From Escherichia coli O127:H6 str. E2348/69 (lineage in GTDB: Bacteria; Pseudomonadota; Gammaproteobacteria; Enterobacterales; Enterobacteriaceae): a stretch of 64,000 bases of DNA. Numbering within the stretch: position 1 is the stretch's first letter; every line of letters starts with the position of its first letter. Shown here piece by piece: positions 1 through 64,000 of this stretch. The position numbers and the translations under genes are program-made. The notes under the pieces were generated by a model. That model worked only from the letters and a program-made list of their open reading frames with translations, had not been told where the DNA came from and did no database searches. The stretch lies in the NCBI RefSeq assembly GCF_000026545.1, contig NC_011601.1; one strand, written 5' to 3'.

Positions 1-167
1 TGTACACCATTCAGGACGGTCGCGCCAAAGGCACGATGTTCAAACTGCACTTCACCGAATATGACAACCACTCCGACATCCCAAGCTGGGGCGGCGGTTA
101 CGGTAACATCTTCCAGGATGAGCGCGACGTGAAATTTATGGTAATCGCACCATTCACCATCTTCTGA
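1..167 (+). CDS. chiP: Chitoporin ChiP (OprD-family outer membrane porin), 3' end only; gene starts upstream of the window
   Basis: Frame open from the window edge to TGA at 165-167; translated tail ...[27 protein letters not shown] ends in aromatic residues typical of an OM beta-barrel; sits immediately upstream of chiQ. Confidence 0.6.
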
Positions 168-216
168 TGCCCGACGCGGCAGGTTTTGTGCCTGCCGCAC
201 GTTTGAGGAATTTGCT

Positions 217-543
217 ATGAAAAAACTGATTCTCATCGCCATGATGGCATCGGGGCTGGTAGCTTGTGCGCAATCAACCGCACCGCAGGAAGACAGTCGT
301 CTGAAAGAGGCTTACAGCGCCTGTATCAACACCGCGCAAGGTTCGCCGGAAAAAATTGAAGCCTGCCAGAGCGTGTTAAACGTGCTGAAGAAAGAGAAAC
401 AACATCAGCAGTTTGCCGAGCAGGAAAGTGTCCGCGTACTGGATTATCAGCAGTGTATTCAGGCAACGCAAACCGGAAATGATCAGGCGGTGAAAGCCGA
501 TTGTGATAAGGTCTGGCAGGAAATTCGCAGTAATAACAAATAA
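217..543 (+). CDS. chiQ: Lipoprotein ChiQ (YbfN)
   Basis: 108-aa ORF with lipoprotein signal peptide and lipobox (…LVAC AQ); synteny downstream of chiP. Confidence 0.75.
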   Translation: MKKLILIAMMASGLVACAQSTAPQEDSRLKEAYSACINTAQGSPEKIEACQSVLNVLKKEKQHQQFAEQESVRVLDYQQCIQATQTGNDQAVKADCDKVWQEIRSNNK

Positions 544-581
544 GTGAGAGCTGTAACTCTCGCTTTTCTTATTTCCCTTAT

Positions 582-612
582 ATAAAAAAGCCAACCCGTA
601 GGTTGGCTTTTC
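582..612. terminator. Hairpin plus T-run between convergent chiQ and fur; probable intrinsic terminator, strongest in the fur (minus) direction
   Basis: gccaacc-cgtagg-ttggc inverted repeat flanked by A/T runs on both sides. Confidence 0.5.
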
Positions 613-626
613 TCGTTCAGGCTGGC

Positions 627-1073
627 TTATTTGCCTTCGTGCGCGTGCTCATCTTCGCGGCAATCGCCTTCGGCACAGTGACCGTAAAGATAGAGACTGT
701 GGTTAGTCAGGCGAATGCCATGTTTTGCGGCAATTTCACGCTGACGCGCTTCGATGGAATCATCACTAAATTCGATAACCTTACCGCAGTCGAGGCAGAT
801 CAGGTGATCGTGGTGATGTTGCTGTGTCAGTTCAAATACGGATTTACCGCCTTCAAAATTGTGGCGGGTGACGATACCAGCGTCGTCAAACTGGTTCAGT
901 ACGCGATATACCGTAGCCAGACCAATTTCTTCACCCATATCGATCAGACGTTTGTATAAATCTTCCGCACTGACGTGATGGTTGTCCGGCTCCTGAAGAA
1001 CTTCCAGGATTTTCAAGCGAGGAAGCGTTACTTTCAGGCCAGCTTTCTTTAGGGCGGTATTGTTATCAGTCAT
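627..1073 (-). CDS. fur: Ferric uptake regulator Fur
   Basis: 148-aa ORF; translation matches Fur including the HHHDH and CxxC metal-site motifs. Confidence 0.95.
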   Translation of the reverse strand: MTDNNTALKKAGLKVTLPRLKILEVLQEPDNHHVSAEDLYKRLIDMGEEIGLATVYRVLNQFDDAGIVTRHNFEGGKSVFELTQQHHHDHLICLDCGKVIEFSDDSIEARQREIAAKHGIRLTNHSLYLYGHCAEGDCREDEHAHEGK

Positions 1074-1152
1074 GCGGAATCTGTCCTGTTACTAAGCGGT
1101 TCACTTCATTAGAAGAAGTGACAGAATTTGCTCTTGAGATAATGCGTATCAT
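1066..1152 (-). CDS. uof: uof, 28-codon leader ORF translationally coupled to fur
   Basis: In-frame ATG gives 28 codons (MIRIISRANSVTSSNEVNRLVTGQIPHD) whose stop overlaps the fur start; length and position agree with the described uof, but the exact peptide is not recalled independently. Confidence 0.45.
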   Translation of the reverse strand: MIRIISRANSVTSSNEVNRLVTGQIPHD

Positions 1153-1158
1153 TATAGA
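1137..1158. promoter_or_regulatory. Fur-box-like palindrome upstream of fur (autoregulation site)
   Basis: gagataatgcgtatcattata on the plus strand (reverse complement TATAATGATACGCATTATCTC) resembles the GATAATGATAATCATTATC consensus. Confidence 0.5.
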
Positions 1159-1361
1159 ATTGCCACGCCTAAATGAAAACCACAAGTCCCTGGCAAATAT
1201 TGTTAATAAAAACGTGGCACAGCTTACATTTACAACGGCAAGGCCACTTGAACACCGGGACATTGTACAGGTACAACAGCAAAAGTTACAAATTTGTAGC
1301 AATTATTTTGATTGGCATTATCTATTAATACGGCGTAGACATGAGTCTACGCCGCATCACA

Positions 1362-1892
1362 TCAGGCATTGAGAATTTCGTCGAGATGCAGCTCTTCAGA
1401 AATCTGTTTAACCCATTTTTCTACACGTTCAGCGGTCAGTTCCGGCTGACGGTCTTCGTCGATAGCCAGACCGACAAAGTGGTCATCATCAGCCAGACCT
1501 TTTGATGCTTCGAAGTGGTAGCCCGCGGTTGGCCAGTGACCAACGATAGTTGCGCCGCGCGGTTCAATGATGTCGCGGATGGTGCCCAATGCATCGCAGA
1601 AGTATTCTGCGTAATCTTCCTGGTCGCCACAACCAAACAGCGCAACCAGTTTGCCATTAAAATCAATCTCTTCGAGAGTCGGGAAGAAGTCATCCCAGTC
1701 ACACTGCGCTTCGCCGTAATACCAGGTTGGGATGCCCAGCAGCAGAATGTCATATGCTTCCAGATCTTCTTTGCTGCTTTTTGCAATGTCATGGACATCG
1801 GCAACGTCTTTACCAAGCTGTTTTTGAATCATTTTTGCGATATTTTCGGTATTACCGGTGTCGCTGCCGAAAAAGATGCCAGTGATAGCCAT
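1362..1892 (-). CDS. fldA: Flavodoxin 1
   Basis: 176 aa from the conserved start [16 protein letters not shown]… (flavodoxin FMN-binding signature); the supplied 215-aa ORF is an upstream in-frame extension and was trimmed. Confidence 0.93.
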
Positions 1893-2031
1893 GAGTGAAA
1901 TAACCTCTTGAAACTTATTGAAATGGGGGTGGAAAATTGCCCACGGATAAAGGCAATCATAGCAGAACAGGCAGTCTTGCGGAATCAGCAAACGAGCAGG
2001 ACTGCACACTGTGCTACATGAAAGTGGAAAT

Positions 2032-2325
2032 TTAAACGATGCCCTGACTACGCAGCGCCGCCAGTTGCTGCATTAACATCTCTTCGATCAGCTCGCTACG
2101 GCTCATATTGCGCGATTCCGCCAGCTCGTTCAGTGCCTCGACAGCTTCCGCGTTCAGCTTCAGTTCGACACGCTTAAGGCCACGTACTTTGTCGCGTTTT
2201 AGTTGGTTGCGTTTATTTATACGCAGCTGTTCATCGCGCGAAAGCGGATTAGTTTTCGGTCGTCCCGGTCGACGCTCGTGCGCGAACAGATCTAATGTCG
2301 TACGGTCCGTTTGTTCTTTGGCCAT
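2032..2325 (-). CDS. ybfE: Small uncharacterized protein YbfE (LexA-regulon member in K-12)
   Basis: 97 aa from [10 protein letters not shown]…; ORF trimmed to the conserved start; synteny between fldA and ybfF. Confidence 0.7.
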
Positions 2326-2464
2326 GATCTTGGTGACTTCGGGGGAAACAATCAGCCAGGCGCCTGCCCGGATGGATAGCGCGCCATAATACATCAGCGC
2401 GATGAGTCACGCCAACGTCCACGCGCGGAAAGCGACGCGGACGCTGGGTTTTTAATCAGTTGCG

Positions 2465-3229
2465 TTAATCATTGAGATAGCGACGGATAGCGCGTAATAC
2501 CGCATCCGGTTTTTCAGCATGGACCCAGTGACCCGCGCCAGCAATCACATGCGCCCGTGCCTGTGGAAATTGTGCCAGTAAATCATCGCGGTACTGCTCG
2601 CTAACATACGGAGAATTGCCGCCTGGGATAAACAGGGCAGGGTGATCCCATGCCGGGATTTTCTCCCAACCCACAATATGCGGATACTGATCCCACAATA
2701 CCGGCACGTTAAAGCGCCACTCCCCGTCAACAAAAGATTTCAGCAGAAACTGAATCACCCCTTCTTCATTAAGATGCTGGTGCATTATTGCTGCTGCTTG
2801 CTGGCGAGTTTGTGCGTCCGATTCACTGACTGCGTTGATGGCCGCGAAAATCTCATCATGCCGGCGAACGTGATAATCGACCGGCGCAATATCAATTGCC
2901 ACCAGCTTGTCAATCCGATCGGGGGCCAGTGCAGTAAGTGCCATTACCGCTTTACCGCCCATGGAGTGACCGATAAATGTTGCTTTGTCGATCTGCAGTG
3001 CATCCAGGGTATCAACAAGATCCTGGGCCATCGCCGGGTAATTCATTACCGGATCTCTCGGTGAAAGACCGTGGTTACGCATATCAACCTGGATGATATT
3101 GTGATCGTTTACCAGATCGCGAGCCAGTACGCCAAGGTTGTCGAGGCTACCAAACAGACCATGGACAAGAACGATGGGAGAATTATTGTGCTGGTTTTGT
3201 GCAGTTTGCGCGCGGATATTCAATTTCAT
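2465..3229 (-). CDS. ybfF: Alpha/beta-hydrolase esterase YbfF
   Basis: 254-aa ORF with GHSMGG nucleophile-elbow motif; synteny next to seqA. Confidence 0.9.
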   Translation of the reverse strand: MKLNIRAQTAQNQHNNSPIVLVHGLFGSLDNLGVLARDLVNDHNIIQVDMRNHGLSPRDPVMNYPAMAQDLVDTLDALQIDKATFIGHSMGGKAVMALTALAPDRIDKLVAIDIAPVDYHVRRHDEIFAAINAVSESDAQTRQQAAAIMHQHLNEEGVIQFLLKSFVDGEWRFNVPVLWDQYPHIVGWEKIPAWDHPALFIPGGNSPYVSEQYRDDLLAQFPQARAHVIAGAGHWVHAEKPDAVLRAIRRYLND

Positions 3230-3413
3230 GGCAAAGTTCTTTTTTTCGCGTTGTCGGGTTAGGGTATTATGTTGACCATTGTGCCACAGGGCTGCAACAA
3301 ATAAGGTTTATTCCGAGTTTTTCTGCAAGCCAGGCTTGACGCTATCCGCTGCCGGGATTTATTCATATACTCCTGGCGACTTGTATTCAGCTAAGACACT
3401 GCACTGGATTAAG

Positions 3414-3959
3414 ATGAAAACGATTGAAGTTGATGATGAACTCTACAGCTATATTGCCAGCCACACTAAGCATATCGGCGAGAGCGCATCCGACATTTTA
3501 CGGCGTATGTTGAAATTTTCCGCCGCATCACAGCCTGCTGCTCCGGTGACGAAAGAGGTTCGCGTTGCGTCACCTGCTATCGTCGAAGCGAAGCCGGTCA
3601 AAACGATTAAAGACAAGGTTCGCGCAATGCGTGAACTTCTGCTTTCGGATGAATACGCAGAGCAAAAGCGAGCGGTCAATCGCTTTATGCTGCTGTTGTC
3701 TACACTATATTCTCTTGACGCCCAGGCGTTTGCCGAAGCAACGGAATCGTTGCACGGTCGTACACGCGTTTACTTTGCGGCAGATGAACAAACGCTGCTG
3801 AAAAATGGTAATCAGACCAAGCCGAAACATGTGCCTGGTACGCCGTATTGGGTGATCACCAACACCAACACCGGCCGTAAATGCAGCATGATCGAACACA
3901 TCATGCAGTCGATGCAATTCCCGGCGGAATTGATTGAGAAGGTTTGCGGAACTATCTAA
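3414..3959 (+). CDS. seqA: Replication initiation negative regulator SeqA
   Basis: 181 aa from [17 protein letters not shown]…; the longer supplied ORF was trimmed to the conserved start. Confidence 0.93.
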
Positions 3960-3984
3960 AACGTTGCAGACAAAGGACAAAGCA

Positions 3985-5625
3985 ATGGCAATCCACAATC
4001 GTGCAGGCCAACCTGCACAACAGAGTGATTTGATTAACGTCGCCCAACTGACGGCGCAATATTATGTACTGAAACCAGAAGCAGGGAATGCGGAGCACGC
4101 GGTGAAATTCGGTACTTCCGGTCACCGTGGCAGTGCAGCGCGCCACAGCTTTAACGAGCCGCACATTCTGGCGATCGCTCAGGCAATTGCTGAAGAACGT
4201 GCGAAAAACGGCATCACTGGCCCTTGCTATGTGGGTAAAGATACTCACGCCCTGTCCGAGCCTGCGTTCATTTCCGTACTGGAAGTGCTGGCAGCGAACG
4301 GTGTTGATGTCATTGTGCAGGAAAACAATGGCTTCACTCCGACACCTGCCATTTCCAATGCCATTCTGGTTCACAATAAAAAAGGTGGCCCGCTGGCAGA
4401 CGGTATCGTGATTACACCGTCTCATAACCCGCCGGAAGATGGTGGTATCAAGTACAATCCGCCAAATGGTGGCCCGGCTGATACCAACGTCACTAAAGTG
4501 GTGGAAGACAAGGCCAACGCACTGATGGCTGATGGCCTGAAAGGCGTGAAGCGTATCTCCCTCGACGAAGCGATGGCATCCGGTCATGTGAAAGAGCAGG
4601 ATCTGGTGCAGCCGTTCGTGGAAGGGCTGGCCGATATCGTTGATATGGCAGCGATTCAGAAAGCGGGCCTGACGCTGGGTGTCGATCCGCTGGGCGGTTC
4701 TGGTATCGAATACTGGAAGCGTATTGGCGAGTATTACAACCTCAACCTGACCATCGTTAACGATCAGGTCGATCAAACCTTCCGCTTTATGCACCTAGAT
4801 AAAGACGGTGCGATCCGTATGGACTGCTCCTCCGAGTGTGCGATGGCGGGCCTGCTGGCACTGCGTGATAAGTTCGATCTGGCGTTTGCTAACGACCCGG
4901 ATTATGACCGTCACGGTATCGTCACTCCGGCAGGTTTGATGAATCCGAACCACTACCTGGCGGTGGCGATCAACTACCTGTTCCAGCATCGTCCGCAGTG
5001 GGGCAAAGATGTTGCTGTCGGTAAAACGCTGGTTTCATCTGCGATGATCGACCGTGTGGTCAATGATTTGGGCCGTAAGCTGGTAGAAGTACCGGTAGGT
5101 TTCAAATGGTTTGTTGATGGTTTGTTCGATGGCAGCTTCGGCTTTGGCGGCGAAGAGAGTGCAGGCGCTTCCTTCCTGCGTTTCGACGGCACGCCGTGGT
5201 CCACCGATAAAGACGGCATCATTATGTGTCTGCTGGCGGCGGAAATCACCGCTGTCACCGGTAAGAACCCGCAGGAACACTATAACGAACTGGCAAAACG
5301 CTTTGGTGCGCCGAGCTATAACCGTTTGCAGGCAGCAGCGACTTCCGCACAAAAAGCGGCGTTGTCTAAGCTGTCTCCGGAAATGGTGAGCGCCAGCACC
5401 CTGGCAGGTGACCCGATCACCGCGCGTCTGACGGTGGCACCGGGTAATGGCGCTTCTATCGGCGGTCTGAAAGTGATGACTGACAACGGCTGGTTCGCCG
5501 CGCGTCCGTCAGGCACGGAAGACGCATATAAGATCTACTGCGAAAGCTTCCTTGGTGAAGAACATCGCAAGCAGATTGAGAAAGAAGCGGTTGAGATTGT
5601 TAGCGAAGTTCTGAAAAACGCGTAA
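3985..5625 (+). CDS. pgm: Phosphoglucomutase
   Basis: 546 aa from [11 protein letters not shown]…; contains the TPSHNP phosphoserine loop; seqA-pgm operon arrangement. Confidence 0.95.
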
Positions 5626-5640
5626 ACATATCAAATAAGA

Positions 5641-5672
5641 AAAAGGGCGGTCGGAAGATCGCCCTTTTTTGC
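5641..5672. terminator. Intrinsic terminator between convergent pgm and potE
   Basis: gggcggtcggaagatcgccc hairpin followed by TTTTTT. Confidence 0.7.
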
Positions 5673-5681
5673 TTTGCTTAA

Positions 5682-7001
5682 TTAACCGTGTTTATTTTTC
5701 AGTTCAAAGCGTGGTGAGACCAGACCATACAGTGTCCAACCGAGGAAGGTCACGATGGAACCGTATAGCATGGCTTCTTCCCCGGATGAGTACAGCGCAT
5801 AAAAGCTGTACATCGCGCCAACAAAAGCAACAAAGTTTGCAACTTTCGCTTTTGAGGGGGGCACATTAGCGACCTTCTGAATAATGACTAATGCCGCCAT
5901 TGACAGAATATACGGAATGATATTGGTCACCACGGCCAGGTTAACCAGCACGTTGAACTGACTGTTTAGCGACGGGCTAATCGTCATCAGCGCCAACCCG
6001 CTCTGGATAATCACAATGGTCAACATTCCCTGCACCGGTGCATCCACTTTGGTTACACGGGAGAAAATTTTAGGGAAGTAGCCTTCATCAGATGAAGATT
6101 TAAACACCTGGGCAATGGTGAACTGCCAGCCAAGCAGCGAACCGCAGCAGGACATCACCATCAGCGCCATAATGACTTTACCCACTTCCGGCGTGAACAT
6201 CTGCGCGAAGGCCAGACCAAATGGTGCCGTTGAATTTGCCAGCTCCATATTTGGCACAATCCCGGCAATCACGTTGGTGGAGACGATATAAATCACCGCC
6301 GCACCTAACGTACCGCCGAGTACCGCGATTGGCACATTACGTTCCGGGTTTTCCACTACATCAGTATTCGCACACGCAGACTCCAGACCAAGAAAAGCCC
6401 ACAGCGTCATAGCGATGGAAGAACCTACCGCACTGAAGAAGGGTGCATGATGCGGATTCCAGGAATCAACGTAAAGCGTCGGGCTAAACCAGAACCAGCC
6501 GATAATGCACAGGCCTACCACCGGAATAATGACCCCCCACACGGTAATGCTACTGATTTGCCCGGTAATGCGCGCACCACCAAAGTTAGCCACGGTACAA
6601 ATCCACAGCACCCCGATGGTCGCAAGACCAATCTGCACTGGCGACAAACTCGCGCCGAGCAGTTCGGTGCCGTAACCAACCGCCGAAATAGCAATCGCGA
6701 CGTTAGCAATCAGCAGCGAGACGCCGTAGGTATAGTTCGCCATAAAGTTACCGGATTTACCGAAAGCATACTCGGCATAACCGCCCATACCTCCTGATTT
6801 ACGGCTGAACATACCGCATTTTGCGAATGCCCATGCCAGTGCCATTGAGCCTACGGCTGTCACCAACCAGGAGATTATTGAGATTGTCCCAACTTCGGCA
6901 AGCTTTGTCGGCAGCATGATGATGCCGGAGCCCATCATGTTGACCATCGTCAGTATGGTTAACTGAACGACGCCCATCTTGTTCGATTTAGCCTGACTCA
7001 T
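5682..7001 (-). CDS. potE: Putrescine-ornithine antiporter
   Basis: 439-aa polytopic APC-family transporter; speF-potE operon synteny. Confidence 0.93.
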   Translation of the reverse strand: MSQAKSNKMGVVQLTILTMVNMMGSGIIMLPTKLAEVGTISIISWLVTAVGSMALAWAFAKCGMFSRKSGGMGGYAEYAFGKSGNFMANYTYGVSLLIANVAIAISAVGYGTELLGASLSPVQIGLATIGVLWICTVANFGGARITGQISSITVWGVIIPVVGLCIIGWFWFSPTLYVDSWNPHHAPFFSAVGSSIAMTLWAFLGLESACANTDVVENPERNVPIAVLGGTLGAAVIYIVSTNVIAGIVPNMELANSTAPFGLAFAQMFTPEVGKVIMALMVMSCCGSLLGWQFTIAQVFKSSSDEGYFPKIFSRVTKVDAPVQGMLTIVIIQSGLALMTISPSLNSQFNVLVNLAVVTNIIPYILSMAALVIIQKVANVPPSKAKVANFVAFVGAMYSFYALYSSGEEAMLYGSIVTFLGWTLYGLVSPRFELKNKHG

Positions 7002-9196
7002 AATTTTTCCCCTTTCAGCAGGGTGCTTTGCGCATCACGAGGCTTGATGACATAGCACCAAACTTGCTTACGACCATCATGTTCTTCGATATAGACACCC
7101 TGCAGCTCCGGTGCAAAACCTGGCAGCAGGTTGATGCCTTCTTCCAGAGCGCTGAAGTAACGCAGAACAGCACCACCCCAGATTTCACCAGGAACAACAC
7201 ACAGCACACCCGGAGGATAAGGAAGCGCACCTTCGGCAGCGATACGGCCTTCTGCATCCGGCAGACGAACCAGCTCCACTTCACCGCGTAAGTAGGCGTA
7301 GTTGGCTTCTTGCGGATTCATGCTGACGCGTGGGAAGTGTTCCTTACGGAACATCTCTTTTTGCAGTTGTTTCACGTTGTGGCGGGCATACAAATCATGC
7401 ATTTCCTGGCACAACTGACGAAGGGTATAACCGGCGTAGCGCTCTTCATGCTGTTTGTAGATGGAAGGCAGTACTTCTGATAATGGCGCGTCGGACTCAA
7501 GCAGTTTTTCGAAGCGTACCAGCAGAGCAGCAAGTTGCTGAAGTTTGGCCATATCTTCTGCCGGAGTCAGCAGAAAGAGGATGGAGTTAAGATCGCATTT
7601 TTCCGGCACTACGCCATTTTCGCGCAGGAAGTTAGTAAGAATCGTCGCGGGTACACCGAACGCTTCATATTCGCCGTTACGTGCATCAATACCTGGGGTT
7701 GTCAGCAACAGTTTGCACGGATCGACAAAGTATTGATTCTCTGCATAGCCTTCAAAAGAATGCCAGTGCTCACCTGGTACAAACTGGAAGAAGCGCAGAT
7801 CAACCGCAATTTGCGCTGTTTCATACGACTGCCAGGGTTTACCATCCACCAGTTCAGGTACGAATGGACGAATATGCTGACAGTTATCGAGGATCAGTTT
7901 GCGGGCATTAATGCCATTTACCACACAATCCATCCACATATTACGACCGCTGACACCTTCATGCATTTTGGCGTTGATATCCAGTGCGGCAAACAGCGGA
8001 TAGAACGGGCTGGTGGAGGCATGCATCATAAAGGCGTTGTTCATGCGTTTGTGCGATACATAACGCTGTTGCCCTTTGATATGGCTGTCTTTTTTATGGA
8101 TTTGTGAAGTCTGGGAAAAACCAGCCTGCTGTTTATGCACAGATTGCGTAACCAGAATACCCGGATCGTTCTCATTAAGATCCAGCAACAGTGGTGAACA
8201 GTCCGCCATCATCGGGATAAACTGCTCATAGCCGACCCATGCGGAGTCAAAGAGGATGTAGTCACACAGATGACCAATTTTATCCACCACCTGACGGGCG
8301 TTATAAATCGTACCGTCGTAAGTGCCTAGCTGAATAACGGCGAGGCGGAAAGGACGCGCCTCTTTTGCCCGCTGCGGTGCGACTTCCGCGATCAGTTCAC
8401 GCAGGTAACTTTCTTCAAAACAGTGAGCGTCAATACCACCGATAAAACCATACGGGTTACGTGCGGTTTCCAGATAAACCGGTGTCGCGCCAGCCTGTAG
8501 CAACGCTCCGTGGTGGTTAGATTTGTGGTTATTGCGGTCAAACAGCACCAGATCACCCGGTGTCAGCAGGGCGTTTAAAACCACTTTGTTAGAAGATGAA
8601 GTGCCATTTAGAACGAAGTATGTTTTATCGGCATTAAACACTTTTGCCGCATGTTGCTGTGCAATGCATGGCGCGCCTTCGTGAATCAGCAGATCGCCCA
8701 TTGCCACATCCGCGTTGCACAAGTCAGCACGGAACAGCGCCTCACCAAAGTATTCCACAAACTGATTCCCCGCCGGATGGCGACGGAAAAATTCGCCGCC
8801 CTGATGACCGGGGCAATCAAACGCGCTGTTACCCTGATTGACATAATCGACCAGTGCGCGGAAGAAGGGCGGGCGCAGTTGAGTTTCATAATGGCTGGCT
8901 GCGGTTTCTAACTGACGACCATAAAATTCTCGTCGCGATTCGCAATTCTCAAAGACACCCGAAATACGGGGCAAATACTCTGCGGGTACACGTTCTTGAT
9001 TTTCAGTAGCAATAAATACCGGGATGCCATAACCCGTGGCATCGATTTCATCGAGTTTTCCGCGTGTAACATCGTTGAGCGATAAAACTATTGCCGCCAC
9101 ATCGATATTACTGTTTTCATTAATATCGATACATTTTCGCTGCGTGGTAAAACAGTCCGGGCAAGAATCACTAACCGCAATTTTTAATTTTGACAT
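6998..9196 (-). CDS. speF: Inducible ornithine decarboxylase
   Basis: 732 aa from MSKLKIAVSDSCPDCF…; fold-III PLP decarboxylase; the supplied ORF has an N-terminal extension that was trimmed. Confidence 0.93.
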   Translation of the reverse strand: MSKLKIAVSDSCPDCFTTQRKCIDINENSNIDVAAIVLSLNDVTRGKLDEIDATGYGIPVFIATENQERVPAEYLPRISGVFENCESRREFYGRQLETAASHYETQLRPPFFRALVDYVNQGNSAFDCPGHQGGEFFRRHPAGNQFVEYFGEALFRADLCNADVAMGDLLIHEGAPCIAQQHAAKVFNADKTYFVLNGTSSSNKVVLNALLTPGDLVLFDRNNHKSNHHGALLQAGATPVYLETARNPYGFIGGIDAHCFEESYLRELIAEVAPQRAKEARPFRLAVIQLGTYDGTIYNARQVVDKIGHLCDYILFDSAWVGYEQFIPMMADCSPLLLDLNENDPGILVTQSVHKQQAGFSQTSQIHKKDSHIKGQQRYVSHKRMNNAFMMHASTSPFYPLFAALDINAKMHEGVSGRNMWMDCVVNGINARKLILDNCQHIRPFVPELVDGKPWQSYETAQIAVDLRFFQFVPGEHWHSFEGYAENQYFVDPCKLLLTTPGIDARNGEYEAFGVPATILTNFLRENGVVPEKCDLNSILFLLTPAEDMAKLQQLAALLVRFEKLLESDAPLSEVLPSIYKQHEERYAGYTLRQLCQEMHDLYARHNVKQLQKEMFRKEHFPRVSMNPQEANYAYLRGEVELVRLPDAEGRIAAEGALPYPPGVLCVVPGEIWGGAVLRYFSALEEGINLLPGFAPELQGVYIEEHDGRKQVWCYVIKPRDAQSTLLKGEKL

Positions 9197-9318
9197 TTTC
9201 CAACTCTTTATTTTTGGTAATAGCAGGTCCTCAATTTCTCGAATGAGAAATTGATCGTGCCGGAAAAAAAGCAAAGTTGCCCCGCTGATAAATTAATCAG
9301 AAGTTTGCTTTTTTCAGA

Positions 9319-9576
9319 ATGCAGAAACCCTTATCAGTCTGGTGGCTGATAATACAAGGGTTAACAGAGAATGAGCACTGCGGAATACAGGCATATGCCT
9401 GTAATACAGAGAGTCAGGAAGACCTGTACGCTGAAGTGCCCTTAGTCGGTAGACTAACGGGCATTGAAGAAGTGAAAGTCGAAGCTATTGCGATGAGCAA
9501 ACTTCATAATATGAGTTGTCCGCCTTATATGGGGCATAGTGCGGCTGTTATTTTCCATTTAATTTACCTTTCCTGA
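9319..9576 (+). CDS. Hypothetical 85-aa ORF (possibly the one annotated ybfK in K-12), antisense to speFL
   Basis: ORF-track only; no recognisable motif; overlaps speFL on the opposite strand, so it may be non-coding. Confidence 0.2.
   Translation: MQKPLSVWWLIIQGLTENEHCGIQAYACNTESQEDLYAEVPLVGRLTGIEEVKVEAIAMSKLHNMSCPPYMGHSAAVIFHLIYLS
9454..9558 (-). CDS. speFL: speFL ornithine-sensing leader peptide (34 aa) controlling the speF-potE operon
   Basis: Minus-strand ORF ATGGAAAATAACAGCCGCACTATGCCCCATATAAGGCGG… encodes MENNSRTMPHIRRTTHIMKFAHRNSFDFHFFNAR, upstream of speF. Confidence 0.8.
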   Translation of the reverse strand: MENNSRTMPHIRRTTHIMKFAHRNSFDFHFFNAR

Positions 9577-9791
9577 TGTGAATGAAGGTGAAGGTATTCT
9601 ATCCAGGAAATACGGTTGAACTGTGAAGGTGATCAATAAAAAATGATCAATCTTAATTTATTTAATGATGAGCTTTTTACTCAGTAATATAAAATATTGA
9701 ATTGTTATTTTTGTGTGTTATTTAAGATAAAAAGCCGTATTTATTATTACGGCTTTAATTAATAAAAGGCAGGATGTATTAAAATTAATAT

Positions 9792-10469
9792 TCAAAGCAT
9801 AAACCGATACCCAATACCGGTTTCAGTAATGAAATGGCGGGGGCGGGCGGGATCTTGCTCCAGTTTTTGTCGCAGATGCCCCATATAAATACGCAAATAA
9901 TGACTGTGTTCGACCGCGTTTGGTCCCCACACCTGGTTGAGGAGCTGGCGCTGGGTGAGCACTTTTCCCGCATTATTAAGCAACACTGCCAGCAGGCGGA
10001 ACTCAATCGGGGTGAGATGCACCTCTTCCTCGCCCCGATGGATCACACGAGCTGCTAAATCGACGGTAACATCGGAAAATTTCACCAGCGGATCGGGCGC
10101 GGCGGTGGCGGAGTGGCGACGTAAAGCGACGCGCAGACGGGCCTGCAATTCGCCAATGCCAAACGGCTTACTCAGATAATCATCCGCTCCGGCATCCAGC
10201 GCGGCGATTTTGTCGCTCTCTTCGCTACGTGCGGAAAGCACAATCACCGGCACCGCGCTCCACTGGCGCAGGTCGCGGATAAACTCAATCCCATCACCAT
10301 CGGGCAGGCCGAGATCGAGAATAATCAAATCTGGCTTACGGGTAGCCGCTTCCAGCAAGCCGCGTTGCAGCGTTTCGGCCTCAAAGACGCGCATCCCATC
10401 GCCCTCCAGCGCCGTGCGCAGAAAGCGACGAATAGCCTGTTCATCTTCAACAATCAGAACGTTTGTCAC
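9792..10469 (-). CDS. kdpE: Response regulator KdpE (OmpR family)
   Basis: 225-aa ORF with receiver domain and winged-helix domain; overlaps the kdpD stop. Confidence 0.95.
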   Translation of the reverse strand: MTNVLIVEDEQAIRRFLRTALEGDGMRVFEAETLQRGLLEAATRKPDLIILDLGLPDGDGIEFIRDLRQWSAVPVIVLSARSEESDKIAALDAGADDYLSKPFGIGELQARLRVALRRHSATAAPDPLVKFSDVTVDLAARVIHRGEEEVHLTPIEFRLLAVLLNNAGKVLTQRQLLNQVWGPNAVEHSHYLRIYMGHLRQKLEQDPARPRHFITETGIGYRFML

Positions 10470-13150
10470 ATATCCTCATGAAATTCTTCAAGTTCAGGGG
10501 CTGTTTGCTGGGGAAGTGTAACACGAAAACAGGCACCACCTTCCGGTCGGTTGAATGCGGTAATGGTGCCGCCGTGTACATCCACTATCGCCCGACAAAT
10601 TGCCAACCCAAGCCCTACACCCGGTACCGCCGACTCTTTATTCCCGCGAGCAAACTTATCAAATATCGTCTGCTCCTGGCCTGGTGGAAGACCGGGGCCG
10701 TTATCCCAGACATCCAGTTGTAGATTTTCGCCCTCAACGTGGGCATTGATACCAATTTCGGCCTGCGCCCCCGCATATTTCACCGCGTTCTCCAGCAGGT
10801 TAATCAGCACCCGTTCAAAGAGTGGCCCGTCAACGTGGATTAAGGTCAGCGGCTCTGGCAGAGAAAGATTGATGGGCGACGATAAACCCGGTTCCAGCAT
10901 TTGCAGCGCGCTGCCGACCACTTCTTCCAGCGTTAACCACTCTTTCTTCAAATTAAAGCCGCCGGACTGAATTCGCGCCATATCCAGTAGATTATTCACC
11001 AGTCGGGTGGTGTTCAGCACATGCTGACGAATCTCGCTGGCCTGGCGGGCGTGGGGCGATCCTTCGCTTGCCAGATCGAGCGTTAAGATTTCTGCCTGAC
11101 CGAACAGCACCGTAAGCGGCGTGCGTAAATCATGCGAAAGCGCCGCCAGCAGGGCGTTGCGGATCTGTTCACGTTCGCTTGCCATCCGCGCCTGTTCTTC
11201 GCTGGCGGTCAGTGTCAGTCGCTCAAGGGCATTGGCGACTAACAGCGTAAACGTCTCCAGCAGGCGCTGCTGTTCCGGGATCATCAACTGGCGCAGATTC
11301 CCCGGTTCCACCACCACCAGTCCGTAGGTTTTCTCGCCGCTTTTTAGCGGCAAAATCTGGTACGGTACACCGGGTAACGTGTCGGTGCCCGCGCCCGCAG
11401 GCAGGCCTTTATCAAAACTCCACTGCGCGATGGCATCGTCCCACGGCGTCATTCCTTGCGGATGTGTTAAAGGCTGCAATTTACCGTTGTCATCAGGCAG
11501 CAACACCTGGCTACGGGCATGAAACGTGGAGGCAATAAACTGTTCGCTGGTGGCGGCGATATCCTGCGAACTACGGCCCACAGCCAGAGCTTTGGACATT
11601 TCATATAAGTGCCGTGTGCGTTGTTCGCGGTAACGGGCTACCCGCGCCTGATAACGCACGCCAGCAGTAAGGTTCCCGATCACCAGCCCGACGGTTAACA
11701 TCACCGCGAAGGTCAGCAGATATTGCACATCAGAGACGGCGAGCGTGCCGCGTGGGGCGATAAAAAAGAGATCGAAACTCACCACATTAATGACGGTGGC
11801 AACCACCGAAGGCCAGCGTCCGTAAAATAGTGCCACCACCACGACGCCAAGCAGATACAGCATCACCAGGTTGGCGGCATCAAACGCCATCAGCCACTGC
11901 ATGGCAATTAAGGTGATAACGGCGCATAACGCGGCGGCAACCACGCATCCCTGAATCTGTACCCGCCACTTGTCTTTAAAAGAGCGGCTATCCGGCGCGT
12001 TGTTAATCGTGCGGGCGGGTGGTTCATCAAGCGCGACCAGCACCTGATCGAGATCGGGGGCGATGCGTGCCAGCCGGTCAGCAAATGTTTCCCGACGCCA
12101 CCAGCGGCGCGAAGCCGGGCGACCGAGAATAATCTTGCCGAGATTATGTTCACGGGCATAACGCACTACCGCTTTCTCTTCCGCTGGATCAGAAAGTGTT
12201 GCCGTCTCCGCGCCCAGCTCCTGCGCCAGACGTAAGGCGCTGAGAATTGCCCGACGTTTTTTCTCCGGTAAGCGATGCAGGGCAGGGGTTTCAACATACA
12301 CCGCGTGCCAGACACTGCCCAGGCGCGAGGCCAACCGCGCCGCCGCGCGGACCAGTTTCTCACTGCCGGTGTTATGCCCGATGCATAATAGGATCGCGTC
12401 GCGTGTGTGCCAGACTTTCTCTTCGCCAGGATGCCCCCGCCAGGCGCGCATTTGCTCATCTACGCGATCGGCAGTACGGCGCAGTGCCAGTTCGCGCAGG
12501 GCGATCAGATTGCCTTTGCGAAAAAAATGTTCAATGGCGCGCTCCGCTTGCCCGGCAATATAGACTTTGCCTTCTTTCAGCCGCTGGCGCAGATCGTCCG
12601 GGGGCAAGTCCACCAGTACTACGTCGTCGGCGGCATCAAAAAAAGGATCGGGCACGGTCTCCCGTACCTGAATTCCGGTGACGCCGCTGACCACATCATT
12701 CAGACTTTCCAGATGCTGAACGTTGACGGTAGTGAAAACATCAATGCCAGCTTCCAGCAGCTCTTCGATGTCCTGCCAGCGTTTAGGATGACGTGAACCT
12801 GGCGCATTACTGTGCGCCAGTTCGTCCATTAAGATCAGTGCCGGACGGCGGGCGAGGGCGGCATCGAGATCAAACTCGCTGATGTGCCGCCCACGGTACG
12901 CCTGGCGTTTTAACGGCAGAACAGCCAGACCTTTCAGCATGGCGGCGGTATCTTTCCGACCGTGGGTTTCTACCACGCCAACCACAATATCCAGCCCTTG
13001 CGCCCGCAGTCGCTGGGCTTCCGCCAGCATCGCCCAAGTCTTCCCGACGCCTGCGCAGGCACCGAAGAATACTTTCAGCTTCCCCCGATGCGGCGCGGCA
13101 GCTTGTTCCAGCAGACGATCGGGGTCGGGACGTAAGGGTTCGTTATTCAT
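10466..13150 (-). CDS. kdpD: Sensor histidine kinase KdpD
   Basis: 894 aa from [16 protein letters not shown]…; N-terminal KdpD domain with Walker A (GACAGVGKT), TM segments, HisKA/HATPase domains; start trimmed from the supplied ORF. Confidence 0.95.
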
Positions 13151-13715
13151 CAAGCTTATCCAGTGCCAGATTGAGTTCGACAATGTTGACGACCGGCTGG
13201 CCGATATATTTCACCAGCGGTTGTTGGCTGTATTTTGCGATCAGTTGCGTGAGCTGTTCAACGCTGAGATTACGCGCTTTCGCCACGCGTGGGATCTGCC
13301 AGGCCGCCGCTTGCGGGGTGATGTTATTGTCCAGCCCGCTTGCTGACGCCGTCACCAGTTCAACCGGAACGTTCGTGCTGGCATCCGGGTTAGCAGCCCG
13401 TAATTCAGCAACGCGTGCGGCTATCTGTTTATCCAGCTCCGGGTTACTGACCGCCAGGTTGCTCCCGCCAGAAGCCTGTGGATTATAGGGCATTTCTGCT
13501 GTTGCCGACGGGCGACCATGAAAATAGCCGTTGCCGGTAAAATTTTGCCCGATTAATGCCGAACCGCGCACCGTATCACCTTCACGAATCAATGAACCGT
13601 TGGCCTGCCAGGGAAACCACCATTGCCCCAGTGCGGTGGTCAGCAGCGGGTAAACGCCGCCAGTAATCAATAACAGAAAGAGAAATGTCGATAATGCCGG
13701 ACGTAATCCACGCAT
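13143..13715 (-). CDS. kdpC: K+-transporting ATPase subunit C
   Basis: 190 aa from [11 protein letters not shown]…; kdpFABC operon synteny. Confidence 0.9.
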
Positions 13716-13723
13716 GGTAAACC

Positions 13724-15772
13724 TCACACCAGACCGCAAACGGTTAGCAGTAAATCAATGACTTTGATACCAATAAACGGCACCAGCAGCCCACCCAGAC
13801 CGTAAATCCATAAGTTACGGCGCAACATGGCAGAAGCGGTAAGCGGTTTATAACTCACGCCTTTTAACGCCAGGGGAATCAAAAAGACGATAATCAAGGC
13901 GTTGAAAATGACCGCACTGAGAATGGCGGAGTCGGGCGAATGCAGGCGCATGATGTTCAGCGCATTTAACTGCGGATACGTTGCCGCGAACGCCGCTGGA
14001 ATAATGGCGAAGTATTTCGCCACATCGTTGGCAATGCTGAAGGTGGTCAACGAGCCACGGGTCATCAGCATCTGTTTGCCAATGTGCACTACCTCGATCA
14101 ACTTGGTCGGGTTGGAGTCGAGATCCACCATATTGCCCGCTTCTTTCGCCGCCTGGGTGCCGGAGTTCATCGCCACCGCAACATCGGCCTGTGCCAGCGC
14201 CGGAGCATCGTTGGTGCCATCGCCGGTCATCGCCACTAAACGGCCTTCCGCCTGATACTGACGAATCAGTGCCAGCTTGGCCTCCGGTGTTGCTTCGGCG
14301 AGAAAATCATCGACACCCGCTTCCGCAGCTATCGCGGCGGCAGTCAGGCGGTTATCGCCGGTAATCATCACCGTTTTAATGCCCATTTTACGCAGCTGCG
14401 CGAAGCGCTCTTTAATACCGCCTTTGACGATATCTTTCAGCGCAATAACGCCCAGCACACGAGAACCTTCCACCACCACCAGCGGCGTGGCTCCCTGACG
14501 CGCAACCTGATCGACTTTTTGATCAACATCGGCAGGGAAGTGACCGCCGTTAGCCTCAACATGGCGGCGAATGGCATCGACAGAACCTTTACGGATCATG
14601 CGGTTGTCGATGTTGATCCCGCTCATCCGGCTTTGTGCAGTAAAAGGTACAAAGGTGGCATGGAGCGACTGCACATCGCGCTCGCGCAGGTTAAAACGCT
14701 GCTTGGCGAGGATCACAATACTGCGGCCTTCCGGCGTTTCATCAGCCAGCGAAGCCAGTTGTGCGGCGTCGGCCAGCGCTTTTTCCTCCACGCCTTGTGC
14801 GGGGATAAACTCTGACGCCTGACGGTTACCGAGGGTGATGGTGCCGGTTTTATCCAGCAGCAGAACGTCAACATCACCCGCTGCTTCAACTGCTCGCCCG
14901 CTGGTGGCAATCACATTCGCGCCCAGCATCCGACTCATCCCGGCGACGCCAATCGCTGACAACAGGCCGCCAATAGTGGTTGGGATCAGACAGACCAGCA
15001 GTGCCACCAGTACCGTTACGCTGACTGCATTACCGCCCCACGCGGAAAACGGCCACAGCGTGGCGGTTGCCAGTAAAAAGACGATAGTCAGGGCAATCAG
15101 GAGAATGGTCAGGGCAATCTCGTTCGGCGTTTTACGTCGCTGCGCACCTTCCACCATCGCGATCATCCGATCCAGAAATGTCTCGCCGGGGTTAACGCTG
15201 CACTCAATCACCAGCCAGTCAGAAAGAATACGCGTGCCGCCAGTGACGGAGGCAAAATCACCGCCGGATTCACGGATCACCGGAGCCGATTCCCCGGTGA
15301 TGGCGCTTTCATCGACCGATGCGCCGCCTTCAATGACTTCACCATCGCAGGGGATAATATCGCCAGCTTCTACCAGTACGATATCGCCTTTACGCAGTTG
15401 ATCGGCAGGAACTTTGTCTGCCGCAGCGCCATATTTCGGTTCGCGCAGCTTGCGAGCAAAAGCGGTTTTTTTCACCCCTTTCAGACTGTTGGCCTGCGCT
15501 TTACTGCGGCCTTCTGCCAACGCCTCGGCGAAATTAGCGAACAGTACGGTGACCCACAGCCAGCCGCTAATTGCCGCGCTAAACAGCGCATTGCCAGGCA
15601 TCACACCGCTTGCCATCGCGATGCTAATACAGGTGGTCAGCAGACTGCCGATCCAGACGATAAACATCACCGGATTGCGCCATTGCGCCTGCGGGTTTAA
15701 TTTTTTCACCGCTTCTTTCAGCGCCTGAACGACAAGTGTTGGTTCGAATAGCGCCAGTTGTTTACGACTCAT
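13724..15772 (-). CDS. kdpB: K+-transporting P-type ATPase subunit B
   Basis: 682-aa ORF with P-type ATPase motifs DKTGTIT and [12 protein letters not shown]. Confidence 0.96.
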
Positions 15773-15794
15773 ATTCAGTGCTCACTCAATATCA

Positions 15795-17468
15795 TCAGGA
15801 GAGATATTCCGCCACCGGACCAAGCGCCAGGGCAGGGATAAAGGTCAGTGCGCCAACCAGCAACACGGTGCCGATTAACAGGCCAACAAACAGCGGGCCG
15901 TGCGTTGGCAATGTGCCGGAGCTGGCGGGTTGGCTCTTTTTACTCACCAGCGAACCGGCAATTGCCATCACCGGGATAATCACCCCGAAGCGCCCGACAA
16001 ACATGCACAACGCCAGTAAACAGTTCCAGAATGGAGAGTTGGCGCTTAATCCGGCAAAGGCGCTGCCGTTGTTGTTAGCGGCGGATGACACGGCATACAG
16101 CACTTCGCTAAAACCATGCGGGCCAGGGTTGAGCATGGCGCTACGTCCGGCGTCGGTCATCATTGCCAGCGCCGCGCCCATCAGCACCAGCGTCGGGGTG
16201 ACCAGAATCGCCAGTGCAGTCAGTTTCATCTCGCGTACGTCGATTTTTTTACCCAGATATTCCGGTGTACGACCAATCATCAGCCCGGCAATAAACACCG
16301 CCAGCAGGACAAACAGCATCATGCCGTAAAGGCCTGAACCGACGCCGCCGAATACCACTTCACCAATTTGCATCAACCACATCGGCACCATGCCACCAAG
16401 AGCGGTAAACGAATCATGCATCGCAATCACCGCGCCGCAGGAAGCCGCCGTAGTCACGACCGCAAACAGGCTACTGACCAGCACGCCGAAACGGCTCTCT
16501 TTACCTTCCATATTGATGCTGCTGTCCGCGCCGAGCGCCAGCAGATGAGGATTACCCTGAACTTCTGCCCACATCACTACGCCTACGCAGATGACAAAAA
16601 TCACTGACATCGCCCACAGCAACATGCGCCCCTGGCGACGATCGCCCGCCACTTCACCAAAGGCAAAGCACAGCGCTGTTGGGATCAAGAAGATCGCCAG
16701 CATTTGCACGAAGTTGGTCAGTGCGGTTGGGTTTTCAAACGGATGCGACGAGTTGGCATTAAAAAAGCCACCGCCGTTAGTTCCGAGCATTTTGATCGCT
16801 TCCTGAGAAGCTACTGGCCCCATTGGTAATAGCTGTTGCGCTCCTTCAATGGTCGTCACAGCCTGATAAGGCAAAAAGTTTTGCAGCACACCTTGTTGTA
16901 TAAAAAACAGTGCGATCAGCAATGCTACGGGGGTTAACACCCATAACGTAATCCGCAACAGGTCTACCCACGCATTACCCAGCGTGTTCATGCTCTGGCG
17001 GGTAAACGCGCGAATAAGCGCAAAAATCACCGCAATCCCGCTGGCGGCAGAAAGAAAGTTTTGCACCGTTAAGCCCGCCATCTGGCTGAAATAGCTCAAC
17101 GTGGTTTCACCGCTATAAGATTGCCAGTTGGTATTCGTGACAAAGCTGACGGCGGTATTGAGCGCCAGATCCCACGACAGCCCCGGCAACTGCTGTGGAT
17201 TAAGCGGCAGATAGTGCTGACCGAGCAACATAAAAAACAGCACCGCCAGCCCCAGTATATTCAGGCCAAGAATGGCTGAGAGATACTGCTTCCAGTTCAT
17301 CTCGCGGTCAGAGACGCCAAGCGTGCTAAAGAGTACGCGTTCAACGCCCGTCGTACCAGGAAGAGGTATATCATTAATCAGCCGCGCCAGCCCGCTACCT
17401 AAGGGACGCGCCAGCACCATTAATACCAGTAAAAACGTGGCAATCAGTAAGAACCCTTGCGCAGCCAT
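15795..17468 (-). CDS. kdpA: K+-transporting ATPase subunit A
   Basis: 557 aa from [12 protein letters not shown]…; the supplied ORF has a 48-codon in-frame upstream extension that was trimmed. Confidence 0.93.
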
Positions 17469-17557
17469 CAGAACGCCTCCGCATTGATCAGGGCATAAAC
17501 CAGATAACCCAGTAATAAAAACACCAGCAACACGCCGGTTATCACGCCTGCACTCAC
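17468..17557 (-). CDS. kdpF: KdpF, 29-aa membrane peptide of the Kdp complex (GTG start)
   Basis: GTG-initiated [29 protein letters not shown]; stop overlaps the kdpA ATG. Confidence 0.8.
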
Positions 17558-17621
17558 AGTGCACCTCCAGTGGCCTAAAAGTGATACCGGAAGGGTAGAG
17601 TTCTGGCTGCAAAGATTTCGC

Positions 17622-17660
17622 AAAAATCTGCGGGCGTGGTGTAAAAAAAGTATAAAAATG
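17622..17660 (-). promoter_or_regulatory. KdpE operator / kdpFABC promoter region
   Basis: Minus-strand sequence TTTTTATACTTTTTTTACACCACGCCCGCAG upstream of kdpF matches the T-rich direct-repeat KdpE binding site as I recall it. Confidence 0.55.
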
Positions 17661-17869
17661 GCAAAAGCCATGGTTTAACTAATGTTTAGTATTAATTTAA
17701 CTTTTATGTAACTTAATTACACGGTGAATGTAAATAAACCATCAATAAGCAAAAATAAGTGGTCGGATGAGTAGTAAAATTACACAAACAGCGGTACTAT
17801 TTTCATCAGATAAACGAATTCATTTTTCCGGTGCTATTCACCGGGTAGATACAAAAGGGGGAGAAAAGT

Positions 17870-18076
17870 ATGGAACTCTACAAAGAATATCCTGCATGGC
17901 TTATCTTTTTACGCCGTACTTGTGCGGTTGCAGCGGGCGTTCTGGCGCTGCCTTTCATGCTTTTCTGGAAAGACCGCGCCCGCTTTTATAGCTACCTGCA
18001 CCGCGTCTGGTCGAAAACCAGCGATAAACCGGTGTGGATGGATCAGGCCGAAAAGGCAACCGGTGATTTTTATTGA
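17870..18076 (+). CDS. ybfA: Small membrane protein YbfA (DUF2517)
   Basis: 68-aa [20 protein letters not shown]…; synteny upstream of the kdp promoter. Confidence 0.8.
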
Positions 18077-18099
18077 TTGCTAAACATGACGTTCAAAGA

Positions 18100-18135
18100 A
18101 AACCGCCAGCGGAGACGCTGGCGATTTTCTTTTTT
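18100..18135 (+). terminator. Intrinsic terminator after ybfA
   Basis: ccgccagcg-gagac-gctggcg hairpin followed by ATTTTCTTTTTT. Confidence 0.7.
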
Positions 18136-18176
18136 CGGCGTCTACACTTACTCCTGTAAACCGTTCAGGAGCAGTA

Positions 18177-18686
18177 ATGAATCAACAACTTTTTGATGAC
18201 AGCACCCTTATCCGCATTTTTGCTTTGCATGAGTTACACAATCTCAAAGATCGAGGACTAACGCGCGGGGCGCTTCTCGATTATCACAGCCGCTATAAAC
18301 TCGTCTTTCTGGCGCATTCTCAGCCGGAGTACCGCAAACTTGGCCCGTTTGTGGCTGATATTCACCGGTGGCAAAGTCTGGATGACTATTACAACCAGTA
18401 CCGCCAACGCGTAATTGTTTTGCTTTCTCACCCTGCCAACCGGCGTGATCATACTAACGTTTTGATGCACGTTCAGGGATATTTTCGCCCACATATTGAT
18501 TCCACAGAACGCCAGCAGCTGGCAGCGCTTATCGACAGTTATCGCCGTGGCGAGCAACCGCTTCTTGCGCCGCTGATGCGTATCAAACACTATATGGCGC
18601 TTTATCCTGACGCCTGGCTTTCAGGGCAGCGTTATTTCGAACTTTGGCCGCGTGTGATTAACTTGCGCCATGCAGGAGTTTTATGA
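18177..18686 (+). CDS. ybgA: DUF1722 protein YbgA
   Basis: 169-aa ORF; stop overlaps the phr start (ybgA-phr operon). Confidence 0.85.
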   Translation: MNQQLFDDSTLIRIFALHELHNLKDRGLTRGALLDYHSRYKLVFLAHSQPEYRKLGPFVADIHRWQSLDDYYNQYRQRVIVLLSHPANRRDHTNVLMHVQGYFRPHIDSTERQQLAALIDSYRRGEQPLLAPLMRIKHYMALYPDAWLSGQRYFELWPRVINLRHAGVL

Positions 18687-20101
18687 CTACCCATCTGGTC
18701 TGGTTTCGCCAGGATTTACGTCAGCACGATAATCTCGCGCTGGCTGCCGCCTGCCGCAATTCGTCTGCGCGCGTGCTGGCGTTGTATATCGCTACACCAC
18801 GCCAGTGGGCGGTGCATAATGTGTCGCCGCGTCAGGCTGAACTTATCAATACACAACTTAATGCGCTGCAAAACGCGCTGGCGGAAAAAGGCATTCCTTT
18901 ATTGTTCCGCGAAGTGGATGACTTTGCCGCCAGCGTCGAAATAGTTAAACAGGTGTGCGCGGAAAATCGTGTTACCCATCTGTTTTATAACTATCAGTAT
19001 GAGGTGAATGAGCGGGCGCGGGATGTGCAGGCTGAGAGGGCGCTGCGTAACGTGGTGTGTGAAGGATTTGACGACGGCGTGATCCTGCCGCCGGGGGCGG
19101 TGATGACTGGCAATCATGAGATGTACAAAGTCTTTACGCCATTTAAAAACGCCTGGCTTAAACGGCTGCGAGAAGGGATGCCGGAGTGCGTCGCTGCGCC
19201 AAAAGTACGTAGTAGCGGATCGATAGATCCCGCGCCATCCATTACGCTGAATTATCCTCGTCAGCCTTTCGATACTGCGCATTTCCCGGTGGAAGAGAAA
19301 GCGGCGATTGCGCAATTACGCCAGTTTTGCCAGAACGGTGCCGGAGAGTATGAGCAACAGCGAGATTTCCCTGCGGTAGAAGGCACCAGCCGTTTGTCCG
19401 CCAGCCTGGCAACGGGCGGGTTATCGCCTCGCCAGTGTTTGCATCGCCTGTTGGCGGAACAGCCGCAGGCGCTGGACGGTGGGGCCGGTAGTATCTGGCT
19501 TAATGAGCTGATCTGGCGCGAGTTTTACCGTCATCTGATAACGTATTACCCCTCGCTGTGTAAACATCGTCCGTTTATTGTCTGGACCGACCGCGTGCAG
19601 TGGCAGAGCAATTCCGCGCATTTAAAGGCCTGGCAGGAAGGCAAAACGGGATACCCGATTGTTGATGCTGCCATGCGTCAGCTTAACAGCACCGGCTGGA
19701 TGCATAACCGGCTACGGATGATTACAGCCAGTTTTTTGGTGAAAGATTTATTGATCGACTGGCGCGAAGGTGAGCGATATTTCATGTCGCAGCTGATTGA
19801 TGGTGATTTGGCAGCCAATAACGGTGGCTGGCAGTGGGCCGCTTCAACCGGAACCGATGCAGCGCCGTATTTTCGTATTTTTAACCCGACAACCCAGGGC
19901 GAGAAATTTGACCGTGAGGGCGAGTTTATCCGCCAGTGGCTACCGGAACTGCGCGATGTGCCAGGGAAAGTGGTGCATGAGCCGTGGAAGTGGGCGCAGA
20001 AAGCAGGTGTGACGCTGGATTATCCGCAACCGATAGTTGATCACAAAGAGGCAAGGCTGCGAACGCTGGCAGCGTACGAAGAAGCGAGGAAAGGAGCCTG
20101 A
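18683..20101 (+). CDS. phr: Deoxyribodipyrimidine photolyase
   Basis: 472-aa ORF with photolyase/cryptochrome FAD-binding C-terminal signature (…WREFY…, …GGWQW…). Confidence 0.95.
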   Translation: MTTHLVWFRQDLRQHDNLALAAACRNSSARVLALYIATPRQWAVHNVSPRQAELINTQLNALQNALAEKGIPLLFREVDDFAASVEIVKQVCAENRVTHLFYNYQYEVNERARDVQAERALRNVVCEGFDDGVILPPGAVMTGNHEMYKVFTPFKNAWLKRLREGMPECVAAPKVRSSGSIDPAPSITLNYPRQPFDTAHFPVEEKAAIAQLRQFCQNGAGEYEQQRDFPAVEGTSRLSASLATGGLSPRQCLHRLLAEQPQALDGGAGSIWLNELIWREFYRHLITYYPSLCKHRPFIVWTDRVQWQSNSAHLKAWQEGKTGYPIVDAAMRQLNSTGWMHNRLRMITASFLVKDLLIDWREGERYFMSQLIDGDLAANNGGWQWAASTGTDAAPYFRIFNPTTQGEKFDREGEFIRQWLPELRDVPGKVVHEPWKWAQKAGVTLDYPQPIVDHKEARLRTLAAYEEARKGA

Positions 20102-20142
20102 TAAAACGCAGCGAGCGTTTTATCAGGCATGGTGCTGGCTTA

Positions 20143-21807
<1,665 letters not shown>

Positions 21808-21894
21808 TTAATATGTCAAAAGATTGGCTATCGACGAACAGGCGAGGTAACGCTATGTTAACGGTGTAGCTATCAGAATACGGAAGGCGCGAAG

Positions 21895-22638
21895 ATGAAA
21901 AACACCGAACTGGAACAACTGATTAACGAAAAACTGAACAGCGCGGCGATTAGTGATTACGCGCCGAATGGTTTGCAGGTGGAAGGCAAAGAGACAGTGC
22001 AAAAAATTGTTACCGGTGTCACTGCCAGCCAGGCTTTGCTCGATGAGGCAGTGCGTTTGGGCGCGGATGCGGTCATTGTACATCATGGCTACTTCTGGAA
22101 AGGTGAATCTCCGGTCATTCGCGGAATGAAGCGTAACCGTTTAAAAACGTTGCTGGCGAATGATATCAACCTGTATGGCTGGCATTTGCCGCTTGACGCA
22201 CATCCTGAGCTGGGCAATAACGCACAGCTGGCGGCGTTACTGGGGATCACGGTCATGGGCGAAATTGAGCCGTTGGTGCCGTGGGGCGAACTGACCATGC
22301 CTGTGCCGGGACTGGAACTGGCCTCCTGGATTGAAGCGCGTCTGGGACGTAAGCCGTTATGGTGTGGCGATACCGGGCCTGAGGTGGTTCAGCGCGTCGC
22401 CTGGTGCACGGGGGGCGGGCAAAGTTTTATCGATAGCGCCGCGCGTTTTGGCGTGGATGCTTTTATTACTGGCGAAGTTTCTGAACAGACCATTCATTCA
22501 GCCCGCGAGCAGGGATTGCATTTTTATGCTGCGGGTCACCATGCCACTGAACGCGGTGGTATTCGCGCATTGAGCGAGTGGCTGAATGAAAATACCGATC
22601 TTGATGTGACCTTTATTGATATTCCTAATCCTGCATAA
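21895..22638 (+). CDS. ybgI: Nif3-family metal-binding protein YbgI
   Basis: 247-aa ORF; synteny upstream of pxpBCA. Confidence 0.9.
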   Translation: MKNTELEQLINEKLNSAAISDYAPNGLQVEGKETVQKIVTGVTASQALLDEAVRLGADAVIVHHGYFWKGESPVIRGMKRNRLKTLLANDINLYGWHLPLDAHPELGNNAQLAALLGITVMGEIEPLVPWGELTMPVPGLELASWIEARLGRKPLWCGDTGPEVVQRVAWCTGGGQSFIDSAARFGVDAFITGEVSEQTIHSAREQGLHFYAAGHHATERGGIRALSEWLNENTDLDVTFIDIPNPA

Positions 22639-22660
22639 CGAATAATCAGAGGGATCGAAA

Positions 22661-23317
22661 GTGCAACGAGCGCGTTGTTATCTGATAGGTGAAACGGCGG
22701 TAGTACTGGAACTGGAACCGCCGGTGACGCTGGCCAGCCAGAAACGGATCTGGCGACTGGCACAGCGTCTGGTGGATATGCCGAATGTGGTTGAAGCCAT
22801 TCCTGGCATGAACAATATCACGGTGATTTTGCGTAATCCTGAGTCGCTGGCGCTGGATGCCATAGAGCGTTTGCAACGCTGGTGGGAGGAGAGTGAGGCG
22901 CTGGAGCCGGAGTCTCGCTTTATTGAAATTCCGGTAGTTTACGGTGGCGCAGCCGGACCGGATTTGGCGGTGGTCGCGGCGCATTGTGGATTGAGCGAAA
23001 AACAGGTTGTTGAATTGCACTCCTCCGTGGAATACGTGGTCTGGTTTTTAGGCTTTCAACCGGGCTTCCCGTATCTCGGGAGTTTGCCGGAACAACTACA
23101 CACGCCACGGCGCGCTGAACCGCGCTTGCACGTTCCGGCAGGTTCTGTCGGGATCGGCGGGCCGCAGACCGGTGTTTATCCGCTGGCAACGCCGGGTGGC
23201 TGGCAGTTGATTGGTCATACCTCACTCAGCCTGTTTGATCCGGCGTGTGACGAACCCATCTTATTACGTCCGGGAGACAGCGTGCGCTTTGTACCCCAGA
23301 AGGAGGGAGTATGCTGA
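22661..23317 (+). CDS. pxpB: 5-oxoprolinase subunit B (YbgJ)
   Basis: 218-aa ORF; overlapping-gene operon ybgJ-ybgK-ybgL. Confidence 0.88.
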
Positions 23318-24243
23318 AGATTATTCGTGCGGGCATGTATACCACTGTGCAGGATGGCAGTCGTCACGGTTTTCGCCAGTCGGGTATCAGCCACTGCGGC
23401 GCACTGGATATGCCTGCGCTGCGCATTGCTAACCTGCTGGTGGGTAATGACGCCAACGCCCCCGCGCTGGAGATCACGCTCGGTCAGTTAACGGTTGAGT
23501 TCGAAACTGATGGGTGGTTTGCCCTGACGGGGGCTGGTTGCGAAGCGCGGCTGGATGATAACGCCGTCTGGACCGGCTGGCGATTGCCAATGAGAGCAGG
23601 CCAGCGTTTAACGCTTAAACGCCCGCAGCACGGGATGCGCAGTTATCTGGCGGTCGCGGGTGGTATTGATGTTCCGCCGGTAATGGGATCATGCAGCACC
23701 GATCTCAAAGTGGGGATTGGCGGGTTGGAAGGCCGTTTACTGAGGGATGGTGACCGACTCCCGATTGGCAAAGCGAAGCGTGATTTTATGGAAGCGCAGG
23801 GCGTTAAACAGCTGCTGTGGGGCAACCGCATTCGCGCCTTGCCGGGGCCGGAATATCATGAGTTCGATCGCGCCTCGCAGGATGCATTCTGGCGTTCGCC
23901 CTGGCAGCTTAGCTCGCAAAGTAACCGGATGGGCTATCGCTTACAGGGGCAAATTTTAAAACGCACCACCGATCGCGAACTGTTATCTCACGGTTTGTTA
24001 CCAGGTGTGGTGCAGGTGCCGCATAACGGGCAGCCCATTGTGTTGATGAACGATGCGCAAACCACCGGTGGTTACCCGCGTATTGCCTGTATCATTGAGG
24101 CTGATATGTACCATCTGGCGCAAATTCCGCTCGGTCAGCCGATTCATTTTGTCCAGTGTTCACTGGAAGAGGCACTGAAAGCACGGCAAGATCAACAACG
24201 TTATTTCGAACAATTAGCGTGGCGGCTGCACAATGAAAATTGA
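23311..24243 (+). CDS. pxpC: 5-oxoprolinase subunit C (YbgK)
   Basis: 310-aa ORF overlapping pxpB and pxpA. Confidence 0.88.
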
Positions 24244-24967
24244 CCTGAACGCCGATCTGGGCGAAGGCTGCGCCAGCGACGCAGAGCTATTAACGCTGGT
24301 TTCCTCTGCCAATATTGCCTGTGGATTTCATGCAGGCGATGCGCAAACCATGCAGGCTTGCGTGCGTGAAGCAATAAAAAACGGTGTCGCGATTGGCGCG
24401 CACCCGAGTTTTCCCGACAGGGAAAATTTTGGTCGCAGCGCCATGCAGCTGCCGCCAGAAACCGTTTTCGCCCAGACGCTGTATCAAATTGGCGCGCTGG
24501 CAGCGATTACCCGTGCGCAAGGCGGCGTAATGTGTCATGTCAAACCGCACGGCATGTTATACAACCAGGCGGCGAAAGAGGCACAACTGGCAGACGCCAT
24601 CGCCAGAGCGGTATACGCTTGCGATCCGGCATTGATTCTCGTCGGGCTGGCAGGAAGCGAGCTGATTCGTGCAGGCGAACGATATGGCCTGGTAACGCGC
24701 GAGGAAGTGTTTGCCGATCGCGGTTATCAGGCAGACGGTTCGCTGGTGCCGCGAAGCCAGCCAGGCGCGTTGATTGAAAACGAAGAACAGGCGCTGGCGC
24801 AAACGTTGGAGATGGTGCAATACGGCAGAGTCAAAAGTATCACCGGCGAATGGGCAATGGTCACGGCGCAAACGGTCTGCCTACATGGCGATGGCGAGCA
24901 CGCACTGGCGTTCGCCCGCCGATTACGAGCTACATTTGCTGAAAAGGGGATTGTTGTCGCAGCATAA
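24233..24967 (+). CDS. pxpA: 5-oxoprolinase subunit A (YbgL, LamB/YcsF family)
   Basis: 244-aa ORF; LamB/YcsF family. Confidence 0.88.
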
Positions 24968-25002
24968 CCCCGCTTAATAAAGAATGAAAAAAGGATATCA
25001 CC

Positions 25003-25794
25003 ATGCCTGAAGGCCCGGAGATCCGCCGTGCAGCGGATAACCTGGAGGCGGCGATCAAAGGCAAACCACTAACTGATGTCTGGTTTGCCTTCCCGCAGTT
25101 AAAATCTTATCAATCACGACTTATCGGTCAACACGTTACCCATGTGGAAACGCGTGGTAAGGCGTTGTTAACTCATTTTTCCAACGACTTAACGCTCTAC
25201 AGCCATAATCAGCTTTACGGCGTCTGGCGCGTGGTTGATACCGGCGAAGAGCCGCAGACCACGCGAGTACTGCGGGTAAAACTGCAAACGGCTGACAAAA
25301 CCATTCTGCTTTATAGCGCCTCGGATATTGAGATGTTGACCCCGGAACAATTGACCACGCATCCGTTTTTACAACGCGTTGGTCACGATGTGCTGGATCC
25401 GAATCTGACGCCGGAGGTGGTAAAGGAACGATTATTGTCGCCGCGCTTTCGTAACCGTCAGTTTGCTGGATTACTGCTCGATCAGGCGTTTCTGGCAGGA
25501 CTTGGCAATTATTTGCGGGTGGAGATCCTCTGGCAGGTTGGGTTGACCGGAAATCATAAAGCGAAAGATCTCAATGCGGCGCAACTGGATGCACTCGCAC
25601 ACGCGTTACTGGATATTCCGCGACTTTCTTACGCTACGCGGGGCCAGGTGGATGAAAACAAATATCATGGGGCGCTGTTTCGCTTTAAGGTTTTTCATCG
25701 TGATGGCGAACCGTGCGAACGCTGTGGCGGCATCATTGAGAAAACCACGCTGTCATCGCGCCCGTTTTACTGGTGCCCTGGCTGCCAGCACTAG
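25003..25794 (+). CDS. nei: Endonuclease VIII (Fpg/Nei DNA glycosylase)
   Basis: 263-aa ORF with N-terminal MPEGPEI catalytic motif and C-terminal zinc finger (CERCGG…CPGCQ). Confidence 0.95.
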
Positions 25795-26837
25795 GCCGAA
25801 CGCTTCGGCGCATAGGTTGAAATAAACCGTGCGATGGCAGGCCCCGTCAGCAAAATACTGAACAGGCGCAGGGTTTGCATCGCCATTATGAGCGCCATAT
25901 CGGCATTGCTCCCTGCGGCGATGACCGCCACGGTATCAAGCCCGCCGGGGCTGGTGGCGAGGTAGGCGGTCATAAAATCAATATGCATAAACCGGGTCAG
26001 CCCCCACGCCATACCCGCACAAATAGCCAGCAGAGCAAAAATCGACAGCAGGATTTGCGGTAGCGGGCGCAATGCCCGCAGTAATATTTGCTTATCGAAA
26101 CCAAGACCAATCCGCCAGCCAATTGCCATATATGCCATCGCCAGCAGCCATTCCGGGAGTTCGATGGTGATGAGCTGACCAGACTGGAGCACTGCGCCCG
26201 CCAGCATCGGGATGAGCATCGTGCCGGAAGGAAGACGTAGCAAGCATCCCGCCGTACCGGCAACGACCGCGAGCAAAATCGTAAGCAGGAGATTAATGCT
26301 CACTGGCGGGAACCAGACGATCTGCTGGTTAACCGCTTCAGCGTTATCGCCCAGCATCATGCGGGTGACCAGAACAGCGGCCCCCGCGACGAACAGCACT
26401 CGCAGATATTGCATAAACGCCACCAGGCGAATATCTGCGCCGTAATCTTGCGCCATAGCGACCATTGCCGCCGCGCCGCCAGGAGAAGAACCCCAGGCAC
26501 CGGTATTTCCAGGCAGTGAGCTATAGCGCACCAATAACCAACCCACGATGGCGCTGGAAAGCAGCGTCACCAGTAAAATCGCAAGCACGATCGGCCAGTT
26601 GACGGCCAGCGTGGTGAGAATCGAACCAGTGAGGTTTTGTGCAATCATGCAGCCAAGAATGGCTTGGGCAGCGAGAAAAGCGGAGCGGGGAAGTTGCAGA
26701 GTGACTCCGCGCATACTGAAGATGATCCCCGCGATCATCGGGCCAAGCAGGAGTGCCGCCGGGAGATGTAAAGCGAGGAAGCCAATAGAAAGGAGAAGTG
26801 ACAGAACACATAACATTCCCCACTGCAATACAGGCAT
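25791..26837 (-). CDS. abrB: AbrB-family putative membrane transporter/regulator
   Basis: 348 aa from [12 protein letters not shown]…; polytopic membrane protein; start trimmed from the 363-aa supplied ORF. Confidence 0.8.
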
Positions 26838-27120
26838 TCTTCGCTTCCTCATTATTTTATCTTTGGTGTATCGATACAGCATAAAGAAAGCTGGGTCTGG
26901 AAAAAATAACGGTAATCAAGGAAAAGGGGAAAATCAGCAATAATCTGAATACGTTGCCCTTTCCGGCTGAAAAGGGCGTCGTGTTAAATCAGTTATAGTT
27001 AATCTTAAAAAGTACCACTGTATCGAAGGGACCCACCGCGATGGGAGTGCCAGGTGTGGACGATAATTCAGCCGTATAGATTTTTTCGTAGATCAGCATA
27101 TCACTGGTGAAATCGGCGTA

Positions 27121-27363
27121 TTAAGCATATTTATTGAATGTATAAGGCGAGGCGTTTTCATCCAGTATACGTAGCTTCAGACCATTACCAATCAACAATG
27201 CTTTATCTTCTTCAACCAACGTTTTTTCGGTATAAAACGAGGAGCTGACCTTAAATCCGTCGGTACACTGGTCATTTTGCGATTTTGTTGTCTTGATACT
27301 GAATGTTTTCGACATTGTGTGGCGGCGAATATCCAGTAAGTTAAATTTACCCAAATCAATCAC
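27121..27363 (-). pseudogene. Short ORF in the abrB-gltA gap, possibly a remnant of the ybgOPQD fimbrial operon
   Basis: 80-aa ORF with no signal peptide or usher/chaperone motif; the whole gap is about 630 bp where K-12 (from memory) carries a roughly 5 kb fimbrial operon. Confidence 0.25.
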
Positions 27364-27448
27364 CAGTGTTTCCGGTGAAATATTTTTTCACCATTATTAA
27401 TGGGTATTTGCATCTGGTTTAATTTTTACAATTTTTTATGTTCAGCCA

Positions 27449-27482
27449 TATAAAAAGAACCCGCTCTATTAAAGGCGGGTCC
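27449..27482 (-). terminator. gltA intrinsic terminator
   Basis: Hairpin acccgc…gcgggt followed by a T-run on the minus strand, just downstream of the gltA stop. Confidence 0.6.
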
Positions 27483-27510
27483 GGAAAGTGAACGGCTTAG
27501 CAATCAACCA

Positions 27511-28794
27511 TTAACGCTTGATATCGCTTTTAAAGTCGCGTTTTTCATATCCTGTATACAGCTGACGCGGACGGGCAATCTTCATACCGTCACTGTGCAT
27601 TTCGCTCCAGTGGGCGATCCAGCCAACCGTACGTGCCATAGCGAAGATCACGGTGAACATAGAAGACGGAATACCCATCGCTTTCAGGATGATACCAGAG
27701 TAGAAATCGACGTTCGGGTACAGTTTTTTCTCGATAAAGTACGGGTCGTTCAGCGCGATGTTTTCCAGCTCCATAGCCACTTCCAGCAGGTCATCTTTGG
27801 TGCCCAGCTCTTTCAGCACTTCATGGCAGGTTTCACGCATTACGGTGGCGCGCGGGTCGTAGTTTTTGTACACGCGATGACCGAAGCCCATCAGGCGGAA
27901 AGAATCATTTTTGTCTTTCGCACGACGAACAAATTCCGGAATGTGTTTAACGGAGCTGATTTCTTCCAGCATTTTCAGCGCCGCTTCGTTAGCACCACCG
28001 TGCGCAGGTCCCCACAGTGAAGCAATACCTGCTGCGATACAGGCAAACGGGTTCGCACCCGAAGAGCCAGCGGTACGCACGGTGGAGGTGGAGGCGTTCT
28101 GTTCATGGTCAGCGTGCAGGATCAGAATACGGTCCATAGCACGTTCCAGAATCGGATTAACTTCATACGGTTCGCACGGCGTGGAGAACATCATATTCAG
28201 GAAGTTACCGGCGTAGGAGAGATCGTTGCGCGGGTAAACAAATGGCTGACCAATGGAATACTTGTAACACATCGCGGCCATGGTCGGCATTTTTGACAGC
28301 AGGCGGAACGCGGCAATTTCACGATGACGAGGATTGTTAACATCCAGCGAGTCGTGATAGAACGCTGCCAGCGCGCCGGTAATACCACACATGACTGCCA
28401 TTGGATGCGAGTCGCGACGGAAAGCATGGAACAGACGGGTAATCTGCTCGTGGATCATAGTATGGCGGGTCACCGTAGTTTTAAATTCGTCATACTGTTC
28501 CTGAGTCGGTTTTTCACCATTCAGCAGGATGTAACAAACTTCCAGGTAGTTAGAATCGGTCGCCAGCTGATCGATCGGGAAACCGCGGTGCAGCAAAATA
28601 CCTTCATCACCATCAATAAAAGTAATTTTAGATTCGCAGGATGCGGTTGAAGTGAAGCCTGGGTCAAAGGTGAACACACCTTTTGAACCGAGAGTACGGA
28701 TATCAATAACATCTTGACCCAGCGTGCCTTTCAGCACATCCAGTTCAACAGCTGTGTCCCCGTTGAGGGTGAGTTTTGCTTTTGTATCAGCCAT
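27511..28794 (-). CDS. gltA: Citrate synthase
   Basis: 427-aa [36 protein letters not shown]…. Confidence 0.97.
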
Positions 28795-29502
28795 TTAAGG
28801 TCTCCTTAGCGCCTTATTGCGTAAGACTGCCGGAACTTAAATTTGCCTTCGCACATCAACCTGGCTTTACCCGTTTGTTATTTGGCTCGCCGCTCTGTGA
28901 AAGAGGGGAAAACCTGGGTACAGAGCTCTGGGCGCTTGCAGGTAAAGGATTTATTGATGACGAATAAATGGCGAATCAAGTACTTAGCAATCCGAATTAT
29001 TAAACTTGTCTACCACTAATAACTGTCCCGAATGAATTGGTCAATACTTCCACACTGTTACATAAGTTAATCTTAGGTGAAATACCGACTTCATAACTTT
29101 TACGCATTATATGCTTTTCCTGGTAATGTTTGTAACAACTTTGTTGAATGATTGTCAAATTAGATGATTAAAAATTAAATAAATGTTGTTATCGTGACGC
29201 AGATCACTGTTCGGGATAAAAACCGACAAACTATATGTAGGTTAATTGTAATGATTTTGTGAACAGCCTATACTGCCGCCAGGTCTCCGGAACACCCTGC
29301 AATCCCGAGCCACCCAGCGTTGTAACGTGTCGTTTTCGCATCTGGAAGCAGTGTTTTGCATGACGCGCAGTTATAGAAAGGACGCTGTCTGACCCGCAAG
29401 CAGACCGGAGGAAGGAAATCCCGACGTCTCCTGGTAACAGAAAGTTAACCTCTGTGCCCGTAGTCCCCAGGGAATAATAAGAACAGCATGTGGGCGTTAT
29501 TC

Positions 29503-29892
29503 ATGATAAGAAATGTGAAAAAACAAAGACCTGTTAATCTGGACCTACAGACCATCCGGTTCCCCGTCACGGCGATAGCGTCCATTCTCCATCGCGTTTC
29601 CGGTGTGATCACCTTTGTTGCAGTGGGCATCCTGCTGTGGCTTCTGGGTACCAGCCTCTCTTCCCCTGAAGGTTTCGAGCAAGCTTCCGCGATTATGGGC
29701 AGCTTCTTCGTCAAATTTATCATGTGGGGCATCCTTACCGCTCTGGCATATCACGTCGTCGTAGGTATTCGCCACATGATGATGGATTTTGGCTATCTGG
29801 AAGAAACATTCGAAGCGGGTAAACGCTCCGCCAAAATCTCCTTTGTTATTACTGTCGTGTTTTCACTTCTCGCAGGAGTCCTCGTATGGTAA
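29503..29892 (+). CDS. sdhC: Succinate dehydrogenase cytochrome b556 subunit
   Basis: 129 aa from [15 protein letters not shown]…; the supplied ORF begins 5 codons upstream. Confidence 0.93.
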
Positions 29893-30233
29893 GCAACGCC
29901 TCCGCATTAGGACGCAATGGCGTACATGATTTCATCCTCGTTCGTGCTACCGCTATCGTCCTGACGCTCTACATCATTTATATGGTCGGTTTTTTCGCTA
30001 CCAGTGGCGAACTGACATATGAAGTCTGGATTGGTTTCTTCGCCTCTGCGTTCACCAAAGTGTTCACCCTGCTGGCGCTGTTTTCTATCTTGATCCATGC
30101 CTGGATCGGCATGTGGCAGGTGTTGACCGACTACGTTAAACCGCTGGCCTTGCGCCTGATGCTGCAACTGGTGATTGTCGTTGCACTGGTGGTTTACGTG
30201 ATTTATGGATTCGTTGTGGTGTGGGGTGTGTGA
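29886..30233 (+). CDS. sdhD: Succinate dehydrogenase membrane anchor subunit
   Basis: 115-aa ORF overlapping the sdhC stop and the sdhA start. Confidence 0.95.
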
Positions 30234-31999
30234 TGAAATTGCCAGTCAGAGAATTTGATGCAGTTGTGATTGGTGCTGGCGGCGCAGGTATGCGCGCGGC
30301 GCTGCAAATTTCCCAGAGTGGCCAGACCTGTGCGCTGCTCTCTAAAGTCTTCCCGACCCGTTCCCATACCGTTTCTGCGCAAGGTGGTATTACCGTTGCG
30401 CTGGGTAATACCCATGAAGATAACTGGGAATGGCATATGTACGACACCGTAAAAGGGTCGGACTATATCGGTGACCAGGACGCGATTGAATATATGTGTA
30501 AAACCGGGCCGGAAGCGATTCTGGAACTGGAACATATGGGCCTGCCGTTCTCGCGTCTTGATGATGGTCGTATCTATCAACGTCCGTTTGGCGGCCAGTC
30601 GAAAAACTTCGGCGGCGAGCAGGCGGCACGTACTGCTGCGGCTGCCGACCGTACCGGTCACGCACTGCTGCACACGCTTTATCAGCAGAACCTGAAAAAC
30701 CACACCACTATTTTCTCCGAGTGGTATGCGTTGGATCTGGTGAAAAACCAGGATGGCGCAGTGGTCGGTTGTACCGCACTGTGCATCGAAACTGGTGAAG
30801 TGGTTTACTTTAAAGCTCGCGCGACAGTGCTGGCGACTGGCGGGGCAGGGCGTATTTATCAGTCCACCACCAACGCCCACATTAACACTGGCGACGGTGT
30901 CGGCATGGCTATCCGTGCAGGCGTACCGGTACAGGATATGGAAATGTGGCAGTTCCACCCGACCGGTATTGCCGGTGCGGGCGTACTGGTCACCGAAGGT
31001 TGCCGTGGTGAAGGCGGTTATCTGCTGAACAAACATGGCGAACGCTTTATGGAGCGTTATGCGCCGAACGCCAAAGACCTGGCGGGCCGTGACGTGGTGG
31101 CGCGTTCCATCATGATCGAAATCCGTGAAGGCCGCGGCTGTGATGGTCCGTGGGGGCCACACGCAAAACTGAAACTTGACCATCTGGGGAAAGAAGTTCT
31201 CGAATCCCGTCTGCCGGGTATTCTGGAACTCTCCCGCACCTTCGCTCACGTTGATCCGGTGAAAGAGCCGATTCCGGTAATTCCAACCTGTCACTACATG
31301 ATGGGCGGTATTCCGACCAAAGTGACCGGTCAGGCGCTGACTGTGAATGAGAAAGGCGAAGATGTGGTTGTTCCGGGGCTGTTTGCCGTTGGTGAAATCG
31401 CTTGTGTATCGGTACACGGCGCTAACCGTCTGGGCGGCAACTCGCTGCTGGACCTGGTCGTATTTGGTCGAGCGGCAGGTCTGCATCTGCAAGAATCCAT
31501 CGCCGAGCAGGGCGCACTGCGCGATGCCAGCGAGTCTGATGTAGAAGCGTCTCTGGATCGCCTGAACCGCTGGAACAGTAACCGTAACGGTGAAGATCCG
31601 GTGGCGATCCGTAAAGCACTGCAAGAATGTATGCAGCATAACTTCTCGGTCTTCCGTGAAGGTGATGCGATGGCGAAAGGGCTTGAGCAGTTGAAAGTTA
31701 TCCGCGAGCGTTTGAAAAATGCCCGTCTGGATGACACTTCCAGTGAGTTCAATACCCAGCGCGTTGAGTGCCTGGAACTGGATAACCTGATGGAAACGGC
31801 GTATGCAACGGCTGTTTCTGCCAACTTCCGTACCGAAAGCCGTGGCGCGCATAGCCGCTTCGACTTCCCGGATCGCGATGATGAAAACTGGCTGTGCCAC
31901 TCCCTGTATCTGCCAGAGTCGGAATCCATGACGCGCCGAAGCGTCAACATGGAACCGAAACTGCGCCCGGCATTCCCGCCGAAGATTCGTACTTACTAA
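30233..31999 (+). CDS. sdhA: Succinate dehydrogenase flavoprotein subunit
   Basis: 588 aa from [23 protein letters not shown]… (FAD dinucleotide-binding fold, covalent-FAD histidine region). Confidence 0.97.
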
Positions 32000-32014
32000 T
32001 GCGGAGACAGGAAA

Positions 32015-32731
32015 ATGAGACTCGAGTTTTCAATTTATCGCTATAACCCGGATGTTGATGATGCTCCGCGTATGCAGGATTACACCCTGGAAGCGGAAGA
32101 AGGTCGCGACATGATGCTGCTGGATGCGCTTATTCAGCTGAAAGAGAAAGATCCCAGCCTGTCGTTCCGCCGCTCCTGCCGTGAAGGTGTGTGCGGTTCC
32201 GATGGTCTGAACATGAACGGTAAGAATGGTCTGGCCTGTATTACCCCGATTTCGGCACTCAACCAGCCGGGCAAGAAGATTGTGATTCGCCCGCTGCCAG
32301 GTTTACCGGTGATCCGCGATTTGGTGGTAGACATGGGACAATTCTATGCGCAATATGAGAAAATTAAGCCTTACCTGTTGAATAATGGACAAAATCCGCC
32401 AGCTCGCGAGCATTTACAGATGCCAGAGCAGCGCGAAAAACTCGACGGGTTGTATGAATGTATTCTCTGCGCATGTTGTTCAACCTCTTGTCCGTCTTTC
32501 TGGTGGAATCCCGATAAGTTTATCGGCCCGGCAGGCTTGCTAGCGGCATATCGTTTCCTGATCGATAGCCGTGATACCGAGACTGACAGCCGCCTCGACG
32601 GTTTGAGCGATGCATTCAGTGTATTCCGCTGTCACAGCATCATGAACTGCGTCAGTGTATGTCCGAAGGGGCTGAACCCGACGCGCGCCATCGGCCATAT
32701 CAAGTCGATGTTGTTGCAACGTAATGCGTAA
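32015..32731 (+). CDS. sdhB: Succinate dehydrogenase iron-sulfur subunit
   Basis: 238-aa ORF with three Cys clusters (CREGVCGSDG, CILCACCSTSCP, CHSIMNCVSVCP). Confidence 0.97.
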   Translation: MRLEFSIYRYNPDVDDAPRMQDYTLEAEEGRDMMLLDALIQLKEKDPSLSFRRSCREGVCGSDGLNMNGKNGLACITPISALNQPGKKIVIRPLPGLPVIRDLVVDMGQFYAQYEKIKPYLLNNGQNPPAREHLQMPEQREKLDGLYECILCACCSTSCPSFWWNPDKFIGPAGLLAAYRFLIDSRDTETDSRLDGLSDAFSVFRCHSIMNCVSVCPKGLNPTRAIGHIKSMLLQRNA

Positions 32732-32734
32732 ACC

Positions 32735-32855
<121 letters not shown>

Positions 32856-33042
32856 ACAAAGAAATGCAGGAAATCTTTAAAAACTGCCCCTGACACTAAG
32901 ACAGTTTTTAAAGGTTCCTTAGCGGACGCAGAAAACACGACAAGTCCGCAACAAGTGAACCCCGGCACGCACATCAGATATGAAATGTGCGTGGTAGTAT
33001 CCACGGCGAAGTAAGCATAAAAAAGATGCTTAAGGGATCACG

Positions 33043-35844
33043 ATGCAGAACAGCGCTTTGAAAGTCTGGTTGGACTCTTCTTACCTCTCTGGCGCAAACC
33101 AGAGCTGGATAGAACAGCTCTATGAAGACTTCTTAACCGATCCTGACTCGGTTGACGCTAACTGGCGTTCGACGTTCCAGCAGTTACCTGGTACGGGAGT
33201 CAAACCGGATCAATTCCACTCTCAAACGCGTGAATATTTCCGCCGCCTGGCGAAAGACGCTTCACGTTACTCTTCAACGATCTCCGACCCTGACACCAAT
33301 GTGAAGCAGGTTAAAGTCCTGCAGCTCATTAACGCATACCGCTTCCGTGGTCACCAGCATGCGAATCTCGATCCGCTGGGACTGTGGCAGCAAGATAAAG
33401 TGGCCGATCTGGATCCGTCTTTCCACGATCTGACCGAAGCAGACTTCCAGGAGACCTTCAACGTCGGTTCATTTGCCAGCGGCAAAGAGACCATGAAACT
33501 CGGCGAACTGCTGGAAGCCCTCAAGCAAACCTACTGCGGCCCGATTGGTGCCGAGTATATGCACATCACCAGCACCGAAGAAAAACGCTGGATCCAACAG
33601 CGTATCGAGTCTGGTCGCGCGACTTTCAATAGCGAAGAGAAAAAACGCTTCTTAAGCGAACTGACCGCCGCTGAAGGCCTTGAACGTTACCTCGGCGCAA
33701 AATTCCCTGGCGCAAAACGCTTCTCGCTGGAAGGCGGTGACGCGTTAATCCCGATGCTTAAAGAGATGATCCGCCACGCTGGCAACAGCGGCACCCGCGA
33801 AGTGGTTCTCGGGATGGCGCACCGTGGTCGTCTGAACGTGCTGGTGAACGTGCTGGGTAAAAAACCGCAAGACTTGTTCGACGAGTTTGCCGGTAAACAT
33901 AAAGAACACCTCGGCACGGGCGACGTGAAATACCACATGGGCTTCTCGTCTGACTTCCAGACCGATGGCGGCCTGGTGCACCTGGCGCTGGCGTTTAACC
34001 CGTCTCACCTTGAGATTGTAAGCCCGGTCGTTATCGGTTCTGTTCGTGCCCGTCTGGACAGACTCGATGAGCCGAGCAGCAACAAAGTGCTGCCAATCAC
34101 CATTCATGGTGACGCCGCAGTGACCGGGCAGGGCGTGGTTCAGGAAACCCTGAACATGTCGAAAGCGCGTGGTTATGAAGTTGGCGGTACGGTACGTATC
34201 GTTATCAACAACCAGGTTGGCTTCACCACCTCTAACCCGCTGGATGCCCGTTCGACGCCGTACTGTACTGATATCGGTAAGATGGTTCAGGCACCGATTT
34301 TCCACGTTAATGCGGATGATCCGGAAGCCGTTGCCTTTGTTACCCGTCTGGCGCTCGATTTCCGTAACACCTTTAAACGTGATGTCTTCATCGACCTGGT
34401 ATGCTACCGCCGTCACGGCCACAACGAAGCCGACGAGCCGAGCGCAACCCAGCCGCTGATGTATCAGAAAATCAAAAAACATCCGACGCCGCGCAAAATC
34501 TACGCTGACAAGCTGGAGCAGGAAAAAGTTGCGACGCTGGAAGATGCCACCGAGATGGTTAACGTGTACCGCGATGCGCTGGATGCTGGCGATTGCGTTG
34601 TAGCAGAGTGGCGTCCGATGAACATGCACTCTTTCACCTGGTCGCCGTACCTCAACCACGAATGGGACGAAGAGTACCCGAACAAAGTTGAGATGAAGCG
34701 CCTGCAGGAACTGGCTAAACGCATCAGCACGGTGCCGGAAGCGGTTGAAATGCAGTCTCGCGTTGCCAAAATTTATGGCGATCGCCAGGCGATGGCAGCC
34801 GGTGAGAAACTGTTCGACTGGGGCGGCGCGGAAAACCTCGCTTACGCCACGTTGGTTGACGAAGGCATTCCGGTTCGCCTGTCGGGTGAAGACTCCGGTC
34901 GCGGTACCTTCTTCCACCGCCACGCGGTGATCCACAACCAGTCTAACGGTTCCACTTACACGCCGCTGCAACATATCCATAACGGCCAGGGCGCGTTCCG
35001 CGTCTGGGACTCTGTACTGTCTGAAGAAGCCGTACTGGCGTTTGAATACGGTTATGCCACCGCAGAACCACGCACCCTGACCATCTGGGAAGCACAGTTC
35101 GGTGACTTCGCCAATGGTGCACAGGTGGTTATCGACCAGTTCATCTCCTCTGGCGAACAGAAATGGGGCCGGATGTGTGGCTTGGTGATGTTGCTGCCGC
35201 ACGGTTACGAAGGGCAGGGGCCGGAGCACTCCTCCGCGCGTCTGGAACGTTATCTGCAACTTTGTGCTGAGCAAAACATGCAGGTTTGCGTACCTTCTAC
35301 CCCGGCACAGGTTTACCACATGCTGCGTCGTCAGGCGTTGCGCGGGATGCGTCGTCCACTGGTCGTGATGTCGCCGAAATCCCTGCTGCGTCATCCGCTG
35401 GCGGTATCCAGCCTCGAAGAACTGGCGAACGGCACCTTCCTGCCAGCCATCGGTGAAATCGACGAGCTTGATCCGAAGGGCGTGAAGCGCGTAGTGATGT
35501 GTTCTGGTAAGGTTTATTACGACCTGCTGGAACAACGTCGTAAGAACAATCAACACGATGTCGCCATTGTGCGTATCGAGCAACTCTACCCGTTCCCGCA
35601 TAAAGCGATGCAGGAAGTGTTGCAGCAGTTTGCTCACGTCAAGGATTTTGTCTGGTGCCAGGAAGAGCCGCTCAACCAGGGCGCATGGTACTGCAGCCAG
35701 CATCATTTCCGTGAAGTGATTCCGTTTGGGGCTTCTCTGCGTTATGCAGGCCGCCCAGCCTCCGCCTCTCCGGCGGTAGGGTATATGTCCGTTCACCAGA
35801 AACAGCAACAAGATCTGGTTAATGACGCGCTGAACGTCGAATAA
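33043..35844 (+). CDS. sucA: 2-oxoglutarate dehydrogenase E1 component
   Basis: 933-aa [34 protein letters not shown]…. Confidence 0.97.
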
Positions 35845-35858
35845 ATAAAGGATACACA

Positions 35859-37076
35859 ATGAGTAGCGTAGATATTCTGGTCCCTGACCTGCCTGAATCC
35901 GTAGCCGATGCCACCGTCGCAACCTGGCATAAAAAACCCGGCGACGCAGTCGTACGTGATGAAGTGCTGGTAGAAATCGAAACTGACAAAGTGGTACTGG
36001 AAGTACCGGCATCAGCAGACGGCATTCTGGATGCGGTTCTGGAAGATGAAGGTACAACGGTAACGTCTCGTCAGATCCTTGGTCGCCTGCGTGAAGGCAA
36101 CAGCGCGGGTAAAGAAACCAGCGCGAAATCTGAAGAGAAAGCGTCCACTCCGGCGCAACGCCAGCAGGCGTCTCTGGAAGAGCAAAACAACGATGCGTTA
36201 AGCCCGGCGATCCGTCGCCTGCTGGCTGAACATAACCTCGACGCCAGCGCTATTAAAGGCACGGGTGTGGGTGGTCGTCTGACCCGTGAAGATGTGGAAA
36301 AACATCTGGCGAAAGCCCCGGCGAAAGAGTCTGCTCCGGCAGCGGCTGCTCCGGCGGCGCAACCGGCCCTGGCTGCACGTAGCGAAAAACGTGTGCCGAT
36401 GACTCGCCTGCGTAAGCGTGTGGCAGAGCGTCTGCTGGAAGCGAAAAACTCCACCGCCATGCTGACCACGTTCAACGAAGTCAACATGAAGCCGATTATG
36501 GATCTGCGTAAGCAGTACGGTGAAGCGTTTGAAAAACGCCACGGCATCCGTCTGGGCTTTATGTCCTTCTACGTGAAAGCGGTGGTTGAAGCCCTGAAAC
36601 GTTACCCGGAAGTGAATGCGTCTATCGACGGTGATGATGTGGTCTACCACAACTATTTCGACGTCAGTATGGCGGTTTCTACGCCGCGCGGCCTGGTGAC
36701 GCCGGTTCTGCGTGATGTCGATACCCTCGGCATGGCAGACATCGAGAAGAAAATCAAAGAGCTGGCTGTTAAAGGCCGTGACGGCAAGCTGACGGTTGAA
36801 GATCTGACCGGTGGTAACTTCACCATCACCAACGGTGGTGTGTTCGGTTCCCTGATGTCAACGCCTATCATCAACCCACCGCAGAGCGCAATTCTGGGTA
36901 TGCACGCTATCAAAGATCGTCCGATGGCAGTGAATGGTCAGGTTGAGATCCTGCCGATGATGTACCTGGCGCTGTCCTACGATCACCGTTTGATCGATGG
37001 TCGCGAATCCGTGGGCTTCCTGGTAACGATCAAAGAGTTGCTGGAAGATCCGACGCGTCTGCTGCTGGACGTTTAG
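35859..37076 (+). CDS. sucB: Dihydrolipoyllysine-residue succinyltransferase (E2)
   Basis: 405-aa ORF with lipoyl-attachment motif ([11 protein letters not shown]) and catalytic DHRLIDG motif. Confidence 0.97.
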
Positions 37077-37097
37077 TAGTTTAAGCTTCACCTGCAC

Positions 37098-37127
37098 TGT
37101 AGACCGACGTGGATAGGGTGTCGGTCT
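37098..37127 (+). other. Stem-loop in the sucB-sucC intergenic region (possible partial terminator or processing site)
   Basis: Perfect 10-bp inverted repeat gtagaccgac…gtcggtctac with a 10-nt loop. Confidence 0.45.
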
Positions 37128-37169
37128 ACGGTTTAAAAGATAACGATTACTGAAGGATGGACAGAACAC

Positions 37170-38336
37170 ATGAACTTACATGAATATCAGGCAAAACAAC
37201 TTTTTGCCCGCTATGGCTTACCAGCACCGGTGGGTTATGCCTGTACTACTCCGCGCGAAGCAGAAGAAGCCGCTTCAAAAATCGGTGCCGGTCCGTGGGT
37301 AGTGAAATGTCAGGTTCACGCTGGTGGCCGCGGTAAAGCGGGCGGTGTGAAAGTTGTAAACAGCAAAGAAGACATCCGTGCTTTTGCAGAAAACTGGCTG
37401 GGCAAGCGTCTGGTAACGTATCAAACAGATGCCAATGGCCAACCGGTTAACCAGATTCTGGTTGAAGCAGCGACCGATATCGCTAAAGAGCTGTATCTCG
37501 GTGCCGTTGTTGACCGTAGTTCCCGTCGCGTGGTCTTTATGGCCTCCACCGAAGGCGGCGTGGAAATCGAAAAAGTGGCGGAAGAAACTCCGCACCTGAT
37601 CCACAAAGTTGCGCTTGATCCGCTGACTGGCCCGATGCCGTATCAGGGACGCGAACTGGCGTTTAAACTGGGTCTGGAAGGTAAACTGGTTCAGCAGTTC
37701 ACCAAAATCTTCATGGGCCTGGCGACCATTTTCCTGGAGCGCGACCTTGCGCTTATCGAAATCAACCCGCTGGTTATTACCAAACAGGGCGATCTGGTTT
37801 GCCTCGACGGCAAACTGGGTGCTGATGGCAACGCACTGTTCCGCCAGCCTGATCTGCGTGAAATGCGTGACCAGTCGCAGGAAGATCCGCGTGAAGCACA
37901 AGCTGCACAGTGGGAACTGAACTACGTTGCGCTGGACGGTAACATCGGTTGTATGGTTAACGGCGCAGGTCTGGCGATGGGTACGATGGACATCGTTAAA
38001 CTGCACGGCGGCGAACCGGCTAACTTCCTGGACGTTGGCGGCGGCGCAACCAAAGAACGTGTAACCGAAGCGTTCAAAATCATCCTCTCTGACGACAAAG
38101 TGAAAGCCGTTCTGGTTAACATCTTCGGCGGTATCGTTCGTTGCGACCTGATCGCTGACGGTATCATCGGCGCGGTAGCAGAAGTGGGTGTTAACGTACC
38201 GGTCGTGGTACGTCTGGAAGGTAACAACGCCGAACTTGGCGCGAAGAAACTGGCTGACAGCGGCCTGAATATTATTGCAGCAAAAGGTCTGACGGATGCA
38301 GCTCAGCAGGTTGTTGCCGCAGTGGAGGGGAAATAA
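37170..38336 (+). CDS. sucC: Succinyl-CoA synthetase beta subunit
   Basis: 388-aa [21 protein letters not shown]…. Confidence 0.97.
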
Positions 38337-39205
38337 TGTCCATTTTAATTGATAAAAACACCAAGGTTATCTGCCAGGGCTTTACCGGTAGCCAGGGGAC
38401 TTTCCACTCAGAACAGGCCATTGCATACGGCACTAAAATGGTTGGCGGCGTAACCCCAGGTAAAGGCGGTACTACCCACCTCGGCCTGCCGGTGTTCAAC
38501 ACCGTGCGTGAAGCTGTTGCTGCTACTGGCGCTACCGCCTCTGTTATCTACGTACCAGCACCGTTCTGCAAAGACTCCATTCTGGAAGCTATCGATGCAG
38601 GCATCAAACTGATTATCACCATCACTGAAGGCATCCCGACGCTGGATATGCTGATTGTGAAAGTGAAACTGGATGAAGCAGGCGTTCGTATGATCGGCCC
38701 GAACTGCCCAGGCGTTATCACCCCGGGGGAATGCAAAATCGGTATCCAGCCGGGTCACATTCACAAACCAGGTAAAGTGGGTATCGTTTCCCGTTCCGGT
38801 ACGCTGACCTATGAAGCGGTTAAACAGACCACGGATTACGGTTTCGGTCAGTCGACCTGTGTTGGTATCGGCGGCGACCCGATCCCTGGCTCTAACTTTA
38901 TCGACATCCTCGAAATGTTCGAAAAAGATCCGCAGACCGAAGCGATCGTGATGATCGGTGAGATCGGCGGTAGCGCTGAAGAAGAAGCAGCGGCGTACAT
39001 CAAGGAGCACGTTACCAAGCCAGTTGTGGGTTACATCGCTGGTGTGACTGCGCCGAAAGGCAAACGTATGGGTCACGCAGGTGCGATCATTGCCGGTGGT
39101 AAAGGGACTGCGGATGAGAAATTCGCAGCTCTGGAAGCCGCAGGCGTGAAAACCGTTCGCAGCCTGGCGGATATCGGTGAAGCACTGAAAACTGTTCTGC
39201 AATAA
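38336..39205 (+). CDS. sucD: Succinyl-CoA synthetase alpha subunit
   Basis: 289-aa ORF; ATG overlaps the sucC stop; CoA-binding fold, phospho-His region. Confidence 0.97.
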
Positions 39206-39305
39206 ATATCTGTAATAAGAAATAGCCCTCGCCGCTTCCCTCTACAGGAATGGCGAAGGGCTGTCGGTTTCGACATGGTTGGCCATCATATGATGGCCTT
39301 TTTTA
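39206..39305 (+). ncRNA. sdhX: SdhX (RybD) sRNA derived from the sucD 3'UTR
   Basis: About 100 nt between the sucD stop and the intrinsic terminator (ggccatcatatgatggcc plus TTTTTTAT); position matches the described 3'UTR-derived sRNA. Confidence 0.6.
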
Positions 39306-39308
39306 TGC

Positions 39309-40031
39309 TTATCGCGATGATTTTCGCTGCGCTATCAGGGTAAATTTATAGTCATCGGTATTAAAAGCGTTGCGGCTATATTCAAACACCCGGCCATCAA
39401 CTAAATATCCACGCGATACTTTTTCAAGAATCGGCTTAGTCTGGCTGATATTAAGCAGACGGCTCATTTCTTCGGTTGGCATCAGAGGAATGATTTCCTG
39501 TTCGCTACGATCGATAACCATTTTCTTCACTTCTTCAATAAAGTGATATTTCGAATTTTCCATGACCTGCCAGGTGAGATCCGGGAACAACGCAAGCGGC
39601 ATCCAGGTTTCTTCCAGCGCCATTGGCTTTTGCTTGCGATAGCGCACGCGCTTCACATGCCACACACGATCCTGTGGGGTGATTTGTAGCTGTTGCTGAA
39701 GAAAATCGTCAGCCGGAATCACTTCGAATATCAGAACTTCACTGTGTGTATCGACGTGACGGTCCGTCAGTTTTTCATCAAAACTGGTTAACTGAAAAAT
39801 ATCGTAATTGACCCGCTCTTCTTTTACGTAAGTCCCGCTGCCCTGAATACTTTCGAGGATCTGCTGTTCAACTAACTGGCGCAAAGCCTGACGCACCGTA
39901 ACCCGGCTGACGCCAAACTCTGTTTGTAGCGCTGATTCAGTGGGTAACGCATCGCCAGGTTTAAGCTCGCCACGCGCAATTTGCTCACGAATGCGATCAG
40001 CAATCTGTCGGTATAAGGGTTTCCGTCCCAT
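39309..40031 (-). CDS. mngR: GntR-family repressor MngR (FarR)
   Basis: 240-aa ORF with N-terminal GntR helix-turn-helix and UTRA-type effector domain. Confidence 0.93.
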   Translation of the reverse strand: MGRKPLYRQIADRIREQIARGELKPGDALPTESALQTEFGVSRVTVRQALRQLVEQQILESIQGSGTYVKEERVNYDIFQLTSFDEKLTDRHVDTHSEVLIFEVIPADDFLQQQLQITPQDRVWHVKRVRYRKQKPMALEETWMPLALFPDLTWQVMENSKYHFIEEVKKMVIDRSEQEIIPLMPTEEMSRLLNISQTKPILEKVSRGYLVDGRVFEYSRNAFNTDDYKFTLIAQRKSSR

Positions 40032-40140
40032 GATTTAGCATCTCATTAATACGAATTTAGCCATTATGCCCGATAAATTCATCCTGCAAATAATACAAAT
40101 ACAATACAAATAATTTCAATAAAGTGAAATTGATCACATA

Positions 40141-40531
40141 ATGGTGTTGTTTTATCGGGCACACTGGCGCGACTATAAAAACGATCAAGTGAGGATCATG
40201 ATGAATCTGACGACTCTGACCCACCGCGATGCGTTGTGTCTGAATGCGCGCTTTACCAGCCGTGAAGAGGCCATCCACGCGTTGACTCAACGTCTTGCTG
40301 CTCTGGGGAAAATTTCCAGTACTGAGCAATTTCTGAAAGAAGTGTATTGCCGTGAAAGCCTTGGCCCGACCGCCTTAGGTGAAGGGCTGGCTGTGCCGCA
40401 TGGCAAAACTGCTGCGGTAAAAGAAGCGGCGTTTGCGGTCGCCACACTCAGCGAGCCGCTTCAGTGGGAAGGCGTGGATGGCCCGGAAGCGGTTGATTTA
40501 GTGGTGTTGCTGGCGATTCCCCCCAATGAAG
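40141..40531 (+). pseudogene. mngA: mngA 5' fragment (PTS EIIA domain of the mannosylglycerate permease), truncated by the IS50-like element
   Basis: About 131 codons of the PTS fructose-type EIIA domain (…GLAVPHGKTAA… phospho-His region) run directly into the IS left end at 40532, where the frame continues into IS sequence and stops. Confidence 0.8.
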
Positions 40532-42081
40532 CTGTCTCTTATACACAAATCCCCACCCGGGGATTTGTGATGTCTGTCAGTCTGCTTTAGGGGGACTCTT
40601 TCCATCCGGTAGTTTCCTTCCTCCCCGGCAGCGATTTTTTGAACTTTTTCCTCACCCGTTGATCTTCTCTTATATTTCATTTTCTTCGGGTCTGTTATGG
40701 TACTTTCTGATTGTTATTCATGGGCTAACGAGCAGTTTGGACATGCCCGTCTCGGTGATCCGCGTCGTACACGACGCCTTGTGTCACTGGCCTCTTCTCT
40801 CGCTCAGCATGCAGGTCTTTCTATTGTGAAATCATCCCAGTCCACTGCTCAGGTTGAAGGTGCGTACCGCCTGATACGTAACCCGTCTGTGTCCCCGCAA
40901 GCCATTGCCGAAGCCGGATTTACCGCCACTGTAAGGGCATGTGAGGCTCATCCGCTGCTCCTCGCGCTGGAAGACACCACCACCATTAACTTCAGTCACA
41001 GTACGGCATCTGATGACCTGGGGAATACCACCACTAACCCGAAGACGCGCGGGCTGCTGGCTCACTCTGTCCTGATGTACGCCCCCGACAGCGCCCTGCC
41101 AGTCGGTCTTATCGAACAGCAGCGCTGGAGTCGTGCCACGGACACCTACGGTGTTAAGCACCAGCGAAAAGAACGTCCCTATGAAGAAAAAGAAAGTTAC
41201 CGCTGGCAGCAGGCTTCGGAGCGCATGGCCGAACGGCTGGGGGAGATACAGAAACGGGTAATCACTGTCTGTGACCGGGAAGCGGATATCTGGCATTACC
41301 TGCATTATAAAGTCAGCCACGGGCAGCGCTTCGTGGTGCGTGCAGCACAGAATCGCCGGCTGGAAGAAGCACCCGGCAAGCTCTTCGAACTGCCGGAAGT
41401 CCTGGCAACCGCGGGAAGCCACACGCTGAATGTGATGCAAAAAGGCGGGCGGGCAGCCCGCCAGGCCCGGATGTTCATCAGTTACAGCGAAGTCAGCATA
41501 AAAAATCCCGACAACAGCGGCCAGGCGCTCCCGCTCACGTATGTCTGTTGCCGGGAGCAGGCAGAGGACGGCGCCTGCTGGCATCTGCTGACGTCAGAAA
41601 AAGTGGCGAGTGCCGCCGATGCGCGACGTATCGTCAGCCATTACGAGCGACGCTGGCTGATAGAGGAATACCACAAGGCGTGGAAAAGTGGTGGTACATG
41701 TGTGGAATCGCTGCGAATGCAGACCCGGGATAACCTCGAGCGCATGGTGGTTATCAAGGCGTTTATCGCGGTGCGGGTGCTGGGCCTGCGGCAGGGCGGT
41801 ATCAGTGAAGAAACACAAAATGACAGCTGTGAGAAAATACTGACGCCGACAGAGTGGAAACTGCTGTGGGTTAAGCTGGAAGGAAAACCGCTTCCGTCAC
41901 AGATGCCGACACTGAAATGGGCCTGTCTGAAACTGGCGAAACTGGGGCGATGGCATGACAGCAAACGCACCGGTCGCCCCGGTTGGGTAGTCATGTGGGA
42001 TGGCTGGTTCAGACTTCAGGATATGGTTGAGGGTTACCTGGTGATGAAGTCTCTTGATCAGGAGATCTGATCAAGAGACAG
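40532..42081 (+). mobile_element. IS50-like insertion sequence (IS4 family), about 1.55 kb, with asymmetric OE-like and IE-like termini
   Basis: Left terminus CTGTCTCTTATACACAAAT (IS50 outside-end-like); right terminus on the complementary strand CTGTCTCTTGATCAGATCT (IS50 inside-end-like, two GATC sites); one 457-aa DDE transposase ORF fills the element; the 9 bp flanking the two ends differ (ccaatgaag vs cccgggcga), so there is no target-site duplication. Confidence 0.85.
40697..42070 (+). CDS. IS4-family (IS50/Tn5-like) DDE transposase
   Basis: 457-aa ORF; clear similarity to Tn5 transposase as recalled (LGDPRRT…, …LEDTT…, …VCDREADI…, …RWLIEEYHKAWKSG…), with all three DDE catalytic-residue contexts present. 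Confidence 0.85.
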   Translation: MVLSDCYSWANEQFGHARLGDPRRTRRLVSLASSLAQHAGLSIVKSSQSTAQVEGAYRLIRNPSVSPQAIAEAGFTATVRACEAHPLLLALEDTTTINFSHSTASDDLGNTTTNPKTRGLLAHSVLMYAPDSALPVGLIEQQRWSRATDTYGVKHQRKERPYEEKESYRWQQASERMAERLGEIQKRVITVCDREADIWHYLHYKVSHGQRFVVRAAQNRRLEEAPGKLFELPEVLATAGSHTLNVMQKGGRAARQARMFISYSEVSIKNPDNSGQALPLTYVCCREQAEDGACWHLLTSEKVASAADARRIVSHYERRWLIEEYHKAWKSGGTCVESLRMQTRDNLERMVVIKAFIAVRVLGLRQGGISEETQNDSCEKILTPTEWKLLWVKLEGKPLPSQMPTLKWACLKLAKLGRWHDSKRTGRPGWVVMWDGWFRLQDMVEGYLVMKSLDQEI

Positions 42082-42142
42082 CCCGGGCGAAGAGGGCTGC
42101 TTTGGTCCACGTCGATCCAATATCGACAGAGACGATTTGCAT
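42082..42142 (-). pseudogene. 20-codon 5' stub of a glmL/mutL-like gene (glutamate mutase reactivase component), cut by the IS right end
   Basis: Minus-strand ATG overlapping the glmS-like stop (TGATG) opens [20 protein letters not shown], an ASKHA-type N-terminal phosphate-1 motif, and runs directly into the IS end. Confidence 0.55.
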
Positions 42143-42591
42143 CAGATTGCCTCTTCAAGAATACGAGTATCAACGTCATGACGTTGGTTGATATCGTGGG
42201 CCATCAGCTGACAAACATCTTCTAAGTCATGACTTGGGGCAAAGACGCGATCAAATCCCATCTCTTTGAATTTGGTTTCCACGTCAGCGAAGTCATGTTT
42301 TCCGACCACCAGGTTACCGCCCACATAGAGCAGGATGTCCCCCAGTCCACGCTCGATGCAGCGTTCGCGCATGCCCAGACAGTCGATATCGCCATGCCCA
42401 TAGATAGAGGAGACGACAATCGCGTCAGCGCCAGTTTCAATGGCCGCATCAATATATTCGTCCTGGCTGACCATTACGCCCAGATTAATGACTCTGAAGC
42501 CATGGTTGCTAAAAACGCGGTCCAGAACTTTATTGCCTACTGCATGGCAGTCCGCGCCAATAACGCCAATCACAAGTGTTGCTTTCTTCAT
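42142..42591 (-). CDS. Methylaspartate (glutamate) mutase S-subunit-like cobalamin-binding protein
   Basis: 149 aa from [21 protein letters not shown]… with an AAGGA ribosome-binding site 7 nt upstream; carries the DxHxxG B12-binding motif (DCHAVG) and is closely similar to the clostridial GlmS/MutS S chain as I recall it. Confidence 0.75.
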
Positions 42592-43137
42592 GGGTAATCC
42601 TTTGTAAGACAGAGAGTAAAATAAGTTACACACGTCGTATTTATGGCCGTTCATAACGGCACAGGTTTAATATCACAGGAGTGTCTTTATCTGACCGTAA
42701 TGTTGCAATTGATCTATTTTCAAAATGTCTTTCGGGAAATGATTGTTTAAAGTATGTTGTTAAATTCTCATGTTAATTCAGTGTGTTATGTCAACTAATG
42801 TCATGAATGTTAAATTTTTAAAATTAACTTGATTTGGTGTATTGAGGTATTTGTGATCTACTTCTAATTTGCATTTTAGTGATATGGGTTTAGCCATGAG
42901 TAAATGCATTTCATAAAATTTAAGTCGAATTTCACTGCAATTCATCTCTGCTTAATGTAAAAATAATGTTGAAAATAACAAATGGTTAATGATTCATGCG
43001 AATTATGACCTTAGTTAGCTCTTTTGATTTTTCGTAAAAAAGAGAGGTACATGAAGGTGCTACCAGTATGAGTAACGTTAATCAAAGGTTTTATTACCTC
43101 TGGCAATAACGCAGGCCATTTTCGCGACTGGGTGGAT

Positions 43138-43560
43138 TTAATCAGTATAATCCTCATACAATAGTTCACGATTAACTGAACCGTTAACGGGGATTTGGTG
43201 TTGAAATTTAGAAATGGCGGAGTCAATTAATGAAGACAATATCGAAAAAATGACAGTGTCAGAATTAATTTCAATTAATCCTTCTCGTTGTTGACCAAAA
43301 AAGATATTTATCTTGATTTCATTTGTACTACGGCAATCAATATGTAGTAATTTTTGATCGCTGAGATTTTCTGTTTCATAAATGTTTTTGGCGATAGTCG
43401 GATGAATTGATGCCAGACATCTGCTCAGATAAGCCAGTTCCTTTAGGGAACACCCCGCTGAGTAGAGGATGTCAGAGAATTTTTGTGTGTCAACTGTTGT
43501 CTCTGAAGCGTATGTTGCATTGACAGGAAGGGTGTTGAAAGAGATTTGAGATGGGATCAT
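43138..43560 (-). CDS. Hypothetical protein, 140 aa, no recognisable domain; downstream gene of the AT-rich two-gene cassette
   Basis: ORF-track ORF MIPSQISFNTLPVNATYASE…; GGAAAG about 10 nt upstream; AT-rich codon usage unlike the flanking core genes; no signal peptide or TM segment apparent. Confidence 0.5.
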   Translation of the reverse strand: MIPSQISFNTLPVNATYASETTVDTQKFSDILYSAGCSLKELAYLSRCLASIHPTIAKNIYETENLSDQKLLHIDCRSTNEIKINIFFGQQREGLIEINSDTVIFSILSSLIDSAISKFQHQIPVNGSVNRELLYEDYTD

Positions 43561-43640
43561 TATTTAAATCTTTCCGTGAGTAATAAAAATTAATCCCCGG
43601 GCATTGTTTAGCAATATTTGCCACAGGGAATATATAAAAA

Positions 43641-44585
43641 TTAAAGTATTTGATTGGCATCGGTTAACTGATCAATAACCAGTGCCAGATTGGTAAACAT
43701 TTTGAAAAAGCGATACTGGCTCGGAATATCTCTTTCAAAGACGAAACATTCAATGTCATTGTTTGAAAAATAAAGGACTAGTGTTGCTGATTCGTCAGGA
43801 AAAATATGGAAATATATCTGGTTACCAGAAGGAGGATAGTCCAGAAGAAGGGTATCTTTGCCCGTCACATACCTGTTGTGGTCGTGGATGCTGCGCTCAC
43901 ACTTCATCAGAGGTGTCATGATACTCATGTATTCATCTGATGTTAATATATTAAAATCACCATCCATTTTAAAGAAACGATAAAGTAACAGTACATCCTC
44001 TTGCGTAACCGGTTCGTTTGTTTTTAGAGGGAAATAAGTGGGAACCAGAAGATGAGGTTCTAATCTATTTTGTTGAGCGCTATAACTAAATTTGAACATA
44101 AATTCCGGATCGCTCATCAATTGAGCGACATAATTATGCCTGGCTTCAAAAATTTTAACTTTTATCAGGTTAAATAAGTCTGTTTCGTCATCCTGTATTA
44201 AAAGACATTGGCCATAGCAGTCAGGCTTTTTTTCATTATAAGCAGAAACGGTTATTCTGTCAGGAGTGTCAACGTTATATCCAAAAGCCAGATAGTGACC
44301 GTCCTCATCGAGATTTGTTTCCAGGTTATTTAAATTTATCACATGAAGTGTTTGCAATGCTGATTCAATGAGCTGTTGACTCTCTGAGGTAAATGTTTCG
44401 CGCTGCGTTGTATAAAGTGTATCGATTCCAACGACTATCCGATATGGGTCAAGGATGGCGGCAATCATCTTTATTACCTGCACAGTCACGGGTGATGTCA
44501 TTGATTCGTTATCTGTTTTTAGAGGATCATTAGATGGCCAACCTGAGAAGCGATTGACAGCCGAACCGATATTATCAGGACTCAT
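43641..44585 (-). CDS. Hypothetical protein, 314 aa, no recognisable domain; upstream gene of the AT-rich two-gene cassette
   Basis: ORF-track ORF MSPDNIGSAVNRFSGWPSNDPL…; GAGG 8 nt upstream of the ATG; AT-rich; acidic, no TM segments; 80-bp gap to the 140-aa ORF on the same strand. Confidence 0.55.
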   Translation of the reverse strand: MSPDNIGSAVNRFSGWPSNDPLKTDNESMTSPVTVQVIKMIAAILDPYRIVVGIDTLYTTQRETFTSESQQLIESALQTLHVINLNNLETNLDEDGHYLAFGYNVDTPDRITVSAYNEKKPDCYGQCLLIQDDETDLFNLIKVKIFEARHNYVAQLMSDPEFMFKFSYSAQQNRLEPHLLVPTYFPLKTNEPVTQEDVLLLYRFFKMDGDFNILTSDEYMSIMTPLMKCERSIHDHNRYVTGKDTLLLDYPPSGNQIYFHIFPDESATLVLYFSNNDIECFVFERDIPSQYRFFKMFTNLALVIDQLTDANQIL

Positions 44586-45039
44586 AGCAGCAACCTCATT
44601 GTAATCAAGCGAGGCGCTGAGCGTACTCGGCTATAGAAAAACTAACTTGCAAAAATCGCTCATTTTTCATTTATCAGGCGAAAGTGGTCTCTGTTCACTC
44701 AGAAACAATCACTCCCGCTAAGTCATACCTGTTTCATCGATACATTTAAGTGATTATTACTAATGAAACAATAACATAACGGGCTTACGGCCGGTGCTCA
44801 TAAAGGCAACAATCAATTAACTTTGATAAAAATATGTTATGTAAAATAGCAACAAATTGGCTAATCTAATCAATTGGTATTATAAAAAGTGGATAAGGCG
44901 GTTCTGTTAAATAAAACACTGGTTTTTTATCTATACCTTTTCATTGTAATAATTGTGTTGCATAAATATTTCACAATAAATTAACAATAAAATCACCAAT
45001 GATCTATGGTTTATACATAATTAACATATTTGGTTGGTT

Positions 45040-45053
45040 TTGATATAAATCAA
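45040..45053. promoter_or_regulatory. FNR-box-like site (TTGAT-N4-ATCAA) in the cydAB upstream regulatory region
   Basis: ttgatataaatcaa is an exact match to the FNR half-site consensus spacing, within the long AT-rich cydA upstream region. Confidence 0.45.
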
Positions 45054-45390
45054 TTTTTAATTCTTGAAAAAAATCTGCAAAACACGATAAATTGTCGTAG
45101 ATCAAATTGGTGAGATCGTGACAATTTCGCTATAAATTGATCACTGTCGAAAAATGCAAATTTGCTCAATAAAAACCTGTTTATTGTAAGGATTTTGCGG
45201 CGTAATATAATTACGGGATCAATTTGGTTTATTCATTAACATATTTGTAACTTTTTTATCATTGTCTTTTCCTCTTTTGATGAAATGGCAACGATAGAGG
45301 CGAGCAAATAATTTTGTATTGGGGCATGCGTGTGACCCTTTCTAACGGGGTTCACTCTCGGAGTCTTCATGCGATGAGCAAGGAGTCATG

Positions 45391-46959
45391 ATGTTAGATA
45401 TAGTCGAACTGTCGCGCTTACAGTTTGCCTTGACCGCGATGTACCACTTCCTTTTTGTGCCACTGACGCTCGGTATGGCGTTCCTGCTGGCCATTATGGA
45501 AACGGTCTACGTCCTTTCCGGCAAACAGATTTATAAAGATATGACCAAGTTCTGGGGCAAGTTGTTTGGTATCAACTTCGCTCTGGGTGTGGCTACCGGT
45601 CTGACCATGGAGTTCCAGTTCGGGACTAACTGGTCTTACTATTCCCACTATGTAGGGGATATCTTCGGTGCGCCGCTGGCAATCGAAGGTCTGATGGCCT
45701 TCTTCCTCGAATCCACCTTTGTAGGTCTGTTCTTCTTCGGTTGGGATCGTCTGGGTAAAGTTCAGCATATGTGTGTCACCTGGCTGGTGGCGCTCGGTTC
45801 AAACCTGTCCGCACTGTGGATTCTGGTTGCGAACGGCTGGATGCAAAACCCAATCGCGTCCGATTTCAACTTTGAAACTATGCGTATGGAGATGGTGAGC
45901 TTCTCCGAGCTGGTGCTTAACCCGGTTGCTCAGGTGAAATTCGTTCACACTGTAGCGTCTGGTTATGTGACTGGCGCGATGTTCATCCTCGGTATCAGCG
46001 CATGGTATATGCTGAAAGGTCGTGACTTCGCCTTCGCTAAACGCTCCTTTGCTATCGCTGCCAGCTTCGGTATGGCTGCCGTTCTGTCTGTTATTGTTCT
46101 GGGTGATGAATCTGGTTACGAAATGGGCGACGTGCAGAAAACCAAACTGGCTGCTATTGAAGCCGAGTGGGAAACGCAACCTGCGCCTGCTGCCTTTACT
46201 CTGTTCGGCATTCCTGATCAGGAAGAGGAGACGAACAAATTTGCGATCCAGATCCCTTACGCGCTGGGCATCATTGCAACGCGTTCCGTGGATACTCCAG
46301 TTATCGGCCTGAAAGAACTGATGGTGCAGCATGAAGAACGCATTCGTAACGGGATGAAGGCGTACTCTCTGCTCGAGCAACTGCGTTCTGGTTCTACCGA
46401 CCAGGCGGTTCGTGACCAGTTCAATAGCATGAAGAAAGACCTCGGTTACGGTCTGCTGCTGAAACGCTATACGCCAAACGTGGCTGATGCGACTGAAGCG
46501 CAGATTCAACAGGCAACCAAAGACTCCATTCCGCGTGTAGCGCCGCTGTACTTCGCGTTCCGTATTATGGTGGCGTGTGGCTTCCTGCTGCTGGCAATCA
46601 TCGCGCTCTCTTTCTGGAGTGTCATCCGCAACCGCATTGGCGAGAAAAAATGGCTGCTGCGCGCCGCGCTGTACGGTATTCCGCTGCCGTGGATTGCTGT
46701 AGAAGCGGGCTGGTTCGTGGCTGAATATGGCCGCCAACCGTGGGCTATCGGTGAAGTGCTGCCGACAGCTGTGGCGAACTCGTCACTGACCGCAGGCGAT
46801 CTCATCTTCTCAATGGTGCTGATTTGCGGCCTGTATACCCTGTTCCTGGTGGCAGAATTGTTCTTAATGTTCAAGTTTGCACGCCTCGGCCCAAGCAGCC
46901 TGAAAACCGGTCGCTATCACTTTGAGCAGTCTTCCACGACTACTCAGCCGGCACGCTAA
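45391..46959 (+). CDS. cydA: Cytochrome bd-I ubiquinol oxidase subunit I
   Basis: 522 aa from [28 protein letters not shown]…; the supplied ORF starts one Met earlier. Confidence 0.96.
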
Positions 46960-46974
46960 GACAGGAGTCGTCAA

Positions 46975-48114
46975 ATGATCGATTATGAAGTATTGCGTTT
47001 TATCTGGTGGCTGCTGGTTGGCGTTCTGCTGATTGGTTTTGCAGTCACTGACGGTTTCGACATGGGGGTGGGCATGCTCACCCGTTTCCTCGGTCGTAAC
47101 GACACCGAGCGTCGAATTATGATTAACTCCATTGCACCACACTGGGACGGTAACCAGGTTTGGCTGATCACCGCGGGCGGCGCACTCTTTGCTGCCTGGC
47201 CGATGGTCTATGCCGCTGCGTTCTCCGGCTTCTATGTGGCGATGATCCTCGTGCTGGCGTCTTTGTTCTTCCGTCCGGTCGGTTTTGACTACCGCTCCAA
47301 GATTGAAGAAACCCGCTGGCGTAACATGTGGGACTGGGGCATCTTCATTGGTAGCTTCGTTCCGCCGCTGGTGATTGGTGTAGCGTTCGGTAACCTGTTG
47401 CAGGGCGTACCATTCAACGTTGATGAATATCTGCGTCTGTACTACACCGGTAACTTCTTCCAGCTGCTTAACCCGTTCGGCCTGCTGGCAGGTGTGGTGA
47501 GCGTAGGGATGATCATTACTCAGGGCGCAACCTATCTGCAAATGCGTACCGTGGGCGAACTGCACCTGCGTACCCGTGCAACGGCTCAGGTGGCGGCACT
47601 GGTGACGCTGGTCTGCTTCGCACTGGCTGGCGTATGGGTGATGTACGGTATCGATGGTTATGTCGTGAAATCGACAATGGACCATTACGCAGCCTCTAAC
47701 CCGCTGAATAAAGAAGTGGTTCGTGAAGCTGGTGCATGGCTGGTTAACTTCAACAACACGCCAATTCTGTGGGCTATTCCGGCACTGGGTGTGGTTCTGC
47801 CGCTGCTGACCATCCTGACTGCACGTATGGATAAAGCCGCGTGGGCGTTTGTGTTCTCCTCCCTGACGCTGGCCTGCATCATCCTGACTGCCGGTATCGC
47901 AATGTTCCCGTTTGTGATGCCGTCCAGCACCATGATGAACGCAAGTCTGACAATGTGGGATGCAACTTCCAGCCAGCTGACGCTTAACGTCATGACCTGG
48001 GTTGCGGTGGTTCTGGTACCGATCATTCTGCTCTACACCGCCTGGTGTTACTGGAAAATGTTCGGTCGTATCACCAAAGAAGATATTGAACGTAACACCC
48101 ACTCTCTGTACTAA
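46975..48114 (+). CDS. cydB: Cytochrome bd-I ubiquinol oxidase subunit II
   Basis: 379-aa polytopic ORF immediately after cydA. Confidence 0.96.
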   Translation: MIDYEVLRFIWWLLVGVLLIGFAVTDGFDMGVGMLTRFLGRNDTERRIMINSIAPHWDGNQVWLITAGGALFAAWPMVYAAAFSGFYVAMILVLASLFFRPVGFDYRSKIEETRWRNMWDWGIFIGSFVPPLVIGVAFGNLLQGVPFNVDEYLRLYYTGNFFQLLNPFGLLAGVVSVGMIITQGATYLQMRTVGELHLRTRATAQVAALVTLVCFALAGVWVMYGIDGYVVKSTMDHYAASNPLNKEVVREAGAWLVNFNNTPILWAIPALGVVLPLLTILTARMDKAAWAFVFSSLTLACIILTAGIAMFPFVMPSSTMMNASLTMWDATSSQLTLNVMTWVAVVLVPIILLYTAWCYWKMFGRITKEDIERNTHSLY

Positions 48115-48128
48115 GTAAGGAGCTAAAA

Positions 48129-48242
48129 ATGTGGTATTTCGCATGGATTCTGGGAACGCTTCTTGCCTGTTCGTTTGGGGTAATCACCGCGCTGGCGCTT
48201 GAGCACGTCGAATCAGGCAAAGCCGGTCAAGAAGACATCTGA
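48129..48242 (+). CDS. cydX: Cytochrome bd-I small subunit CydX (YbgT), 37 aa
   Basis: ATG-initiated MWYFAWILGTLLACSFGVITALALEHVESGKAGQEDI; stop overlaps the ybgE ATG (TGATG); too short for the ORF track. Confidence 0.8.
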   Translation: MWYFAWILGTLLACSFGVITALALEHVESGKAGQEDI

Positions 48243-48535
48243 TGAGTAAGATTATCGCAACCTTGTATGCGGTAATGGACAAGCGCCCCCTGCGGGCGCT
48301 TTCCTTCGTGATGGCACTTCTGTTAGCAGGATGTATGTTTTGGGACCCATCACGTTTCGCCGCGAAGACCAGTGAACTGGAAATCTGGCATGGTTTATTG
48401 CTTATGTGGGCCGTCTGTGCTGGTGTGATTCACGGCGTGGGCTTTCGTCCGCAGAAGGTTCTCTGGCAAGGGATTTTTTGCCCATTGCTTGCCGATATTG
48501 TTCTCATTATCGGGCTGATTTTCTTCTTCTTTTAA
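48242..48535 (+). CDS. ybgE: Small membrane protein YbgE (cyd operon)
   Basis: 97-aa hydrophobic ORF following cydX. Confidence 0.8.
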   Translation: MSKIIATLYAVMDKRPLRALSFVMALLLAGCMFWDPSRFAAKTSELEIWHGLLLMWAVCAGVIHGVGFRPQKVLWQGIFCPLLADIVLIIGLIFFFF

Positions 48536-48684
48536 ATCAGAATTCTCTTTAAAAATTTATGGGCCGAGTCAGGCCCATAAATTTTTACGCTCCCTTAACT
48601 TGCCCTCATTCCCAAACCTCAATCGCGCGCGTATAGTAGCAGCGTTTAAAAGCTCTAACTTTTGTTGCATTACCGGGATGTAAA

Positions 48685-49778
<1,094 letters not shown>

Positions 49779-49781
49779 GCC

Positions 49782-50210
49782 ATGGCCAGAGCGCGTGGAC
49801 GAGGTCGTCGCGATCTCAAGTCCGAAATCAACATTGTACCGTTGCTGGACGTACTGCTGGTGCTGTTGCTGATCTTTATGGCGACAGCGCCCATCATCAC
49901 CCAGAGCGTGGAGGTCGATCTGCCAGACGCTACTGAATCACAGGCGGTGAGCAGTAATGATAATCCGCCAGTGATTGTTGAAGTGTCTGGTATTGGTCAG
50001 TACACCGTGGTGGTTGAGAAAGATCGCCTGGAGCGTTTACCACCAGAGCAGGTGGTGGCGGAAGTGTCCAGCCGTTTCAAGGCCAACCCGAAAACGGTCT
50101 TTCTGATTGGTGGCGCAAAAGATGTGCCTTACGATGAAATAATTAAAGCACTGAACTTGTTACATAGTGCGGGTGTGAAATCGGTTGGTTTAATGACGCA
50201 GCCTATCTAA
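49782..50210 (+). CDS. tolR: Tol-Pal system protein TolR
   Basis: 142-aa ExbD/TolR-family ORF. Confidence 0.96.
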   Translation: MARARGRGRRDLKSEINIVPLLDVLLVLLLIFMATAPIITQSVEVDLPDATESQAVSSNDNPPVIVEVSGIGQYTVVVEKDRLERLPPEQVVAEVSSRFKANPKTVFLIGGAKDVPYDEIIKALNLLHSAGVKSVGLMTQPI

Positions 50211-50274
50211 ACATCTGCGTTTCCCTTGCTTGAAAGAGAGCGGGTAACAGGCGAACAGTTTTTGGAAACCGAGA

Positions 50275-51477
50275 GTGTCAAAGGCAACCGAACAAAACGA
50301 CAAGCTCAAGCGGGCGATAATTATTTCAGCAGTGCTGCATGTCATCTTATTTGCGGCGCTGATCTGGAGTTCGTTCGATGAGAATATAGAAGCTTCAGCC
50401 GGAGGCGGCGGTGGTTCGTCCATCGACGCTGTCATGGTTGATTCAGGTGCGGTAGTTGAGCAGTACAAACGCATGCAAAGCCAGGAATCAAGCGCGAAGC
50501 GTTCTGATGAGCAGCGCAAGATGAAAGAGCAGCAGGCTGCTGAAGAACTGCGTGAGAAACAAGCGGCTGAACAGGAACGCCTGAAGCAACTTGAGAAAGA
50601 GCGGTTAGCGGCTCAGGAGCAGAAAAAGCAGGCTGAAGAAGCCGCAAAACAGGCCGAGTTAAAGCAGAAGCAAGCGGAAGAGGCGGCAGCGAAAGCGGCG
50701 GCAGATGCTAAAGCGAAGGCCGAAGCGGATGCTAAAGCTGCGGAAGAAGCAGCGAAGAAAGCGGCGGCAGACGCGAAGAAAAAAGCAGAAGCAGAAGCCG
50801 CCAAAGCCGCAGTCGAAGCGCAGAAAAAAGCCGAGGCTGCTGCGGCGGCGCTGAAGAAGAAAGCTGAAGCGGCAGAAGCAGCTGCAGCTGAAGCAAGAAA
50901 GAAAGCGGCAACCGAAGCTGCTGAAAAAGCCAAGGCAGAAGCTGAGAAGAAAGCGGCTGCTGAAAAGGCTGCAGCTGAAAAGGCAGCAGCTGATAAGAAA
51001 GCAGCGGCAGAAAAAGCCGCCGCAGACAAAAAAGCGGCAGCGGCAAAAGCAGCAGCTGAAAAAGCCGCTGCAGCAAAAGCTGCCGCAGAGGCAGATGATA
51101 TTTTCGGTGAGCTAAGCTCTGGTAAGAATGCACCGAAAACGGGGGGAGGGGCGAAAGGGAACAATGCTTCGCCTGCCGGGAGTGGTAATACTAAAAACAA
51201 TGGCGCATCAGGGGCCGATATCAATAACTATGCCGGGCAGATTAAATCTGCTATCGAAAGTAAGTTCTATGACGCATCGTCCTATGCAGGCAAAACCTGT
51301 ACGCTGCGCATAAAACTGGCACCCGATGGTATGTTACTGGATATCAAACCTGAAGGTGGCGATCCCGCACTTTGTCAAGCTGCGTTGGCAGCAGCTAAAC
51401 TTGCGAAGATCCCGAAACCACCAAGCCAGGCAGTATATGAAGTGTTCAAAAACGCGCCATTGGACTTCAAACCGTAA
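50275..51477 (+). CDS. tolA: Tol-Pal system protein TolA (GTG start); 400 aa with a shorter Ala/Lys/Glu repeat domain than I recall for K-12
   Basis: GTG-initiated ORF SKATEQNDKLKRAIIISAVLHVILFAALIW…; long domain II of KAAAE/KKAAA repeats; conserved C-terminal domain. Confidence 0.93.
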   Translation: MSKATEQNDKLKRAIIISAVLHVILFAALIWSSFDENIEASAGGGGGSSIDAVMVDSGAVVEQYKRMQSQESSAKRSDEQRKMKEQQAAEELREKQAAEQERLKQLEKERLAAQEQKKQAEEAAKQAELKQKQAEEAAAKAAADAKAKAEADAKAAEEAAKKAAADAKKKAEAEAAKAAVEAQKKAEAAAAALKKKAEAAEAAAAEARKKAATEAAEKAKAEAEKKAAAEKAAAEKAAADKKAAAEKAAADKKAAAAKAAAEKAAAAKAAAEADDIFGELSSGKNAPKTGGGAKGNNASPAGSGNTKNNGASGADINNYAGQIKSAIESKFYDASSYAGKTCTLRIKLAPDGMLLDIKPEGGDPALCQAALAAAKLAKIPKPPSQAVYEVFKNAPLDFKP

Positions 51478-51609
51478 TCGCGATGTTGACTGTTCCGACG
51501 GTCAACATCAGGCACCGGTTGCCACGGGGTTCTGGTAGTTTTGTGTATTTTAGTTTGTTAACATTCTGCTAAATTATCGTGGGCCATCGGTCCAGATAAG
51601 GGAGATATG

Positions 51610-52902
51610 ATGAAGCAGGCATTACGAGTAGCATTTGGTTTTCTCATACTGTGGGCATCAGTTCTGCATGCTGAAGTCCGCATTGTGATCGACAGCGGTG
51701 TAGATTCCGGTCGTCCTATTGGTGTTGTTCCTTTCCAGTGGGCGGGGCCTGGTGCGGCACCTGAAGATATTGGCGGCATCGTTGCTGCTGACTTGCGTAA
51801 CAGCGGTAAATTTAATCCGTTAGATCGTGCTCGTCTGCCACAGCAGCCGGGTAGTGCGCAGGAAGTACAACCAGCTGCATGGTCCGCGCTGGGCATTGAC
51901 GCTGTGGTTGTCGGTCAGGTCACTCCGAATCCGGATGGTTCTTACAATGTCGCTTATCAACTGGTTGACACTGGCGGCGCACCGGGTACTGTACTTGCTC
52001 AGAACTCGTACAAAGTGAACAAGCAGTGGCTGCGTTATGCTGGTCATACCGCCAGTGACGAAGTGTTTGAAAAACTGACCGGTATTAAAGGTGCGTTCCG
52101 TACCCGTATTGCCTACGTTGTTCAGACTAACGGCGGTCAGTTCCCGTATGAACTGCGCGTATCTGACTATGACGGTTACAACCAGTTTGTCGTTCACCGT
52201 TCACCGCAACCGCTGATGTCTCCGGCGTGGTCACCAGACGGTTCTAAACTGGCTTATGTGACCTTCGAAAGCGGTCGTTCCGCGCTGGTTATTCAGACGC
52301 TGGCAAATGGCGCTGTACGTCAGGTGGCTTCATTCCCGCGTCACAACGGTGCACCTGCATTCTCGCCAGACGGCAGCAAACTGGCATTCGCCTTGTCGAA
52401 AACCGGTAGCCTGAACCTGTACGTAATGGATTTGGCTTCTGGTCAGATCCGCCAGGTAACTGATGGTCGCAGTAACAATACCGAACCGACCTGGTTCCCG
52501 GACAGCCAGAACCTGGCATTTACTTCTGACCAGGCCGGTCGTCCGCAGGTTTATAAAGTGAATATCAACGGCGGTGCGCCACAACGTATTACCTGGGAAG
52601 GTTCGCAGAACCAGGATGCGGATGTCAGCAGCGACGGTAAATTTATGGTAATGGTCAGCTCCAACGGTGGGCAGCAGCACATTGCCAAACAAGATCTGGC
52701 AACGGGAGGCGTACAAGTTCTGTCGTCCACGTTCCTGGATGAAACGCCAAGTCTGGCACCTAACGGCACTATGGTAATCTACAGCTCTTCTCAGGGGATG
52801 GGATCCGTGCTGAATTTGGTTTCTACAGATGGGCGTTTCAAAGCGCGTCTTCCGGCAACTGATGGACAGGTCAAATTCCCTGCCTGGTCGCCGTATCTGT
52901 GA
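51610..52902 (+). CDS. tolB: Tol-Pal system periplasmic protein TolB
   Basis: 430 aa from [21 protein letters not shown] (signal peptide), beta-propeller. Confidence 0.96.
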
Positions 52903-52912
52903 TAATAATTAA

Positions 52913-53458
<546 letters not shown>

Positions 53459-53467
53459 GAGAATTGC

Positions 53468-54259
53468 ATGAGCAGTAACTTCAGACATCAACTATTGAGT
53501 CTGTCGTTACTGGTTGGTATAGCGGCCCCCTGGGCCGCTTTTGCTCAGGCACCAATCAGTAGTGTCGGCTCAGGCTCGGTCGAAGACCGCGTCACTCAAC
53601 TTGAGCGTATTTCTAATGCTCACAGCCAGCTTTTAACCCAACTCCAGCAACAACTCTCTGATAATCAATCCGATATTGATTCCCTGCGTGGTCAGATTCA
53701 GGAAAATCAGTATCAACTGAATCAGGTCGTGGAGCGGCAAAAGCAGATCCTGTTGCAGATCGACAGCCTCAGCAGCGGTGGTGCAGCGGCGCAATCAACC
53801 AGCGGCGATCAAAACGGTGTGGCGGCATCAACGACGCCGACAGCTGATGCTGGTACTGCGAATGCTGGCGCGCCGGTGAAAAGCGGTGATGCAAACACGG
53901 ATTACAATGCAGCTATTGCGCTGGTGCAGGATAAATCCCGCCAGGATGACGCAATGGTGGCATTTCAGAATTTCATCAAAAATTACCCTGATTCAACTTA
54001 CCTGCCAAACGCCAATTATTGGCTGGGTCAGTTAAACTACAACAAGGGTAAAAAAGATGATGCGGCGTATTATTTTGCTTCGGTAGTGAAAAACTATCCG
54101 AAGTCACCGAAGGCTGCAGATGCGATGTTTAAAGTCGGCGTCATCATGCAGGACAAAGGTGACACCGCAAAAGCGAAAGCCGTATACCAGCAGGTTATCA
54201 GTAAATACCCTGGTACTGATGGCGCTAAACAGGCGCAAAAACGTCTGAACGCTATGTAA
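53468..54259 (+). CDS. cpoB: Cell division coordinator CpoB (YbgF), TPR protein
   Basis: 263-aa ORF with signal peptide, coiled-coil and C-terminal TPR repeats. Confidence 0.93.
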   Translation: MSSNFRHQLLSLSLLVGIAAPWAAFAQAPISSVGSGSVEDRVTQLERISNAHSQLLTQLQQQLSDNQSDIDSLRGQIQENQYQLNQVVERQKQILLQIDSLSSGGAAAQSTSGDQNGVAASTTPTADAGTANAGAPVKSGDANTDYNAAIALVQDKSRQDDAMVAFQNFIKNYPDSTYLPNANYWLGQLNYNKGKKDDAAYYFASVVKNYPKSPKAADAMFKVGVIMQDKGDTAKAKAVYQQVISKYPGTDGAKQAQKRLNAM

Positions 54260-54422
54260 TGCATAACACACGACCAGAAGTCGCATTATTTCTGGTCGTG
54301 TCGTGCGAATCATAAGCAGTTGAGTGATCTACATCGAAATTTTTGTTGCGCTCAAGTCTGAAATCAGTAATATATGCCGCCGTTGCCACGGGATATCAAA
54401 CAAACCGAAGCAACGAAAAAGT

Positions 54423-54498
54423 GGGTCGTTAGCTCAGTTGGTAGAGCAGTTGACTTTTAATCAATTGGTCGCAGGTTCGAATCCTGCACGACCCACCA
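54423..54498 (+). tRNA. lysT: tRNA-Lys (anticodon UUU)
   Basis: 76-nt GGGTCGTTAGCTCAGTTGGTAGAGCAGTTGACTTTTAATCAATTGGTCGCAGGTTCGAATCCTGCACGACCCACCA with encoded CCA. Confidence 0.95.
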
Positions 54499-54533
54499 CT
54501 AACATAGTTAGTTGTAGTATCCAGCGTAGTATC

Positions 54534-54609
54534 GGGTGATTAGCTCAGCTGGGAGAGCACCTCCCTTACAAGGAGGGGGTCGGCGGTTCGATCCCGTCAT
54601 CACCCACCA
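54534..54609 (+). tRNA. valT: tRNA-Val (anticodon UAC)
   Basis: 76-nt GGGTGATTAGCTCAGCTGGGAGAGCACCTCCCTTACAAGGAGGGGGTCGGCGGTTCGATCCCGTCATCACCCACCA. Confidence 0.95.
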
Positions 54610-54611
54610 CC

Positions 54612-54687
54612 GGGTCGTTAGCTCAGTTGGTAGAGCAGTTGACTTTTAATCAATTGGTCGCAGGTTCGAATCCTGCACGACCCACCA
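54612..54687 (+). tRNA. lysW: tRNA-Lys (UUU)
   Basis: Identical 76-nt tRNA-Lys sequence. Confidence 0.95.
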
Positions 54688-54738
54688 CTAATGACGGTGG
54701 GTTCGGTGGAAGTAGTTTGTAGTATCCAGCGCAGTATC

Positions 54739-54814
54739 GGGTGATTAGCTCAGCTGGGAGAGCACCTCCCTTACAAGGAGGGGGTCGGCGGTTCGATCCC
54801 GTCATCACCCACCA
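54739..54814 (+). tRNA. valZ: tRNA-Val (UAC)
   Basis: Identical 76-nt tRNA-Val sequence. Confidence 0.95.
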
Positions 54815-54817
54815 CTC

Positions 54818-54893
54818 GGGTCGTTAGCTCAGTTGGTAGAGCAGTTGACTTTTAATCAATTGGTCGCAGGTTCGAATCCTGCACGACCCACCA
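54818..54893 (+). tRNA. lysY: tRNA-Lys (UUU)
   Basis: Identical 76-nt tRNA-Lys sequence. Confidence 0.95.
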
Positions 54894-54941
54894 ATTTTAA
54901 ACATTGGTTCCGAGTAGAAATCTTTCAGGTAACACCCGTAT

Positions 54942-55017
54942 GGGTCGTTAGCTCAGTTGGTAGAGCAGTTGACTTTTAATCAATTGGTCGCAGGTTCGAA
55001 TCCTGCACGACCCACCA
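54942..55017 (+). tRNA. lysZ: tRNA-Lys (UUU)
   Basis: Identical 76-nt tRNA-Lys sequence. Confidence 0.95.
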
Positions 55018-55050
55018 TCCTGAATGATTAAAGCAGCATAATCCCGCAAG

Positions 55051-55126
55051 GGGTCGTTAGCTCAGTTGGTAGAGCAGTTGACTTTTAATCAATTGGTCGC
55101 AGGTTCGAATCCTGCACGACCCACCA
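55051..55126 (+). tRNA. lysQ: tRNA-Lys (UUU)
   Basis: Identical 76-nt tRNA-Lys sequence; first copy of the 109-bp tandem unit. Confidence 0.95.
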
Positions 55127-55159
55127 TCCTGAATGATTAAAGCAGCATAATCCCGCAAG

Positions 55160-55235
55160 GGGTCGTTAGCTCAGTTGGTAGAGCAGTTGACTTTTAATCA
55201 ATTGGTCGCAGGTTCGAATCCTGCACGACCCACCA
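55160..55235 (+). tRNA. tRNA-Lys (UUU), extra eighth gene of the array (second copy of the 109-bp tandem unit)
   Basis: Identical 76-nt tRNA-Lys sequence preceded by the same 33-nt spacer as the previous gene. Confidence 0.93.
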
Positions 55236-55239
55236 ATGT

Positions 55240-55268
55240 AAAAAAGCGCCCTAAAGGCACTTTTTTGC
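55240..55268 (+). terminator. Intrinsic terminator of the lys/val tRNA operon
   Basis: aaaaaagcgccctaaaggcac hairpin followed by TTTTTT; a near-identical second copy lies at 55395-55423. Confidence 0.7.
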
Positions 55269-55394
55269 TATCTGCGATACTCAAAGATTCGAACCTGCAG
55301 CAGGTTTGAGTTGAGCGCAGCGAAACAACGGAGCCGCTCGCGGCGACGGCCCGAAGGGCAAGCGAAGCGAGTCATCCTGCACGACCCACCAATG

Positions 55395-55423
55395 CAAAAA
55401 AGCGCCCTAAAGGCGCTTTTTTG
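55395..55423 (+). terminator. Second copy of the tRNA-operon terminator, preceded by a tRNA-Lys 3'-end fragment (55372-55391)
   Basis: aaaaaagcgccctaaaggcgc hairpin followed by TTTTTT; preceded by tcatcctgcacgacccacca. Confidence 0.6.
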
Positions 55424-55577
55424 CTATTCAGGCATCTCTCAATTTCAATTCTTGACCCTGATGACATACTCCGCGTTTGCTGCGTAAACAACTCTACGTC
55501 GGAGGAATAAGACGCAAAGTGTGGCATTCGGCATCTCATACGTAATTCGAGTGACTTTTCCCCACCATTCGACTATC

Positions 55578-55597
55578 TTGTTTAGTATACAAAACAA
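55578..55597. promoter_or_regulatory. Possible NadR operator (NAD box) in the nadA promoter
   Basis: ttgtttagtatacaaaacaa is a near-palindrome containing a TGTTTA half-site, about 70 bp upstream of nadA. Confidence 0.3.
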
Positions 55598-55668
55598 ATT
55601 ACGCCGATAATAGCGAATATCACGCTTAAGTCGGTTTTAACGTTAAGCCTGTAGAACGAGATGGTAAG

Positions 55669-56712
55669 ATGAGCGTGATGTTTGATCCAGACACGGCGAT
55701 TTATCCTTTCCCCCCGAAGCCGACGCCGTTAAGCATTGATGAAAAAGCGTATTACCGCGAGAAGATAAAACGTCTACTAAAAGAACGTAATGCGGTGATG
55801 GTTGCCCACTACTATACCGATCCCGAAATTCAACAACTGGCAGAAGAAACCGGTGGCTGTATTTCTGATTCTCTGGAAATGGCGCGCTTCGGTGCAAAGC
55901 ATCCCGCTTCTACGTTGTTAGTCGCTGGGGTGAGATTTATGGGAGAAACCGCCAAAATTCTCAGTCCGGAAAAAACAATTCTGATGCCGACACTTCAGGC
56001 TGAATGTTCACTGGATCTCGGCTGCCCTGTTGAAGAATTTAACGCATTTTGCGATGCCCATCCCGATCGTACTGTCGTCGTCTACGCCAACACTTCTGCT
56101 GCGGTAAAAGCGCGTGCAGATTGGGTGGTAACTTCAAGCATTGCCGTCGAACTTATTGATCATCTGGATAGTTTGGGTGAAAAAATCATCTGGGCACCTG
56201 ACACACATCTGGGGCGTTACGTGCAAAAACAGACGGGCGCAGACATTTTATGCTGGCAGGGTGCCTGCATTGTGCATGATGAGTTTAAGACTCAGGCGTT
56301 AACCCGCTTGCAAGAAGAATACCCGGATGCTGCCATACTGGTGCATCCAGAATCACCGCAAGCTATTGTAGAGATGGCGGATGCGGTCGGTTCCACCAGT
56401 CAACTGATAGCTGCTGCGAAAACATTGCAACATCAGCGGCTTATCGTGGCAACCGATCGGGGCATTTTCTACAAAATGCAGCAGGCGGTGCCAGATAAAG
56501 AGTTACTGGAAGCACCAACCGCGGGGGAGGGCGCAACCTGTCGCAGCTGCGCGCATTGCCCGTGGATGGCCATGAATGGCCTTCAGGCCATCGCAGAGGC
56601 ATTAGAACAGGAAGGAAGCAATCACGAGGTTTATGTTGATGAAAGGCTGCGAGAGAGGGCGCTGGTGCCGCTCAATCGTATGCTGGATTTTGCGGCTACA
56701 CTACGTGGATAA
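55669..56712 (+). CDS. nadA: Quinolinate synthase A
   Basis: 347-aa [32 protein letters not shown]…. Confidence 0.96.
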
Positions 56713-56749
56713 TTGATAATAAGGCGTCACATTACGCTTTGGGGGAACG

Positions 56750-57469
56750 ATGGATTTTTTTAGTGTGCAGAATATCCTGGTACATATACCAATAGGGGCA
56801 GGCGGTTATGATCTCTCATGGATCGAAGCGGTAGGCACGATCGCCGGGTTGCTGTGTATTGGCCTTGCCAGTCTGGAGAAGATCAGTAACTACTTCTTTG
56901 GCCTGATCAACGTCACTTTGTTTGGCATTATTTTCTTTCAGATTCAGCTGTATGTCAGCCTGCTATTACAGGTGTTTTTCTTTGCCGCGAATATTTACGG
57001 CTGGTATGCGTGGTCGCGACAAACCAGTCAGAACGAGGCGGAGTTGAAAATTCGCTGGTTGCCATTGCCGAAGGCGCTAATCTGGTTGGCGGTTTGCGTT
57101 GTTTCGATTGGTCTGATGACGGTATTTATCAATCCGGTGTTTGTATTTTTGACCCGCGTGGCAGTCATGATCATGCAAGCATTAGGATTACAGGTTGCGA
57201 TGCCTGAACTACAGCCGGACGCTTTCCCGTTCTGGGATTCATGCATGATGGTGTTATCTATCGTGGCAATGATTCTGATGACACGTAAGTATGTGGAAAA
57301 CTGGCTGTTGTGGGTGATTATTAACGTGATTAGCGTCGTTATTTTTGCACTTCAGGGCGTTTACGCCATGTCTCTGGAGTACATCATTCTGACCTTTATT
57401 GCGCTCAACGGCAGCCGGATGTGGATCAAAAGCGCACGCGAAAGAGGTTCACGTGCGCTGTCCCATTAA
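56750..57469 (+). CDS. pnuC: Nicotinamide riboside transporter PnuC
   Basis: 239-aa polytopic ORF downstream of nadA. Confidence 0.93.
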
Positions 57470-58407
57470 TGATGATGATGTGAATGGCCAGACACCCCTC
57501 TATTCAGGTGGCAGTCTGGCCCATGACAAGGTTGATATTCCATCTGAATGGTGGCGTGCTCAATCTGATAGTGATCCATCAGGTAGTGTTGGATCTGATC
57601 CAACAAGGCATCGTGATCGTGTGGCGGGATCACCTGCACATGCAGCGTCATCACCGGCTTCTCGCCTACCATCCATACATGCACATGGTGCACATTGCGG
57701 ACTTCCGGGATTTCCCGGCACATGCGACGCTTCAGTTCAGCGATATCCAGCGATACCGGTGCACCTTCAAGTAATTCATTCACACTATCTTTCAACAGTC
57801 TCCACGCGCTACGCAGAACCAGAAGCGACACCAGTATTGAGAGAATGGGGTCAGCAGGTGTCCAGCCGGTCCAGATAATAATCAACGCGGCAATAATAGC
57901 CCCAACCGAACCCAGCAGGTCCCCGAGCACATGCAGTGCCGCTGCTCGCACGTTGAGGTTTTTCTCTTCGCTGCCGTGATGAAGTAACCAGAAAGAAAGT
58001 ATATTTGCCAACAGCCCAGCCACGGCAATTGCCATCATCATGCCGCCCTCGACCGGACGCGGCGTGCGGAAGCGTTCTATCGCCTCCCAGACAATCAAAA
58101 TGGTAATTACCACCAGGGCGATGGCATTCACAAACGCCGCGAGCGTGGTCAATCTTAGCCAACCGAAAGTGTGGCGAATGGTGGGAGGACGACGTGAAAA
58201 TTGCACGGCGAGTAGGGCGAAAAGCAGGGCGGCAGTATCGGTCAACATATGACCCGCATCGGCCAGCAATGCCAGAGAACCGGAAAGAAAACCACCAATG
58301 ACTTCTACGAGCATAAACCCGGCAGTCACGCCGAAAGCATACAACAAGCGACGAGCATTATTATCTTCTGGCAGGTGTGAGGAAGTGTGTGAGTGTGAGT
58401 GCGCCAT
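57466..58407 (-). CDS. zitB: Zinc efflux transporter ZitB (cation diffusion facilitator)
   Basis: 313-aa CDF-family ORF with His-rich N- and C-termini; converges on pnuC with a 4-bp overlap. Confidence 0.93.
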
Positions 58408-58520
58408 GACGAGTCATCCCTTAATTATTCTCACTTAACTTTATGACATCATACTGCTTTTAGAAGGGAAAAATTAAAAGGGAGAGACTCCGCTCTCCCA
58501 TTATTGGCTATTTCGCAGGG

Positions 58521-58901
58521 TTACTGCGTGGTACCGTCGGTTTTGGTATCGACATCATTGTTGATGCCATCACCGGTTTGGACTTTTTTATTGATATCCG
58601 GACAGCGACCATCTTTGCACATGGTGTTCTTGTGCTCTTCATCTTTGGTCATTCCGTCATTGTTCATTGAAGAACCATCCGAATGCAGCATTGTGCCACC
58701 AGAACCGGTATTTACCCCGTTATTGTCGACGTTATTTGGCGCGACATTTTCACGGGCGTCAGGGGCTACCTGGCCCGCATCAGCGGCGGCGTTTGCCTGG
58801 CCGTTATTGCTTTGCGCTCCGCTATCGGCAGCCAGTGCGGCACCGCTGGCAAGGCTTAGAGTGGCAGTCAAAAATAGTGTGGCCAGTTTTGTCATTTTCA
58901 T
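58521..58901 (-). CDS. ybgS: Secreted low-complexity protein YbgS
   Basis: 126-aa ORF with signal peptide and Asn/Gly/Asp-rich mature region. Confidence 0.85.
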
Positions 58902-59128
58902 AGGATGCTCCTGTTATGGTCGTTATGTCGGATAACCTCTTCCAACAGTGCATTTGCAGGTGAATATCAGGCAATGGTTTAAGATTTCAGCCAGGCAAAG
59001 ATACCCAGCAGAGAATCTTGAAATAATTAACAAACAAAGGAGTTACAGTTAGAAATTGTAGGAGAGATCTCGTTTTTCGCGACAATCTGGCGTTTTTCTT
59101 GCTAATTCCAGGATTAATCCGTTCATAG

Positions 59129-59146
59129 TGTAAAACCCCGTTTACA
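59129..59146. promoter_or_regulatory. TyrR box in the aroG promoter
   Basis: TGTAAAACCCCGTTTACA matches the TGTAAA-N6-TTTACA TyrR consensus, about 70 bp upstream of the aroG ATG. Confidence 0.7.
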
Positions 59147-59216
59147 CATTCTGACGGAAGATATAGATTGGAAGTATTGCATTCACTAAGATAAGTATGG
59201 CAACACTGGAACAGAC

Positions 59217-60269
59217 ATGAATTATCAGAACGACGATTTACGCATCAAAGAAATCAAAGAGTTACTTCCTCCTGTCGCATTGCTGGAAAAATTCCCCGCT
59301 ACTGAAAATGCCGCGAATACGGTCGCCCATGCCCGAAAAGCGATCCATAAAATCCTGAAAGGTAATGATGATCGCCTGTTGGTGGTGATTGGCCCATGCT
59401 CAATTCATGATCCTGTCGCGGCTAAAGAGTATGCCGCTCGCTTGCTGACGCTGCGTGAAGAGCTGCAAGATGAGCTGGAAATCGTGATGCGCGTCTATTT
59501 TGAAAAGCCGCGTACTACGGTGGGCTGGAAAGGGCTGATTAACGATCCGCATATGGATAACAGCTTCCAGATCAACGACGGTCTGCGTATTGCCCGCAAA
59601 TTGCTGCTCGATATTAACGACAGCGGTCTGCCAGCGGCGGGTGAATTCCTGGATATGATCACCCCACAATATCTCGCTGACCTGATGAGCTGGGGCGCAA
59701 TTGGCGCACGTACTACGGAATCGCAGGTGCACCGCGAACTGGCATCAGGGCTTTCTTGCCCGGTAGGCTTCAAAAATGGCACTGATGGTACGATTAAAGT
59801 GGCTATCGATGCCATTAATGCCGCCGGTGCGCCGCACTGCTTCCTGTCCGTAACGAAATGGGGGCATTCGGCGATTGTGAATACCAGCGGTAACGGCGAT
59901 TGCCATATCATTCTGCGCGGCGGTAAAGAGCCTAACTACAGCGCGAAGCACGTTGCTGAAGTGAAAGAAGGGCTGAACAAAGCAGGCCTGCCAGCGCAGG
60001 TGATGATCGATTTCAGCCATGCTAACTCGTCAAAACAATTCAAAAAGCAGATGGATGTTTGTACTGACGTTTGCCAGCAGATTGCCGGTGGCGAAAAGGC
60101 CATTATTGGCGTGATGGTGGAAAGCCATCTGGTGGAAGGCAATCAGAGCCTCGAGAGCGGGGAACCGCTGGCCTACGGTAAGAGCATCACCGATGCCTGC
60201 ATTGGCTGGGATGATACCGATGCTCTGTTACGTCAACTGGCGAATGCAGTAAAAGCGCGTCGCGGGTAA
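59217..60269 (+). CDS. aroG: Phe-sensitive 3-deoxy-7-phosphoheptulonate (DAHP) synthase
   Basis: 350-aa ORF MNYQNDDLRIKEIKELLPPVALLEKFPATENAANTVAHARKAIHKILKG…. Confidence 0.96.
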   Translation: MNYQNDDLRIKEIKELLPPVALLEKFPATENAANTVAHARKAIHKILKGNDDRLLVVIGPCSIHDPVAAKEYAARLLTLREELQDELEIVMRVYFEKPRTTVGWKGLINDPHMDNSFQINDGLRIARKLLLDINDSGLPAAGEFLDMITPQYLADLMSWGAIGARTTESQVHRELASGLSCPVGFKNGTDGTIKVAIDAINAAGAPHCFLSVTKWGHSAIVNTSGNGDCHIILRGGKEPNYSAKHVAEVKEGLNKAGLPAQVMIDFSHANSSKQFKKQMDVCTDVCQQIAGGEKAIIGVMVESHLVEGNQSLESGEPLAYGKSITDACIGWDDTDALLRQLANAVKARRG

Positions 60270-60280
60270 AGTTTAATTGT

Positions 60281-60355
60281 CGGATGCGCCGTCAGAGTGG
60301 CGTATCCGATTAATCACCGGAGGCCTGATAAAACGCGCAGCGTCGCATCAGGCAA
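60281..60355. repeat. REP-type palindromic element downstream of aroG
   Basis: cggatgcgcc…ggcgtatccg and GCCTGATAAAACGCGCAGCGTCGCATCAGGC imperfect palindromes. Confidence 0.7.
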
Positions 60356-60385
60356 TGTGCTCCATTGTTAGCAACGACAAACAAA

Positions 60386-60423
60386 AAAGCCGACTCACTT
60401 GCAGTCGGCTTTCTCATTTTTAA
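60386..60423. terminator. Bidirectional intrinsic terminator between convergent aroG and gpmA
   Basis: gccgactcacttgcagtcggc hairpin flanked by an A-run on the 5' side and a T-run on the 3' side. Confidence 0.7.
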
Positions 60424-60434
60424 ACGAATGACGT

Positions 60435-61187
60435 TTACTTCGCTTTACCCTGGTTAGCAACCGCCGCTGCTTTCGCCGCGATCTCGTCAGCATTACCCAG
60501 ATAATAGCGTTTCAGCGGTTTGAAGTTCTCGTCAAACTCATAAACCAGCGGCACGCCGGTCGGGATATTCAGCTCAAGAATCTCTTCTTCGCTCATGTTA
60601 TCGAGATATTTCACCAGCGCACGTAACGAGTTACCGTGTGCGGCGATGATGACGCGCTCACCGCTCTTCATACGCGGCAGAATGGTTTCATTCCAGTAAG
60701 GGATCACGCGGTCAATGGTCAGCGCCAGGCTTTCCGTCAGCGGCAGTTCTTTCTCGCTCAGTTTCGCGTAACGCGGATCGTGACCCGGATAACGCTCATC
60801 ATCTTTAGTCAGTTCCGGCGGAGTCACCGCAAAACCACGACGCCACTGTTTCACCTGCTCGTCGCCATACTTTTCAGCGGTTTCCGCTTTGTTCAGACCC
60901 TGCAACGCACCGTAGTGACGTTCGTTCAGTTTCCAGGATTTCTCAACGGGCAGCCATGCCTGATCCAGTTCGTCCAGCACATTCCACAGGGTATGAATAG
61001 CGCGTTTCAGCACAGAGGTGTAAGCAAAGTCAAAGCTGTAACCTTCCTCTTTCAGCAGCTTACCTGCTGCTTTTGCTTCGCTTACGCCTTTCTCAGACAG
61101 ATCCACGTCGTACCAACCGGTGAAACGGTTTTCTTTGTTCCACTGACTTTCGCCATGACGAACCAGAACCAGCTTAGTTACAGCCAT
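60435..61187 (-). CDS. gpmA: 2,3-bisphosphoglycerate-dependent phosphoglycerate mutase
   Basis: 250 aa from [17 protein letters not shown]… (RHGE phospho-His motif); start trimmed by 5 codons. Confidence 0.96.
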
Positions 61188-61212
61188 ATACTTACTCCTC
61201 AAATCATCTTTT

Positions 61213-61233
61213 AATGATAATAATTCTCATTAT
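61213..61233. promoter_or_regulatory. Fur-box-like sequence in the gpmA promoter
   Basis: aatgataataattctcattat resembles the Fur consensus, immediately upstream of the gpmA start. Confidence 0.45.
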
Positions 61234-61389
61234 ATTGCCGTGACGAAGCAACAGCAATGCTTACGCATAACCATAGCGAAAATAGTGTCGCAGTGTAAGG
61301 TTGTTGTGAATATTGAGTTGCAAATATGTCGGTGTTTGCTGGTGATTTGAACAATATGAGGATAAAGCCCTCGTGACGAGGGCTTAACA

Positions 61390-62430
61390 TTACTGAGCAA
61401 TAAACTGATATTCTGTCAGGCTGGAATACTCTTCGCCAGGACGCAGGAAGCAGTCCGGTTGCGGCCATTCAGGGTGGTTCGGGCTGTCCGGCAGAAATTC
61501 GCTTTCCAGAGCCAGCCCTTGCCAGTCGGCGTAAGGTTCGGTTCCCCGCGACGGTGTGCCGCCGAGGAAGTTGCCGGAGTAGAATTGCAGAGCCGGAGCG
61601 GTGGTGTAGACCTTCAGCTGCAATTTTTCATCTGCTGACCAGACATGCGCCGCCACTTTCTTGCCATCGCCTTTGGCCTGTAACAAGAACGCGTGATCGT
61701 AACCTTTCACTTTGCGCTGATCGTCGTCGGCAAGAAACTCACTGGCGATGATTTTGGCGTTGCGGAAATCAAAAGAGGTTCCGGCGACAGATTTCAGGCC
61801 GTCGTGCGGAATGCCGCCTTCATCAACCGGCAGATATTCTTCCGCCAGAATCTGCAACTTATGATTGCGCACGTCAGACTGCTCGCCGTCAAGATTGAAA
61901 TAGACGTGATTAGTCATATTCACCGGGCAAGGTTTATCAACTGTGGCGCGATAAGTAATGGAGATACGGTTATCGTCGGTCAGACGATATTGCACCGTCG
62001 CGCCGAGATTACCCGGGAAACCCTGATCGCCATCATCTGAACTCAGAGCAAACAGCACCTGACGATCGTTCTGGTTCACAATCTGCCAGCGACGTTTGTC
62101 GAACCCTTCCGGGCCGCCGTGCAGCTGGTTAACGCCCTGACTTGGTGAAAGCGTCACGGTTCCACCGTCAAAGGTATAACGGCTATTGGCGATGCGGTTG
62201 GCATAACGACCAATAGAGGCCCCCAGAAATGCGGCCTGATCCTGATAGCATTCCGGGCTGGCGCAGCCAAGCAGCGCCTCGCGGACGCTGCCATCGGAAA
62301 GCGGAATACGGGCGGAAAGTAAAGTCGCACCCCAGTCCATCAGCGTGACTACCATCCCTGCGTTGTTACGCAAAGTTAACAGTCGGTACGGCTGACCATC
62401 GGGTGCCAGTGCGGGAGTTTCGTTCAGCAC
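61390..62430 (-). CDS. galM: Aldose 1-epimerase (galactose mutarotase)
   Basis: 346-aa ORF; last gene of the gal operon. Confidence 0.95.
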
Positions 62431-63572
62431 TGTCCTGCTCCTTGTGATGGTTTACAAACGTAAAAAGTCTCTTTAATACCTGTTTTTGCTTCATATTGTT
62501 CAGCGACAGCTTGCTGTACGGCAGGCACCAGTTCTTCCGGGATCAACGCGACGATACAGCCACCAAATCCGCCGCCGGTCATGCGTACGCCACCTTTGTC
62601 GCCAATCACAGCTTTGACGATTTCTACCAGAGTGTCAATTTGCGGTACGGTGATTTCGAAATCATCGCGCATAGAGGCATGAGACTCCGCCATCAACTCG
62701 CCCATACGTTTCAGGTCGCCTTGCTCCAGTGCGCTGGCAGCTTCAACGGTGCGGGCGTTTTCAGTCAGGATATGACGCACGCGTTTCGCCACGATTGGGT
62801 CCAGTTCATGCGCAACAGCGTTGAACTCTTCAATGGTGACATCGCGCAGGGCTGGCTGCTGGAAGAAACGCGCACCGGTTTCGCACTGTTCACGACGGGT
62901 GTTGTATTCGCTGCCAACCAGGGTACGTTTGAAGTTACTGTTGATGATGACGACAGCCACACCTTTGGGCATGGAAACTGCTTTGGTCCCCAGTGAGCGG
63001 CAGTCAATCAGCAAGGCATGATCTTTCTTGCCGAGTGCGGAAATTAGCTGATCCATGATCCCGCAGTTACAGCCAACAAACTGGTTTTCTGCTTCCTGAC
63101 CGTTAAGCGCGATTTGTGCGCCGTCCAGCGGCAGATGATAAAGCTGCTGCAATACGGTTCCGACCGCGACTTCCAGTGAAGCGGAAGAACTTAACCCGGC
63201 CCCCTGCGGCACATTGCCGCTGATCACCATATCCACACCGCCGAAGCTGTTGTTACGCAGTTGCAGATGTTTCACCACGCCACGAACGTAGTTCGCCCAT
63301 TGATAGTTTTCATGCGCGACAATGGGCGCATCGAGGGAAAACTCGTCGAGCTGATTTTCATAATCGGCTGCCATTACGCGAACTTTACGGTCATCGCGTG
63401 GCGCACAGCTGATCACGGTTTGATAATCAATCGCGCAGGGCAGAACGAAACCGTCGTTGTAGTCGGTGTGTTCACCAATCAAATTCACGCGGCCAGGCGC
63501 CTGAATGGTGCGAGTGGCAGGGTAGCCAAATGCGTTGGCAAACAGAGATTGTGTTTTTTCTTTCAGACTCAT
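62424..63572 (-). CDS. galK: Galactokinase
   Basis: 382-aa GHMP-kinase ORF (PxGSGLSSSA motif). Confidence 0.96.
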
Positions 63573-63575
63573 TTC

Positions 63576-64000
<425 letters not shown>

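Follow-up and report, generated by a model that had tools for sequence, protein, structure and literature searches.

The 546-bp gap in front of glmS in Escherichia coli O127:H6 str. E2348/69 is most probably free of genes and made up of two parts of different origin. The proximal 406 bp would be the control region and the mRNA leader of the operon for the methylaspartate pathway, which serves glutamate fermentation. The distal 140 bp would be the untranslated tail of an Escherichia-specific island of two genes, inserted between the control regions of cydA and glmS. We regard this reading of the sequence as probable when taken as a whole, jointly with the mechanism proposed below. The window analyzed here is a stretch of 64,000 nt (64 kb), and the coordinates of its relevant features are collected in Table 1. 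The practical message for this window is that the gap is probably an orphaned control region and not a missed gene.

Table 1. Features of the gap between the 140-aa ORF and glmS and of its surroundings (positions in the 64-kb window; genes and motifs with descending coordinates are given in their reading direction).
Feature	Position	Strand	Remarks
Gap between 140-aa ORF and glmS	42592-43137		546 bp, 32.6% GC, probably gene-free
Ancestral DNA upstream of glmS, putatively regulatory	42592-42997	minus	406 bp; blastn, 76% identity to E. whittamii
Island tail, 3' flank of the 140-aa orphan gene	42998-43137	minus	most variable part of the gap
140-aa ORF	43560-43138	minus	
glmS (methylaspartate/glutamate mutase subunit S, B12-binding domain)	42591-42142	minus	intact, only surviving gene of the operon
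glmL, first 60 nt	42082-42141	minus	cut by ISEc13 end at 42081
Shine-Dalgarno AAAGGA	42598-42603	minus	6 nt before the glmS ATG at 42591
Predicted 5' leader	42592-42673	minus	about 82 nt, AU-rich; start at about 42673 ± 2 predicted from the hexamers
Leader hairpin GCCGTT-ATGA-ACGGC	42646-42660	minus	not better than chance
Conserved TATTAA in leader	42672-42667	minus	second candidate -10; TG two bases upstream in E. coli
-10-like hexamer GACACT	42680-42685	minus	elsewhere SAMAYT: GAAACT, CACACT, CACATT, CATATT
-35-like hexamer TTGCAA	42703-42708	minus	TTGYNN in all genera; begins with the last four bases of the box
Invariant box TTGAAAATAGATCAATTGC	42723-42705	minus	19 nt; overlaps -35-like element; pseudo-palindrome YTGAW-N5-ATCAA
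Upstream extension of the box, block C, AACAATCATTTCCCGAAAGACAT	42724-42747	minus	ATCATTTT and AAGAT conserved; identity 0.70
Block B CATAACACACTGAATTAAC	42772-42790	minus	invariant among E. coli alleles; TG core invariant across genera
Block A AAATTAGAAGTAGATCACAAAT, CRP-like 22-mer	42849-42870	minus	identity 0.70 vs 0.43 in flank
55-aa ORF	42778-42945	minus	rejected as gene
71-aa ORF	43011-43226	minus	rejected as gene

The gene order in the window is sucCD - mngR - truncated mngA - ISEc13 - glmS - gap - 140-aa ORF - 314-aa ORF - cydAB. With 32.6% GC, the gap is poorer in GC than the window as a whole (51.3%), and an AT content this high is reached by only 1.1% of windows of 546 bp. Within the gap, the GC content varies between 25.8% and 37%, with the minimum at 42746-42997. 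The preliminary description of this DNA had reported an AT-rich gap of 546 bp lacking a convincing ORF, and its coordinates, the base composition and the absence of a gene-like ORF were all reproduced. The homopolymeric A/T tracts mentioned there are present but modest, namely four runs of 5-6 bases each. The 71-aa ORF on the minus strand likewise exists, but it is not the only one, as the 55-aa ORF on the same strand and two plus-strand ORFs of 31-35 aa had been missed. DNA matching the gap was found in 1135 of 5426 complete E. coli genomes with identities of 88.8-100%. In the RefSeq records listed for these carriers no annotation lies under the match.

The product of glmS begins with MKKATLVIG and is 100% identical to GlmS of strains with a complete cluster (WP_000710397.1). 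In E. coli IAI39, the same 546 bp stand ahead of an intact operon of eight genes, glmS-glmL-glmE-mal (methylaspartate ammonia-lyase) followed by genes for an AtuA family protein, a DUF4387 protein and a dicarboxylate/amino-acid symporter and by fumD (class I fumarase). In E2348/69, the 546 bp are also located ahead of glmS, and ISEc13 follows. Homology of the window to IAI39 begins at 42082, 60 nt into glmL. The junction between ISEc13 and glmL was detected in only three of the 5426 complete E. coli genomes, which are E2348/69 and two O127:H6 records. ISEc13 has deleted the operon beyond glmS in the EPEC lineage E2348/69, and the promoter region is orphaned. The mutase operon was therefore correctly described as decayed before, since only glmS and 60 nt of glmL remain next to the insertion element.

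The enzymes and genes of the methylaspartate pathway cluster for glutamate fermentation were described in E. coli O157:H7, and all attempts to find a condition under which the cluster is expressed failed (Kronen and Berg, 2015; PMC4682846). The word "promoter" does not occur in the text of that article. The methylaspartate clusters of Clostridium and Enterobacteriaceae treated there contain the same operon, of which only glmS survives in this window. No further study of the cluster turned up in the literature searched, where queries for locus tags, expression, transcription starts, H-NS ChIP or hns mutants also gave no match for the locus. About one fifth of the complete E. coli genomes (the 1135 carriers) possess this B12-dependent cluster, including O157:H7 and other pathogens. 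It is also found in many Klebsiella, Citrobacter and Yersinia.

The border between the two parts of the gap was located by comparison with related genomes. In Klebsiella, Citrobacter, Salmonella arizonae and E. whittamii, cydAB is divergently oriented to glmS, the intergenic region comprises 1.2-1.4 kb and the two orphan genes are absent. On the side of cydA, homology to E. whittamii (blastn) extends from 45500 to 44745, and on that of glmS from 42997 to 42510. The 1747 bp in between (42998-44744) stand in place of 320 bp of E. whittamii sequence. Since homology breaks off at 42997/42998 and is resumed at 44745, the proximal 406 bp are considered ancestral and the distal 140 bp as the tail of the inserted island. 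The ancestral part corresponds to the glmS side of the cydA-glmS intergenic region of E. whittamii, and its proximal portion is also homologous in Klebsiella and Citrobacter. The island of about 1.75 kb carries the 140-aa and the 314-aa ORF and has a GC content of 38%. Homologues of the two encoded proteins were found only in Escherichia and Shigella, and searches of both proteins against Pfam, NCBIfam, PADLOC and PDB gave no match.

Ten E. coli alleles of the gap (88.8-100% identity) were compared to identify regions of strong or weak conservation. The proximal 155 bp or so, from 42592 to approximately 42745, contain 0-4% variable columns, compared with 6.4% in glmS itself, 14-24% upstream of approximately 42745 and 30-37%, together with indels, in the island tail. 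Inside the otherwise variable upstream part, the core of block A and block B are invariant or nearly so. The flank of the Shine-Dalgarno sequence, GGATTACCC, is also conserved across genera with a pairwise identity of 0.86.

The most strongly conserved element is the box located directly upstream of the -35-like hexamer. A GlmS scan of species-representative genomes yielded 80 loci, and the box is present with 0-1 mismatch in every Enterobacteriaceae locus having a match. Divergent versions occur in two loci, labelled Enterobacter sp. ENT03 and Yokenella. An alignment of 23 sequences from Escherichia, Klebsiella, Citrobacter, Salmonella, Pluralibacter, Lelliottia, Enterobacter, Buttiauxella and Pseudescherichia shows 17 consecutive invariant columns (TGAAAATAGATCAATTG) over these about nine genera. 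Pairwise identity is 0.98 in the box vs 0.47 in the whole alignment. At the sensitivity of BLAST, a 38-nt stretch including the box is found once per E. coli genome, and no base of it differs in 1131 of the 1135 carriers. In the 64-kb window the box is present once (0.03 copies expected), with no further copy at up to 3 mismatches, and it occurs once per fetched locus that has it. No regulon was thus found from which the binding factor could be named.

Conservation of the arrangement extends beyond these genera. Recognisable variants of the box with the same spacing to the -10-like hexamer are present in Yersinia, Budvicia, Hafnia, Morganella and Yokenella, and one such variant reads CTGAYAATAWATCAATTGT followed by CACATT 17 nt later. 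Further upstream, TTTTTCAAGAT is common to these five genera as well, resulting in the pattern GAT-N13-ATC. With this pattern, the box extension can be followed across most of the order Enterobacterales.

The two hexamers next to the box show a similarly fixed geometry. The distance from TTGYNN to the -10-like hexamer is exactly 17 bp in every matched locus, and in all of them the latter has A as its second and T as its sixth base. The sequence of the 17-bp spacer is free to vary, with a pairwise identity of 0.45. Sigma-70 promoters consist of TTGACA and TATAAT at a distance of 16-18 bp, with A at -11 and T at -7. The fixed 17-bp distance, the diagnostic -10 positions and the free spacer thus correspond to the signature of such a promoter. 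By phylogenetic footprinting alone, the best reading of TTGCAA and GACACT is a candidate sigma-70 promoter. The conserved hexamers could instead be half-sites of an operator and not -35 and -10 elements. Only 7 of the 12 consensus positions are matched, so that the site was not called by the promoter scan, which needs 9 of 12. This weak match also points to a probable dependence on an activator.

The prediction of promoters and terminators suggested in the preliminary description was carried out for a stretch of 1.6 kb. It returned three promoter-like sites (one of them in the gap) compared with 5.5 ± 2.5 in shuffled sequences, and no terminator-like site. The assumption of a promoter region of the decayed mutase operon gains its support from the cis-elements conserved across genera and the promoter-like arrangement close to glmS, ahead of the operon cut by ISEc13.

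In the proposed mechanism, sigma-70 RNA polymerase would use the weak promoter formed by TTGCAA, a 17-bp spacer and GACACT, probably in dependence on an activator. This activator would bind to the invariant box TTGAAAATAGATCAA, which abuts and overlaps the -35 element and, given a start near 42673, covers approximately -50 to -36. Such a position is used by class II activators like FNR and CRP, whose sites in class II promoters are centred near -41.5 and overlap a poor -35 element. The box extension, block B and the CRP-like site about 140 bp further up may provide extra inputs, for example catabolite or anaerobic control. From such a start the mRNA would carry a leader of about 82 nt that is AU-rich and unstructured and has AAAGGA placed 6 nt ahead of the glmS ATG. 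Of the operon, only GlmS and a GlmL stub of 20 codons could still be made from this promoter in the E2348/69 lineage, where transcription then runs into ISEc13.

The arrangement resembles class II FNR or CRP promoters, such as the anaerobic E. coli promoters of the pfl, nar and dms operons, in several respects. The weak hexamers are spaced by 17 bp, a site similar to an inverted repeat ends in a perfect ATCAA right above the -35 element, and the operon belongs to anaerobic fermentative metabolism. In contrast to FNR sites, the half-sites of the box (YTGAW-N5-ATCAA) are separated by 5 bp and not by 4 bp. Furthermore, the left half-site is poor and the conservation runs about 25 bp further upstream.

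Assignment of the box to FNR (TTGAT-N4-ATCAA) was rejected, as ATCAA is perfect but the left half at N4 spacing, TGAAA, matches only 2 of 5 positions. In all genera alike, a good left half-site (TTGAA, CTGAT) is seen with N5 spacing only. CRP (TGTGA-N6-TCACA) was rejected as well, since the box read in the CRP frame has a spacing of N7 instead of N6. Because the half-sites are one bp too far apart in every genus, the box was not filed as an FNR or CRP site. With regard to sigma-54, sigma-32, IHF, ArcA, Fur, Lrp, ArgR, Cra, KdgR, OxyR and PhoB, we know of no consensus that fits the box convincingly, and these comparisons served as leads only. The 140-aa and 314-aa proteins were also considered as the cognate factor and discarded, as they are absent from genera that keep the box. 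A search for the box sequence in the literature searched gave only irrelevant eukaryotic matches. The conserved operator/promoter appears to be undescribed, while an intergenic promoter region is in itself an ordinary kind of feature.

Tentatively, the extended box of about 40 bp (AAGAT-N13-ATCAATTGY) may be the operator of a transcription factor of the core genome which has not yet been linked to this operon, an idea that we consider possible but rather doubtful. If it were true, such a factor would be the missing switch explaining the apparent silence of the cluster in pathogenic E. coli under laboratory conditions. The box could be used as bait for the regulator and as a target for mutations in reporter fusions. 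Identification of the regulator would show when gut enterobacteria ferment glutamate. As a side observation, the half-sites of the extended box have the geometry TGA-N7-TCA, which is neither that of FNR nor that of CRP.

Of the two upstream blocks, block A is similar to a CRP site. It reads TTAGA-N6-TCACA compared with TGTGA-N6-TCACA for CRP, and none of the 23 sequences deviates from TCAC. Of the 22 positions of the CRP consensus AAATGTGATCTAGATCACATTT, Buttiauxella matches 15 and the window 14. The right half TCACA (5 of 5) and the flank TAGATCACA are perfect, whereas the left half (TTAGA or TAAGA) reaches only 3 of 5. Unlike usual class I or class II CRP sites, block A is located far from the predicted start, about 180 bp upstream.

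The low GC content also allows for a different emphasis, in which the gap is mainly a silencing platform bound by H-NS on AT-rich, horizontally acquired DNA, so that the operon stays off. Silencing of the H-NS type had been put forward in the preliminary description. This is compatible with the promoter model, and silencing of the gap by H-NS is plausible from its AT-richness. As the principal role of the gap it is a serious possibility that nevertheless stays short of probable. The composition (32.6% GC overall, minimum 25.8%) is that of an H-NS target, and the adjacent orphan island with its 38% GC is similar. Low GC, variable presence and an apparently silent operon are likewise known from bgl and LEE1, which are silenced by H-NS. 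The operon is restricted to the 1135 carriers among the 5426 E. coli genomes, and the failure to observe expression in O157:H7 under any condition tried (PMC4682846) would fit as well. However, the H-NS nucleation motif is not enriched, with 19 occurrences in the window vs 15.5 expected and a single near-match in the gap. Non-specific binding to AT tracts also does not predict that the box is invariant base by base across genera. Unlike in bgl and LEE1, this sequence-specific conservation across genera points to sites of a dedicated regulator and not to composition only.

Another promoter may be formed by TATTAA in the leader, an extended -10 element with TG in E. coli, which would shift the transcription start downstream by about 10 nt. 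In that case a small hairpin would stand at the very beginning of the mRNA and protect its 5' end, and GACACTCC and the box would both act as operators. TATTAA has a pairwise identity of 0.74, its distance from the preceding GACACT-type hexamer is exactly 7 bp in most genera, and a hairpin of variable sequence is located downstream of it in many genera. However, the hexamer lacks T at position 6, and no conserved -35 element is present 17 bp upstream. It is changed to AGTTAA in Buttiauxella (no A at position 2), to CATTAT in Pluralibacter and to TATTCC in Pseudescherichia. The hairpin, which occupies the same leader position with different sequences, is missing in C. amalonaticus, Lelliottia and Enterobacter. 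Over 36 sequences it has a mean z of -0.56, with only 6 of 36 below -1.5. A start from TATTAA is therefore unlikely, and the start near 42673 is preferred. The impression by eye of a covarying leader hairpin was given up for the same mean z, its absence in several genera and the lack of a consensus in RNAalifold.

Glutamate mutase depends on adenosylcobalamin, and operons related to B12 often have cobalamin riboswitches. The leader of about 82 nt with its hairpin might therefore be a structured RNA sensing cobalamin or glutamate (riboswitch or attenuator), or the gap might encode an independent small RNA, as the preliminary description had considered. Like the cobalamin riboswitch (RF00174), it is a non-coding leader before the gene of a B12-dependent enzyme. 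In contrast to RF00174, it is too short and has no conserved fold, and the model itself gave no match at E ≤ 10. The covariance search proposed earlier for structured RNA (cmscan, 40000-46000, 4227 Rfam families, E ≤ 10) revealed no match in the gap. It returned only three chance matches, to two miRNA families and one snoRNA family, none of them within the gap. The E. coli leader does not fold better than shuffled sequences (z -0.49), and its identity across genera is only 0.41. For the leaders of 16 genera, RNAalifold predicted 3 pairs with 0 compensatory changes at -1.6 kcal/mol and thus no consensus structure. With regard to a small RNA, the lack of a terminator-like site and the number of promoter-like sites, which is not above that of shuffled sequences, also argue against it. 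Esr41, a small RNA of EHEC considered as a possible resident, was dismissed, as it maps to OI-43 between z1181 and z1182 in O157. Both the structured leader and the small RNA are thus very improbable.

Finally, the gap could hide a small gene, either one of the 55-aa, 71-aa and 31-35-aa ORFs or a 21-codon N-terminal extension of GlmS from the in-frame ATG at 42654. Candidate ORFs exist, and the 55-aa ORF is interrupted in only one of the 10 alleles. In two RefSeq records, moreover, the locus tags leave out one number between glmS and the 140-aa gene, which hints at a withdrawn ORF call. The coding potential was tested by ORF integrity and by the number of variable sites at the three codon positions among the 10 alleles. 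The controls show the expected excess at the third position, with 6/3/20 for glmS and 19/13/34 for the 140-aa gene. In 8 of 10 alleles the 71-aa ORF is interrupted by internal stops, and 5 of these alleles carry a frameshift in it. In the most divergent allele, the 55-aa ORF has a frameshift and three stops, and the variation of this ORF is distributed as 9/12/12. The plus-strand ORFs and the extension of GlmS stay open only because they are located inside the invariant block, and their few changes fall on codon positions 1 and 2. In other genera no ORF is conserved, and the indels there are not multiples of three. The undetected short peptide suggested earlier is not supported by these ORFs, which are either broken in other alleles or without third-position bias. 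A conserved coding gene across the gap was not found either, with no Pfam match for the gap ORFs and nothing annotated in the RefSeq records listed. A hidden gene is hence extremely improbable.

The island tail differs from the rest of the gap. The different origin of these distal 140 bp had been overlooked in the preliminary description. No intrinsic terminator of the 140-aa gene was detected in this 3' flank, and its hairpins are AU-rich and have no U tail. The inner hairpins are not kept, and the sequence is not conserved. The RNA of the island tail folds better than shuffled sequences (z -2.87), an observation of low weight. Part of the fold is a long-range stem between the two arms of an imperfect inverted repeat (about 43125-43111 and 43006-42992), and one of these arms is located at the boundary of the island.

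Between the control regions of cydA and glmS, an island was identified which carries two genes on the minus strand. The two encoded products of 140 aa and 314 aa gave no matches in Pfam, NCBIfam, PADLOC or PDB, and homologues of both are confined to Escherichia and Shigella, those of the 314-aa ORF with an identity of at least 65%. The island is missing in E. whittamii, Klebsiella, Citrobacter and Salmonella. For the 140-aa ORF, the variable sites are distributed over the three codon positions as 19/13/34, which is a coding signature. The 140-aa and 314-aa ORFs are an orphan gene pair.

Coordinates of features in the window
Feature	Position	Strand	Remarks
ISEc13	40590-42081		IS4 family, related to IS50; junction 42081/42082
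Island	42998-44744		1.75 kb, 38% GC; between control regions of cydA and glmS
140-aa ORF	43138-43560	minus	island gene
314-aa ORF	43641-44585	minus	island gene
AT-rich stretch upstream of cydA	44586-45387		GC 0.23-0.31 around 44800-45300

Downstream of the 140-aa ORF, an imperfect inverted repeat of 15 bp (arms TCGCGAAAATGGCCT and AGGTCATAATTCGCA, at approximately 43111-43125 and 42992-43006) encloses about 105 bp, and one of its arms sits on the boundary between island and ancestral DNA (42997/42998). The divergent allele L003 has changes in each arm, but the pairing is mostly retained. Either a scar left by the insertion or a structure in the 3' part of the mRNA could account for the repeat. 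In the RefSeq annotations of two other genomes, the locus tags jump between glmS and the 140-aa gene, from SS17_RS03960 to RS03970 in O157:H7 SS17 (L009) and from AM446_RS19515 to RS19505 in AR_0067 (L008). One number is thus missing precisely at the gap, the AT-rich DNA between the two genes, which suggests that an ORF was formerly called there and later withdrawn.

Besides this gap, the stretch upstream of cydA is the only other extremely AT-rich one in the window. The second island boundary (44744/44745) falls inside it. Its cydA-proximal part (about 45042-45266) is nearly invariant across E. coli alleles, as expected for the complex control region of cydAB.

On the other side of glmS, a copy of ISEc13 links a truncated mngA to codon 20 of glmL. 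The 3' end of mngA and the operon genes fumD through glmL were removed by ISEc13; mngB, the neighbour of mngA in K-12, was presumably lost as well. The exact junction was found in 3 of 5426 complete genomes, all of them E2348/69 or O127:H6, and this ISEc13 end has matches at 27-30 places in those genomes.

An insertion of about 110 nt was observed in the glmS leader of Citrobacter amalonaticus S646 (L021, 4801-5000) and Budvicia aquatica (L047, about 4930-4975). It includes GCCAACGCATCTGCAACCTGAAGTATGACGAG, which we take to resemble an ERIC (enterobacterial repetitive intergenic consensus) element, and folds strongly (-44.6 kcal/mol for the 198-nt leader). Judged from this insertion, the distance between promoter and start codon of glmS is not constrained.

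Copies of glmS also occur in metagenome assemblies. A contig labelled 'Collinsella sp.' (L012) encodes a product 98% identical to GlmS of the window, with the same box, the invariant motif upstream of glmS, and an upstream leader differing in one base. Collinsella is an actinobacterium, and the assignment is probably a binning error. HRGM_Genome_0066, a 'Citrobacter sp.' assembly, contains E. coli-type and C. amalonaticus-type copies together (L011/L019) and is therefore probably a mixed bin.

Follow-up and report, generated by a model that had tools for sequence, protein, structure and literature searches.

A conserved but nearly silent pair of orphan genes beside cydA in Escherichia coli, a possible Escherichia-restricted operon under H-NS-type silencing

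Here, we describe two adjacent genes of Escherichia coli O127:H6 str. E2348/69, encoding proteins of 314 and 140 amino acids for which the family libraries and sequence collections that we searched offered no match. We consider it quite possible, if somewhat short of probable, that the pair is a silenced, Escherichia-restricted orphan operon at the cydA-proximal end of the methylaspartate segment in the sucD-cydA interval. In the mechanism that we propose, the AT-rich DNA of the pair would be subject to xenogeneic silencing of the H-NS type and would be expressed only under some niche condition. The 314-aa protein would be the functional core and act on its own, while the 140-aa protein might be a dispensable auxiliary partner, i.e., a binder or modulator and not an antidote. 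Under this proposal, the pair would be neither a phage-defence module nor a toxin-antitoxin module.

Results

Organization of the locus

The window, i.e., the entire stretch of DNA that was analyzed, comprises 64,000 nucleotides of the E2348/69 chromosome. According to the RefSeq annotation of E2348/69, the order of genes around the pair is sucABCD, mngR, a truncated mngA, ISEc13, glmS, the pair and cydAB. The relevant features are as follows.

42142..42591, minus strand: glmS, methylaspartate mutase S subunit, first gene of the glutamate-fermentation island
42592..43137, minus strand: AT-rich noncoding spacer of 546 bp from the small gene to glmS, GC ~0.30
43138..43560, minus strand: small orphan gene, 140 aa, WP_000613121.1 "hypothetical protein" (ORF call and RefSeq annotation)
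43561..43640, minus strand: 80-bp intergenic spacer between the large and the small gene, with indels among alleles
43641..44585, minus strand: large orphan gene, 314 aa, WP_001339355.1 "hypothetical protein" (ORF call and RefSeq annotation)
44586..44750, minus strand: islet-specific region upstream of the large gene, presumed promoter region (promoter scan and allele comparison)

A first-pass annotation, made from the letters of the window alone, had described two co-directional minus-strand ORFs of 314 and 140 aa lying 80 bp apart, each with a plausible ribosome-binding site. The coordinates are confirmed, and the sequence reads GAGG 8 nt before the ATG of the large gene and GGAAAG 9 nt before that of the small gene. 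The same annotation had judged the pair to be more AT-rich than its flanks, and this also holds: GC is 0.34 to 0.38 over the pair (about 36%) compared to about 52% in the flanks, a difference that gives the DNA of the pair a foreign look. The noncoding DNA adjoining the pair is at 0.26 to 0.33, and glmS, cydA and the IS are at 0.51 to 0.56. Its placement of the pair in an accessory interval, next to an IS and a decayed island, was likewise correct, with ISEc13 and the glmS remnant both lying in the variable sucD-cydA interval.

On one side, glmS is immediately downstream of the pair in the same orientation and is the sole remnant of the methylaspartate island in E2348/69, in which both ORFs of the pair are intact; the spacer at 42592..43137 probably holds the promoter of the glm operon. 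On the other side, the pair abuts the cydA regulatory region. The wider neighbors are sucABCD, mngR, glm genes, cydAB and tol-pal. The region upstream of the large gene occurs as two allele classes that are ~16% apart, and homology with strains lacking the pair starts at 44750. Rfam, repeat, promoter and terminator scans of positions 42000 to 46000 returned nothing notable. A third gene in the spacer at 42592..43137 was considered and rejected, the candidate ORFs of 55 aa and 71 aa being broken in other alleles.

Coding status of the two ORFs

Several lines of evidence show that both ORFs are genuine protein-coding genes under moderate purifying selection, as judged from patterns of sequence change. 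First, a 314-codon open frame has a probability of about 2e-10 of arising by chance at the local composition. For a frame of 140 codons, length alone is no strong argument (about 0.3 such frames are expected in the region), and the reality of the small gene therefore rests on its conservation. Second, among the alleles compared (EDL933, AST85, SC418, RMDEC465 and one E. albertii-type contig), dN/dS was 0.29 to 0.43 for the large gene in three comparisons and 0.25 to 0.36 for the small gene in two comparisons, with every bootstrap confidence interval below 1 (ranges 0.17 to 0.72 and 0.10 to 0.71, respectively). As a control, the two shifted frames gave higher values of 0.55 to 1.19; thus, the constraint is specific to the annotated frames. 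Third, at a divergence of up to 10%, no indels were present in the 945 nt of the large ORF or the 423 nt of the small ORF, compared to indels in at least one comparison each for the 80-bp spacer, the 546-bp glmS spacer and the regions upstream of the large gene and cydA. Fourth, the 945-nt frame is open in E. albertii despite a divergence of 23% at the nucleotide level and 35% at the amino-acid level. A dN/dS of ~0.4 nevertheless represents relaxed constraint.

Homology searches

As judged by all searches conducted, both genes are taxonomically restricted orphans of Escherichia. No Pfam domain was detected at E<0.1 in either protein or in any of 22 members of the large-protein family, each of which was scanned by itself; NCBIfam, PADLOC, PHROGs and a profile search of PDB sequences gave no meaningful match for either protein, and nothing in all family searches together fell below an E-value of about 0.06. 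The observation in the first-pass annotation that neither protein has a recognizable domain is borne out by these empty searches. Homology to characterized housekeeping families, which it had named as a finding that would speak against its proposal, was found for neither protein in the same searches.

A word-seeded search of 5.8 billion clusters retrieved only Escherichia and Shigella sequences for both proteins, those related to the small protein being confined to E. coli and Shigella, and all named cluster members are described as "hypothetical" or "uncharacterised". For the large protein alone, an exhaustive HMMER profile search over 1.84 billion representatives yielded 14 matches, all of which are short fragments of the protein itself. 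Also for the large protein alone, a GTDB scan of one genome per species, covering 100,044 bacterial and archaeal species, identified four loci: one in E. albertii, one in Escherichia sp. MOD1-EC7003 and one in each of two MAGs labeled Citrobacter and Collinsella, which carry E. coli sequence that is 98 to 99% identical and are mislabeled. Phage copies of the pair were not found, and three "plasmid" matches turned out to be records of 0.73, 4.94 and 4.90 Mb that are all predicted to be non-mobilizable and are not true plasmids. Literature searches using locus-tag and WP identifiers found no paper that discusses the two genes.

Distribution in E. coli and linkage to glmS

The pair was matched in 1135 of 5426 complete E. 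coli genomes. In 1134 of these 1135, both genes together are covered to at least 80%, always at this locus, and both genes were annotated in all 60 genomes sampled. Carriers include O157:H7, O145, E2348/69, strains labeled ST69 and ST38, and isolates from birds, dogs, pigs, fish and sediment. In one E. coli genome, the large gene is interrupted by IS elements. In LF82, the pair is missing, and because a 53-nt remnant of glmS is kept and homology resumes at window position 44750, we interpret this absence as a deletion.

The methylaspartate (glutamate-fermentation) segment, which is known from O157:H7 and has been described there as the FumD cluster (PMC4682846), probably has the pair as its cydA-proximal end in E. 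coli. At a coverage of at least 80%, glmS is present in 1134 of the 5426 genomes, so that glmS and the pair agree in their totals. Because the two counts are equal, the co-occurrence of the large and small genes within E. coli need not mean that they are functionally coupled; it may reflect linkage within one inherited block. Conservation of the pair, by which the first-pass annotation had proposed to judge its suggestion, is evident in the 1134 E. coli genomes, where linkage to glmS is a possible explanation, and it breaks down in E. albertii.

History of the locus in E. albertii and other lineages

In E. albertii, cydA is likewise flanked by the large gene, at the corresponding site, in a locus that has no glm island; of the small gene, a stump and a 44-nt piece are left. 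At least 13 distinct full-length 314-aa variants exist in this species. Thus, the large gene is not dependent on the small gene. Because the locus is shared with E. albertii at a fixed place beside cydA, it appears to be older than the split between E. coli and E. albertii and not to be specific to particular strains. Decay is nevertheless recurrent. The large gene of the E. albertii type strain is frameshifted; Escherichia sp. MOD1-EC7003 has two ERIC elements, one within the large gene and one at its 3′ end by the spacer, and has lost ~300 bp of the small gene; and Shigella dysenteriae has truncated forms. These pseudogenes indicate that the genes are dispensable and have been lost repeatedly, and they may be on the way to loss.

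The arrangement of the locus raises the question of whether the pair could be an accessory or regulatory appendage of its neighbors, either the glm (methylaspartate/mesaconate) operon downstream or the divergent cydAB promoter region. We give this only a slim chance. Such a link is suggested only by position: the pair is contiguous and co-oriented with glmS, lies directly upstream of it, abuts the cydA regulatory region and is found in exactly as many E. coli genomes as glmS. However, homologous glutamate-fermentation clusters have been reported in Klebsiella, Citrobacter, Salmonella and Yersinia (PMC4682846), whereas the large protein has no homologue outside Escherichia among the 100,044 species, and the sequence searches with both proteins were empty outside Escherichia and Shigella. 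Moreover, the base composition of the pair differs from that of the island, with the GC of 36% compared to about 51% pointing to a separate origin; E. albertii has the large gene without the island, and E2348/69 has kept both ORFs intact while its glm island is deleted except for glmS. Finally, neither of the two acidic proteins has a DNA-binding or enzymatic signature.

Expression and silencing

Table S4 of Landstorfer et al. 2014 (PMC4048457) reports RNA-seq data for EDL933 under 11 laboratory and environmental conditions, and in its entries the tags Z0896 to Z0899, among which are the two genes of the pair, lie between glmS (Z0895) and cydA (Z0900). In these entries, Z0896 has an RPKM of 0 in all 11 conditions, Z0897 of at most 2 and Z0898 of at most 5, and Z0899 reaches 11 to 12 in two conditions and is at 0 in the rest; cydA is listed at 13 to 212 (PMC4048457). 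One translatomics supplement does not list Z0896 to Z0899. Lack of transcription under any condition was another outcome that the first-pass annotation had regarded as speaking against its proposal, and with at most 12 RPKM in EDL933 across 11 conditions, the data come close to it without showing complete silence.

A promoter scan found no strong or consensus sigma-70 promoter upstream of the large gene, and a terminator scan found no terminator-like hairpin in the 80-bp spacer; because the spacer lacks such a hairpin, the two genes are likely to be co-transcribed. AT-richness relative to the genome and low expression, which are both expected of H-NS-silenced DNA, are both present here. In K-12, H-NS is known to bind the neighboring cydAB control region. 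The low GC together with the low RPKM values fits xenogeneic silencing of the H-NS type.

The same silence is compatible with a less favorable interpretation, namely that the pair is a relic of formerly functional foreign genes that now have no role and are kept by their silence and by linkage to useful neighbors. We regard this as unlikely, although it carries appreciable weight. Expression near zero, relaxed constraint and repeated loss are all in its favor, the losses comprising the frameshift in the E. albertii type strain, the ERIC insertions and deletion in MOD1-EC7003, the IS disruption in one E. coli genome, the truncations in S. dysenteriae and the deletion of the whole segment in LF82. 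However, dN/dS is significantly below 1 for both genes and the 945-nt frame is uninterrupted in both E. coli and E. albertii, whose sequences are 23% apart here at the nucleotide level. Within E. coli, only 1 of 1135 genomes falls below 80% coverage and both genes are annotated in 60 of 60 sampled.

Features and structure models of the two proteins

Both proteins are predicted to be soluble and acidic, with a pI of 4.55 for the large and 4.82 for the small protein. The maximum Kyte-Doolittle score over 19 residues was 1.35 to 1.37, and no transmembrane segment is predicted in either protein, in agreement with the first-pass annotation. The N-terminal ~30 residues of the large protein are rich in Ser, Thr, Asn and Pro, the N-terminal ~25 residues of the small protein are polar, and the N-termini of both proteins are conserved. 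Over residues 2 to 26, the fraction of S/T/N/P/Q is 0.48 in the large and 0.56 in the small protein. Across 45 ORFs of the window, this fraction averages 0.26 (sd 0.09). The value of the large protein is the highest of the 45, and that of the small protein is higher still; the feature is not specific to secretion signals.

AlphaFold2 models based on shallow alignments had mean pLDDT values of 42.5 and 41.3 and are unusable. With these low-confidence models, Foldseek searches were uninformative: they returned only the proteins' own entries from AFDB50 and nothing below an E-value of 0.01 from the PDB, with TM scores of at most 0.26. The core of the small protein was modeled, at low confidence, as two or three helices followed by three strands and a helix, and the models hinted at a repeated helix-helix-three-strand-helix unit, present once in the small protein and once in each half of the large one. 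A common origin of these three segments from one helix-strand-helix domain is unsupported by sequence comparison (BLASTP E 1.7; hhalign E 0.06 to 0.2 with a probability <1%). An actin-like/ASKHA reading of the motifs VGIDTLYT and PPSGNQ, made by eye, was dropped, as no profile backs it and the flanking Asp lacks conservation.

The unusual N-termini bear on the possibility of type III secretion, in which the large protein would be the substrate and the small one its partner or chaperone, or both would be substrates, with export by the LEE or ETT2 systems under host-associated conditions. We hold this to be decidedly improbable. Besides the two N-terminal S/T/N/P/Q fractions, which are the highest in the comparison with the 45 ORFs, and the conservation of these N-termini, the neighboring gene encodes a small acidic protein (pI 4.8), as in pairs of a non-LEE effector and a class I chaperone of the Tir/CesT type, and the low GC, orphan status and silent expression are as in non-LEE effector genes. 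Such effector genes are typically of low GC, orphan-like and silent, and their products share the Ser/Thr/Asn-rich N-termini. The named hosts sampled, i.e., E2348/69, O157, O145 and E. albertii, are moreover all known as LEE-positive. By contrast with such effector/chaperone pairs, neither protein matches a T3SS effector or CesT/SycE-type chaperone family in Pfam, the pair lies outside any prophage or effector island, and the small gene is dispensable in E. albertii, which would have lost the "chaperone" and kept the "effector". The pair is also equally present in ST69- and ST38-labeled lineages and in avian, canine and environmental isolates, which are generally not known to carry the LEE. 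In the low-confidence model, the secondary structure of the small protein is not of the CesT topology, and polar N-termini are not a specific mark of secretion signals.

Lack of support for a defence module

The first-pass annotation had suggested, as a speculation, that the pair is a toxin/immunity, abortive-infection or other defence module, and it had pointed to one R-x4-H context in the large protein as a hint of a HEPN-like nuclease. The motif exists, RSIHDH at residues 231 to 236, but this hint fails because H236 is Ser in E. albertii; RSIHDH in E. coli corresponds to RSIHDS in E. albertii, and the invariant residues R231 and H234 only make up an R-x2-H. No HEPN-superfamily profile of Pfam was matched at E<0.1 by any of 22 family members. 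Among Pfam and NCBIfam families, we found neither a recognizable toxin fold nor a DNA-binding antitoxin domain as expected of type II toxin-antitoxin systems, and PADLOC-DB v2 gave 0 families at E≤1 for both proteins. The vicinity of the pair is free of defence genes, integrases and phage DNA.

Taken together, it is very unlikely, more so than any of the alternatives above, that the pair is a toxin/immunity, abortive-infection or anti-phage module with a HEPN-like large protein. This idea draws on the gene order, large before small, within AT-rich accessory DNA, on the R-x4-H context of the E. coli alleles and on the room that unrecognized folds leave for novelty. The resemblance to HEPN-containing toxin modules (HEPN-MNT and Abi-type) extends only to the two-gene layout and this one motif, which is not conserved and which is placed by the low-confidence model in a predicted strand region and not in an all-helical domain. 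Unlike in those modules, no HEPN or other nuclease family of Pfam is matched, no MNT- or antitoxin-like partner is present, both proteins are acidic, and the two genes need not occur together, since E. albertii has kept the large one and lost the small one, which counts against an obligate toxin/immunity pair. An abortive-infection or defence role is further disfavored by the lack of a PADLOC match and by the setting, a fixed chromosomal site with metabolic and respiratory neighbors and no sign of mobility. Defence and toxin-antitoxin genes are usually expressed constitutively; by contrast, transcription of the pair is near zero. The absence of a defence role is not proven; however, no positive evidence for such a role is left.

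Discussion

The pair resembles orphan genes residing in those AT-rich islets of E. coli that are subject to H-NS-type silencing, and it shares with them the lack of homologues outside the genus, low GC, location in a variable interval, near-silence, moderate purifying selection and frequent loss in sister lineages. It differs from these genes in that two adjacent and co-oriented genes are involved, that they occupy a fixed site by cydA and that the locus is also present in E. albertii. We conclude that the pair is an uncharacterized case of a familiar class, i.e., silenced, lineage-restricted accessory genes, and not a demonstrated new system.

A more far-reaching possibility, which we rate as quite unlikely although a little less so than a role in secretion or as an appendage of the neighbors, is that a new fold or family, which arose or was acquired in the ancestor of Escherichia, is embodied in the 314-aa protein, alone or together with the 140-aa protein, and has a conditional role directed at a host or a competitor, being silenced in culture. 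The product might, for example, be secreted as a substrate or belong to a conflict module of a new kind. Silencing in culture, if true, would have hidden such a family from screens to date. If a conditional function exists, it would be an Escherichia-specific trait, present in E. albertii and in approximately one-fifth of the complete E. coli genomes, O157:H7 and EPEC among them.

The main value of these findings is negative and practical, in that the pair is not to be counted as a candidate for a defence or toxin-antitoxin system. At the same time, the pair is a clean and well-delimited example of an orphan operon that is conserved but silent, and as such it is suited to studies of the origin of orphan genes and of xenogeneic silencing in Escherichia.

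Variation in the sucD-cydA interval

Strong variability among Escherichia characterizes the interval between sucD and cydA (window positions ~39200-45390), as compared across loci L001, L003, and L006 from other genomes. In K-12-type strains, the only common sequence in this interval is the ~380 bp upstream of cydA. O157 carries a 12-gene glutamate-fermentation segment together with the pair (large gene, 314 aa; small gene, 140 aa), LF82 carries a TPR protein and a 53-nt remnant of glmS, and E. albertii carries the large gene and an unannotated 258-aa ORF, the product of which has a signal-peptide-like N-terminus.

In locus L004 (GCA_002230845.1, NLPL01000018.1), the entire cydA/tol region is split into many short ORFs, and the two 82-aa "homologues" of the small protein from this locus (P0046 and P0047) seem to be frameshift artefacts that stem from the low quality of the assembly rather than true variants. 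The contigs of L008 and L009, from MAGs that bear the names Citrobacter sp. and Collinsella sp., have a large gene 98-99% identical to that of E. coli, and these contigs probably represent E. coli contamination or mis-binning.

Escherichia sp. MOD1-EC7003 (locus L011) has two repeat insertions of opposite orientation; the large gene contains one of them and has the second at its 3' end:

~6349-6469 (L011), ERIC/IRU element
~7091-7218 (L011), ERIC/IRU element

The ERIC1R primer sequence matches one of these elements exactly and the other with 3 mismatches. No ERIC copies were found within the 64-kb window of E2348/69.

Divergence of the pair and its upstream region

The pair (43138-44585) shows 7-10% nucleotide divergence, with dS of 0.15-0.23, vs. 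~2% nucleotide divergence for the adjacent glmS (compared over 42142-42654) in the same strains, i.e., three to five times higher. This excess could reflect old allelic lineages, recombination, or a raised local substitution rate. Two allele classes are seen in the 165-bp stretch that precedes the large gene (44586-44750), with AST85 and RMDEC465 differing from E2348/69 by ~16% and EDL933 and SC418 by 0-1.2%. Divergence in the adjacent cydA upstream region, at 0.5-4.2%, is far lower than in 44586-44750.

An ISEc13 junction in E2348/69

In E2348/69, mngR is of the K-12 type and is accompanied by a truncated mngA, glmS is of the O157 type, and a copy of ISEc13 joins the two parts:

40141-42591, mngA fragment, ISEc13, and glmS
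40697-42070, ISEc13
42142-42591, glmS, O157-type

The stretch from mid-mngA to glmL appears to have been deleted by ISEc13, which implies that an ancestor had mngRAB and the full methylaspartate island.

Follow-up and report, generated by a model that had tools for sequence, protein, structure and literature searches.

In Escherichia coli K-12, the repeat tract of TolA, the force-transducing subunit of the Tol-Pal system, has already been studied experimentally. Domain II of TolA is an extended helix whose rigidity is important in force transduction, and the SHLS motif of domain I binds the TolQR motor (PMC10666116). In gamma-proteobacteria domain II is far longer than the periplasm is wide (PMC12204202), and the same article states, citing Schendel et al. 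(1997), that partial deletions of this domain are tolerated until its reach becomes insufficient. In strain MG1655, the tract is made up of 13 imperfect units, which are 15 or 18 bp long and each have a sequence of their own (PMC3477136). A survey of 234 isolates by the same group (Zhou, Vanoirbeek, Aertsen and Michiels, Res Microbiol 2012, PMID 22659144) revealed 8 to 16 units, with 13 units in 66% of the isolates, according to the figures quoted from it in PMC3477136.

The functional consequences of unit number were described by Zhou, Michiels and Aertsen (PLoS One 2012; PMC3477136) using isogenic K-12 strains with 2, 6, 8, 13, 26, and 39 units, all of which were partly or fully functional. 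A higher number of units led to a higher tolerance to deoxycholate, over orders of magnitude, and the tolerance to SDS and osmotic stress was that of the wild type. At high salt and pH 5, the strains with 6, 8, and 13 units performed best, and plating of phage fd on each of the variants with a unit number other than 13 reached 28–43% of the wild-type value. Contractions of the tract were observed at a frequency of 6.9e-5, which was reduced to 15% of this value in a recA mutant, whereas a uvrD mutation raised it 3.3-fold. No contraction involved units 12 and 13, which form the end of domain II proposed to bind CpoB/YbgF. The authors argued that the number of units is subject to opposing selective forces (PMC3477136).

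We analyzed the tolA locus in a stretch of 64,000 nucleotides, hereafter called the window, which derives from the EPEC strain E2348/69 and showed 100% identity to NZ_CP059840.2 in a megablast search. The ybgC-tolQ-tolR-tolA-tolB-pal-cpoB cluster is complete in the window (48685..54259, plus strand). Its features are listed below with their window positions; the genes next to tolA were assigned from the list of open reading frames and from RefSeq, in which the identical locus of E2348/69 is annotated.

48685-49089, plus strand: ybgC
49086-49778, plus strand: tolQ
49782-50210, plus strand: tolR
50275-51477, plus strand: tolA coding sequence, 1203 bp with the stop codon, intact and in frame (list of open reading frames and RefSeq annotation)
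50314-50373, plus strand: domain I, N-terminal transmembrane helix (about residues 14-33), same as in K-12 according to the alignment, with limits estimated from the hydrophobic stretch
50812-50814, plus strand: codon 180, GTC (Val) in the window versus GCC (Ala) in K-12
50950-51090, plus strand: variable repeat tract with nine imperfect units of 15 or 18 bp, residues 226-272, from the unit parse
50974-50978, plus strand: deletion junction with GCTGA microhomology, at which 63 bp are absent compared to 13-unit alleles, from a prefix/suffix comparison with the SCU-124 allele
51184-51468, plus strand: domain III, C-terminal globular domain (residues 304-398), Pfam PF06519
51610-52902, plus strand: tolB
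52937-53458, plus strand: pal
53468-54259, plus strand: cpoB

The open reading frame at 50275..51477 (+) in the program-made list starts with GTG and encodes 400 amino acids, and the identical 1203 bp of E2348/69 are annotated in RefSeq as tolA (WP_000030660.1). The only stop codon is located at the 3′ end of the gene. The NCBIfam equivalog model NF007065 matched residues 1-400 of the encoded protein with 579.5 bits (cut-off 213) and TIGR02794 matched it with 306.5 bits (cut-off 59.45). The four residues of the SHLS motif in domain I (S18, H22, L29, and S33) are all kept in the alignment to K-12 TolA. Domain III was matched by the full PF06519 profile (positions 1-96, E = 1.8e-38) and its sequence is the same as in K-12.

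In K-12 MG1655, tolA (b0739, NP_415267.1) comprises 1266 bp and encodes 421 amino acids, which makes the TolA protein of the window 21 residues shorter. Both lengths given in the preliminary description of this DNA, 400 residues for the window (list of open reading frames and RefSeq) and about 421 for K-12 (b0739), were correct, and its assignment of the difference to the Ala/Lys/Glu-rich helical repeats was borne out by the alignment to the reference. The entire length difference is a single gap of 21 residues after residue 227, within the Ala/Lys/Glu(Asp) repeats. At the DNA level, it appears as one clean in-frame gap of 63 bp that corresponds exactly to K-12 units 2-5, i.e., 21 codons. The interval 50600-51100 proposed earlier for closer inspection does contain the tract but is too broad, the variable part being limited to 50950-51090 and the junction to 50974-50978.

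When parsed into Lys-initiated units, the tract of the window reads KAAAE KAAAE KAAAD KKAAAE KAAAD KKAAAA KAAAE KAAAA KAAAE. The same parse of the K-12 tract yielded 13 units, the first six being KAAAE KAAAD KKAAAE KAAAD KKAAE KAAAE and units 7-13 KAAAD KKAAAE KAAAD KKAAAA KAAAE KAAAA KAAAE. Tandem Repeats Finder reported 9.2 copies with a 15-bp period for the window (50945-51089) and 13.3 copies for the K-12 tract. Apart from the gap, the two proteins are nearly the same: operon position, start codon, and domains I and III agree, and the alignment shows identity at 399 of 400 positions. The sole amino acid substitution is A180V, and V180 is also present in the related alleles of SCU-124, SCU-116, 22KM0354, and 382634_2f in our panel. 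Eighteen codons outside the gap differ from K-12 tolA, 17 of them synonymously. We are highly confident that the gene is the normal, presumably functional tolA of E2348/69, and that it represents a natural allele with nine units in domain II which originated from a 13-unit allele by a single contraction of 63 bp.

To place this allele within the species, we used megablast and found tolA in 5,425 of 5,426 complete E. coli genomes. Gene length was determined for a sample taken at even spacing down the ranking of the 5,425 genomes, which provided 54 rows with full query coverage. In 40 of these (74%) the gene has a length of 1266 bp, and in the other 14 its length differs. Eleven lengths occurred in this sample (1143, 1185, 1203, 1212, 1215, 1227, 1251, 1260, 1266, 1272, and 1299 bp) and further ones, 1188, 1335, and 1338 bp, among the best matches listed. 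In the sample and the best matches listed, lengths thus extended from 1143 to 1338 bp, and all of them are multiples of 3. The eight length-variant alleles that we retrieved are each annotated as intact tolA. In a panel of ten alleles, variation was confined to one zone of domain II, and domain I, domain III, and the last eight units were invariant. These data confirm that about a quarter of E. coli have a TolA length other than 421 amino acids and that such a length is not unusual. With nine units, the tract of the window lies within the natural range of 8 to 16, as this range is quoted in PMC3477136.

Some of the other alleles had features of their own. In the O157-type and RM10740 alleles (1185, 1215, and 1143 bp), the deletions reach upstream of the classical 13-unit tract and remove roughly ...ATEAAEKAKAEAEKK... 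and more. This fits the report that less conserved upstream units also join in deletions (PMC3477136). The 1338-bp tolA gene of strain 382634_2f encodes a TolA protein of 445 amino acids with about 17 units, which is above the maximum of 16 units quoted from the survey, and an unusual KKQKKY stretch lies in its extra block. We also considered a constraint on heptad phase, as 21 residues equal three heptads, and rejected it because the deviations of other natural alleles from 421 amino acids are -41, -27, -18, -17, -13, -5, -2, +2, +11, and +24 amino acids.

The tolA allele of strain SCU-124 (WP_000030657.1) has 13 units, shows no mismatch to the window allele at the aligned bases, and carries an extra 63 bp. 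Since the SCU-124 allele equals the window allele plus 63 bp, the latter can be described as an SCU-124-type allele after one contraction. The sequence at the 63-bp junction is GGCTGCAGCTGAAAAGGCAGCAGC, and the position of the breakpoint relative to the SCU-124 allele is ambiguous by 5 bp (GCTGA). The 13-unit parent allele contains no exact direct repeat longer than 20 bp; two 20-mers of this maximum length are located 78 bp apart, and two higher-order units of 78 bp are identical at 67 of 78 positions. The 63-bp deletion, comprising four units, is one unit out of register with this 78-bp period, and at the junction the two higher-order copies are joined at different GCTGA motifs, the second one in the first copy and the first one in the second copy. 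According to this anatomy, a 13-unit allele was most likely converted to the nine-unit allele by one in-frame contraction of 63 bp with the loss of four units (21 amino acids), and the contraction probably resulted from misalignment of two GCTGA motifs inside the repeats.

The polymorphism described by Zhou et al. (PMC3477136) concerns the same tract, the same 15- or 18-bp units, and the same kind of in-frame change in unit number, and units 12 and 13 are kept in the window as in all contractions reported there. The two differ in the event itself: the dominant event in the laboratory was a deletion of five units (78 bp), whereas four units (63 bp) with a microhomology of 5 bp were lost in the window. 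A natural counterpart of the laboratory event is the SCU-116 allele (WP_000030656.1, 8 units), which differs from the window allele at three bases and lacks 78 bp owing to an in-register deletion of five units, corresponding to the deletion in most laboratory revertants of Zhou et al. (PMC3477136). Given the very short and out-of-register exact homology at the junction of the window, the contraction is more likely to reflect replication slippage or recombination at short homologies than the RecA-driven 78-bp event, judging from junction anatomy alone.

A query of 100 bp centred on the junction matched with at least 99% just three of the 5,426 genomes, all derived from E2348/69, so the junction is private to this strain within the collection. 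The exact 400-residue TolA protein, looked up both as the DNA-derived version and with an explicit Met start, had no entry in a collection of 15 billion proteins. Three assemblies of E2348/69 or its derivative, which were deposited separately and represent one strain lineage, contain the identical 1203-bp tolA gene: NZ_CP059840.2, NZ_LT827011.1 ('E2348/69 variety 2', obtained from the Sanger Centre through Imperial College), and NZ_LT903847.1, which belongs to a construct made from variety 2. One alternative is that E2348/69 acquired the contraction while it was passaged in the laboratory and that the original isolate of 1969 lacked it. Contractions do occur at about 7e-5 in culture (PMC3477136), and every genome carrying the junction derives from one laboratory strain. 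However, the junction is found in two distinct stock lines, CP059840.2 and 'variety 2', and must therefore be older than their separation; moreover, no selection for shortening is known in ordinary culture. An origin during passage thus seems unlikely to us.

With respect to function, the nine-unit TolA retains the SHLS membrane anchor, the last eight units including units 12 and 13, and domain III, which binds TolB, colicins, and g3p. As these parts are kept, the link that the protein provides between the TolQR motor and the outer membrane should be preserved. An α-helix rises by 0.15 nm per residue. If the tract forms a straight α-helix, the stalk would be about 3 nm shorter (21 × 0.15 nm), or roughly 9% of the helical region, and it would still reach TolB-Pal. 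The expected effect is modest, namely a lower tolerance to deoxycholate, a lower plating of filamentous phages, and a normal tolerance to SDS and osmotic stress, the integrity of the envelope being unaffected in other respects; this estimate was interpolated from the engineered 8-unit and 13-unit strains in the K-12 background, with the 8-unit strain expected to be closest. The suggestion in the preliminary description that repeat-length polymorphism in the helical domain could affect the span of TolA and the uptake of phages and colicins agrees with PMC3477136, with regard to the effects on deoxycholate tolerance and phage fd as well as the range of 8 to 16 units quoted there.

The effects observed in K-12 also permit a more far-reaching proposal, in which the nine-unit allele is the selected state of a contingency locus, favoured in the E2348/69 lineage through altered bile-salt tolerance or reduced uptake of phages and colicins, and not a neutral or slightly deleterious variant. 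The number of units shifts deoxycholate tolerance by orders of magnitude in K-12 and also influences fd plating (PMC3477136), contractions (6.9e-5) are frequent enough to be selected on, and the opposing selective forces argued for by Zhou et al. (PMC3477136) would be in line with this idea. On the other hand, the junction is limited to a single strain lineage in the collection of 5,426 genomes and shows no sign of spread or recurrence, and alleles with 13 units are by far the commonest, accounting for 74% of our sample and, in the figures quoted from the survey, for 66%. In addition, shorter tracts lower the tolerance to deoxycholate, which is hardly an advantage in the gut. We therefore regard a selected state as improbable, and it is equally doubtful that the strain-private contraction measurably retunes the envelope of E2348/69, with less bile-salt tolerance and less uptake of Ff phages or group A colicins, and has been kept by selection in this EPEC lineage. 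If this were true, tolA would be a working contingency locus in a pathogen.

An assembly artefact, by which near-identical repeats were merged and the true gene has 13 units like that of K-12, had been raised in the preliminary description and can be dismissed as extremely improbable: the tract is indeed repetitive and the missing block a whole number of units, but the three assemblies of the E2348/69 lineage agree, the units are imperfect, each of them unique in sequence (PMC3477136), with a longest exact repeat of 20 bp and higher-order units identical at only 67 of 78 positions, the tract of about 200 bp in total is within ordinary read length, a loss of 63 bp out of register with a microhomology of 5 bp was observed instead of the expected in-register loss of 78 bp, complete genomes commonly carry in-frame length variants, and published work has verified such variants by PCR and sequencing (PMC3477136). 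The tract thus shows neither the long similar repeats nor the in-register loss that characterize a collapse. Since exact repeats in the parent allele do not exceed 20 bp, a collapse is very unlikely, and the shorter TolA of E2348/69 is real and reflects neither an annotation nor an assembly problem.

The natural nine-unit allele is a real instance of an already known and experimentally studied repeat polymorphism of tolA. It is ordinary, because variation in repeat number is common in E. coli and was described and tested in 2012. A search for strain-specific literature on E2348/69 revealed nothing relevant. Only small details are new: the 63-bp junction is out of register and, among complete genomes, is restricted to E2348/69. 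The significance beyond bookkeeping is little, but those who use E2348/69 for work on bile salts, colicins, filamentous phages, or Tol-Pal should be aware that its TolA stalk has nine units compared to 13 in K-12.

The DNA surrounding tolA was compared with that of SCU-124 and SCU-116. Use of SCU-124 as a clonal relative to date the deletion was rejected: the DNA flanking tolA is just 98.2-99.5% identical to the window, which indicates that the strains are not clonal. Despite this divergence of the flanks, the SNP background of tolA, including V180, is 100% common to the window and SCU-124. This difference suggests either that the tol-pal core is better conserved than the DNA around it or that strains have exchanged it. 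In blastn searches with a 21-kb segment of the window, the initial ~4.4 kb did not align to SCU-124 or SCU-116. Between sucD and cydA lies a gene for a tetratricopeptide-repeat protein, which carries a frameshift according to the annotation of SCU-124 (segment 2661-3778) and is intact in SCU-116. Downstream of the 3′ end of cpoB, the window contains an array of eight tRNA genes (54423-55235; Lys, Val, Lys, Val, Lys, Lys, Lys, Lys), whereas the array of SCU-124 contains seven, the window having one more tRNA-Lys(UUU). This array represents a second tandem copy-number polymorphism, located about 3 kb from tolA.

Follow-up and report, generated by a model that had tools for sequence, protein, structure and literature searches.

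The closest described relative of the locus treated here is the lysT operon of Escherichia coli K-12, whose tRNA cluster is expressed as a single transcript of more than 1,100 nt (PMC4176162). Its processing begins with removal of the terminator by RNase P, which then cleaves at the 5' end of each tRNA, working from 3' to 5', and the 3' trailers are trimmed by exonucleases (PMC4176162). More generally, comparative and experimental studies show that tRNA gene sets evolve by duplication and loss, and in Pseudomonas fluorescens SBW25 large spontaneous tandem duplications raise tRNA gene copy number (PMC7661048, PMC10954465).

The window analysed, a stretch of 64,000 nucleotides of E. coli O127:H6 str. 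E2348/69 (NC_011601.1), contains the corresponding operon at the same locus as in K-12 MG1655, between cpoB and nadA, with the same gene order, identical tRNA-Lys and tRNA-Val sequences and a terminator of the same class. It differs in holding one additional tRNA-Lys gene (eight tRNA genes against seven, six for Lys against five), as a preliminary description of this DNA had stated. It also differs in the spacing of the Lys genes, which is 109-124 bp in E2348/69, where the spacers have no RtT inserts, and 208-222 bp in K-12. The reading favoured here, with a probability of roughly 0.9, is that the lysT operon has undergone a genuine tandem duplication of 109 bp, caused by misalignment of identical tRNA-Lys genes through unequal exchange or slippage.

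The tRNA array and its repeat tract

Eight tRNA genes were identified by ARAGORN on the + strand at 54423-55235 of the window, with the anticodons ttt (Lys) and tac (Val). All eight score far above the gathering score of the Rfam tRNA model (RF00005), which is 29; the Lys genes reach 79.2 bits. The order on this one strand, between cpoB and nadA, is Lys-Val-Lys-Val-Lys-Lys-Lys-Lys, identical to the order read earlier from the letters, and the successive spacers measure 35, 2, 51, 3, 48, 33 and 33 nt. The operon opens with a tRNA-Lys(UUU) gene identical to K-12 lysT (54423-54498), followed by the valT equivalent, a tRNA-Val(UAC) gene (54534-54609). The equivalents of lysW (tRNA-Lys(UUU), 54612-54687), valZ (tRNA-Val(UAC), 54739-54814) and lysY (tRNA-Lys(UUU), 54818-54893) were assigned by ARAGORN, Rfam and string comparison, and a 48-nt spacer separates the last of these from the lysZ equivalent (tRNA-Lys(UUU), 54942-55017). 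Then follow a first copy of the 33-nt spacer, TCCTGAATGATTAAAGCAGCATAATCCCGCAAG, at 55018-55050, the additional tRNA-Lys(UUU) gene at 55051-55126, which is missing in five-Lys relatives such as SC477, a second and identical copy of the spacer at 55127-55159, and the lysQ equivalent (tRNA-Lys(UUU), 55160-55235), the last gene before the terminator. String comparison shows a single sequence for the six Lys genes of the array, which encode the 3' CCA and match K-12 lysT exactly; the two Val genes likewise have the sequence of K-12 valT. As a separate observation, the valT equivalent of the O103 strain RM8385 (1831-1906 of its locus) and of strain 97-3250 carries a C27T substitution in the otherwise invariant tRNA-Val(UAC), and scores 63.4 bits in Rfam against 65.9 for the other copies.

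The repeat lies in the distal half of the array on the + strand. Tandem Repeats Finder reports a tract at 54942-55235 with a period of 109, 2.7 copies, 100% matches, 0% indels and a score of 588, which consists of tRNA-Lys, 33-nt spacer, tRNA-Lys, 33-nt spacer and tRNA-Lys. The 109-bp unit thus comprises the 76-nt tRNA-Lys(UUU) gene and the 33-nt spacer. By direct string comparison 55018-55126 equals 55127-55235 letter for letter, in agreement with the earlier claim that a unit of spacer plus tRNA-Lys occurs twice at 55018-55235 with no mismatches. That interval correctly delimits two units in the spacer-plus-tRNA phase; the full tract starts one tRNA earlier, at 54942, and identity at period 109 covers exactly 54942-55235 (294 nt), with limits that coincide with tRNA gene borders. 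The three tRNA copies of the tract are identical, and the 'new' gene is therefore indistinguishable among them. The copies are joined head to tail without intervening or foreign sequence, as is seen both from the Tandem Repeats Finder alignment and from exact string identity, and no transposase, target-site duplication or foreign DNA was found at the duplication. A perfect tandem repeat of 218 nt cannot be a chance match.

The copy number was compared between deposited assemblies. Over 2,601 nt the region shows 100% identity with NZ_CP059840.2, NZ_LT827011.1 and NZ_LT903847.1, all complete genomes of E2348/69, and the annotation of each lists six tRNA-Lys and two tRNA-Val genes in the interval from cpoB to nadA. 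The three records are of unequal total length, and the description of LT827011 names it as a separate stock ('variety 2'), which indicates that they are not copies of one assembly; the copy number is constant across them. An assembly artefact is therefore unlikely, given this agreement between deposited assemblies. The specific possibility that an over-expanded repeat conceals a strain with the usual five Lys genes in its array draws on the difficulty that identical 109-bp repeats pose for short reads, in a tract of 294 nt. It is scarcely credible, since three separate complete assemblies of unequal total length agree at 100%, 33 further complete genomes, produced in unrelated projects, contain the same junction, and a single Sanger or long read could span the whole tract. 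The concern in the preliminary description that copies may have been collapsed or expanded is thus answered as far as assemblies allow, with six Lys genes in three out of three.

Origin of the unit and its recurrence in E. coli

The length of the duplicated unit equals the spacing of the pre-existing tRNA-Lys repeats, which is 109 bp, as in the five-Lys relative SC477, where two Lys genes separated by the 33-nt spacer have the same 109-bp period, and the junction lies inside the homology. The bases flanking lysZ and lysQ differ, both the preceding base and the following bases, so that the shared homology is exactly the 76-bp gene. As the homology stops at the tRNA gene borders, the exchange is placed inside a tRNA gene, which accounts for a perfect repeat with no scar. 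In the proposed course of events the lysZ and lysQ equivalents, identical 76-bp genes 109 bp apart start to start, would misalign, either between sister chromosomes in an unequal exchange or through strand slippage in replication. Whether by exchange or by slippage of the nascent strand, an event within the gene would then yield a scarless gain or loss of 109 bp, and the gain would convert two tRNA-Lys genes into three. RecA-dependent unequal sister-chromosome exchange and RecA-independent slippage both act on repeats of such size and spacing in E. coli and, as both give the same product, the sequence cannot separate them. The earlier proposal of a homology-driven tandem duplication by unequal recombination is upheld by the match of unit length and repeat spacing, with the addition that slippage would leave an identical product. 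Reciprocal deletion products are also present in the population, as a loss junction and as the four-Lys arrays of VTB96937v and O157:H7 H2495.

The frequency of the duplication was determined in 5,426 complete E. coli genomes, using as query the junction of 33-nt spacer, tRNA and 33-nt spacer with 10-nt flanks (162 nt) and an E-value limit chosen so that only a single HSP of more than ~140 nt passes. A set of 1,235 'full-coverage' genomes obtained without the E-value limit was rejected as an artefact, in which non-colinear pieces had been joined and the copies of the tRNA 3' end that terminate RtT repeats had been matched. The junction occurs in 36 of the 5,426 genomes (0.7%), a count of genomes and not of independent events, as many of them are clonal, and the 162 nt are identical in all 36 carriers, among which are commensal, avian, porcine and river isolates. 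No triplication of the 109-bp unit was detected in the 5,426 genomes. A tRNA-Lys gene followed directly by the 33-nt spacer is present in 3,199 genomes, and the spacer is close to invariant, with a match of at least 99% in 3,198 of these. The analogous junction in RtT-bearing arrays of the K-12 type occurs in seven genomes, including MC4100, BW2952 and K1508. Duplication from lysY to lysQ was found once in short-spacer arrays (strain E371) and in none of the RtT-bearing arrays of the genome survey. The reciprocal loss junction, composed of the lysZ-type upstream spacer, the tRNA and the terminator, is present in 399 of the 5,426 genomes, mostly O157:H7; loss is much commoner than gain, largely because the O157:H7 clone is heavily sampled.

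Several array variants were observed alongside these counts. In O157:H7 H2495 (1525-2217 of its locus) the four-Lys array is missing the last unit, while that of VTB96937v (1525-2104 of its locus) is without a 124-bp unit. The avian strain E371 (2021-2852 of its locus) has, in a notation where K is Lys, V is Val and the numbers are spacer lengths in nt, the array K-135-V-3-K-48-K-33-K-48-K-33-K, with six Lys genes and one Val gene; one Val-Lys unit has been lost and a 233-bp unit of two genes duplicated. Two junctions of tRNA-Lys with the 33-nt spacer are found in 46 genomes: the 36 with the tandem form, E371, and about nine others, including two places on plasmids, which are unexplained.

Across the collection, 31,826 exact copies of the tRNA-Lys gene were counted in 5,425 genomes (mean 5.87, median 6, range 1-11), the upper extreme being a genome with 11 copies. 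In a spread sample of 60 genomes, 48 have six exact copies, 12 have five and none has seven. Besides the lysT array, E2348/69 contains an identical Lys gene in its intact valU-valX-valY-lysV operon, and its total of seven identical tRNA-Lys(UUU) genes is one above the species norm.

In order to compare the backgrounds on which the duplication occurs, arrays were written out for nine fetched carriers and several non-carriers. The array of E2348/69 reads K-35-V-2-K-51-V-3-K-48-K-33-K-33-K, with 433 nt to nadA. Dog168 and BEN2908 have the same array at 277 nt from nadA, and O55:H7 DEC5D has K-35-V-2-K-51-V-3-K-146-K-33-K-33-K, also at 277 nt. Strain 2012C-4221 carries K-135-V-2-K-51-V-3-K-146-K-33-K-33-K (433 nt to nadA), and O112ab:H8 carries K-135-V-2-K-149-V-3-K-146-K-33-K-33-K (248 nt), an array shared by O103 RM8385 and 97-3250 at 404 nt. 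The 33-K-33 duplication is thus found on at least six array or flank backgrounds among the nine carriers examined. Over cpoB and nadA together (1,836 nt), E2348/69 differs by 11-12 SNPs from the other B2-type carriers and by 26-36 from the rest. Some pairs of strains with unequal copy number are far closer: no SNPs separate Dog168 (six Lys) from VTB96937v (four Lys, 124-bp loss), two separate DEC5D (six Lys) from O157:H7 H2495 (four Lys), and none separates MG1655 (five Lys) from MC4100 (six Lys, 208-bp unit). The 208-bp tandem duplication of MC4100 (2336-2827 of its locus) is absent from MG1655, and the lack of any SNP between the two in cpoB and nadA indicates that this event arose in the laboratory pedigree.

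An alternative explanation of the recurrent junction is that the six-Lys array arose once, long ago, as a rare polymorphism that has since been moved by homologous recombination and kept perfect by concerted evolution. Short chromosomal segments are exchanged in E. coli, all 36 carriers have an identical 162-nt junction, and perfect identity dates nothing in a unit made of an invariant tRNA and a spacer that hardly varies. Against this, the carrier arrays differ immediately upstream of the duplication (48 or 146 nt) and in their distance to nadA (248, 277, 404 or 433 nt), and carriers have relatives with four or five Lys genes at 0-2 flank SNPs. An analogous duplication has, moreover, arisen within the laboratory K-12 pedigree, as the comparison of MC4100 with MG1655 shows, and a transfer of a few hundred base pairs on each occasion is less parsimonious than a misalignment which the structure of the array itself invites. 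A single ancient origin is therefore considered very improbable, and repeated duplication by misalignment is preferred.

The age of the event has to be judged on similar grounds. In the preliminary description the perfection of the repeat was taken to imply a recent duplication; this step carries little weight by itself, since 76 of the 109 nt belong to an invariant tRNA gene and the remaining 33-nt spacer is nearly invariant, which makes perfect identity a weak sign of recency. The claim of recency itself stands, carried by the population data (36 of 5,426 genomes, at least six backgrounds, near-identical relatives with four or five Lys genes) and not by the perfection of the repeat. The comparison of tRNA-Lys copy number among related genomes, which had been suggested at the outset, revealed arrays of four, five and six Lys genes. 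Near-identical flanks combined with unequal copy numbers imply that gains and losses of single units have been repeated and recent, including in a laboratory pedigree. Gains and reciprocal losses thus recur often in E. coli. For E2348/69 itself, no close relative was found which combines the same downstream RtT/terminator architecture with five Lys genes; the nearest flanks are those of strain Z135-1 (99.6% identity, five Lys), which also is without the 156-bp RtT/terminator unit, and the event is for this reason not datable in the E2348/69 lineage.

Flanking elements, expression and dosage

The long spacers of the K-12 array are RtT-family repeats (Rfam RF00391, 51-60 bits), present as inserts of 98-100 nt, each ending in GTCATCCTGCACGACCCACCA, an 18-nt repeat of the tRNA-Lys 3' end (2131-3077 of the K-12 locus). 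They occupy each of the four spacers that follow a Lys gene, while E2348/69 has none of the four (window 54499-55050), its spacers being those of K-12 minus the RtT inserts. Among strains, the presence of the insert varies spacer by spacer, and the array is accordingly a mosaic of indels. Gains were found in 36 of 3,199 short-spacer genomes against 7 among at most ~2,200 long-spacer genomes, a comparison which is only suggestive, as the counts are not phylogenetically independent. The closer proximity of identical genes in arrays devoid of RtT may explain the larger number of gains there.

A Rho-independent terminator follows the last Lys gene, where folding predicts two hairpins on the + strand. 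The proximal one (55238-55268; predicted fold -13.7 kcal/mol, z -4.55) belongs to the same sequence class as the lysQ and lysV terminators of K-12 (PMC4176162). It is followed by an RtT-like repeat (55266-55391, + strand) which scores 43.8 bits with RF00391, just under the gathering score of 45, has a copy of the tRNA-Lys 3' end at its own end, and has homologues annotated as 'RtT sRNA' in other strains. The distal hairpin (55394-55424) has a perfect stem with a predicted fold of -21.1 kcal/mol. It lies within the second of two 54-nt direct repeats, 55218-55271 and 55374-55427, which are 156 bp apart. Many B2-type genomes are missing this 156-bp RtT/terminator unit and have 277 instead of 433 nt to nadA, as expected for loss by recombination between the 54-nt repeats. 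At position 55259 the proximal terminator departs from the distal copy, from K-12 and from the lysV terminator by having A in place of G, creating a C.A mismatch in the stem (predicted -13.7 against -21.1 kcal/mol). Judging from these predicted folds, the proximal terminator may be weakened, so that transcription could continue into the RtT-like element and on to the second terminator.

Upstream of the array, a consensus scan of 54200-55700 returned no sigma-70 site; the same simple scan also missed both terminators. By eye, TTGCGC, a 16-nt interval, TAATAT and a G+C-rich discriminator can be read as a candidate promoter at about 54337-54372, in a stretch conserved with K-12. Further upstream, at the pal-cpoB intergenic region, lies the CpoB/ybgF thermometer element (RF02782, 142 bits; 990-1128 of the K-12 locus, 555-693 of the RM8385 locus), a known element unrelated to the duplication, with its homologous stretch upstream of the array in the window.

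The additional gene shares its 33-nt leader with lysQ and its 33-nt trailer with lysZ, and is situated within the single polycistron. With parental leader and trailer inside the polycistron, it would be expected to be transcribed and matured like the other copies, and identical tRNA-Lys genes would rise from five to six in the operon and from six to seven in the genome. In E. coli, the mature tRNA pool responds more strongly to changes in tRNA gene copy number than to regulation, and work on tRNA gene deletions indicates that extra copies help in rich media and are costly in poor media (PMC9981150). By analogy, a modest rise in tRNA-Lys on going from six to seven genes is plausible.

Whether such a rise has been favoured by selection is a further matter. 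More tRNA-Lys(UUU) might benefit the pathogen, and the possible advantages include faster growth in the rich gut and better translation of AAA/AAG-rich, AT-rich horizontally acquired genes. This would be consistent with tRNA-Lys(UUU) being the only lysine isoacceptor gene family seen here, with the dependence of tRNA pool composition on gene copy number in E. coli (PMC9981150), and with the attaching-effacing character of several carriers (E2348/69, O55:H7 DEC5D, O103 and 97-3250). The O157:H7 clone, however, is attaching-effacing too and has one gene fewer, commensal, avian, porcine and river isolates are found among the carriers as well, and carriers make up just 0.7% of the genomes, the allele not being fixed in any lineage beyond small clusters. 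Retention by selection is thus unlikely. The success of O157:H7 with one gene fewer, together with the many hosts of the carriers, suggests that a change of one copy in either direction is close to neutral, and the extra-copy allele most likely represents copy-number variation with little or no effect on fitness. A bolder idea is that the lysT array functions as a fast and reversible copy-number dial for the sole lysine tRNA, in which lineages would have kept a gain (E2348/69) or a loss (O157:H7) to suit growth in their niche or the translation of AAA-rich acquired genes, and short-spacer arrays may switch more often. Arrays with four, five and six Lys genes and genome-wide totals of 1 to 11 copies were seen; the idea is speculative and improbable.

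Relation to known systems

The duplication is real but represents an ordinary, recurrent kind of copy-number change, already known as a type of event, and the RefSeq annotation already contains the six Lys genes. It carries little weight for biology at large; its value is that of a clean natural case, in a widely used reference pathogen, of a tRNA gene copy number changed by misalignment in a tandem array. In practical terms, the K-12 count is unsafe for comparing E. coli tRNA gene sets or codon-adaptation indices, as arrays with four, five and six Lys genes occur, and the array is a spot where short-read assemblies and variant callers can err. Isogenic natural alleles with four, five and six copies may also serve as material for measuring what a single tRNA gene copy costs and what it brings.

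Within E. coli the nearest parallel is found in MC4100, BW2952 and K1508, where a head-to-tail duplication of the same lysZ/lysQ pair has produced an array of six Lys and two Val genes. The unit there is 208 bp, the spacer carrying an RtT insert, and the array reads K-132-K-132-K, a junction confined to only seven genomes. The loss alleles of O157:H7 and others, such as VTB96937v, derive from the same kind of misalignment between the identical tRNA-Lys genes of this array; in these one unit is gone (109 or 124 bp, or the RtT-bearing equivalents) and four Lys genes are left. A classical precedent is that of the tandem tRNA-Tyr genes tyrT-tyrV, whose copies were reportedly found by Russell et al. 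(1970, J Mol Biol) to be gained and lost by unequal recombination. As in the lysT array, identical tandem tRNA genes are involved, with RtT-type repeats after them; the tRNA and the locus are different, and the demonstration was a genetic one on transducing phages rather than a natural polymorphism. In SBW25, finally, the tRNA gene set was likewise changed by tandem duplication and the dosage altered (PMC7661048, PMC10954465), but the events there were large, and laboratory selection favoured them because they made up for the deletion of a tRNA gene, whereas that in E2348/69, with no known selective trigger, spans 109 bp within the array.
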